Source of the DNA: Promethearchaeota archaeon | GTDB lineage: Archaea > Asgardarchaeota > Lokiarchaeia > Sigyniarchaeales > SOKP01 | NCBI GenBank assembly: GCA_048938025.1 | Contig: JBHLMP010000014.1 | Span: 1-38,101, forward strand | Direction: 5' to 3' | DNA: 38,101 nucleotides | Shown: piece after piece, positions 1 through 38,101 of the stretch | How the letters are laid out: every line of letters starts with the position of its first letter | How positions within the stretch are numbered: the first letter of the stretch is position 1 | The notes under the pieces: generated by a model | Databases searched by the model: none | The model's input: only the letters and a program-made list of their open reading frames with translations | What the model was told of the DNA's origin: nothing | Program-made: the position numbers and the translations under genes

Positions 1-3000
1 TAGCTTCTTCTTCTAAATCAACACTAAAGATATCGGTGATCCCACTCTGTTGCATTGAAACTCCATAGATTCTATCTGCATTAACAATGTTTTCCTCACG
101 ATGGCTTATCACCATAAATTGAGCTTGAGATGCAAATTCTTTGATAACCATACTAACCCTATGAACATTTGGACCATCGAGAGCTGCATCAATTTCATCC
201 ATAATGTAGAATGGAGCGGGATAAAACTCTTGAACTGCGAATATAAAAGATAAGGCGACCAAAGTTTTTTCTCCACCGCTAAGAATTTCCAGACTCGAAA
301 TTTTCTTCCCACGAGGTCGAGCTTCAATGCTAATCCCTCCTTCAAAGGGTTTATCAGGGCGATCTAGGATCATTTTAGCCGAACCACCAGGACTAAGCTT
401 CTGGAAAATTCTACTGAACTCTCTATTTATTTCATGGTAAGCTTTCATGAAGGTCCTTGTCTTCTCAAGTTCTATTTTATCTATTGCGTCTAGGATCGCC
501 TTGCGTTCACGTTGAATAGTCTGTCTTCGCATATCTATCTCATCAAATCTCTCTTTTACGGCATCATATTGTTCAATGGCTTTTAAGTTGACTGGTTCAA
601 GAGCTTTTTTCTTCGTTGTTACGTCCCCAATATCTGATTGTAATTCAGCTTCTGTTAAATCCTGAGTGACAGGAGGGAGTGAACCATATTCTTTAGACCT
701 CTGGAATAGAGTCTCTATTTGATCAGTACAAATTATTTTTTTAGATTCATAATTATTTATTTTAGCATTTTCCATAGAAAGATCTGATTTAAAATCATTT
801 AAGATTTTTTGATATTGCTTTTGCTTTCTCCATGATTCGTCCTTTTCCAGATTGAATTCATCGATTTCTTTTTGTTTTACATCTTTTTTTCCATTTTCAC
901 TATTAAGTTGTTCCTTAAATTTTTCTAGTTCTTCTAAAATTGAGTCTATTTGTTTTTCAGTATCTTTAATATCTTGATTTAATTCTGAAATTTTTTGTTC
1001 TCTTTCCTTATTTTTGTTTAGCTCATTAATTTGGCGTTGATATTTCTGTAAATCTTTATTTAATTTATTTAATTCTTTTTGAGCTGCTTTTTGTAATTCT
1101 ACTTCTTTAGTTTTTTCATTCCTCAAGGAATCTATAGTCTGTTGTTTTTGATCAACATTTTTTTGAATTTCATCTACTTGAGAATTGAAATTTTCAATAT
1201 TGTTGAGACAGAGTTCAATTTTATTGTTAGCATCTATATTCTCTTTCTTAATATCTTCAATTGAATTAATAATTCTCATCACATTTTCAAGTGCTCTTAG
1301 GCGATCCATTGTATCTTCTAATAACTCATTTTCCTTGTCTATTTGTTTCCTTAAACTTTCTGTTTTTTCCCAAAATTTTTCTTTTTCTAAAATTAATGCT
1401 TCAATTTTGTTTTGTAAGGTATCTTGTTCTGTATGAATTTGTTTTATGCTTTCTTCTGTATTGATAATTGAACTTTTTTTGTCCTCAATAATATTATTTA
1501 ACTTTCCTATGTCATTATCAATTTCTGTAATATTTTCAAATAGATTTTGGATTCCGTGCAATTCTTGAAGATTTTCTCTTAAATCTTCTAATTCTTTTTG
1601 TTTTTTATCAATATCATCTTGAGTCTTCGAAATATTTTCCCAGTAAGTATCTTTTAGTTCTTTTAATTTATTTATCTCAATTTCTAATTTTTCTGTTTCT
1701 TTTTGCTTCTCATTGACTAATTTCTTTCTTTCTTCAATTTCTAATTCAGAATTTTTAATTTTTTCATTTAATTCCTTATTTCTTCCATTAATTTCTTCAA
1801 GTCTTCTTGTTAATGTTGACAAGGTTTCTGAATTATGTTTTTTTAGAAGCCTTAATTCTGACAATTTTATCTCCGCATTATTAAAATCATCACCTTGTGA
1901 TTTAATGTTTTCAGAGAGATCTTCTAGTTGTTTATATAAATCTTGACTTTTTGACAATGTTAATTTTCTTAATGAAATATAGACATTTTCAAGAATTTCC
2001 ATTAAATCCTGTACAAAACTATCAAAGGTTGAGGTTGATTCTTGTACTTCTACATCAGCTGATTCTTTAACTCTATTAATTAATTGATCAATTGTTGAAT
2101 CTGCATTATCAGTAAATAATTTTAAAGTTCGGAGGATAGAATTTAACATGTCCGACATTTCAGATGATTGTTCAGCATCCATACTAATCCCCTCAACACT
2201 TTTCATGATATCTAAAATATCTAGAATAAACTTTTTGAAATCTTCAGCAGAGGCCTCAATTGCTTCTGCATTTGATAATTGGATGTTACTTTTAATAGAT
2301 TCGACAGAAATGTTAATATTTTGAGTGAGCATATTTAAAATTTGAAGAATTCCAGTTATATCTCGGGTATTTTTCTCATATTCTTCTTCAGAAGATTCAA
2401 TTTTTTCTAATAAACTATCTCTTTCCTTTGTAAGTTCTTCTAAACGTCTTTGAATGTTCTGACTTTTAGAATTAAATTTTTCTGTATCTTTTTCTATTTT
2501 TGATAGATTGCTATGTAGAGAATTAATTTGCACTTCTGAATTACCCTTTTCACGCTCTAATTTTGTTAATTCTTTTTTAAAAATTTTTAATTCTGTATTA
2601 ATATTATCTATTTTTGCATTATTATCATGAATTTCTGAATCAATTGAAGATTCTTTCATCTTTAATAGTTCTAGATTTTGTTCATTACTCCTAAACATTG
2701 AGTTTTCTTTTTTTAAACCTGTTTTTAATTCACTCAATTGTTTGTTAATATTTTCATTTTCTTTCAATAAACCTTTTACAACTTCTTCTGTGTCTTTACC
2801 TTTACTTAAATCTCTAATTTTATTCTCAAAAGATGTTTTTTTATCATTTAAATCTTGGATTGTATTTTTATTCATACTAATTTCAGTATTCAATGATGAT
2901 AATGTAGATTGTAGAAGAACTGATTTTGAATTTAGTTGATTTTTTTCTTCTTGAATAACATTAATGTTAGTTTCTAACTCTTTTTGTTTTTGATTTTCTT

Positions 3001-4405
3001 CATTAATTTTAGTTTTTAAATCTTCAATTCTCTTTCTAATTTGGTTTTCAGTTTTTTTTGCCTCATCAATAGCTTCATCTATACTTTCAGCTTCTCTCTT
3101 CAATTTGTTCAATTCAGTTTCTAATTTAATTTTCTTATCTTCATTCTTTTTTATACTTTCTCTAAGAAGCTTTATCTGGGTATTATTTGATGAGATATTT
3201 TGTTGTATTTTTGAAATTTCCGCTTTAAATTGTGATTTTTCATCCTCATTATTTTTAATTTTTATATCAAACTCAGATTGATTTTGTTGTCTTCTTTCAA
3301 TTTCCTTTTTAGCTGCTTCGAGGTGATTTTCACACTCAGAAATTTGACTAGATACATCTTGTATTAAAGAATCATAAGTTTGTCCTTCCTCAAGTACCAT
3401 TAGTAAATTCTCTAAATTTTTTATTTCTTGGGTCAATTTATCTATTGATTTTTTAGCTAAATCTAAAGTAGTTTGACTTGAAGATAATTGTGTCTTTAAA
3501 TTTGTTATATTTTCGTTTATTTCTTCTCTTTCCTTTTCTCTATCAGTAATTGTTTTCTGAATGTTCTCCATAACTAATGATTCTTGTTTTAGGATATCTT
3601 CTTGTCGAGAGATCTTTTCTTTCAGTTCTTCAATAATTTTTGAAGATTCTTCAACCTTTTTTTCTAATTCATCTTCTTCTTTTCGTAATTTTGAAATTTT
3701 TAAAGCAATTAATTTTGAATTTAAGAAATTAATTTGTTGATCTAATTCTTTCCAAGCTAAAGCATCATTTTTTTCTTTTTCAACTTTTTTAAGCTGAGCA
3801 GAAACTTCTTTAAAAATTGCTTCAAACTGCCCTAAATCTCTTTCTGCTTTTTCTAACTCTTTTAAACTGGAATCTTTCATTTCGTCATATTTCTGAAGTC
3901 CAATTAATTCTTCAATGAATAATCTTCTCTCTTCTGCATTCATATGGGTTAATTCAACAATTTTACCTTGAAGAACGAATTGGTTACTACCATCTGGATC
4001 TACATTAGCTGCTGCTAAAGCATTGAGAATCTGTTGACGAGTAGATTTTTGACCATTCATTTTATACCCCCCACCACCCCCTTTTTTAATGGTTCGTGTT
4101 ATTTCGAATGTTTCGGTACTCCCGGGAAAAACATTTTCTGAATTATCAAAATACATTGTCACAGAAGCTCTAGTCGAGGGATTTTTTCCTTTAGCGCCAG
4201 CAAAAATAAGATCTTCCAAACTTTTTGCTCTCATAGTCTTCTTACTTAGTCTGCCTAAAGCAAAACATAACGCATCTATAATATTAGATTTTCCTGCACC
4301 ATTTGGTCCAACAATACATGTGAAACCACTTGAAAATTTGATTGTTACTGTTCGTTCTCCAAACGATTTGAAACCAGTCATAGAGATTTTTTTAATATAT
4401 GTCAA
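1..4405 (-). CDS. smc: Chromosome segregation protein SMC (3' end runs off window; >=1468 aa; no canonical hinge)
   Basis: Absent from the ORF track because no stop lies in the window. TTG at 4405 with GGAGAT upstream gives MTYIKKISMTGFKSF. Walker A GPNGAGKSN, Q-loop FVLQG, long coiled coils, signature LSGGEKTLVAL, Walker B/D-loop YIMDEIDAALD and H-loop VISH. The N-terminal, central and C-terminal segments I translated share one frame. Confidence 0.95.
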   Translation of the reverse strand, partial: MTYIKKISMTGFKSFGERTVTIKFSSGFTCIVGPNGAGKSNIIDALCFALGRLSKKTMRAKSLEDLIFAGAKGKNPSTRASVTMYFDNSENVFPGSTETFEITRTIKKGGGGGYKMNGQKSTRQQILNALAAANVDPDGSNQFVLQGKIVELTHMNAEERRLFIEELIGLQKYDEMKDSSLKELEKAERDLGQFEAIFKEVSAQLKKVEKEKNDALAWKELDQQINFLNSKLIALKISKLRKEEDELEKKVEESSKIIEELKEKISRQEDILKQESLVMENIQKTITDREKEREEINENITNLKTQLSSSQTTLDLAKKSIDKLTQEIKNLENLLMVLEEGQTYDSLIQDVSSQISECENHLEAAKKEIERRQQNQSEFDIKIKNNEDEKSQFKAEISKIQQNISSNNTQIKLLRESIKKNEDKKIKLETELNKLKREAESIDEAIDEAKKTENQIRKRIEDLKTKINEENQKQKELETNINVIQEEKNQLNSKSVLLQSTLSSLNTEISMNKNTIQDLNDKKTSFENKIRDLSKGKDTEEVVKGLLKENENINKQLSELKTGLKKENSMFRSNEQNLELLKMKESSIDSEIHDNNAKIDNINTELKIFKKELTKLEREKGNSEVQINSLHSNLSKIEKDTEKFNSKSQNIQRRLEELTKERDSLLEKIESSEEEYEKNTRDITGILQILNMLTQNINISVESIKSNIQLSNAEAIEASAEDFKKFILDILDIMKSVEGISMDAEQSSEMSDMLNSILRTLKLFTDNADSTIDQLINRVKESADVEVQESTSTFDSFVQDLMEILENVYISLRKLTLSKSQDLYKQLEDLSENIKSQGDDFNNAEIKLSELRLLKKHNSETLSTLTRRLEEINGRNKELNEKIKNSELEIEERKKLVNEKQKETEKLEIEINKLKELKDTYWENISKTQDDIDKKQKELEDLRENLQELHGIQNLFENITEIDNDIGKLNNIIEDKKSSIINTEESIKQIHTEQDTLQNKIEALILEKEKFWEKTESLRKQIDKENELLEDTMDRLRALENVMRIINSIEDIKKENIDANNKIELCLNNIENFNSQVDEIQKNVDQKQQTIDSLRNEKTKEVELQKAAQKELNKLNKDLQKYQRQINELNKNKEREQKISELNQDIKDTEKQIDSILEELEKFKEQLNSENGKKDVKQKEIDEFNLEKDESWRKQKQYQKILNDFKSDLSMENAKINNYESKKIICTDQIETLFQRSKEYGSLPPVTQDLTEAELQSDIGDVTTKKKALEPVNLKAIEQYDAVKERFDEIDMRRQTIQRERKAILDAIDKIELEKTRTFMKAYHEINREFSRIFQKLSPGGSAKMILDRPDKPFEGGISIEARPRGKKISSLEILSGGEKTLVALSFIFAVQEFYPAPFYIMDEIDAALDGPNVHRVSMVIKEFASQAQFMVISHREENIVNADRIYGVSMQQSGITDIFSVDLEEEA

Positions 4406-4593
4406 ATTAAATCTCCAATTCTTCGTTTATTATTAAAAAGATAGAGTAATTCCATCTTTATATATATATTAGACACTATTAAAAAAAAATCTGATTTATA
4501 TTTTCAATTTATTTTGCTATTTAGATATTAAAAATTTTTTCGAAAAAGTCAAATGTACAAAGGTATTATTTTTTTTAGAATAATATGTTAATT

Positions 4594-5784
4594 TTATTTA
4601 TTAAAGATCGCATCTACTATAGCTTTTAGGTGTTTGGGGTTTAGTGCCATGAAGAAGGAATCGTAATTTAAAGTATTATTCAATAGATACGGTTTCCTTC
4701 TGACTTGATTTTTTTTTGAACCACTTAAAATTCCAAAACTTAGCAATCTTTTAATTAATTCGTTGAACTCATTCAAACTTTTTTTATATTCTAAAGATTC
4801 ACAAGAAATATCATATAATTCCTTTAACTCATTCAAAGAAATATAATATTTCAACTTTTTCAAGAAATAATTTGCTAAATTGTCAAAAAATATTATTGTT
4901 AAAAAATCTTCTTCAGAAACATAATTAAGAATGCTAAATTCATCAGAAATTTGAATAGAATCGAATTCATTTTGGCACATATCTATTAGTTCAAAATTTT
5001 TGAAATTTTTCTTATCTATTAATAAAGGATATATATCTCTAAGGATTTCAATACCTTTTCCTGGTACAGGTACATAATGTTCACAAATTAGATCTGTTAT
5101 ATATCTAATTAACTCTTTATCTATTTCATGAGTAAAGGTTAGGGATACTCGTTGTTTAAGAATAGTGTACAACTCATTATAGCTAAAAAATTCTAATTTT
5201 TTTTTTAGATCAAATTCGCTTAATAAATCTAAAGTAGAAGGTTTTAAAATTTTATTTACTGTAGAAATCAATGTTATATTTGTTTCTTTTCCAAAATGCA
5301 GAAATTTCTTATAGATTTCTGGCTGCAAAGATTCAATATTATAAAATAAAAAGAATAGATTGCAATTTAGTTTTTTACATGCTAATTTAATCATATTCCA
5401 TAAATGAGAAATCTTTGAAGTTAAAATTGAATTAAAATTAAAGTTAAAATTTAAAAAATGATTTAACTCTGTTAATATTGAAAATATCAAATCCTCAAGA
5501 CTCTTTTCTTTACAGTCAATACAAATTTTATGAATATCAGTTAATTCCTTATTTTTAGTTAATAGATCTTTCAAGACTTTATTAACGATGACTTTTTTAC
5601 CAATTCCTTGAACTCCTTGATACAATATATTAAGATAAAATTTATCTGAAATTGAATCCTTTAAAATGGAATATAATGATTTTTCTTCTTTTTCTCTATA
5701 TAATAATTGAGGGGGTACATAATTTGGATCAAAAATAGCTTTTGGTCCTACATATTCATTAAAATTTTTTGAATCTACAATCAT
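4594..5784 (-). CDS. Orc1/Cdc6-family AAA+ protein with degenerate Walker motifs
   Basis: N-terminal IFDPNYVPPQLLYREKE is typical of Cdc6/Orc1. Walker A GVQGIGKK, Walker B region FLFYNIE, YSYNEL-like FSYNELYTILKQR segment and a C-terminal winged-helix-like region. Confidence 0.85.
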   Translation of the reverse strand: MIVDSKNFNEYVGPKAIFDPNYVPPQLLYREKEEKSLYSILKDSISDKFYLNILYQGVQGIGKKVIVNKVLKDLLTKNKELTDIHKICIDCKEKSLEDLIFSILTELNHFLNFNFNFNSILTSKISHLWNMIKLACKKLNCNLFFLFYNIESLQPEIYKKFLHFGKETNITLISTVNKILKPSTLDLLSEFDLKKKLEFFSYNELYTILKQRVSLTFTHEIDKELIRYITDLICEHYVPVPGKGIEILRDIYPLLIDKKNFKNFELIDMCQNEFDSIQISDEFSILNYVSEEDFLTIIFFDNLANYFLKKLKYYISLNELKELYDISCESLEYKKSLNEFNELIKRLLSFGILSGSKKNQVRRKPYLLNNTLNYDSFFMALNPKHLKAIVDAIFNK

Positions 5785-5920
5785 TTTTGCTATTTAATTG
5801 AATTTTAATTTTATATTTAAGATTATATATTTAAACCCCACCCACAGAGAGTGGTGACTAAAAGTAAAATTAAAAACTTGTTATGAGAATATAAAAGATT
5901 TTTTATGAAGTGAGTTGATG

Positions 5921-6886
5921 CTATTCAAAACTCTCCAACAAATTTTTTAAGTTAGCAGCTAATATTGGTAGATACTCGTAGGATTTGCTTTGAATCCTTT
6001 TATTTAAACAAAGCGCAATAAGATATAATCTATCGTTGTTTATTTCTAATTTTCTTAAAAAAATTATACCTTCTCTAGATTGCGCTTCTCTAGACTGTTC
6101 TAAGCTATTTTGAGGAAATTCGATATTCGTTATTATATCTTTCGTATCAATATCCCATTCTTCTAATTTTTCCAATGCATTTGTTAATCGGGGTGCAATG
6201 GCTTCACAAATTTCCTGATAAGCTTCGTTGGTAGCTCTACTTGCGATTATGAAACAGTTTTGATCCAAAAGAAGAGTAGAACTGGTGTATGTTTTACTCA
6301 TATAATCTCTTAACAAAGATTGGAGTAATTTTGATTTCTCAGTAGCTGAAAATACTCCATCTGAAAATGCTTTTAATAAGCTAGAATCATCATAAATAGA
6401 AGTCCTATAAAAAGAGTATTTTAGATTTTTAATTAGCGATTTTATTTTATTTTCTAAAAGGAGTATATTATCTTTCATTTCCTTTTTGTTTTTAATGTCA
6501 GGGTCATATTTATGGAATAGGATTAATAATTGAAAGTTATCGGGGTGATTATCTATAACAATATTTATAATATCTTTAAGATAAATCAGTGCCTCATCAA
6601 ATTTATTTTGACTTTGTATATCAATTACATAAAAAATTGATTGCATTTCAGTAAAATATTTACTTTTATTGTCTAAATATATCTTTCTATAACGCTTTTG
6701 ACCACCTAAATCCCAGCGTGTAGTAGAGATGCCTAAAAGCTTGTTAGTATGTGATGTTCTTTTTGCTTTGATAGTAGGGGCAATTGATGTTAGTAAACTA
6801 AACTTTTTATCTAATACTAATAAGATTGATGTTTTTCCCGCATCTTCAAGACCGCATAAAAGAATTTTCATTTCCAAAAAAAGCAA
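5921..6886 (-). CDS. Arf/Rag-type small GTPase with C-terminal roadblock/longin-like domain (start may be ATG 6871)
   Basis: G1 GLEDAGKTS, G2 PT, G3 WDLGGQ, G4 HKYD, G5 TSIYD, plus a ~140-aa C-terminal alpha/beta extension (LLLDQNCFIIAS). Confidence 0.85.
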   Translation of the reverse strand: MLFLEMKILLCGLEDAGKTSILLVLDKKFSLLTSIAPTIKAKRTSHTNKLLGISTTRWDLGGQKRYRKIYLDNKSKYFTEMQSIFYVIDIQSQNKFDEALIYLKDIINIVIDNHPDNFQLLILFHKYDPDIKNKKEMKDNILLLENKIKSLIKNLKYSFYRTSIYDDSSLLKAFSDGVFSATEKSKLLQSLLRDYMSKTYTSSTLLLDQNCFIIASRATNEAYQEICEAIAPRLTNALEKLEEWDIDTKDIITNIEFPQNSLEQSREAQSREGIIFLRKLEINNDRLYLIALCLNKRIQSKSYEYLPILAANLKNLLESFE

Positions 6887-6972
6887 CTCTCCTATTTAGT
6901 TAAAATATCAAAATAATGTTATATAAGAATGCAATGTTAATAATTTTTAGAATTGTGTATAAAATAAGCAAT

Positions 6973-7791
6973 TCAGTTATTTACAATTTTCACTTTAATT
7001 TTACTTTTTTCAATTTTTTCCTTAAATCGAATTTTCCTTAATTTTTCTGGAAAATCTAAATCAATATCATCAAAAATATATCCATTTAAATTAGAAGGAC
7101 CTTCAACTATTTTAAGTTTCGATGGTGAAACCTTTCCTTCAACAAAAGAAATTATTTTACTTTTCCCAATAAATTCCCTTCTGGAAAAAGTTCCAAAAGT
7201 ATTACAAGCTGCAATAGGAATTCTATTTTCAAGAGAGCGTGCTTTCAAATAAGTATCCCAATTATCCATTCCTTCCCGCCTTATTTGAGTGGGAGAAAGT
7301 AAAAGATCAGCACCATTCTCAGCAGCTAATCTAGGTGTTTCAAAAAAAGCCATATCAAAACAAATAAGAATTGCAAAATAATACAAATTTTTAATTTTAA
7401 ATAATTTTAAAACCTTTCCTGGTTCAAATTGTTCGCGTTCATAAGAATAGAGATGAATTTTATCTTGGTGACCTACTTCTTCACCTCTTTCATTAAAAAA
7501 ATAGCAAGTAATATGTGGTTTTTCTAAATCATCACGTTTCTCCCATATTCCTCCTGATAAAATGTTTATATGATATTCATTAGCTAAATTTTTAATAAAT
7601 GAATAATCATCTCCTCTTTCTTTTTGGAAATTTTTAGTAGAATTGGTATAAAAAGGCACCCATCTTTCAGGTAAACATATAATGTCACAATTATTAGTTT
7701 CTTCTAACAAACTTTTTATTAATTCTTCTACTTCAAAATAACAGTTATCTCTACTTTGAAATATTTTGGGTTGAATACAAGCAACTTTCAT
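6973..7791 (-). CDS. Carbon-nitrogen hydrolase (nitrilase family)
   Basis: E-K-C catalytic triad motifs: ICLPE, DKIHL, ICFD; also ARSLEN. Confidence 0.92.
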   Translation of the reverse strand: MKVACIQPKIFQSRDNCYFEVEELIKSLLEETNNCDIICLPERWVPFYTNSTKNFQKERGDDYSFIKNLANEYHINILSGGIWEKRDDLEKPHITCYFFNERGEEVGHQDKIHLYSYEREQFEPGKVLKLFKIKNLYYFAILICFDMAFFETPRLAAENGADLLLSPTQIRREGMDNWDTYLKARSLENRIPIAACNTFGTFSRREFIGKSKIISFVEGKVSPSKLKIVEGPSNLNGYIFDDIDLDFPEKLRKIRFKEKIEKSKIKVKIVNN

Positions 7792-7811
7792 TATATTTTT
7801 CGTTCAATTTT

Positions 7812-8555
7812 TCATTTATTATTTATTTCAATTATTAAATCGAAAATTTCATTCAAATTTGATATTTCGTAATTAGGTATTAATTCATTAGAAATTTCGT
7901 TCCCTGTTTCATATGTATCATATTTACCTCCTCGATGAATATAAATAGTAAAAATATCATTTAAACGAGCTGGAACGATATCTCTATCTATTCGATCTCC
8001 TATATAAACAGTTTCTGAGCCTTTTACACCAAATTTCTTTAAGCAGTAATCAAATAATCTTGGATTTGGTTTCTTAATTCCGATTTCATCTGATATAACT
8101 ACTAGGTCTATTAATTTATCAATCTTAAGCCTTAATATTTTTTCGTATTGTTTAATGGGGATACCATCACTTATTATAGCAGTTTTAATTCCCATACTTC
8201 TTAATTTTTCCAAACAAGGCTTTACATCGTCATATAATTTTATGGAATCAATTTTTTCTTGATGATAAGCTATTACAGCAGCAGCAATATATTTATATTT
8301 TTCATTACTAGATATTTTATAATTTTCAAATTCATTTAATCGTCGAATAAAGTAATTGTAATGTTTAGAAAAATTAGATCCATATTCTTTTACAATATCT
8401 TGGATTTTTTTAATAGCCTCCCTTCTATCAATTTCTAGGCCTAAATCAATCATTGCATCAATTCCTTTTATTCTAGCTCTTTCAGAAAGGGCAGTTGAAT
8501 CAAAAAGGCAATCGTCTAAGTCAAATCCAACTAATTTAATTTTATTATTGATCAT
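7812..8555 (-). CDS. HAD-superfamily hydrolase (subfamily IA)
   Basis: FDLDDCL motif I, ISDG motif II, KKP motif III, YIGDRIDRD motif IV. Confidence 0.93.
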   Translation of the reverse strand: MINNKIKLVGFDLDDCLFDSTALSERARIKGIDAMIDLGLEIDRREAIKKIQDIVKEYGSNFSKHYNYFIRRLNEFENYKISSNEKYKYIAAAVIAYHQEKIDSIKLYDDVKPCLEKLRSMGIKTAIISDGIPIKQYEKILRLKIDKLIDLVVISDEIGIKKPNPRLFDYCLKKFGVKGSETVYIGDRIDRDIVPARLNDIFTIYIHRGGKYDTYETGNEISNELIPNYEISNLNEIFDLIIEINNK

Positions 8556-8755
8556 AATATTAAGTAGAAATTTCCTTTATGTTTTAGAAAATCAATATAA
8601 TAAATTGATTCTATTTATTACTAAACTATTGTTAATAGATGTTTAAATAAGATAAATTTATTTATCTTTAAGAATATATAATCTTTAATATTTAATTTAT
8701 TTTGAGTTTTTACACCTAAAAATAACTATACTGTTTGTAAAAAGAAAAAATATCC

Positions 8756-9892
8756 GTGGAGATTCATTATTTGAAAACAACCGTCACGCTTTCTTATTTT
8801 CATAGGAAGATTGGACCCTTAATATTCTATTCATATCCCAAAGATACGTTAGAGAAGGATTTAGAAGTCAAAATAGCTAATATTATGGACCAGCAATTTA
8901 ATGAAGGCTTTTTTACACACTCTTTTGAAAATTTAAAATCATTGAATTATTATTTTGAAATTCATTCTGATTGGGCTCGTGGTAATAAGGAAATGTTAAT
9001 GTTTTCAATAATAATTGATCAACAAATTGCACCTTCGATTGAGGAAATTATAGCAAATTTGTGTACAGAATTTTCAGAAAGATTACAATCAAATGAGGAG
9101 ATTTTTACAGGTTTTTATATAAATGAGAAAGACTATCATGAAGAAGATGTTGAAAAGATAACGAAAAATAATTCTTTAATAAAAGCATGGGTAAAGAACT
9201 TATATTGGGCAATAATGGATGAAACACGAGAAAAAACTGAAGAACAGAAAATAGCAATTCTAATAAATAATCAGCATATTTTTAAAACCTTAGAAAAACT
9301 CTCAAAAGCTCCTGTGGAACTGGAAGAACTAAGAGAATGGTTTATTGAAAATTTTCCTGATAAAGAATTCGAAGAAATAATCAATACATTGGTTGAGAAG
9401 CAAATTATTATTATAAATCAAATTGGTTTAGTAGAGAAGTATGTACTTTTATTAAAAGAAGTAAATGCTGAGAGAATTCCACCTGATAGCGTAATAGAAT
9501 ATATTGATGACAAGCCAGAGTTAATAGATTTGCTACTTCCAAAAGTTCAGGAATATTTTAGTGAATATGAAAAAAAAAAAGAAGGAGAGCTAAAAAAAGA
9601 TTCCTATATATTATTTCAAATAATGGCAGATTCAAAAATGTATAATGTTCTTTCTGAATTGCGCAATAGTTTAATATCAAGAGATAAATTACCCAAATTA
9701 CTGTCTAAAAAATCTTTAGATTCTCTAATGGAAAACATAGAATATTTAAAGGAATATGATGTCATCGAAGAGTTAAATTATAATAATGAACGGTATGTTG
9801 TTTTAAAAACAAATCTACGTATAACTACTGCCTTTCCAGAATGGATGAGAAAATTATTACCAAAAGAGTCCAAAAAAGATAATTCTAAATAA
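8756..9892 (+). CDS. Longin/uDENN-like N-terminal domain protein with winged-helix-like C-terminal regions
   Basis: LSYFHRKIGPLIFYSYP resembles the F-H-x2-(L/I)-G-P...Y-x-x-P N-terminus of NPRL2/uDENN longins. Two later helix-plus-beta-hairpin segments look like winged helices. Confidence 0.6.
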   Translation: MEIHYLKTTVTLSYFHRKIGPLIFYSYPKDTLEKDLEVKIANIMDQQFNEGFFTHSFENLKSLNYYFEIHSDWARGNKEMLMFSIIIDQQIAPSIEEIIANLCTEFSERLQSNEEIFTGFYINEKDYHEEDVEKITKNNSLIKAWVKNLYWAIMDETREKTEEQKIAILINNQHIFKTLEKLSKAPVELEELREWFIENFPDKEFEEIINTLVEKQIIIINQIGLVEKYVLLLKEVNAERIPPDSVIEYIDDKPELIDLLLPKVQEYFSEYEKKKEGELKKDSYILFQIMADSKMYNVLSELRNSLISRDKLPKLLSKKSLDSLMENIEYLKEYDVIEELNYNNERYVVLKTNLRITTAFPEWMRKLLPKESKKDNSK

Positions 9893-9913
9893 TCTTTCAA
9901 TTCAGGATGAAGA

Positions 9914-10168
9914 ATGTCTAATGAAGTAGAATCATATGATGACTTGAAATATCTCTTAGGGTATATGGGGATTGAGATATTACTCGCCATTGATAAAGGA
10001 GCAAAGAATTATGAAACAATTAAATTGTTTTCTGGTTTGCCAATTTCATGTATTAAAGGGAGAATACCAGTTTTACGTGATTTAAAATTGATTAAGAAGA
10101 TTAAAGGAGAACATTTTTTAACGGAAAAAGGAATTAAGTTCAGGAGAGCAATAGAGAAGGGTTTTTAA
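9914..10168 (+). CDS. Small winged-helix DNA-binding protein
   Basis: 84 aa with an HTH-like segment followed by the wing motif LIKK...FLTEKG. Confidence 0.75.
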   Translation: MSNEVESYDDLKYLLGYMGIEILLAIDKGAKNYETIKLFSGLPISCIKGRIPVLRDLKLIKKIKGEHFLTEKGIKFRRAIEKGF

Positions 10169-10202
10169 ACGAAATAATTAGAAATTTTCACTAAATAATA
10201 GA

Positions 10203-10279
10203 GAAAAAATCAGATTGGGGCGACAAGAATCATCACTATGAGCAGTAGTTCTATTTGTCATGAGATCATCATTTTTCTT
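10203..10279 (-). ncRNA. Box C/D guide sRNA (D guide predicted to direct 23S Gm2251, E. coli numbering)
   Basis: Minus strand: C box ATGATGA (10272-10266), putative D' TAGA (10253-10250), C' GTGATGA (10236-10230), D box CTGA (10213-10210), with A-rich/T-rich terminal stem. The D guide TGTCGCCCCA complements the P-loop UGGGGCGGCA. Confidence 0.8.
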
Positions 10280-10327
10280 CTCATAATATGAGATTAATGT
10301 TATAATTCCAATAGTTCTAAACATAAT

Positions 10328-10834
10328 TTATTTTTTTTTAGTTTTGCTTCTCTCTGTAATTCTTTCTTTTTCACTATTTCTCTGTTGGATAAAATTTCTA
10401 AATTTTCTTTCATAATACCCAGATTCTTTGAAACCTCCATGCTCTTCGATTAACTTTTTTAAACCCTCTTTTTGTAATATTTGGTTTTTAAATAATTTAT
10501 ATTCTTCTTTAGGTATTTCTTTTCTTCTTAATAGATAATCTAAGATCTCAATAGCCTCCTCATCATTAGTACATCTTCTTATAAAATCAATGGCTTTTGG
10601 GTTATACAATTCTTCTGGATAATAGTTATTTGACTTTTGGATTAATTCTTCAAATTCTTGTTCAATCTTAAAGTTTACTGAATCAATTTTTAGCGACTTT
10701 TTACTTTCAGAGACTTCTGAGATTAAATGTGGAAGATATTCATCTAATTCAATTTTATCATATGATATTTTTAATCCATTATTATCCTTTATTCTTGCTT
10801 TTTTAAATGGTTTCTTTTTTTCTTTATCTGACAA
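10328..10834 (-). CDS. DUF2095-family archaeal protein
   Basis: PKAIDFIRRCTNDEEAIEILDYL...GYYE motif; TTG start with AGGT upstream. Confidence 0.8.
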   Translation of the reverse strand: MSDKEKKKPFKKARIKDNNGLKISYDKIELDEYLPHLISEVSESKKSLKIDSVNFKIEQEFEELIQKSNNYYPEELYNPKAIDFIRRCTNDEEAIEILDYLLRRKEIPKEEYKLFKNQILQKEGLKKLIEEHGGFKESGYYERKFRNFIQQRNSEKERITERSKTKKK

Positions 10835-11031
10835 TTACCTTCTACTGATATATAATTCTTCGAATATATATGTTTAAAATAATTTATTTAAACTATTAAA
10901 TTTATTTTTAGCAGGATTAAACAGAAAGACTAATCACTGATAGCGTAAATTTCAAAAAATTATAGAAATGATAAAGTTAATTAATTTTTATAAATTTTAA
11001 AAGTTAAAATATACCAAGAGTGGTTTGAACG

Positions 11032-11616
11032 TTGAAGTCTGGATACAACTATATAAAAGAGACTTTCGAGGAACATGAAAAAGAATATAAAACACCATAC
11101 TGGAATCGTGGAATTGAATATCGAAAGGGTAAGTCAACTCAAAGAGTAGAAAAGCCTACTAAAATTCATCGTGCAAGAACATTAGGCTATAAAGCGAAAC
11201 AAGGATATATAGTTGTTCGAGCTAGAATACGAAAAGGAGGAATGCATAAAATACGTCCAAAGCGAGGAAGAAAACCGAGAGCGATGGGTGTTTCAAAGTA
11301 TACTACTGGTAAAAATTTGCAATGGGTTGCTGAAGAACGTGTACAACGTAAATACCCTAATATGGAAGTTTTAAATAGTTACAAAGTTTACTCTGATGGA
11401 GGACACTGGTATTATGAAGTGATTTTAGTGGATCCACACCACCCTGTAATCAAATCAGATCCAAAAATAAATTGGATTTGTACTTCCGCTCAAAAAAAAA
11501 GAGTGACACGAGGTTTAACTTCTTCAGGAAAAAGAGCTAGAGGGTTGCATAAAAAAGGATGGGGTTCTGAAAAAACACGACCTAGTATAGGAGCAAATAA
11601 AGGCCGTGGTAAATAA
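11032..11616 (+). CDS. rpl15e: 50S ribosomal protein L15e (eL15)
   Basis: RARTLGYKAKQGYIVVRARIR, AEERVQRKYPNMEVLNSY, YYEVILVDP, RGLTSSG. Confidence 0.98.
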   Translation: MKSGYNYIKETFEEHEKEYKTPYWNRGIEYRKGKSTQRVEKPTKIHRARTLGYKAKQGYIVVRARIRKGGMHKIRPKRGRKPRAMGVSKYTTGKNLQWVAEERVQRKYPNMEVLNSYKVYSDGGHWYYEVILVDPHHPVIKSDPKINWICTSAQKKRVTRGLTSSGKRARGLHKKGWGSEKTRPSIGANKGRGK

Positions 11617-11638
11617 CCAGATTATATGGTTTTATTTT

Positions 11639-12433
11639 CTATAATGAATTTACTGAAATAGTCATCCCACCATCTAATATGATATTATGGCCAGTTATAT
11701 AATCTGAAGCAGGTGAAGCTAAAAATAAAGCGACATCAGCAACTTGTTTTGATTCTCCGATTCTATCTAATGGAAGTTTAACATTTCTTTTTCTCATAAA
11801 TTCTCGTATAAATTCAGGATTATTATTGTACAGGGGTGTTAAAAATAAACCTGGACAAATTGCATTCACTGTAATATTACTAGATCCGAGTTCTAGAGCC
11901 CAAAGCTTTGTGAAGGCAATTAGGGCTGCTTTACTTACACTATATATCCCTATATATGGATTAACGCCGCATTCTGTACCTGCACACGATGCTATATTAA
12001 TAATTTTTCCTGCTATAGGTTTGAAATCTTGCTTACTGATTTTTCTATAAAATGCTTTTGTAACATTCCAAGCACCTTTAACGTTTACATCCATGACTTT
12101 ATTATAAACATCTTCTTTTGTAACAAGTGAAAATGTACCCTCTCTAACGCCTGCATTATTAACTAATATAAACAAATTATCAAACTTTTCGAAAACTTTT
12201 TTTCTCATTTCTTTAACTTGATTAAAATCAGAGATATCTGTTTTAGCTAGTAAAATTTCCACATTATAAGTTTTTAAGATGATTTCTCGTGTTTCTTCAA
12301 TACTATCAAGGTTTATATCATTTAATACTAAATTGGCACCTTTACTTGCAAATGCTAGTGCCATTTCCCGACCAAATCCACTACCAGCCCCAGTAACCAG
12401 AGTTACTCTTCCTTCTAAAAATTTTTCACTCAT
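11639..12433 (-). CDS. Short-chain dehydrogenase/reductase (FabG-like)
   Basis: TGAGSGFG, NNAG, YSVSK motifs. ATG 12433 is preferred over GTG 12442 because GAGGTG lies 8 nt upstream of it. Confidence 0.93.
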   Translation of the reverse strand: MSEKFLEGRVTLVTGAGSGFGREMALAFASKGANLVLNDINLDSIEETREIILKTYNVEILLAKTDISDFNQVKEMRKKVFEKFDNLFILVNNAGVREGTFSLVTKEDVYNKVMDVNVKGAWNVTKAFYRKISKQDFKPIAGKIINIASCAGTECGVNPYIGIYSVSKAALIAFTKLWALELGSSNITVNAICPGLFLTPLYNNNPEFIREFMRKRNVKLPLDRIGESKQVADVALFLASPASDYITGHNIILDGGMTISVNSL

Positions 12434-12445
12434 AATTCTCACACC

Positions 12446-14182
12446 TCATTTTCCAAACAGACCTTTATTCTTCTTATAGAGACCAAGGAACTTCATTGCA
12501 GGGGGTGATTCAAAAGCAATGCTAACATCGATAACTGCTGGCTTTTTTGAATGCATTGCTCTTTTTATTGCCGGTTTTATATCTTCTGGATTTTCTATTT
12601 TTTCTCCATAACAGCCAAAGCTTTTAGCAATCTCGGCATAATTAATTGGTGGAAAATCAACATCACAATATCGTTTATTTAAATTATTTTTTTGGTTAGT
12701 TTTGATCATTCCCCAAGCGCAATTATTCCCTATAATTATTATAATTGGCAAATTCAACCTAACTGCAGTTTCCAATTCCTGAACGTTGAACAAAAAGCTA
12801 CCATCTCCAGTTATACATACTACAAGCTTATCTGGTTTTGCCATTTGAACACCAATAGCATAAGGTATTCCTGTACCTAAATGACCCATTGACACAGAAC
12901 GGAAAAAACTTCTTGGAGGACGATTTTTATGGTTGATTTGATCCATTGTGAATACGAATATATCACCACCATCAATTACTATCTGAGTATCAGGAGGGAT
13001 ATAATCTAAAACTTCATATACAAATCTTTGAGGTTTCATAGGTAATTTTTCTGATTTTAGCATTTTCTGAATTTGTAAATCATCAATTTTTCTGATCTCT
13101 TGCAAATAGTCATTCCATTCAGACCATTCCGTAATTTTTTCTTTAGGAAGCCTTTCTTCCATCTCTTTCAATAGCTGTTGGATAACAACCTTAGCATCTC
13201 CTATGATACTTACTTCAACGGGTCTATTTTTACCTATTTCTTTAGAATCAATATCAACCTGAATAATTTTTTGATCTTGATTCCAAAATGGTGAAGCACC
13301 ATAAAGTAATGGGTAACCCCATCTACAACCAAGAGATAAAACAACATCTGCTTCAGAAGCAGCCCTTCTATAAGCGCTAGCGGTCAGTTTAGAACCAATA
13401 AAAGTTTTTTTATCTTTTCCAATTGTACCTACACCATTAAAAGATGTTGCTGTGGGTATCATATAAGTTTGAGACAGTTTATGTAAGTCATTATAACCTT
13501 CTGAAGCATTCACTCCGCCTCCTGCTATGATTATTGGCTTTTTTGCAGCCTTTAAAACATCAGTTGCTTTTTTGATAACCTCTGGATTACCAGCAGGTCT
13601 AATAAAAGCTCGATATTTTTCAGGTTTTAGAATTTTCTTGAAATCCTCTTCTTTAGCTTCCCTAACTAAAGCGGTTTCTCTTAGTTCAAGATAAACTGGT
13701 CCTCTTCTTCCTGATATAGCTGCCTTCATACTCCTTTGTACTGCAAATGGTATCTCGTAAGGTTCTTCAACAGATATTTGCAATTTTGTAATTGGTTTCA
13801 TTAAACTCATCTGATCTAATCCCCCTTGTAAAATTCCAGTATCATCAAACATTCGTGCGATCTGAGAACCAATAACTAGCATTGGGATTGAATCTGCATT
13901 TGCAGCAGCAACTGCAGGTATTAGATGTGAAACCCCAGGTCCTGCGGTACCAAGACATACACCAACTTCTCCTGTTGCCCTTGCCCAAGCATCAGCCATA
14001 TGTCCTCCCGCCTGTTCATGTCGAACCATGACTGTATCAATTCCCTCTTCACGGGCCCATCTCTCAACCGCGTCATAAATTCGTAATAATTCTCCACCAA
14101 CAAGGCCAAACATTTTTGTAATACCTTCATTTAAAAGGCAAGTCACAAGCAGATCCCCGCCATCTTTAACTTGTTTTGACAT
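12446..14182 (-). CDS. Thiamine-diphosphate enzyme of the acetolactate synthase / 2-hydroxyacyl-CoA lyase family
   Basis: RHEQAGGHMADAWAR, TAGPG, RRGPVYLE and the ThDP motif GDGSF...NN. Confidence 0.92.
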   Translation of the reverse strand: MSKQVKDGGDLLVTCLLNEGITKMFGLVGGELLRIYDAVERWAREEGIDTVMVRHEQAGGHMADAWARATGEVGVCLGTAGPGVSHLIPAVAAANADSIPMLVIGSQIARMFDDTGILQGGLDQMSLMKPITKLQISVEEPYEIPFAVQRSMKAAISGRRGPVYLELRETALVREAKEEDFKKILKPEKYRAFIRPAGNPEVIKKATDVLKAAKKPIIIAGGGVNASEGYNDLHKLSQTYMIPTATSFNGVGTIGKDKKTFIGSKLTASAYRRAASEADVVLSLGCRWGYPLLYGASPFWNQDQKIIQVDIDSKEIGKNRPVEVSIIGDAKVVIQQLLKEMEERLPKEKITEWSEWNDYLQEIRKIDDLQIQKMLKSEKLPMKPQRFVYEVLDYIPPDTQIVIDGGDIFVFTMDQINHKNRPPRSFFRSVSMGHLGTGIPYAIGVQMAKPDKLVVCITGDGSFLFNVQELETAVRLNLPIIIIIGNNCAWGMIKTNQKNNLNKRYCDVDFPPINYAEIAKSFGCYGEKIENPEDIKPAIKRAMHSKKPAVIDVSIAFESPPAMKFLGLYKKNKGLFGK

Positions 14183-14247
14183 ATAAAGGAGTATTAAAAA
14201 TGAAAATTAAATTTTTTTAAAAAAAGGATTTTTACATTTGTTTCTAA

Positions 14248-14691
14248 TTAAAAAGAAATCAATTCTAAATAAAATCCAAGCTCTTTTTTAGTATTTAAGT
14301 AATCAAATCTTAACTTCCCAACTGTTCCTGATTGGATTACCTCTATATTATATACTTTTTTAAAATGATCAATTAATTCATCAGCATTTTTAGTATATAC
14401 TCCTAAGTGGTGCAAACCTATGTTCCCTTCTCTAAGAAACTCTAGATATAAATGATCCCCTGTAGATTCTAACAGTTCAACAATTTCAAATTGTTTACCA
14501 CTGAAATTTTGCATTATTTTTCTCATTTTATAAGATACTTTTTTTCCTTTATAAACTACTTCTGATTTTTGTTCAACTATATCTATTTTAGATTTAAAAT
14601 CTAAAAGTCTTCCAAGTATACCTGCTGCAGATTCAATATTTTTTACAATAATTCCAATTTGATCAAATTTTTCTAGTTTTAAATTTTCCAT
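14248..14691 (-). CDS. VOC-family protein (methylmalonyl-CoA epimerase/glyoxalase-like)
   Basis: DQIGIIV, FEIVE, GLHHLG, LELI motifs. Confidence 0.85.
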   Translation of the reverse strand: MENLKLEKFDQIGIIVKNIESAAGILGRLLDFKSKIDIVEQKSEVVYKGKKVSYKMRKIMQNFSGKQFEIVELLESTGDHLYLEFLREGNIGLHHLGVYTKNADELIDHFKKVYNIEVIQSGTVGKLRFDYLNTKKELGFYLELISF

Positions 14692-14714
14692 TTTAATCTT
14701 TTCTTTTTTACTGT

Positions 14715-16004
14715 TTAAAAAACTTTTGGATTAAATTCAAGTTTAGCTGTTGGTTCTTTCAATTCAAATTCTCCATTAAGAATCATATTTTTAAGTTGAG
14801 TTGCTAATTTTATAGCACCATATCTATCTGATTGTCTTAGAACAACAGGGATCTCTTCTCCCTCAAACTTTATTGATTTTAGATCAGCATTAAAAGCCTT
14901 TTTTGAACATGCTATAAAGCAAGCACCACAATTAAAACATTTAGTTCGATCTATTCCTGTTTTTAAATCAAACGCATCTGTAGGACACATATGTTCTACT
15001 GGACAATCATCACAATCCACGCATTTCTTTGGATCGAAAGTTACGAGAAAATTATTTTCCCAAACATCACCATACGATATCTGTCCTAATTTATTTCTCC
15101 CAATAACATTTAAGATTGTTAATGGGACATCTTTTTCTGCTTTTATTAAATTATTCCAAATTTTTTCATTTAACACAGGAATTGGAACTGCAACACTACA
15201 GATGTTTTCTAATCCATATGATGTACGAAAGGCTCCCATATATTCTGGTTTCATTCCTTTAAAGTCTGCTATGGTTTGCATATTGGGTTTTAATCTATCA
15301 TTTCTAGTTCCTGGTCCAAATATATAACCAATAGATCCATTCACTAAAATTTTAGTTCCTACTCCATAAACAGCGGCTTCAGGGTCATTTTGGAAAGGAT
15401 TTAGAGCACCACATCCAGAAAATGTTATTTGAGATTTATTTCCTTCTAATGGTAAAACAGAAAAAATAGTGTTAATGGGATTAGGACTTGGATTTATCAT
15501 AGCAAAATAATTTTTTATCGCTTGACGAGTTCCCATCATTCGAGCGAATTGCATATCATCTAGTGTTATTTTTTTATCTATAATATCCCCTTCCTCACTT
15601 CTACCAATTACTTCTACTTCTTTTCCTTCAACAAGATCTCTAAAAAGCATACCTCCAGAGTAGTTTTTTTTAGTTTTGCTATGTGTTGTTCCATAAAGAA
15701 TGAGATCTACAATCCCTAGAAATTCATTAGGGCAAGGTCCCGGAAATGCAGCTATACCATTAAGTGATACTTCATCGAATTTCCTAATAGTCTTTGGAGG
15801 AGTTAATCTAAAAGAGAAAATTCCTGCTATACCGCTCATTAAAGCTTTTGTTGCTGTTGTAACAACATCTACATCCTCAAATTCTACTTTTTCTCCTTCA
15901 CTTATTTGATCTATTAAATCCTGTACAGTTATAACAGTTGCTATTCCATCTTTTATTTTTTTTTTGATTTCTGAGAGACTCCTTTTTTTAAGCAAAACAA
16001 ACAC
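14715..16004 (-). CDS. DUF39 / 'methanogenesis marker 16'-type metalloprotein with C-terminal 4Fe-4S ferredoxin domain
   Basis: DVDVVTTATKALMSG, GPCPNE, FSGCGALNPFQNDP, CxxCxxC...CP and CFNCGAC...C, RQSDR. Confidence 0.85.
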   Translation of the reverse strand: MFVLLKKRSLSEIKKKIKDGIATVITVQDLIDQISEGEKVEFEDVDVVTTATKALMSGIAGIFSFRLTPPKTIRKFDEVSLNGIAAFPGPCPNEFLGIVDLILYGTTHSKTKKNYSGGMLFRDLVEGKEVEVIGRSEEGDIIDKKITLDDMQFARMMGTRQAIKNYFAMINPSPNPINTIFSVLPLEGNKSQITFSGCGALNPFQNDPEAAVYGVGTKILVNGSIGYIFGPGTRNDRLKPNMQTIADFKGMKPEYMGAFRTSYGLENICSVAVPIPVLNEKIWNNLIKAEKDVPLTILNVIGRNKLGQISYGDVWENNFLVTFDPKKCVDCDDCPVEHMCPTDAFDLKTGIDRTKCFNCGACFIACSKKAFNADLKSIKFEGEEIPVVLRQSDRYGAIKLATQLKNMILNGEFELKEPTAKLEFNPKVF

Positions 16005-16132
16005 TTAAAATTTCAAAAAAAGATAGCATTTTTAATGTTTAATTATAATAAAATTTTTTTATTATATTTATGATTAGAAATCTTAAAGTAATTGATAAAT
16101 TTCTTAATGGATTTTAGAGGTTTTTTATTTTT

Positions 16133-16861
16133 TTGCCTTATTTCGAATCTAGATTAAAAATAAATATCAAAGATTTGGATGATATAGAAAGGAAATTGGA
16201 ATTTTGTGAGAAATTGGGCATCAGAAATCTAATTTTAGAGCCTGCAAATACTTTCAAACAGATATCATTTGAATTAAGAGAAAAAATAATTCATCTGACG
16301 AAATTAAATATTTACTTTCGATATAATTTAACCCCTAATAGTGTAAATGATTTCAAAAATGCTATAAAGACCTATAATAACTTTCCTTATATTCTTTCTG
16401 TTGAATCTAAAGATAAAGAAATTCAAATTAATGCTGCAAGAGATTCTAGAGTTGATATTGTGTCTTTTTCTGATGAAAATATACTGAAAACACTTAGTCA
16501 AGGAGTAATTTCATTAACCAAACAAAATGACTCTTTTATAGAATTTTCCTTAGCTCCGATTATGGTGAGAAATAAGGCTTTTCAATCGAAAAATTTCAGA
16601 TATTTATATAAATTTATACATTTAGCTTATAAATCGAAAGCAAATATTATTATAAGTGGAAATTTTGATGAATTATTTGATTTGAGACATCCTAGATCTC
16701 TTCTAAGTATTTGTCATTCACTCTTAGATATTCCTTTGAATAGTGCTAAAAAGATTTTTATGGATAATCCAAATTTACTCATAGAAAAAGTCCAAAATAG
16801 AACATATAATAATAGTATTGAATCGGGGATTAGATTAATTAAAGGAGGAGAATTGAAGTAG
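16133..16861 (+). CDS. rnp3: RNase P protein subunit p30 (Rpp30)
   Basis: AARDSRVDIV, IIISG...DLRHPR; directly upstream of Pop5 with a 1-nt overlap. Confidence 0.88.
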   Translation: MPYFESRLKINIKDLDDIERKLEFCEKLGIRNLILEPANTFKQISFELREKIIHLTKLNIYFRYNLTPNSVNDFKNAIKTYNNFPYILSVESKDKEIQINAARDSRVDIVSFSDENILKTLSQGVISLTKQNDSFIEFSLAPIMVRNKAFQSKNFRYLYKFIHLAYKSKANIIISGNFDELFDLRHPRSLLSICHSLLDIPLNSAKKIFMDNPNLLIEKVQNRTYNNSIESGIRLIKGGELK

Positions 16862-17208
16862 TGAAGAGAGAAAGACAAAGATATATTTTATTCAAAATAA
16901 TAAGAGAGCCAGATGTAAGATTTGAACAAAAAGAAGTCATAAATTCAATTTGGCAATCAATTTGGAGGTATTTTGGTATGAAAATTGCTAATAAAATTGG
17001 ATTATGGATAATTAACCTTAATTTCGAAAAAGAATATGGGATAATTAGATGTTCTCATCAAACTAAATATATTATAATTTCAGCTTTAAGCCTTGTACAA
17101 CAAATTAATGGAAAGAGGGTAATACTATCTCCTTTAAAAACCTCCGGAACAATAAGATCAATAATTAGAATAAAAAATTTAATGATGAATAAAAATAAAA
17201 GAACTTAG
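16861..17208 (+). CDS. rnp2: RNase P protein subunit Pop5/Rpp14
   Basis: RERQRYILF, GIIRC, TSGTIR. Confidence 0.93.
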   Translation: MKRERQRYILFKIIREPDVRFEQKEVINSIWQSIWRYFGMKIANKIGLWIINLNFEKEYGIIRCSHQTKYIIISALSLVQQINGKRVILSPLKTSGTIRSIIRIKNLMMNKNKRT

Positions 17209-17232
17209 GGATATTTTTGTAAAATTAAGATT

Positions 17233-17673
17233 ATGAATGAGAAAAATTTAACAACTGCCTATATTAAGCAGATTAAAGAGAGACCAGAAGTTTCTATAAA
17301 AATACCATTAGTAGATATTAAAAATAGTGATAATTTCCCCTTTCTATTGGTAATTCAATCAAAATTTGAAAATTCTATGAAATTAACAATCTATCCTATA
17401 AATAAGAAGAAAATTATAAAATTAAATTTAAGTGGTTTAAATATACCTAATGAGATTTTTGAAGAACTAACAAAAATTCTTCAAAATTTCCAAATTATTC
17501 ATACATCCGGTTTTTTATTAAAAGAAGGAAAACTATTATATGAGTGTTATTTAAACATAAATTTTTCTGAAAATAAAAGTGAAGATTTAAAAACAGCTTT
17601 AGATAAAATTAAAAATATATTTAAAGAAATAAAGTTACAAGAAATTAGTTTAAAAACAACCAATAAAACTTAA
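17233..17673 (+). CDS. Hypothetical protein (possible ACT-like C-terminal fold)
   Basis: 146-aa ORF co-oriented with rnp2; IIHTSG...YECY pattern. Confidence 0.6.
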   Translation: MNEKNLTTAYIKQIKERPEVSIKIPLVDIKNSDNFPFLLVIQSKFENSMKLTIYPINKKKIIKLNLSGLNIPNEIFEELTKILQNFQIIHTSGFLLKEGKLLYECYLNINFSENKSEDLKTALDKIKNIFKEIKLQEISLKTTNKT

Positions 17674-17675
17674 TT

Positions 17676-18125
17676 ATGAATCTATGGAAAGTTTTATTAA
17701 AATTCTCTGATGGGACAAATAGAGATATCGAATTATTTGATGCCAAAACCTATTTTAGTGGATATTTAAAAATAAAAAGAAGCTATTTTAACACTCTAGC
17801 TAAAACAATTAAAATAACTAGAAATTATTTTACTGGAAGAGCAATAGAGAAAGTATTAGGCCCCAATAATGACGATTGGACGTATAATCCATGGATGCTT
17901 CTTTTGGTTAAAGAAAATGAAAAGAAAAAACCATTTTGGCTCTTTATAAAAAGAGAAAAAGATTTATCTGGGATTTTAGTAGCCATTGGACCTGAGTCAT
18001 TTGCTAACTATAATAGTAATATCGCATCAGAAGCTAGACGAGAAATAAAACGTTTAATAAACTATATTGTGACCTACTTAAAGAAGTTTAAATGTATAAT
18101 CCTGCTTCCAAATCATTTAATTTAA
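17676..18125 (+). CDS. Hypothetical protein
   Basis: 149-aa ORF starting 2 nt after the previous stop. Confidence 0.7.
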   Translation: MNLWKVLLKFSDGTNRDIELFDAKTYFSGYLKIKRSYFNTLAKTIKITRNYFTGRAIEKVLGPNNDDWTYNPWMLLLVKENEKKKPFWLFIKREKDLSGILVAIGPESFANYNSNIASEARREIKRLINYIVTYLKKFKCIILLPNHLI

Positions 18126-18273
18126 ATTTAATTTTAAAATAGCAAAAGACATTTTTTTGACTCAATATTTTTTTTTTGAAGAAAACAAAGAAAAAGTATT
18201 AAATTAAATTTTCAATTTTAATATTTAATTAAAAGGATGCTGAATTAAATTATAATTACGTGGCAATAATATC

Positions 18274-19071
18274 TTGAGGAAACTAAGTCTTAAAATTCTA
18301 TTATCTTTAATTATTATCAACATAATTTTCATTTCAGTCCTTTTCACAGTACCATCTCATGGTGCTTTAGAAGAAATTGATCCTAATTTTGGCAAAGCTC
18401 CTACTATTGATGGGGAGATTGGTTCATTTGCCAACGAATGGGATGAAGCATATAAAATTCAAACAAACTTAACTGATTTGCCAATTAATTTATGGGTAAT
18501 GCAAAGCAGTTCAAGATTATATATTTCAGTACAATTTGATTTAATTGTGGGGGTTCATAGCCCGTCTGAATTTGTGGGTATTCTAATTTCAAATAGTTCT
18601 TCTGAAGATAGAGAAGATTTTATTGATGCAAAAATCATTCAATTTTCTAATATAACAGAGGATGAATTCGACTATTTTGATTATTTTATAAATCAGAGTG
18701 TTTTTATTCCTGATTCTGCATCAAATGGTAATGGAGCTGCGAAATTGGAAGGTGAAACTTCTACTTATGAATTTTCTATTCCAATAAATAATCCTCAAGT
18801 AATAATTGATGAAGATGTCTATTTGGAGTACGATGAGCCTTTCGCTTTTAATATAACATATGGAGAAACTCCTAGTTATCCTCAAGGAATCAAGAAAAGT
18901 AGTATTTTTTTGATTAATATACAACACCCTCCCAAAAGTGAATTACCTATTTTAAAACTCACAATTTTTATTTTTACTATAGTAATTTTCAGTCTTGCTG
19001 TAATAATATATGGATTTTATATTTATAGAATTATAAAACTAAAGGAAATTATGGAAAGGTATCGCCGATAA
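18274..19071 (+). CDS. Secreted, C-terminally membrane-anchored DOMON/CBM9-like protein
   Basis: N-terminal signal peptide, APTIDG...EW and YEFSIP motifs, C-terminal TM helix with basic tail. Confidence 0.7.
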   Translation: MRKLSLKILLSLIIINIIFISVLFTVPSHGALEEIDPNFGKAPTIDGEIGSFANEWDEAYKIQTNLTDLPINLWVMQSSSRLYISVQFDLIVGVHSPSEFVGILISNSSSEDREDFIDAKIIQFSNITEDEFDYFDYFINQSVFIPDSASNGNGAAKLEGETSTYEFSIPINNPQVIIDEDVYLEYDEPFAFNITYGETPSYPQGIKKSSIFLINIQHPPKSELPILKLTIFIFTIVIFSLAVIIYGFYIYRIIKLKEIMERYRR

Positions 19072-19072
19072 A

Positions 19073-19480
19073 ATGTCAAAATCCCCTAGTAAAAAGGCAA
19101 ATTCGAAAGTTAAACAAGCTTTTAACGAGAAATTCGCTTATAGATCTGTGATTATTTCAGTTATTTTTGGAGGGATATTTTTGACTATATCAATTTTCTT
19201 TAATATTGAGATCATTACTGTCTTTATGGATAAAAATGCATTTCTTGACATTTTAGATATATTGATCAAAACAAGTGTTATTTTATTATTTTTCTTCTTT
19301 ATGATGATTAGTATAGGAAATTATAAAGAAATAGTTGGGAAACCTATAAGCTGGAAAGAATTTCTGTTTTTAATAGTTTTATCGTTGGGTCAATCAATTC
19401 TAAATCTCTGGGTTTTTATATTTTCTGTTATTGGAATTATTATTATTTTAATTTATTTTTATTTAATCCAAGAGATTTAA
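19073..19480 (+). CDS. Hypothetical membrane protein (~4 TM)
   Basis: Hydrophobic segments; starts 1 nt after the upstream stop. Confidence 0.7.
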   Translation: MSKSPSKKANSKVKQAFNEKFAYRSVIISVIFGGIFLTISIFFNIEIITVFMDKNAFLDILDILIKTSVILLFFFFMMISIGNYKEIVGKPISWKEFLFLIVLSLGQSILNLWVFIFSVIGIIIILIYFYLIQEI

Positions 19481-19504
19481 AAGATTTAAGATAGTCTTAA
19501 AATA

Positions 19505-20257
19505 ATGAAATCTGAATTCTTATTTATTGGGCATAGAGGAACAAGAACTGATTTTGATGAAAATACTATAAGTGCCTTTGAGAAAGCAATAGAATATGGA
19601 GCAAATTATATCGAATTAGATGTGCGGAAAACAAAAGATGGTCAATTAATTATTATACATGATTCTACGTTAGATAGAACGACTAATGGAACAGGACGAA
19701 TAGACAACTACAACTATGATAATCTAATGATAATAAAAACAAAAAAAAGTCAAGAGCAAATTCCATTATTGTCTGAAGTTTTAGAACTGTTAAATGGAAA
19801 AATCCAATTCATGATTGAATTAAAAGAAGAACATTTATATGATAACATAATTAAAATAATTAAAGAAAATGATTTAATGGAAGATTGTATTATCAGTGGG
19901 CGGGATATTCATATCTTAAACTTAGTAAAAGCTAAATTACCCGAATGTAGAATATGCTATAATATTACAAAAGCACAAGAGTTCACGTTAGATAAGTTCT
20001 TAAGACAAGGCGCACAAAAAAGGTTAATTTTCAAGCCAGATATGATTAGCTTAAGATCAAGTATGGTTTCATCTAAATTTATTAATGTCTGTCATAACAA
20101 TGAAATATTATCATTATCCTGGGATTTTATTCTAAATGAAAATCCAATAAAACTCATAAAATCTTTGATTAATATAGGGATTGATGGTATCTTATTTGAT
20201 AATTATAAAAACATTTCCAAAATAAAACAGTGGGTAAAATCAAAATCATGCCCTTGA
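19505..20257 (+). CDS. Glycerophosphodiester phosphodiesterase
   Basis: IGHRG, ENTISAF, IELDVRKTKDG, HDSTLDRTT, IELK. Confidence 0.95.
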   Translation: MKSEFLFIGHRGTRTDFDENTISAFEKAIEYGANYIELDVRKTKDGQLIIIHDSTLDRTTNGTGRIDNYNYDNLMIIKTKKSQEQIPLLSEVLELLNGKIQFMIELKEEHLYDNIIKIIKENDLMEDCIISGRDIHILNLVKAKLPECRICYNITKAQEFTLDKFLRQGAQKRLIFKPDMISLRSSMVSSKFINVCHNNEILSLSWDFILNENPIKLIKSLINIGIDGILFDNYKNISKIKQWVKSKSCP

Positions 20258-22309
20258 TTTAATTATTGAGAGTCCACTTGGTAAGAGAAGTAAGATATCA
20301 TCAACGTTCAACAATTTTATCCATTTTTTTAGTTTGATATCAACTTGGTTAATAAAATATGTTTTTAATTTTTGAGCCAATTTTCCTTTGGTTAAGCCAC
20401 CTGATTTTGATGGTATTATTAGTGCAAAGTAATTTGTTTGTATTTGAATTGCTGATAGAGGTCCGCAGATTAATTTAGGATAAAAAATTTCATTCTCATC
20501 TTCTGCATTAGAACTGATTTCTATAATATTTAATCCTATTGCGAGTTCTGTTTTTGCATTCTTAATAAATTTCTTTTTACCAGAAATTATAAAAGAACCC
20601 TTTGCCAAAAATTCCCCTGAAGGTGGACTTTTTGAAATTTGTGATGGTTTCATGTAAAAAACATCAGCCATACCCCAATTTTCTTTCCACGCACGTGAAT
20701 AGCTTGCTACAAAATTCGCTGCTTCACTAATAGTCGTTTCAGGAATTTCCGTATTTTCAGGATTTTTAATAACAGTTAAAGGGGATCCAGGGAAATTTGT
20801 ATGAAAAATTAGATCATTTGGATCGATATATTTTTTAAATATACTTTCATTAGATGATGCATCTCGTCCTCCAATCACAAGAAATCCATCAGTTGATAAG
20901 AACCATCTGAATTTTTCATACCATTTTTTTTTTGGCTTTTTTATTAAGAAGTCAACTTCAGCTTCCATCGATTCTTTCTCAAGCTTCAATTTTTCAATAT
21001 CTGTTGTAGTTTTTTCAATAGCTTTTATAGTTCCTTTTATCTTTTTTTCTGCCTTTTTTCCTTTAGAATAAATTGAATTAGCGTTTTCACCAATACTTTT
21101 CGTTAAATCTAAATAAACTACGTCGTTATTGATTTTAATTAGCAGTTGTTTAGTCGAGGGTATTATTTTCTCGAAAATATCGATATCTTCTAAATTTTTC
21201 ATCTTAGCTTTTTGTAGCTCATTATTAATATCTTCCCAACCATAGCCTTTCTTTCTTGCATTTAGGATTATAGCAAATAATTTATCTAACCTATTAAAAT
21301 TGGAATAAATGTAATCTCCGTAAGTATAATATCTTTGTTTTTTAATCTTAAGTTCTTCTAAATATTCTTGTTGATTTTTTAAGATTTTTTCTTGAGATTT
21401 AATTTGATTTACAACTTTTTGATTTTTAGGGATTATTAATTTTTCTGAATCTAATTTTGAGAAAAATTCATCAACTGCATTATTAAAAGATTCGAAATTT
21501 TTTTGTTTATAATCTTTAAACAATTTTAATTCAAAAGGAATTACAGAAATCTCATTCCCATTACTATCATAAATAATTTTACTTTCGATTTTCCCGAAAA
21601 GCAGTTCATTTCTTAGTTTTTTAAAAGAATTATATAATTTTTCTACATCATCATCAGATAAATCTGCACCAAATAACGTTTTATCTATTTCTGCTCTATA
21701 ACATATTTCTTCACTATAAAAACCAGCAATATTTACATTTCTTGCCAAATATCTTACTAGCTCCACTTCTGTATCTAATTTTAATAGGTCTTTAAAATTT
21801 TCTTTACTTATGTTTAAAAAATCAATCCCTCGTGATTTTGGGAAGATATATTCTTTATTAGCTAAAACATCACGGTCCTTAAATCTTTTATATTTTTTAG
21901 CAATTTTTACAATGTTATTCTCATTTACTAATAAAAAATTTCCTTTATTAAAGAGTTCAATAACAAACTTCCAAGGTTGTGTTTCACCATTGTCTAACTC
22001 AATAATAACTATCCTATCAAAGTTATGTTGAGAAACTCTTAAAATTCGTTTATTTTTTAAGATTTTTCTTAAGGACATAATGTATTGACTTGGATATTTA
22101 GGAACTGGATAATCATATTCAGTTAAATTAATCCGAGAATCTTCTTTAATGATTAAATTTTTTCTACCTTGTGACGTATTTATTTTTAGTATCAATAAAT
22201 CTTCAACTTCATAGACATTAGAAATCGAACCATTTGATAAAATTAAATCTAATTCTTTAACAATAGCATATACATCAAAATTGGAAAATTTCTTTGCAGT
22301 TCTAATCAT
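20246..22309 (-). CDS. rqcH: Ribosome quality-control factor RqcH/NEMF (NFACT family)
   Basis: FDRIV, IELFNKGN, ENANSIY, KWYEKFRWF, GGRDASSNE, PPSGEFLAKGSF. Confidence 0.93.
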   Translation of the reverse strand: MIRTAKKFSNFDVYAIVKELDLILSNGSISNVYEVEDLLILKINTSQGRKNLIIKEDSRINLTEYDYPVPKYPSQYIMSLRKILKNKRILRVSQHNFDRIVIIELDNGETQPWKFVIELFNKGNFLLVNENNIVKIAKKYKRFKDRDVLANKEYIFPKSRGIDFLNISKENFKDLLKLDTEVELVRYLARNVNIAGFYSEEICYRAEIDKTLFGADLSDDDVEKLYNSFKKLRNELLFGKIESKIIYDSNGNEISVIPFELKLFKDYKQKNFESFNNAVDEFFSKLDSEKLIIPKNQKVVNQIKSQEKILKNQQEYLEELKIKKQRYYTYGDYIYSNFNRLDKLFAIILNARKKGYGWEDINNELQKAKMKNLEDIDIFEKIIPSTKQLLIKINNDVVYLDLTKSIGENANSIYSKGKKAEKKIKGTIKAIEKTTTDIEKLKLEKESMEAEVDFLIKKPKKKWYEKFRWFLSTDGFLVIGGRDASSNESIFKKYIDPNDLIFHTNFPGSPLTVIKNPENTEIPETTISEAANFVASYSRAWKENWGMADVFYMKPSQISKSPPSGEFLAKGSFIISGKKKFIKNAKTELAIGLNIIEISSNAEDENEIFYPKLICGPLSAIQIQTNYFALIIPSKSGGLTKGKLAQKLKTYFINQVDIKLKKWIKLLNVDDILLLLPSGLSIIKSRA

Positions 22310-22379
22310 TTTCTGTCTGTACTTTTGTTTATCATTATATATAATGATTTTTATAATAATAATTATTTATATTAATAAC

Positions 22380-22820
22380 ATGGCTAAACATAAAAAAGTC
22401 GATATTAGAAAGAGAAGGAAGAAATTAATAAAAGAGAAGAAGAAAGGACTACCGAAACAAGAACTTATTCCAAAGAAAACAACTACAAAACCTTTTGATC
22501 TTCGACTTGAAAAAGAAACAAAATTATATTGGATAAGAGCAGCAACAGGTGCTTTAAGTGCATTAATAGGAAGATTATTATTTGGATTAATAGGATGGTT
22601 TTTATTTTTATGGATGCTATTTTGGTGGTTTTTATTTCCTTTTATTGTTAGCTTCATTATATTAAAATATAAATACGATAAGGAAGAATGGACTTGGAAA
22701 AATATTTTAATGCCTGGAATAGGCATATTTTTCTTTTTGTTTATGATAGTTGGGGTAATTATTCATACAACACTTAAGTTTATTCCTGATTTTTCATCAG
22801 TCCTTGAGTTATTTTTATAG
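22380..22820 (+). CDS. EMC6/OPTI (Rab5ip)-like 3-TM membrane protein
   Basis: Likely start ATG 22380 (MAKHKK), because the track's upstream extension overlaps rqcH. LYWIRA...GLIG...TWKNILMPG...FLFMIV pattern. Confidence 0.65.
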   Translation: MAKHKKVDIRKRRKKLIKEKKKGLPKQELIPKKTTTKPFDLRLEKETKLYWIRAATGALSALIGRLLFGLIGWFLFLWMLFWWFLFPFIVSFIILKYKYDKEEWTWKNILMPGIGIFFFLFMIVGVIIHTTLKFIPDFSSVLELFL

Positions 22821-22837
22821 GTGTATTTAAGGATTTA

Positions 22838-23350
22838 TTACAATTGAATCCTTTGCTTTACTTTTTTTCCTTTTTTTTCCTTGGAAGTAAAGACTATTTC
22901 TTCTAATTTGTAGATTCGTTCACAATATACACATTGAATTTTTAGTGGCTTTTCTTCAAGAACTGTGAACTCGGTTGATATAGGCTCTTTTTCTGAATTG
23001 GAAATACATGTTTGATTAACACACATAATCAATTTTTTAATTATTTTTGGGATTTTAACTTTTTTCTTCTCAATTACTTTATAATTTTCTATTAATGATA
23101 TAGTTGCATTAGGTGAGAGAATTGAAATTTGTTGCATTTGAGTTTCGTTTAGAAATACATTTTCAATTTTAATAATATCTTTTGTTTGGTATTTTTTAGA
23201 AGAAACATTAACACCTATAGTCATTAAATTCTTAGATTCATCTAATCCAGTAAGATTAAGTATGGTTAGAGCATAACCAGCATCAATATGATCAATTACC
23301 GTTCCTTTAGAGATTTTGTCAATTTTTAATTTTTCTTCTAACATTTTCAT
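22838..23350 (-). CDS. pyrI: Aspartate carbamoyltransferase regulatory chain
   Basis: GTVIDHIDAG, KDIIKIE, SPNATI, zinc ligands CVNQTCIS...CVYCE. Confidence 0.96.
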   Translation of the reverse strand: MKMLEEKLKIDKISKGTVIDHIDAGYALTILNLTGLDESKNLMTIGVNVSSKKYQTKDIIKIENVFLNETQMQQISILSPNATISLIENYKVIEKKKVKIPKIIKKLIMCVNQTCISNSEKEPISTEFTVLEEKPLKIQCVYCERIYKLEEIVFTSKEKKGKKVKQRIQL

Positions 23351-23408
23351 TAGTTAAAATATTCTTATTGAAAAACTTATGGTAAATTCTTATTAACTTA
23401 AATTTCTC

Positions 23409-24404
23409 TTATAAAACAAAATATGAAATAAAAAATAAAATTGCTGATAAAATAAAATTAAAGGTCAAATTATCATCAATTTCTAAATCTAAGTAGTCAA
23501 TTCCCCCAATAATCAATGCCCCTAATATTGGAATTAAAAAAAACCCGAAAATGCTTGGATCAAAAAAGCTCCTCAACAATATTAGTATAATAATACCCGA
23601 AGAAAATGATATTACCATCCCCGCGAATAAACCTTCATACGTTTTATCTGTATTGCGAATTATAGTTTTTCCTATTATTCTACCAATTAAATTTGATGCT
23701 ATATCTCCAAAAATTGCCATTGTCATAGTGGTACAGATTATTACTGGACCTATTGGTTGGAATAACCCAAATAAAAGAATTATTGAAAAACACCCGATAC
23801 TCATAGAAATATGAGGCCCAAATCTCATATGCAACTCCTTTTCTCGTAATATTTGATTAACCTGTTTAAGAGGATAAATTTCAGGGTTTAATATTCTGAT
23901 AAATTCAGCTGTTAATAATCCAATTAAAGAGATTCCTACCAAGAAAATAACTAAATTTTGAGAAAAAAACATTTTATCTCCATTTATATTAAACCCAAGT
24001 GTAAAATACGAAAAAATTATTCCTAAAACAACTAAATGGGTTAACTTTCTATAAATATCATATTTTAAAGGTAATGGTTTAAAGTGTTTGGTATCTCTCT
24101 CTTTCCGCTTTTTAATTTTTTTTTTCTCTCGCAAAATAAAAAGTGAAAATATTGGAAAGAATATTCCAATAAAGCTTATCATCAACAGATCAAAGGGAAA
24201 AACAATAAATTCATTATAAGGTGTGTTTAAAAAAAAATGAATTCCTAAATTTATAGTAAGTGATATAATTAAAACTAGAGCATTTACCAAATTATTAATA
24301 AATGCTTCTCTTTCTCCTTTAATTTTTGCTAAAAAGGCTATGTATAATAGAATTAGGCTGTATAAATAGAAAAAACTTGATATTATTATCGAAAGTACAT
24401 TCAA
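23409..24404 (-). CDS. CTP-dependent lipid kinase (phytol/dolichol/DGK1-like), multi-TM
   Basis: RKLTH, LREKE, GDIASNLIG...KTYEG, IDDNL. Confidence 0.85.
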   Translation of the reverse strand: MNVLSIIISSFFYLYSLILLYIAFLAKIKGEREAFINNLVNALVLIISLTINLGIHFFLNTPYNEFIVFPFDLLMISFIGIFFPIFSLFILREKKKIKKRKERDTKHFKPLPLKYDIYRKLTHLVVLGIIFSYFTLGFNINGDKMFFSQNLVIFLVGISLIGLLTAEFIRILNPEIYPLKQVNQILREKELHMRFGPHISMSIGCFSIILLFGLFQPIGPVIICTTMTMAIFGDIASNLIGRIIGKTIIRNTDKTYEGLFAGMVISFSSGIIILILLRSFFDPSIFGFFLIPILGALIIGGIDYLDLEIDDNLTFNFILSAILFFISYFVL

Positions 24405-24512
24405 GAGTTACCAATCTCTTAAATTTGAATATTCTAAGGTTTCTTTCATTTTAATATTTTCTTATAAATTGAAAATAAATTATTAGATAAAAAATTAATA
24501 AAAAATTATTAT

Positions 24513-25922
24513 TTAAAATTGAGATTCATCAATTTTTGGCATTTCCTCTGATGATAATGCTTTTTGGATTTCTTTTGTTGGCAATTCATAATCTTCCAAA
24601 TCACCGGTCATAAACAATTTATAAGCTAATAAATCAAAAAAGCCATGACCGCTAAAGTTGAAGACGATTGTTTTCTTTTCGTTATCTTCTTTGGCTTTTA
24701 ATGCTTGATCTATTGCTTCTTTTATGGCATGTGCAGTTTCAGGGGCAGGAAGTATTCCTTCAGTCTTTGCAAATAAAAGACCGGATTTAATTACTTCAGA
24801 TTGATGATGCATAGATGCGGATATAACTTTATTATTATACAAGATTGAAATTATAGGTGCCATTCCATGATACCTTAATCCACCTGCATGAATAGGACTT
24901 GGAACAAACGTATGACCTAATGTGTGCATTTTTACAATAGGTCCTTTCATAGAAGTATCTCCAAAATCCCAGCAATATTCACCTTTACAAACACTAGGAC
25001 AAGCTCGTGGCTCAACTCCAATAATTTCTACATCTGGAAGAATTCCATGTAGTTTATCTCTTGCAAAAGGAATCATTAAACCAGCAAAGTTAGAACCTCC
25101 TCCCATACAACCAATTATTATGTCTGGTTTATCAATACCTGCTTTTGCTAACTGAATTTTTGTTTCTTGCCCTACAATTGTCTGATGTAAAAGCACAAAA
25201 TTTACAACACTTCCAAGAGAATATCTGATTGTATCACTTCTTAAGCTATGTTCCAATGCTTCAGATATAGCTATTCCTAAACTACCTGGATGTTCTGGAT
25301 CTTTTTCTAAGAAAAATTTGCCTGATTCAGTATATCTCGAAGGACTTGCATGAACTTCTGCATTAAAGGCCTTCATTAAAATCTTTCTTCCTGGTTTCTG
25401 TAAAAAACTCACTCTTACCATATATACTGTGCATTTTATACCAAATAAATTACATCCATAAGAAAGTCCAGAACCCCATTGTCCTGCTCCTGTTTCCGTG
25501 ACCAATTCTTCAATACCATCTTTTTTAGCATAATATGCTTGAGTTATCGCTGTATTTGGTTTATGGGATCCTGTAGGTGAGACAGATTCATTTTTATAAA
25601 AAATCTTTATATCATCGCCTTCTATTCCCAATTCTTTTTCTAACCCTAATGCTCGATGAAGAGGACTTGGTCTATAGGTTCTTGCGAAAATTTCTCTTAG
25701 ATCCTTAGGGATGGGAATTGTTGGTTCTTGAGATATTTCTTGTATAACACATTCTTTTGGAAATATCGCTAATGCTAATTCTGGTGGAGCTGGTTTCCCA
25801 TCCATAGGATTTACTAAGGGCGTCATAGGAGACGGTAAATCCGGTATGATATTTACCCATTCCTTTGGTATTTCATTGGGTTGTAATAGAATTCTTGAAT
25901 TATAATAATTTACCATTTTCAT
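24513..25922 (-). CDS. trpB2: Tryptophan synthase beta-like PLP enzyme, TrpB2 type
   Basis: SPTGSHKPN (PLP lysine), TETGAGQWG, HPGSLGIAISEA, IHAGGLRYHG, FNFSGHG. No adjacent trpA. Confidence 0.95.
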   Translation of the reverse strand: MKMVNYYNSRILLQPNEIPKEWVNIIPDLPSPMTPLVNPMDGKPAPPELALAIFPKECVIQEISQEPTIPIPKDLREIFARTYRPSPLHRALGLEKELGIEGDDIKIFYKNESVSPTGSHKPNTAITQAYYAKKDGIEELVTETGAGQWGSGLSYGCNLFGIKCTVYMVRVSFLQKPGRKILMKAFNAEVHASPSRYTESGKFFLEKDPEHPGSLGIAISEALEHSLRSDTIRYSLGSVVNFVLLHQTIVGQETKIQLAKAGIDKPDIIIGCMGGGSNFAGLMIPFARDKLHGILPDVEIIGVEPRACPSVCKGEYCWDFGDTSMKGPIVKMHTLGHTFVPSPIHAGGLRYHGMAPIISILYNNKVISASMHHQSEVIKSGLLFAKTEGILPAPETAHAIKEAIDQALKAKEDNEKKTIVFNFSGHGFFDLLAYKLFMTGDLEDYELPTKEIQKALSSEEMPKIDESQF

Positions 25923-26014
25923 TACCTTTTTTTACACATTAATTTTTTGTGTCTCATTACTATATTGGAAATCGATATAATTAATGCACATTTATCTAGA
26001 GTATTCGATAATTT

Positions 26015-26050
26015 AGAAAAACGAAAATTAAGAAAAGAGAGAAAATAAGG
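26015..26050 (-). terminator. U/pyrimidine-rich tract between leader ORF and trpB2 (candidate conditional terminator)
   Basis: Minus strand reads CCTTATTTTCTCTCTTTTCTTAATTTTCGTTTTTCT, directly after the inverted-repeat arm. Confidence 0.5.
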
Positions 26051-26076
26051 TATGGTTTAATCCAATATAATGGGTC

Positions 26077-26148
26077 TTACAACCAAGACCAAGGCCACTG
26101 CCAAAAAAAATAATTTCCAGTTGCCATAAAATTAAACCATTTTATCAT
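26077..26148 (-). CDS. Putative Trp-rich leader peptide MIKWFNFMATGNYFFWQWPWSWL upstream of trpB2
   Basis: Hand translation from ATG 26148 to TAA 26077 gives 5 TGG in 23 codons, four as WxWxWxW before the stop. Alternative start ATG 26127. Confidence 0.75.
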   Translation of the reverse strand: MIKWFNFMATGNYFFWQWPWSWL

Positions 26149-26180
26149 TAGTAAAAATTATTGATTTAACAATATATTAG

Positions 26181-26190
26181 TATATAAAAA
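26181..26190 (-). promoter_or_regulatory. Candidate TATA box for the leader-trpB2 transcript
   Basis: TTTTTATATA on the minus strand, about 33-42 nt upstream of the leader ATG. Confidence 0.45.
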
Positions 26191-26290
26191 GTTAATTGAT
26201 CTAAAAAGTACTTTCTATAAAATTAAGACAATAAAATACTTTCATGCTCAACTAAAATACACAGAAATGTAAAAAAGTTATAAATTTGTA

Positions 26291-26695
26291 TTAGCGACCC
26301 TCGAAGATTTTATAAAGATTCTTTGCTGCTATTCGCATGACTTTTACAGTCTTCATTAAAGTATCAATAATTGTCCCAGCACATACAATAACTAAGCGTC
26401 CTGCATTTGTAACAACTATATATCCATTCTCAGCCCTTACAATTATTTCAGTTATATCTTCTTGAAATAAGGTTTGAATTGTTGATCTTCCAGTCATTAA
26501 TAAAGCACTAGCAAGTCCACAAAATTGATCACCATCTACTTGGTACTGGGGCAAAGCAGAGAAAGCTATTTGATAACCTTCTACGCTTACAAGTGCAATT
26601 GCTTCTATATCTGCATTAGATGTTATAAATGTGATTTGCGGACTTATTTTTTCTATATCTTCATGGTTAATACCTAAATCAGATCCAAATTGCAT
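26291..26695 (-). CDS. Roadblock/LC7 (MglB-like) protein
   Basis: IEAIALVSVEGYQIA, ASALL...G, EIIVRAENGYIVV. Confidence 0.9.
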   Translation of the reverse strand: MQFGSDLGINHEDIEKISPQITFITSNADIEAIALVSVEGYQIAFSALPQYQVDGDQFCGLASALLMTGRSTIQTLFQEDITEIIVRAENGYIVVTNAGRLVIVCAGTIIDTLMKTVKVMRIAAKNLYKIFEGR

Positions 26696-26815
26696 AAGCC
26701 TACACTTTTTAGATAATTTATATAAAATTTTAGATTATACTTATATTAAATTAATTACAATCCATTTATTTATTTATTTTCTTTAATTCAAATAAAATTC
26801 CATAATTTTCAATTG

Positions 26816-27487
26816 CTATCCAATCCATTTTTGTAATTTCTCTATTAGAATTTGTAAATTATATGCATCAAGTGGTACATTTCCTAATGATTTTAGTCGC
26901 CTTGATTCCATGCTTAATTCAAATAAGATAGGATTTAAGGGATTTTCATTTTCTAATTTTGTTCTTATTTTTTCAAGCATTATCGCAATTTCAACTGCCG
27001 GATTATTTGATTTAGCTATAGAAATTATTAAATTAAAGTCTGAATCTCCCAGAATATCTATTGATTTTTCAGGAGCGCTTGTTGATATTGATTCACCTGG
27101 AGATCTTATAGGAGCGAATATATTGTTTTCATATCTAGTTGAAGTTACAATTTTTTGAGGTTTTGTTGAAATTTCACTGGGTGTAAACGATTCGGGGATA
27201 TTCATTGTATTTAAAATTGTATCAAAAACATTATTGAGGGAATTTACTAAATTTTGTAAATTTCTCATATTATTATTAAGTTCAGATAAAACATTGGTGG
27301 ACTTTGACATAAAAACTTTTATTTCATTTACAGAATTCGTGATTTGCATTACTGTATTATCTTTTTGCTCATTTTGAATCTTTTCTATAGTATCCTTTAA
27401 TTTTTCAATCTCAGATATAATATCCCTTCTTCCTAAGAGTACCTCGTCCAACTTCTCTATGAGTTGATTAAGAAGGATCTCCGACAA
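26816..27487 (-). CDS. Hypothetical protein: coiled coil, S/T/P-rich linker, small helical C-domain
   Basis: Heptad-rich N-terminal half and low-complexity linker; TTG start. Confidence 0.7.
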   Translation of the reverse strand: MSEILLNQLIEKLDEVLLGRRDIISEIEKLKDTIEKIQNEQKDNTVMQITNSVNEIKVFMSKSTNVLSELNNNMRNLQNLVNSLNNVFDTILNTMNIPESFTPSEISTKPQKIVTSTRYENNIFAPIRSPGESISTSAPEKSIDILGDSDFNLIISIAKSNNPAVEIAIMLEKIRTKLENENPLNPILFELSMESRRLKSLGNVPLDAYNLQILIEKLQKWIG

Positions 27488-27682
27488 TTTTTTCCATCTA
27501 TCTACTTTATTAGAATTTTAAATATAAATTTTTATAAAATTAATTTATTTACTATTCAAAAGTAAATTTTAATATAATATAAACTTAAAAATATTAAAAA
27601 TAATTCCTAAATTTTTTAGCAATTTCAGTAAGAATTAAAATAGTAATGATTAAAGAAATAAGATTTTTTATTATTTTGAGTC

Positions 27683-29989
27683 ATGATAACTACACGAGAA
27701 TCAATTAATTATCAATTTTCACTTATATTTGGTTATTCTTCTCCAAATAATCTTATTGTTGGAGATATAATTGGTCCTGGAAAATTAACTAGAGAAAGAG
27801 TGAATGAACTTTCTCAAGGTGTAATAGAATTTTTAAGGATGTATAATGCAATTTTAAGAGATTATACTGGTTCAGAAGTCTTTAGTATCGAATTTGAGTT
27901 GTATAATCTCGATGAAAAAAGTGCTCGAATAAATATTTTCCCAAAATCAATGATTTTCATACCCGGTCAATATAAAGACTGTGAAAGTTTATTGCTTGCA
28001 TTAAAACCTGAAACAGGATATTTGGATGCCCATAAATCCCGTGAAGCTATAAATAATATAAGTAGATTATTTTTTGAAGTAGAAGAATTTACAGATCGAC
28101 CTGATTTAAAAAGTGAAGAGAAATTACAAGTATATAAAAGATTTGCTACGAGATTTAGCAAAAAACTCTTTGGAGAATTAATTGAAGATAAATGGAATAA
28201 AAAGTTAATTGGTTTAAGTACTTCGCTTCCAACAGAAAAAGAAATGATAAATACTTATGCAAGAGTCAAATCAGATGTAGAATTATTATTATATAAGCGA
28301 CCATACGAGATTAACCTTTTCAATTCAAAATTCGAGAGATTGAAAAGCCCTTTTGAGGGGCAACAGTCCATAGAACATATTAAATATTCTATATCAGAAC
28401 CTAGTGCTAATTTTATTGTGGATAAAACATTAAAGTTAGGAGCAAATTTAATTAATTTAGCAAATACTGGAACAATTGATGAATCTCAAGATAGAGTTAT
28501 CTCGTTTATTATTAACTATATTAAGCAAAAAACACATAACTTAAAGGATCCTTGCACAGCAAAATCATTAATTTCCTTTATTAATAGAATTTTAATCGAT
28601 TTAGAAAGATACCTGAATAAATTCATTGAATATTCTAACTCTTTTCTTACAACTGGAGAAATCGGAGATTTGCCTGAACTGTTAAAAAAATATAAGCAAT
28701 TTGTTGTAAATAAAGCTAAATTTGAAAATGAAGATTTTGAAGATATTTGTAATTTAGCGATTAAATCAATTGATCAATCAACAATTACTCAAACAAACTT
28801 AAGAGCGATAGATTTAAGCTCTATTTTTAATTATTTTTCAGAAATTATTAAAAATAGTCTTAATTTGGTTAAAGAATCTCTTCCAAAATATCTTTCACGT
28901 AGGAGATTAAAATCCTTAATTATTGAATTAACAAAAAATTTAAAGCAAAAATTCGAAAATGAACAAAAACCAGCGAAAATTCTTGGTCAGAAATTAATAG
29001 AAAAGTTTAAAGATCATATTTTTAACCAAATTGAAGTTAACCCAATAGCTTTATCGGGAGTTCTTAAATTTAATGAAGAAAGTATAATAAAAGAGTTTAG
29101 AAGATTAATTAATACAAATATTGAACCATTTTTCAATAACATAAAACTAGATATGGGAGATTTAGTATCTTTTGTGGAAATACAAATGGATAAAGATATT
29201 AATATTATTAGAGAGCATATAGAGAAATTTAAGACTTTTTCGAGTGAATTATCTTATCTATTAAGCTATATCCTTAGATATACAACAATTAACAGGTATA
29301 TAAAAGAGGAACCTGATAAAGAGATAGCCGATCCAGTTACATTTGCCACCAGATTTCATCGGTTTTTAGAAAAACGGATAGGGGGAATTAATTTAACATG
29401 GAAATCTTATATTTTAGAATGGTTAAATGATTATACCAAAAAATTCTTTAAATTAGAAGAAAGAAAAGAATGGACCCTAGATGAGATATACAATGATTTC
29501 ATTAGCTATTTTGAAGAAAGAGAAACAAATGAGCAAAAGCTTGAGCATTTTTTAAAATTTTTAGATACGTATATAGCTCGGATATCAAATATTGAGGAAA
29601 AGAATTTATTAATTGAATTTTATAAGCAATATGATTTAAGCATAAATATTAGTACTGAATTTCCGAAGTATGTTAATAATAAAATTAAACAAGAAATAAG
29701 TATACTTAGCCCTCAATTTGAAGAGCAAGTTCCTATCAACTTTTTTAATCTAAATGGTGAGGACCACTTTTATGATTATATTAAAGAGTTGGAGTTAAAA
29801 TATTTTTCAAAATTGATCCCTAGACCATTAACTCTCATTTTAAAACATAATTTAACAAGCAAAGAGAAAGAATTATTTGGGGGAGATCTTTTTCATGTAT
29901 TAAACTTTAAGTTTTGGCATACTAATTCTAGATTTGAATTAGCAGATAATTTTAAAGAAGTATATAGAGAGTGGTTAAAGGAACTATGA
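27683..29989 (+). CDS. Large hypothetical, mainly alpha-helical protein (768 aa)
   Basis: Long ORF with no recognised motif. Confidence 0.8.
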   Translation: MITTRESINYQFSLIFGYSSPNNLIVGDIIGPGKLTRERVNELSQGVIEFLRMYNAILRDYTGSEVFSIEFELYNLDEKSARINIFPKSMIFIPGQYKDCESLLLALKPETGYLDAHKSREAINNISRLFFEVEEFTDRPDLKSEEKLQVYKRFATRFSKKLFGELIEDKWNKKLIGLSTSLPTEKEMINTYARVKSDVELLLYKRPYEINLFNSKFERLKSPFEGQQSIEHIKYSISEPSANFIVDKTLKLGANLINLANTGTIDESQDRVISFIINYIKQKTHNLKDPCTAKSLISFINRILIDLERYLNKFIEYSNSFLTTGEIGDLPELLKKYKQFVVNKAKFENEDFEDICNLAIKSIDQSTITQTNLRAIDLSSIFNYFSEIIKNSLNLVKESLPKYLSRRRLKSLIIELTKNLKQKFENEQKPAKILGQKLIEKFKDHIFNQIEVNPIALSGVLKFNEESIIKEFRRLINTNIEPFFNNIKLDMGDLVSFVEIQMDKDINIIREHIEKFKTFSSELSYLLSYILRYTTINRYIKEEPDKEIADPVTFATRFHRFLEKRIGGINLTWKSYILEWLNDYTKKFFKLEERKEWTLDEIYNDFISYFEERETNEQKLEHFLKFLDTYIARISNIEEKNLLIEFYKQYDLSINISTEFPKYVNNKIKQEISILSPQFEEQVPINFFNLNGEDHFYDYIKELELKYFSKLIPRPLTLILKHNLTSKEKELFGGDLFHVLNFKFWHTNSRFELADNFKEVYREWLKEL

Positions 29990-32169
29990 TTAGTGGGATA
30001 AAAAGAAAGACAACCGCGGTTGAAAGTACATTTAGATTTTTTCAAACTGTAGATTTAATTATTTCCCATTTTAAGAGAGATGCTGATAAGCAAAAAATTT
30101 TTGAGATAACAAGTCAAAAAACCACTTTTAAAGACTTTTTAATTGCTACAGCGGTAATTCATATTTATCATAGTTTAGGTATTAGGGTTAAAGATACCTT
30201 AGAACTAAATAAATTTTCCTTTGATTCAACTAAAAATTTAGAACAAATTGAAAAAAAGATTTTAATAGAAGAAGTTGATACTTTATTAAAAGATTCATTC
30301 ATTTTAGAAATTGGTGTTCTCAATAAGATAATTGATTTAGAGAATAGATTTTTATCATTTCTAATTGAAGAAAGAAATTCTACACTTCCAGAATTTCAAA
30401 GGAAGCAAATGTTGAATGAGATTGAACAAAAAATTGAACAAGAATTATTAGAAATCATATTAAATTACCCTCCTTTTTATTTTTATGATTTGATTGGTGA
30501 TTTGATAGGATTAACTGACGAAACTAAATTACAAATCTTAGAAGAAAGTTCTGCTTTTAAAGATTTATCACTAGAAATTGAAAAAAAATTAGAACGAGAA
30601 GAGAAAGAAGATAAATTTATCGAATTAGCAACCTTAGGACGAATAATTGACAAAATCCGAAAAGATTTCGAATTCAAATCATATAAAGAATTACAGGTAC
30701 AGGCAATGCCAGTTAGAATGATAAAACGAAAGATATTTGAATTTAACTTCGATCGTTTTCCTATTTCCGTTCCTGGATTAAAAATCTTCAAAGAAACAAA
30801 CAACCTTAAAAAAGAATTGATAAGAAGAATTGAAAATGCACTAAAAGAAAAAAATAATTATGACCAATTTGAACAAAGTATTTTGAACTTTTTAAAATCT
30901 GAGTTATTTAAACAACTAAAAATAAATCCAAATGATTTCATTTATTTTCTACAGAGCCTGAATGAATGTAGTTTTAATGATTTAATCTATATGTTAAATA
31001 GATATGGAGTCTACAATATCTTATACTTCATGGATATAGACGAGTCAGTTATTGAAGAAGTAAGGAGAAATATGGTCAGATATAATATAACAAAAAATGA
31101 TCTTATAAATCCAAATGATCAAAGAAAAAAGCAAGTTATTGAGAAGGTTTTTTTGAAAGACTTGAAATTAAAGAATTATGCTCACATCTTATTCGTTTTA
31201 GATTTTGAAGATATCATAGAAAAATTAGTGAAAGATATCTTTTTTTATATATTATCAAAAATACTAAGACAACTTAGTCGAATTATTGAGTTATATCTTA
31301 AAATTTCAAATGATAAAACCTTATTTCTTTTAGCTTTAAGAAAAATATTTGGAACTACTGATTCTGAAGAATGGGTTAAGGTTAAGTTAGAGGAATTAAT
31401 AATAGAAAAATTAAATAAGAGACAAGAAGAGTTAGTTATAGTATTTAATGCGGATAATCAACCATTTTTAGTTAATGGTTTTATATTGGCACGATTGATA
31501 GGTATTCCTTTAAAAGAGGGAATTTTGGAATTGAGAGAGAACAATAGTCAAGTATATACCGGGATATCGCCATTAAAGTTAAAATCAGATCTAATCTCAC
31601 CAATTTCTTACTGTATAGGATATGATATAATTAAAAGGTTTGAAAACTTTGAAGATCAACGTAAATCAAAAGTAGAACAAATTATAGAATCCAAAGAAAA
31701 AGAAAGGGAAGAAAAAAAGAAGGAAATACGTGAAAAACAGGAAGTAAGTACATTAAATTGGATTGAACGCAGAATTACGAGTTCACTTATGAGAATTAAT
31801 AGTCCTGGTATCAATCCAAATCAGTTATATTGGCAAGAAAAAGATACAAAAATAGCTACTGATAATATTAAACTTCATAGTGAATTAAAAGGTGATCCGA
31901 TCGAGTTATTTGGTCAATTTTTTCATTTTGTAATAGAGAAAATCAATAGCTTTAATCCCAATATTAATTTACCTGATTATGGAACAATTAAAGATATTGT
32001 AAATGAAATTACAGTAAAAGTTTTGTTTAGAAGATTAGGGAACAATCCTACCCCAGAAGCAATGAGAAATTTACTTGATGGTGAAAGATATGAAATTGGT
32101 AAACAAATTGCCCAAAGAATAGGCAAATTGTTAGATAAGGCATTATACTCTAAATTTAAAAGTAAATAA
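29986..32169 (+). CDS. Large hypothetical alpha-helical protein (~727 aa)
   Basis: ATGA start/stop overlap at 29986-29989 favours MISGIKRK as the start. Confidence 0.8.
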   Translation: MISGIKRKTTAVESTFRFFQTVDLIISHFKRDADKQKIFEITSQKTTFKDFLIATAVIHIYHSLGIRVKDTLELNKFSFDSTKNLEQIEKKILIEEVDTLLKDSFILEIGVLNKIIDLENRFLSFLIEERNSTLPEFQRKQMLNEIEQKIEQELLEIILNYPPFYFYDLIGDLIGLTDETKLQILEESSAFKDLSLEIEKKLEREEKEDKFIELATLGRIIDKIRKDFEFKSYKELQVQAMPVRMIKRKIFEFNFDRFPISVPGLKIFKETNNLKKELIRRIENALKEKNNYDQFEQSILNFLKSELFKQLKINPNDFIYFLQSLNECSFNDLIYMLNRYGVYNILYFMDIDESVIEEVRRNMVRYNITKNDLINPNDQRKKQVIEKVFLKDLKLKNYAHILFVLDFEDIIEKLVKDIFFYILSKILRQLSRIIELYLKISNDKTLFLLALRKIFGTTDSEEWVKVKLEELIIEKLNKRQEELVIVFNADNQPFLVNGFILARLIGIPLKEGILELRENNSQVYTGISPLKLKSDLISPISYCIGYDIIKRFENFEDQRKSKVEQIIESKEKEREEKKKEIREKQEVSTLNWIERRITSSLMRINSPGINPNQLYWQEKDTKIATDNIKLHSELKGDPIELFGQFFHFVIEKINSFNPNINLPDYGTIKDIVNEITVKVLFRRLGNNPTPEAMRNLLDGERYEIGKQIAQRIGKLLDKALYSKFKSK

Positions 32170-32317
32170 AGCAGCTAGTAAGAATTATCTTCAAAACTTA
32201 AAATAACCATTAACCTTTCTGATTTGAGATATTTAAATTAATTTTTTAAAAATAACAAAGATATTAAAATGATATTTATTTAATTTATTTAAAATTTAAT
32301 AGAAGTAGAATCATCTT

Positions 32318-32593
32318 ATGGCTTCACTTTTTACTTGGATTAAAAAAGAACTCGGGTTTATTAAAGATTCCTTCTTAGAAATCATAAAAGGATTTATCTT
32401 ATTTATATTAGCGTTTTCAGGTTTAGGTTGTGCAATAGTAGTAAGATATCTTGGATATAATGGCACAATTATTTCCTTTCTTGGTGTTGCTACAGAATTA
32501 GTTGCCTTAATTTTATGTTATTTCATGTTTAAAGGGTATGTGAAACCTAGGGAAGAACCTGAACCTTCAAAACCAAAAGGAAAGAAGCTCTAG
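32318..32593 (+). CDS. Small 2-TM membrane protein
   Basis: Two hydrophobic helices and a charged tail. Confidence 0.7.
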   Translation: MASLFTWIKKELGFIKDSFLEIIKGFILFILAFSGLGCAIVVRYLGYNGTIISFLGVATELVALILCYFMFKGYVKPREEPEPSKPKGKKL

Positions 32594-32604
32594 ATAGATG
32601 CCCT

Positions 32605-33330
32605 TTAAATGAACTCTTCCCATGGTCTATCATTAATATGATGAGAAATTAGATATTCTTTAACTTCTGACAATAAAATTTTTGGATCATATTCCCAAAC
32701 TTCTTCTTTATTGAAAGAAACGCATTTTACCGTCTCAATATTTAATCTTGACTTAAATAAAATACCGTACATTGCTACTTGGGGTAAAGAGAGTAAAAAT
32801 TTTCCTTCTGGCTTGTAATCAATTACTTTAACAGCATTATTTTCAATTTGAATCAAATCAATATGCCCTGTAATGGTTTTATTTTCTTCCTTCTTCCAAA
32901 TCGGAACTTCTATCGCTACAGAATCCTTATCTTTAATTAAAATGTTTTTTAAAATGGGTTCATGTCCAGGGTCTCCTCCAAATCCACTTTCTTTATAACT
33001 TCTAAATACTCTCTGGGCATACAAGGGTAGTTTTGTATTGGAGTTTAACCGCTTTACTATCCCTGAACGAATTAAATTTTTACTAAAACTTCTAATAAAA
33101 GCTGGTTTAATGCCCCTAATCTTAAATTGCGAAACTCTCGGAAGATCTCGAGAATTGAATAACCTATTCGGAATTCTTCCTTCAGCTACTCTTTTAAAAT
33201 GTGCTTTAAGTCTATTTAATTCTTCTCGATTAGCTATTATTTGATAAAATTTTTGTTTATGATGAATCTTATTCCAATTGAAAGAATAGGGTATGTTTTG
33301 ATGTACAAAATGTTTTTGTTTAAGCTCCAT
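32605..33330 (-). CDS. PD-(D/E)XK nuclease (RecB/Cas4-like core)
   Basis: IEVPIW...GHIDLI...IDYK...QVAMY. Confidence 0.85.
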   Translation of the reverse strand: MELKQKHFVHQNIPYSFNWNKIHHKQKFYQIIANREELNRLKAHFKRVAEGRIPNRLFNSRDLPRVSQFKIRGIKPAFIRSFSKNLIRSGIVKRLNSNTKLPLYAQRVFRSYKESGFGGDPGHEPILKNILIKDKDSVAIEVPIWKKEENKTITGHIDLIQIENNAVKVIDYKPEGKFLLSLPQVAMYGILFKSRLNIETVKCVSFNKEEVWEYDPKILLSEVKEYLISHHINDRPWEEFI

Positions 33331-33577
33331 TGATACTCTCTTTTATATTACCAAATCACGTTTATATATTCAAGATATGTCTTAAATATAATTTAATGTT
33401 GTATTTTATTAAATAAAATGTATTAACAATTTATTAATTCATCAAGAAATTAATGATTCCGTTATCAAAAATTAATTATTTTTCACTTTCTTAATAAGGA
33501 AAGAGCAATCGCAAATCATAATAAACTTTAAACATCATAAAGGATAATTTATAAAATATAAAATATCTAAAAAGCAT

Positions 33578-33682
33578 GGACCTATAGCCTAGCCAGCCAG
33601 TTAGCCCGCCTAGCTTGCCTAGTATGGATAGGGCGTCGGACTTCTAATCCGAAAGTCGCAGGTTCGAATCCTGCTAGGTCCG
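33578..33682 (+). tRNA. tRNA-Arg(UCU) with 30-nt insertion in the D-arm
   Basis: Acceptor GGACCTA/TAGGTCC, anticodon arm TCGGA-CTTCTAA-TCCGA (TCT 33643-33645), T arm GCAGG-TTCGAAT-CCTGC. TATA-like TTTATAAA at 33548-33555. Removing 30 nt gives a canonical 75-nt tRNA. Confidence 0.9.
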
Positions 33683-33733
33683 CTCAATCTAATTCTAGAA
33701 ATAAATGATTAAAAAGAAATTATAATCGATTAT

Positions 33734-33937
33734 CTAATTTTCCATTAAGATTCGTACAAAATCATTTAATTCTGAAATTGCTAATATATCTTTTTTCTTA
33801 ACAGTTTCAAAGGACCTTTTATAAAACTCCAATTGGCATTTAACACATTCAATTATTTCACCATAGTCAATAATGCTCTCACCATGACACCTAGGGCATT
33901 CATATTTAGATTTTTTATTATCCATTTTTATGACCAT
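33734..33937 (-). CDS. Small zinc-ribbon protein (start may be ATG 33925)
   Basis: CPRC...CVKC. Confidence 0.75.
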   Translation of the reverse strand: MVIKMDNKKSKYECPRCHGESIIDYGEIIECVKCQLEFYKRSFETVKKKDILAISELNDFVRILMEN

Positions 33938-35676
33938 TTTCTTAATTTTTGTACCTCTTGATTATAAATTTCATTAGATTTAAAATATAAAGAAATTAGA
34001 TCCTTAAAACCAGTTGTTATGAATGATCTACTTTTAAATTTTATGTTATCTTCGATTTGATGAGATGAATATTGTTTTTTGATGAAATCCTTAAACTTTG
34101 AGAAATCTGTAATAGTAGGATTTTTATTAATTAGATCCTCAAATAAATCTAATATGTAAATATAATCCTCCAACTGCTTTTTTATATGGAAGAATCCTAA
34201 TTTCTTATTTTTATTAATTATTTGAGAAAATTCAGTTTTTAAATCATTAGAATTATGAAAAATTATTAATATTTTTTTTAAATTTTTAAGAATAGTTTGC
34301 TGAGAGATTAACTCATTAATTAAATCCGATTTCATAAGATTTAATGTATCTTTTCGCGTTTCAAATCCCAAACCACCTACACTAAAGTGTCTTATCCTAT
34401 CAATTATTAAAAAATCGAGGAGTGAAAGTTCTTGATTATAAAACTTGTTTTTGTAATCAATTTGAAATTCTATTTCATATTTTTTATTATAATCTCGATA
34501 ATTTGGATTAATAATTATTTTTTTTTGTTTATATTCTCTAAAGTAATTGAGATTTATCATATGCTTTTGAGATATACGAAATAGACAGTATTGATTAATG
34601 ATAATGTTGAATCTCTCTAACTTTTTAATAAAATTGAGAAAATCATTCAAATAATTATATGGGAGTATGACATATCCACACAGATCTACAGAAAGATTAC
34701 TAATTGAAACTTTAAGCGTAGAAAAAAACGGAAGATTCCCCAATATTTTTAAAATTAGAGCTTTTTTTAATATCGGATTGAATTGTAAAAATAGAGCAAT
34801 TACACATACATTTATAGCATTCCAATTCAATTGATAAGAAGGGGCAATAAAACTGTATTTCTTTATCCAGTTCATACTTTTTGTGAACTTTCTTAAACTT
34901 AAATTGGAATTTATTTCTCCATTTTCTTTGTATTCTTGAAAATATTGTCTGTAACTTAATAAATCTTTATAGGTTTTAACTTTATAAAATATATATATTA
35001 AACATCTAATAGTTTCAATGATTTCATCATTTATCATCGAACGAGAAATATAATTAGTAAATTCATGCAGAAATATATCATAGAATTCATCTATATTGTC
35101 GCTTATTAAAGATTTATTCGTTCTTAAATAAAAAAAAAAGAATTGAATTGGTGTATAAGAATTCTCCATTTCTTGAATTTTAAAAAATCCTTCAAGAATA
35201 TCAAAACTAAATAATCTACTAAAACCTTTTGTTAAAAAGTCATATTGTTTAAGGTTACTTCTAATAAGTGTTTTCCATTCATTTAAATTACTCTCTTTAG
35301 AAAGTTTAGATATAATAATTTGATTGATTATAATTTGTACAACATCGTATTTTCGCAATTCTTTTGGAATGAAAAGATTATATATTTCCCTTAAAAGTAT
35401 GAATTTGATAAACTTTTTGTAATCTTCGTTAATTTCTATTATCAAGATATTATTTTGAATAAATCTTCTAACCCCTATATTAAAAATATCGTTAAGTTTT
35501 GGATCTTTTGATGGCTTTGGTTTATCAATTCTAATATTTATGTTTTTATGAAAAGGATCCAAATTCAAATTTAATTTTATTTCATCAAGTAAAGTAAGAA
35601 ATACTAAATTAACATTATTAACAATGATTTCTTCAGACAACTTCTCTAAAGAGCTGATATCTGTGAATTCTTTCAT
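33928..35676 (-). CDS. Large hypothetical protein, possible Lrp/AsnC-related regulator
   Basis: FIAPSYQLNWNAINVCVIALFLQFNP followed by a ferredoxin-like beta/alpha pattern resembles the Lrp linker plus ligand domain. N-terminal FILLREIY helix. Confidence 0.6.
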   Translation of the reverse strand: MKEFTDISSLEKLSEEIIVNNVNLVFLTLLDEIKLNLNLDPFHKNINIRIDKPKPSKDPKLNDIFNIGVRRFIQNNILIIEINEDYKKFIKFILLREIYNLFIPKELRKYDVVQIIINQIIISKLSKESNLNEWKTLIRSNLKQYDFLTKGFSRLFSFDILEGFFKIQEMENSYTPIQFFFFYLRTNKSLISDNIDEFYDIFLHEFTNYISRSMINDEIIETIRCLIYIFYKVKTYKDLLSYRQYFQEYKENGEINSNLSLRKFTKSMNWIKKYSFIAPSYQLNWNAINVCVIALFLQFNPILKKALILKILGNLPFFSTLKVSISNLSVDLCGYVILPYNYLNDFLNFIKKLERFNIIINQYCLFRISQKHMINLNYFREYKQKKIIINPNYRDYNKKYEIEFQIDYKNKFYNQELSLLDFLIIDRIRHFSVGGLGFETRKDTLNLMKSDLINELISQQTILKNLKKILIIFHNSNDLKTEFSQIINKNKKLGFFHIKKQLEDYIYILDLFEDLINKNPTITDFSKFKDFIKKQYSSHQIEDNIKFKSRSFITTGFKDLISLYFKSNEIYNQEVQKLRKWS

Positions 35677-35829
35677 GATTCATTTAATTCCTCAAAATCA
35701 TATATATATTAGACAAGATAATTATTAATTTTTTTTTTTCCCTAAATGGAATTTTATCTTTTTTTCGTAGTTTAAATATTAACTTCTGGAAAGAGATAGT
35801 GAAGTTTCATATAATAGAGGTGTATAAAT

Positions 35830-35946
35830 TTGAAACTTAATACAAAAATAAAATTATTGCTAGCCTTAGTAACTGCTGTATCATCTTGGCTCCTATTATC
35901 CGCAAACGGTTTAGCTTCATTTGGTTCAGGGGAAGGAGGACCATAA
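35830..35946 (+). CDS. Small hydrophobic peptide, copy 1 (MKLNTKIKLLLALVTAVSSWLLLSANGLASFGSGEGGP)
   Basis: GAGGTG upstream of TTG, TTTAAATA at 35771-35778, downstream U-tract, and a paralogue differing mostly at synonymous sites. Confidence 0.7.
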   Translation: MKLNTKIKLLLALVTAVSSWLLLSANGLASFGSGEGGP

Positions 35947-36057
35947 CTCATATTTACCTTACATTATGATAAGCTAGCTATTTACTTTTTCTTTTTTTTG
36001 GAGTTTAAATAGTAATCTTTAGACTTAAAATAGAACTATTAGATTAGGTGTATTATT

Positions 36058-36171
36058 CTAAAGCTTAGAACCAGATTATCATTACTGCTAGCTTTAGTAA
36101 CTGCAATTTCATCTTGGCTATTATTATCTGCAAATGGATTAGCATTTGTAGGTGGTGAAGGAGGTCCTTAA
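36058..36171 (+). CDS. Small hydrophobic peptide, copy 2 (LKLRTRLSLLLALVTAISSWLLLSANGLAFVGGEGGP); start codon non-canonical
   Basis: AGGTG upstream. CTA sits at the position of the copy-1 TTG, with in-frame ATT at 36052 and 36055. TAA conserved; TTTAAATA at 36004-36011. Confidence 0.6.
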   Translation, partial: LKLRTRLSLLLALVTAISSWLLLSANGLAFVGGEGGP

Positions 36172-36225
36172 TTTTTATACTAAAAATATCATATTGAGCT
36201 AGCTATTTATTTTTTCTTTTTTTTC

Positions 36226-37383
36226 TTATGAACCGCTTTTGATGTATAAATCTAATCCAACTAGTTCTGCTTTAGGAGAATACGATTTCACAATTTTAGA
36301 GTCATAAATTTTTTCAATATCCCAAGATAAGCCATTCAATTTTTCATCTAAGAGTTCAACTGCTCTTTCTATTGGGTTAGGTTTTTCGGAAAAATGATAA
36401 AAATGTAGAATCCCACCAGACTTTTTCATCAAAAAGCAACCTAAATCAACAAACTCAATTGAGCTTTCAGGCAAATTCATTACTATCCTATCTGCTTTAC
36501 CTTGCAACAATTTACCTAATTTATCTGATGGTTTAAGAAGATCTCTAACATTTAAATTATATGGAATCACTTCTCCCTTAAGCTTGTTTAATTTTACATT
36601 CTCTTTAAGGTAGTTATAGGCATCGGGATTAACATCAAAAGCATAAACTCTAACAGCATGGTTTTTTGCTATTTGTATTGAAAAAGGACCCACGCCGGCA
36701 AACATATCAATAATTAGCTCGTTTTCTCTTATCTCACTAGAAGCAACTCGTCTACGTTCATAGACTAATCGTGGAGTAAAGTAGGTTTTTTTAACATCAA
36801 GTTTGAATGTACAATTATTTTCCTTATAAATTGTTTCTGATTTGTTTTCACCAAATAGTAAGGCAAGATCTCTTAATCTATATGTTCCCATAATTTCACT
36901 TTTCTTCTCGTATACAGAAGTTATCTTTTTATTAACAATAGTTATTGCTTTTGCTATTTTTTTCTTATAATTACTTAGTTCTTTATTATCTATACGTCCA
37001 AATTTATTAAACTCAATTATAACAATATTTCCAATTAGATCATAGGATTTTGGAATTAATTCTTGATAATCATCTGGGATTTTGCCCTTGAAAGCATCTT
37101 GGAGGGACTTGACTTTATAATTTTCATTTATTATGCCAAGATTAGTAATAATCTCAATCTGAATTTTATTTCCAATAGACTCTATTACTTTTTCTATTAA
37201 ATCTTTTTTTTCTTCTAATGGAAAAAGGATAAATTCATCATCATAGAGAATTTTATATTTCTGGTTGATAACAGAATATTTTTCAAAATTTATTTTTATT
37301 AAATTAAGAGCCTTTTGCCCTTCTGCTTTCTTTACTTTTAGATATTTTATTTCCTTTATTAAATCAGCTACCATTAAAATCAT
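36226..37383 (-). CDS. trm5: tRNA (guanine37-N1)-methyltransferase Trm5 family
   Basis: SYDLIGNI, YKENNCTFKLDV..TYFTPRL, DMFAGVGPFSI, DVNPDA, DRIVMNLP. Confidence 0.92.
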   Translation of the reverse strand: MILMVADLIKEIKYLKVKKAEGQKALNLIKINFEKYSVINQKYKILYDDEFILFPLEEKKDLIEKVIESIGNKIQIEIITNLGIINENYKVKSLQDAFKGKIPDDYQELIPKSYDLIGNIVIIEFNKFGRIDNKELSNYKKKIAKAITIVNKKITSVYEKKSEIMGTYRLRDLALLFGENKSETIYKENNCTFKLDVKKTYFTPRLVYERRRVASSEIRENELIIDMFAGVGPFSIQIAKNHAVRVYAFDVNPDAYNYLKENVKLNKLKGEVIPYNLNVRDLLKPSDKLGKLLQGKADRIVMNLPESSIEFVDLGCFLMKKSGGILHFYHFSEKPNPIERAVELLDEKLNGLSWDIEKIYDSKIVKSYSPKAELVGLDLYIKSGS

Positions 37384-37798
37384 TTATTTCAAATATTATC
37401 GAAATTTCTTTCCCTGGATGCTTTAAAGCTTCAATTAATTCTTGCTTTAAGTCATTTGAGGATTTTGTACAACTAATTAAAACTGTTCTGTCGCAAATAT
37501 AATTACTTTTACGAAAAACCATATCTTTTTGATTTAACAATCTCAAATTTTTATGACCAAAACCATAGAAATAATCTTTTATATTGTCAACTTCTAAGAT
37601 AACTTTAACTTTCTTTTCATTTATTATAGCTTCTTTTAATTTAGGGTCTAAATCGTAGCAAGCTTTCGAAGCGTTAATACCAATGATACAATTTCCCTTT
37701 TTAGTGAGATTTTTATCTTTAGTAAATTCTATTGTTGTTTTATGAGAGCATAGAATATTCTCATGCCCATAAGCATAAATTTTATCTAAAACAGTCAT
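37364..37798 (-). CDS. DUF371-family archaeal protein
   Basis: GHENILCSHKTTIEFTKD..LTKKGNCIIG, VFRKSNYICDRT. Confidence 0.88.
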   Translation of the reverse strand: MTVLDKIYAYGHENILCSHKTTIEFTKDKNLTKKGNCIIGINASKACYDLDPKLKEAIINEKKVKVILEVDNIKDYFYGFGHKNLRLLNQKDMVFRKSNYICDRTVLISCTKSSNDLKQELIEALKHPGKEISIIFEINDFNGS

Positions 37799-37800
37799 TT

Positions 37801-38101
37801 TTAATTACCATTAGCGAAGAACACTAAAAGATCATCTAAATCTCTAAATACCTTAAAGTTTTCTTTAAATTTGGATTCAAATATTGGGATTAATGAATAG
37901 ATTATATTATCCTTAGAGAAGATAACTGGTTCATTGAATTGATTTATATAATTTTCTGGGATTAACATAGCACATTTATTATAATGTTTATAATTCTTAT
38001 CAAAGAATTGTTCTACCTTATGTGATGAATTAGAGTGAATCAAATCACTTACTCCGGATGACCTAATTGATTCATATTGCCCTATAGGAAAAGTATCAAC
38101 C
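37801..38101 (-). CDS. 3' part of a gene continuing beyond the window, possibly archaeosine tRNA-guanine transglycosylase
   Basis: Frame is open to the window edge (VDTFPIGQYE...), resembling the 'ETYPLSQ' segment of archaeal TGT; adjacent to trm5. Confidence 0.45.
   Translation of the reverse strand, partial: VDTFPIGQYESIRSSGVSDLIHSNSSHKVEQFFDKNYKHYNKCAMLIPENYINQFNEPVIFSKDNIIYSLIPIFESKFKENFKVFRDLDDLLVFFANGN

Follow-up and report, generated by a model that had tools for sequence, protein, structure and literature searches.

The window analysed here is a stretch of 38,101 nucleotides from contig JBHLMP010000014.1 of a Promethearchaeota archaeon. On its minus strand, a short open reading frame (sORF) dense in tryptophan codons precedes trpB2, a gene for a TrpB-like enzyme. 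The features of this region, from upstream to downstream, are the following.

26181..26190, minus strand: TATA-like box TTTTTATATA, the candidate promoter of the leader and trpB2, from an alignment of 26 same-genus loci
26077..26148, minus strand: leader ORF in its long form, 23 codons of which 5 are Trp, MIKWFNFMATGNYFFWQWPWSWL
26077..26127, minus strand: leader ORF in its conserved form, 16 codons of which 4 are Trp, MATGNYFFWQWPWSWL
26093..26125, minus strand: helix H0, in which GGCAACUG (26125-26118) pairs with CAGUGGCC (26100-26093)
26083..26103, minus strand: four alternating UGG codons (16, 18, 20 and 22), the proposed sensing site
26073..26090, minus strand: hairpin H1, in which GGUCUU (26090-26085) pairs with AAGACC (26078-26073)
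26015..26050, minus strand: U-rich tract (24/36 U), a candidate archaeal termination signal
25954..25987, minus strand: Block C, or hairpin H4, GCAUUAAUUAUAUCGAUUUCCAAUAUAGUAAUGA, with covarying stems and a conserved GAUUUCC-like loop
25934..25952, minus strand: hairpin H3, ACACA...UGUGU, which is CACAUCU/AGAUGUG in most relatives
25921..25926, minus strand: Shine-Dalgarno-like GGUAAU (GGTAAT) before the ATG at 25916, from aligned leaders
24513..25922, minus strand: trpB2, encoding a TrpB-like PLP enzyme (NF009057 and TIGR01415), the gene proposed to be controlled

All five Trp codons of the long form are TGG; one is codon 4, and the other four, at codons 16, 18, 20 and 22, alternate with other residues ahead of a terminal Leu codon and a TAA stop at 26079-26077. 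The gap from the leader to trpB2 is 154 nt, measured to the first trpB2 ATG at 25922. A preliminary description, made from the letters of the window, had reported this unannotated ORF, the tryptophan synthase beta-type gene beyond it, the G-poor intergenic DNA around it, a TATA-like box ahead of it and a U-rich tract of about 36 nt after it. Its coordinates and translation agree with ours, and the surrounding features were all recovered. The intergenic DNA without the sORF is 9.5% G, and the TGG trinucleotide occurs once in the 296 nt of intergenic sequence outside the sORF versus seven times within the 72 nt of the sORF itself. Across relatives the start codon that is kept is the internal ATG at 26127 (MATV...WQWPWxWQ in most relatives), and among the loci examined the long-form start at 26148 is common to L002, L072 and L093. 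The best-conserved block of the leader in the alignment of relatives is TGGCAGTGGCC.

Such a composition is rare in this genome. When all frames of the whole 3.5-Mb genome were scanned, only 5 of 17,719 ATG-initiated sORFs of 15-35 amino acids contained at least five Trp residues, and the sORF in the window was the sole intergenic one with at least three Trp per 8-residue window within 350 nt upstream of an ORF of at least 100 amino acids. We confirm that the Trp-rich leader is a real observation, far beyond chance. A genome scan for His, Cys, Met, Tyr, Phe, Thr and Pro leaders returned only three Tyr-rich and two Phe-rich sORFs, which are of the kind expected of AT-rich DNA. We also considered reading the sORF as a hexamer microsatellite and rejected this, as TRF finds no repeat there.

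The downstream gene is trpB2 rather than canonical trpB. In profile searches its product scored 628 bits against NF009057 (cut-off 366) and 577.9 bits, again above the cut-off, against TIGR01415; its score against TIGR00263, the profile for canonical trpB, was 136.8 bits, under the cut-off of 392.45. The translation contains the PLP-lysine motif SPTGSHK. From the aligned sequences, the conserved start of trpB2 is probably the ATG at 25916 (MVNYY...), 6 nt inside the first ATG, and GGTAA is nearly invariant 8-10 nt ahead of the trpB2 ATG in 32 aligned leaders. The genome, with a completeness of 96.7%, lacks trpA, IGPS and any chorismate-binding enzyme, and nothing in it scores above the family cut-offs for trpD or canonical trpB. 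On this evidence, stand-alone TrpB2 is its only Trp-forming step, and here the enzyme probably salvages indole and serine. Across the 400 genomes surveyed, trpB2 was present in 284 and trpD in 65. Most of these genomes keep only TrpB2, which points to the salvage of indole from partner organisms.

The preliminary description had named a lack of Trp-rich sORFs before orthologous trpB2 genes as one refutation of its proposal, and such sORFs proved widespread. All 26 same-genus trpB2 loci carry an sORF that has WQWPWxW, or a motif close to it, toward its end and is located 128-175 nt upstream of trpB2 (n=26). Under a strict rule the sORF passes at 61/87 Asgard trpB2 loci (55/67 in the class and 6/20 in other classes), against a background of 14 in 2420 control upstream regions (0.58%), and it passes at 20 of 31 additional trpB2 loci; the genomes behind these locus counts are kin and not independent. 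Among the 26 of 87 loci that fail the strict rule, L013 and L016 still have the motif, but the tail behind it is frameshifted. A genuine lack of the sORF is seen at the trpB2 loci of g21 and g22 and at one g27 locus, and the sORF was found in none of five bacterial relatives of TrpB2 (Clostridia, 47-50% identity). The W-x-W motif survives across families that are otherwise divergent in nucleotide sequence. Peptides range from 13 to more than 60 residues, with a variable N-terminal part and a W-x-W end that is kept.

The same leader also precedes full trp operons, which the preliminary description did not foresee. Full trp operons (trpDCFBAEG in relatives) begin with trpD, and same-genus genomes with such an operon carry a W-rich sORF 186-195 nt ahead of this gene; 25 of 36 trpD upstream regions from genomes of the class pass the strict rule. 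G055, a complete genome, has trpB2 and trpD leaders that hardly differ between the start of the sORF and the end of an 18-bp hairpin. This leader-bearing genome belongs to the same order as ours and consists of one contig of 6.0 Mb; the leader was also seen in two other complete genomes, G050 and G045. Six trpD regions in other Asgard classes (f20, f21, f27 and f31) are uninformative on the leader because another long ORF precedes trpD.

Conservation of the start and stop codons is specific to one reading frame. We collected 118 clusters of TGGNNNTGG without regard to frame and compared their three frames. A stop codon followed within three codons in the Trp frame of 95/118 clusters and in 6 and 6 of the other two frames, and an upstream in-frame ATG was present in 102/118 versus 6 and 7. 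The identity of the Trp-frame stop varies (TAA 64, TAG 40, TGA 13), and each leader cluster contains 2-6 UGG repeats. This frame-specific pattern, evident in sequence comparison, argues for translation of the sORF.

The end of the sORF also appears to be constrained as RNA. The 5' arm of H1 is formed by the Trp20-Ser21-Trp22 codons, and its loop and 3' arm contain the stop codon. H1 was scored as terminator-like (1 found versus 0.1 expected), and folds with at least four pairs enclosing the stop were obtained for 56/62 leaders. Covarying stems had been suggested as a check by the preliminary description, and H1, which takes in the stop and the final Trp codons, does covary: its arms occur as GGCGUU/AACGCC, GGCAUU/AAUGCC, GGUCUU/AAGACC, GGCUUU/AAAGCC and GGUGUU/AACAC. 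Cognate arms pair at -11.21 kcal/mol versus -9.65 kcal/mol for swapped arms (0/10,000 arm-swap permutations). Since the codon between the Trp codons varies together with the opposing RNA arm (CGU/AAC, CAU/AAU, CAG/ACU and others), the residues between the tryptophans are constrained at the RNA level. In the named structure as a whole, 80.2% of cells are paired versus 34-45% when the structure is slid, and 21 pairs have changed on both sides versus 12.6 +/- 2.2 in shuffles (0/500). Helix H0 was seen in individual folds and has 80.7% of its cells paired with one pair changed on both sides, which we take as weak to moderate support for this predicted helix.

Global folding measures gave weaker signals. 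The stop-centred window has a mean shuffle z of only -0.61, and G-rich UGG runs fold in any order. RNAalifold gave a weak consensus for the whole leader (-4.68 kcal/mol, 14 pairs) because the register of the hairpin differs among subgroups, and H1 was therefore judged by the stop-anchored comparison and the named structure. No conserved alternative pairing that could serve as a mutually exclusive antiterminator was found in individual folds, by RNAalifold or in the named-structure alignment.

The DNA after the stop is enriched in T. A run of at least five T within 90 nt of the stop was present in 50/59 leaders, compared with 481/990 (49%) of control intergenic segments in this 29% GC DNA, and the T fraction after the stop was 0.488 versus 0.375 in controls. 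A terminator-like hairpin combined with a T window was found in 65/106 leaders versus 37% of shuffles, and GC-richer families have a clear hairpin followed by T5-T6. For archaeal polymerases, however, oligo-U suffices for termination and no hairpin is required, which speaks against a need for H1 in this step.

Two further conserved elements flank the leader. Upstream, TTTTTA of the TATA-like box is invariant among the 26 same-genus loci, and the box lies about 40-60 nt from the leader ATG, about 60 nt in the case of the conserved start; at loci with no leader, a comparable box of the AACTTTTTAAAT type is found at 60-90 nt from trpB2. Downstream, H4 consists of helices 6 and 7 (97.7% and 89.7% of cells paired, five pairs changed on both sides) and H3 of helix 8 (69.8% of cells paired, two pairs changed on both sides). 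Block C survives deletion of the sORF in L064, and at least 11 trpD leaders contain it. H3 includes G-U wobbles when read on the sense strand, and its loop ranges from 2 to 9 nt. Lying between the U tract and trpB2, Block C/H4 and H3 could hold an independent promoter or regulator. Two long-distance pairings were considered and rejected: that of the H4 loop AUUUCC with GG(U/G)AA, as an anti-Shine-Dalgarno interaction, and that of CAUUGGA after H1 with UCCAAU in the H4 loop. Both are complementary in some sequences, with no covariation by eye.

We consider it probable that the sORF is a translated leader peptide that senses tryptophan and controls the downstream tryptophan gene in cis, as judged from comparative sequence evidence. 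The preliminary description had proposed control of trpB2 by attenuation at this Trp-codon leader, and conservation of the sORF, its frame-specific start and stop, the covarying H1 and the leaders before trpD are all in keeping with that proposal, the mechanism itself being one that we infer. Among the sequencing runs listed as containing positions 24400-26800 of the window, 20 were of DNA and none of RNA. In our model, transcription would start from the TATA box near 26186 and proceed through the leader toward trpB2, while a ribosome translates the leader of 16-23 codons. When charged tRNA-Trp is plentiful, the ribosome would clear the four alternating UGG codons, terminate at the stop and depart; H1 could then form, and the polymerase would terminate in the U-rich tract that follows. 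When tryptophan is scarce, the ribosome would stall on the UGG codons and cover the 5' arm of H1, and with H1 blocked the polymerase would read through into trpB2. In relatives, the same device would allow read-through into the trpDCFBAEG operon. The model assumes simple occlusion without an antiterminator. The broader claim, that Asgard archaea (Promethearchaeia and at least some sister lineages) possess genuine ribosome-mediated transcription attenuation of Trp synthesis, in which a ribosome stalled at UGG prevents a hairpin and a Pol II-like polymerase otherwise stops in the U-rich tract, is one on which we are evenly divided. The H4/H3 module occurs in trpB2 leaders as well as in those of trp operons and may contribute an additional layer.

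The same translated, Trp-sensing leader might instead act after transcription, with stalling or release of the ribosome remodelling H1, H2, H4 and H3 and thereby changing access to the trpB2 ribosome-binding site or the stability or processing of the mRNA. The long structured stretch with covarying H4 and H3 between the sORF and the Shine-Dalgarno-like GGUAA would suit such an output, as would the partial complementarity of the conserved H4 loop AUUUCC to GG(U/G)AA, and to our knowledge hairpin-dependent termination is not established for the archaeal polymerase. However, 128-360 nt separate the sORF stop and the main start codon, which makes direct occlusion of that start impossible; the aligned leaders show no covariation tying the H4 loop to the Shine-Dalgarno sequence, Block C persists without the sORF, and the hairpin with its T-tract recurs right after the sORF in distant families. 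We regard a post-transcriptional output as unlikely, if worth keeping in mind. A rather poorer prospect is that the sORF forms a small transcription unit apart from trpB2, started at a promoter and ended at a U-tract terminator of its own, its product or RNA acting in trans or having another role, and that trpB2 has a promoter in the U-rich/Block C region under a DNA-binding protein that recognises palindromes. Candidate palindromes are present in Block C (AATGCGCATT, ATTG-N5-CAAT and CACATCT-TA-AGATGTG), TTTTAAT lies about 54 nt before the ATG, and L064 retains Block C after loss of the sORF. But the covarying H4 and H3 stems, the conserved H4 loop, the sense-strand G-U wobbles and the variable H3 loop of 2-9 nt are RNA-like and not operator-like, and across families the linkage of the sORF to two distinct sets of trp genes is tight. 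Loci lacking the leader, moreover, have a Block-A-like TATA immediately ahead of trpB2, which gives the leader the look of an insertion between the promoter and the gene. The precedents for this kind of control are transcription factors: TrpY of Methanothermobacter regulates trp genes and also a trpB2, and we know of archaeal trp control only by DNA-binding proteins. TK0271/Tar of Thermococcus is likewise described as a protein regulator of trp genes (PMC6737238). The Asgard element would resemble TrpY and TK0271/Tar in controlling archaeal trp genes, but those are DNA-binding proteins acting at promoters, whereas here we have an sORF encoded in cis and accompanied by RNA structure.

Two other readings concern how tryptophan itself would be sensed. 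By one of these, phased UGG repeats form an untranslated RNA motif that binds a TRAP-like protein, or else the CCA end or anticodon of a tRNA in the manner of a T-box. The B. subtilis TRAP/trp leader and Trp T-boxes do offer Trp-specific control at the RNA level through phased triplets or a UGG specifier, the UGG-NNN phasing here is strict, and U-UGG-C is over-represented at the nucleotide level. We find this reading scarcely credible, as the repeats sit inside an ORF for which conservation of ATG and stop is confined to the Trp frame, with a stop whose identity varies. A TRAP-regulated leader was rejected outright: PF02081 (TRAP) was unmatched in the genome, the control search being positive in B. 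subtilis only, and there are 2-6 UGG repeats here, not the 9-11 (G/U)AG repeats of TRAP sites. No Rfam family, T-box included, gave a relevant match over 25850-26300 up to E = 10 (CRISPR-DR63 and PhotoRC-II, at E = 5-6 and far under their gathering scores, were the only two matches). Very improbable, too, is a tnaC-like arrest peptide, in which the nascent W-x-W-P-W would sense free tryptophan in the ribosome and stall it at the stop or close to it. The class retains W-P-W throughout, the Trp residues lie 1-3 codons from the stop, and a proline near the stop codon is typical of arrest peptides. Like our leader, tnaC of the E. coli tryptophanase operon is a Trp-related leader peptide acting near its stop, but it is described as responding to free Trp through a conserved peptide and turning on a catabolic operon (PMC8429421). 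The Asgard target is anabolic, so that high Trp would turn on a Trp-forming gene, an inverted logic; neither the length nor the sequence of the peptide is conserved outside its W-x-W end, multiple UGG codons being the conserved feature, and the residues between the tryptophans covary with the RNA arm.

Attenuation by a leader peptide, the reading we prefer, is a textbook bacterial mechanism, and the Asgard sORF looks like an archaeal version of the classic trp attenuator of bacteria. As in E. coli trpL and the his, leu, thr and pheA leaders of Proteobacteria, biosynthetic genes are preceded by a short ORF in which codons for the end-product amino acid cluster, and as in trpL-type leaders the regulatory codons lie inside pairable RNA, with a hairpin followed by a U-rich stretch. 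Unlike trpL, the host is an archaeon with a Pol II-like polymerase, and the leader has 2-6 Trp codons alternating as W-x-W-x-W at the end of the ORF instead of one tandem pair. No 2:3 antiterminator was found, the regulatory codons themselves being the hairpin's 5' arm; the hairpin is partly separated from the U tract, which is long, and there is no sequence similarity or Rfam match. The E. coli pyrBI leader is a simple ribosome-occlusion attenuator. Leaderless poly-Cys sORF attenuators have been described in mycobacteria (bioRxiv 10.1101/834739). In both of these, as in our model, a ribosome on or beside the 5' arm blocks a single hairpin and no antiterminator is needed; both are bacterial, however, whereas the Asgard leader is proposed to sense Trp and its sORF is not leaderless.

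The preliminary description knew of no archaeal trp leader peptide, and our full-text literature search likewise found no precedent for an amino-acid leader peptide in Archaea. If our reading is correct, Archaea would gain their first leader-peptide attenuator, and the leader would serve as a simple annotation marker for Trp-regulated genes in Asgard MAGs. It would also mean that RNA hairpins can modulate archaeal termination and that RNA structure or ribosome position can affect a Pol II-related archaeal polymerase. Asgard archaea would then read tRNA charging through the translating ribosome, and the leader would provide direct genetic evidence that transcription-translation coupling is used in regulation in the closest prokaryotic relatives of eukaryotes.

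The Trp-rich short ORF (sORF) lies in an intergenic region of the window that is laid out as follows.

26291-26695 (-), Roadblock/LC7 gene, 5' of the trpB2 intergenic region
Between the Roadblock/LC7 and TrpB-like genes, intergenic region of 368 nt, which holds the sORF (26148..26077, -)
26090-26085 with 26078-26073 (-), hairpin H1 predicted by folding, GGUCUU pairing with AAGACC
25987-25954 (-), predicted hairpin H4, with covarying stems and a conserved GA(U/A)UUCC loop
25952-25934 (-), predicted hairpin H3, between H4 and an SD-like GGUAA
24513-25922 (-), TrpB-like gene of 469 codons
3' of the TrpB-like gene (-), gene of 331 codons for a membrane protein of no known family, then pyrI

The sORF encodes MIKWFNFMATGNYFFWQWPWSWL and has seven TGG triplets in its 72 nt, five of them in frame, compared with a single one in the 296 nt of intergenic DNA outside it, where G content is 9.5%; sequence, Trp-codon count and G-poor surroundings were all correctly given in the preliminary description. 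Such an sORF is rare in the window's genome (G000; 3.52 Mb, 88 contigs, 29.3% GC). In all frames, 5 of 17,719 ATG sORFs of 15-35 aa have at least five Trp residues, and among intergenic ATG sORFs of 8-45 aa no more than 350 nt upstream of an ORF of at least 100 aa, it is the only one with at least three Trp per 8-residue window. A looser rule (8-70 aa, W.W in the last 8 residues, no more than 400 nt upstream of an ORF of at least 150 aa) is satisfied by 14/2420 upstream regions, the window sORF among them.

Profile searches identify the TrpB-like gene as TrpB2 (NF009057, 628 bits against a cut-off of 366; TIGR01415, 577.9 bits), with the canonical trpB model TIGR00263 scoring 136.8 bits, under its cut-off of 392.45. 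The first ATG of the ORF, at 25922, is probably not the true start, as judged from orthologues, which align to ATG 25916 (MV[DN]Y...), with GGTAAT 5-10 nt upstream (25911-25926, -). Downstream, the 331-aa multi-pass membrane protein (23409-24404, -) has no Pfam or NCBIfam match and follows trpB2 in 20 of 29 related loci; its TTG start is doubtful because similarity begins near residue 27. Elsewhere in the window, a 768-aa ORF (27683-29989, +) has no Pfam match at E <= 0.001.

From 61 related genomes, 26 full-length trpB2 orthologues of the same genus were recovered, the window locus included, with 78-100% protein identity. All 26 are preceded by an sORF that ends 128-175 nt before the trpB2 ORF and carries three to five Trp residues, with WQWPWxW or a close variant (WRWHWQ, WQWLCWH) near its end and a variable N-terminal part (MATVR..., MTLAKNL..., MVFKN...). 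Since the start ATG of most relatives aligns with an internal ATG at 26127, the conserved leader in the window is MATGNYFFWQWPWSWL. With 61 further trpB2 loci added from elsewhere in the phylum (other genera, families and classes), 61 of the total of 87 passed a strict rule: 55/67 in the window's class and 6/20 in other classes, one of the latter (L076) looking like a chance match. Two same-genus loci, L013 and L016, fail because a 1-nt deletion lengthens the tail, and they keep WCWQWPW. In distant families the sORFs end in TWPWH, SWAWH, FPWAWRP, WRWQWCWRWQ, IWPWNN, GWPWRGPWQ or SWHPWRSWRWQ. An additional scan found the sORF in 20/31 new upstream regions; the archaeal trpB2 relatives are Promethearchaeota/Promethearchaeia MAGs, i.e. 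Asgard archaea, and upstream of bacterial (Clostridia) relatives the count was 0/5. Genuine losses were seen at two loci of genus g21 and one of g22, where the intergenic region is short and a TATA box lies 60-90 nt from trpB2; at L064 (genus g27) the sORF is gone and the downstream conserved block is retained.

In a genus other than the window's, two trpB2 genes lie 15 kb apart, each with its own Trp leader (L071 and L072; genome G241, contig C50). One copy has 93% identity to the window protein and the same long leader form (MIIWFNFMATGNYYFWQWPWSWL), which suggests that gene and leader were duplicated or transferred as a unit.

When the full set of 161 upstream regions was searched frame-blind, 118 unique phased TGGNNNTGG clusters emerged, a count that overstates independent events because the loci are related, and that leaves the contrast between frames unaffected. 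A stop codon falls within three codons of the last TGG in the Trp frame of 95/118 clusters, versus 6 and 6 in the other frames, and 102/118 have an upstream ATG in that frame and no stop between it and the cluster, versus 6 and 7. TAA serves as the stop in 64 cases, TAG in 40 and TGA in 13. With a stop fixed in position but varying in identity, and with an N-terminus that varies, the element bears the mark of an ORF and not that of a protein- or tRNA-binding RNA repeat. No TRAP homologue was found in G000, and no Rfam match in the leader region.

A putative leader of the trp operon constitutes an independent second target, which the preliminary description did not foresee. Some genomes of the window's genus carry a full operon, trpD-C-F-B-A-E-G by Pfam. 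In genome G026, MSTVKIFSWRWQCWWRV ends 195 nt before trpD, and in G036 an sORF ending in ...MANEKIIPFRWHWSWRA stops 186 nt before it; after this sORF come an H1-like hairpin and copies of the blocks known from the downstream part of trpB2 leaders. The strict rule is passed by 25/36 trpD upstream regions in the window's class, that of G026 failing only because of its differing Trp-codon spacing; in other classes 1/7 pass, and in 6/7 trpD is not the first gene. Near-identity between the trpB2 leader and the trpD leader of G055, a complete genome of 6.0 Mb, begins at the sORF start and extends as far as the 3' end of a strong hairpin, beyond which the two diverge. A Trp-rich sORF tied to two Trp gene sets is hard to explain other than by Trp-specific control in cis.

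Several genera have a gene for an 80-99-aa protein between the Trp leader and trpD (L160, L161, L165, L167, L169, L172, L173, L179). It carries the motif GPEK..TA.FIA.NY, belongs to no Pfam family by the curated cut-offs, lacks a homologue in G000, and may be an operon-specific regulator. At L156 (genome G060, family f7), a frame ending ...FFWSWSWHY-stop sits directly ahead of trpD, at a distance of 53-80 nt. None of ATG, GTG and TTG occurs as a start after the preceding stop, and the frame may have an unusual start or be a decaying leader.

The 5' arm of H1 is built from the final Trp codons together with the codon that separates them, with the stop codon in the loop or 3' arm, and a consensus scan classes H1 in the window as terminator-like (1 site vs 0.1 expected). 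Stop-centred folds gave at least four pairs around the stop in 56/62 leaders, including families of unrelated sequence. The arms covary (GGCGUU/AACGCC, GGCAUU/AAUGCC, GGUCUU/AAGACC, GGCUUU/AAAGCC, GGUGUU/AACAC), as does a second register (CGU-UGG-C with G-CCA-AC, CAU with AAU, CAG with ACU), and cognate arms average -11.21 kcal/mol versus -9.65 when swapped, with 0/10,000 permutations as low. A five-helix structure (H0, H1, H2, H4, H3), derived from one of the 32 aligned and related leaders on which it was scored, pairs 80.2% of cells versus 34-45% with slid partners, and shows both-side changes in 21 pairs versus 12.6 +/- 2.2 in shuffles (0/500). Shuffle z-scores of the stop-centred window were weak (mean -0.61), and whole-alignment RNAalifold gave little structure.

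Past the stop, the T fraction over 90 nt is 0.488 in leaders versus 0.375 in 990 control intergenic segments, and a run of at least five T occurs in 50/59 leaders versus 481/990 controls. The arrangement is plainer in GC-richer families: f2 has a long hairpin from the stop codon on, then GUUCUGAUUUUU; f4 has GCACGCGA...UCGUGUGC, then U6; f7 has CUUAAA...UUUAAG, then U5; and f33 has GCCUG-U5-CAGGC, then U runs over ~40 nt. Applied uniformly, a test for hairpins of at most -7 kcal/mol whose end is no more than 3 nt from a T-rich window was passed by 65/106 leaders versus 37% of dinucleotide shuffles; the feature is enriched, not universal. At two loci of family f18, in another Asgard class (L079 and L089), the hairpin past the Trp-rich sORF has arms CCUCC/GGAGG, an SD-like sequence and its complement, which hints at a translational variant of the leader device.

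The simplest model to fit the ORF, its conservation, the hairpin and the U-rich tract, all apparent from sequence comparison, is occlusion, for which we infer translation, stalling, co-transcription and termination. When Trp is scarce, a ribosome would stall with a UGG codon in the A or P site and cover the H1 5' arm or, in family f2, the base of its long hairpin; no hairpin would form while polymerase crosses the U tract, and transcription would go on. With ample Trp-tRNA, the ribosome would terminate and depart, the hairpin would form, and transcription would end. Archaeal polymerases are not known to need a hairpin to terminate at oligo-U, so the link from hairpin to termination is the weakest step, and a real rival is that the leader instead acts on translation or on mRNA stability. 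A further rival is a promoter or operator inside the H4/H3 region, which separates the U tract from the SD-like GGUAA before trpB2; in its favour, H4 and H3 survive the sORF deletion in L064. Both hairpins also occur in at least 11 trpD leaders (L154, L158, L161, L162, L165, L167, L170-L173, L179), where the stems are compensated (CAUU/AAUG to CUUU/AAAG; AUAUUG/CAAUAU to GUGUUG/CAACAC). H4/H3 resembles an RNA element with a role of its own, possibly a protein- or ligand-binding RNA, or an operator.

The proposal of a Trp-codon leader peptide attenuating trpB2 has passed the comparison with orthologues, where both the Trp-rich sORFs and the covarying stems recur; the trp operon is an extra target, and the occlusion mechanism is our reading of these comparisons. 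As proposed, the Asgard element would resemble bacterial leader-peptide attenuators in its working; it belongs to another domain of life, and no alternative antiterminator was found in the leaders, whereas a terminator/antiterminator hairpin pair is classical in bacteria. No archaeal amino-acid leader peptide or attenuator was found by searching full-text literature with thin coverage of subscription journals. In one paper on Asgard archaea, 'leader peptide' is meant as in bacteriocins, and a term search finds no 'attenuation' in the text of a 2021 review on archaeal transcription-translation coupling.

In G000 (96.7% complete), profile searches gave no match for trpA, IGPS or a chorismate-binding domain, a sole trpD-like match of 40.8 bits, under the 199-bit cut-off, and no canonical trpB over cut-off. 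With trpB2 kept and trpA, C, D, E and canonical trpB all missing, trpB2 is the sole Trp-forming gene of this genome. The TrpB2 family makes Trp from indole and serine and, alone, can form it no other way; by analogy, this would be the role of the window TrpB2. Trp-dependent control of trpB2 is therefore physiologically sensible. In a phylum sample of 400 Asgard genomes, trpB2 is present in 284 and trpD in 65, suggesting that dependence on outside indole is widespread among Asgard archaea.
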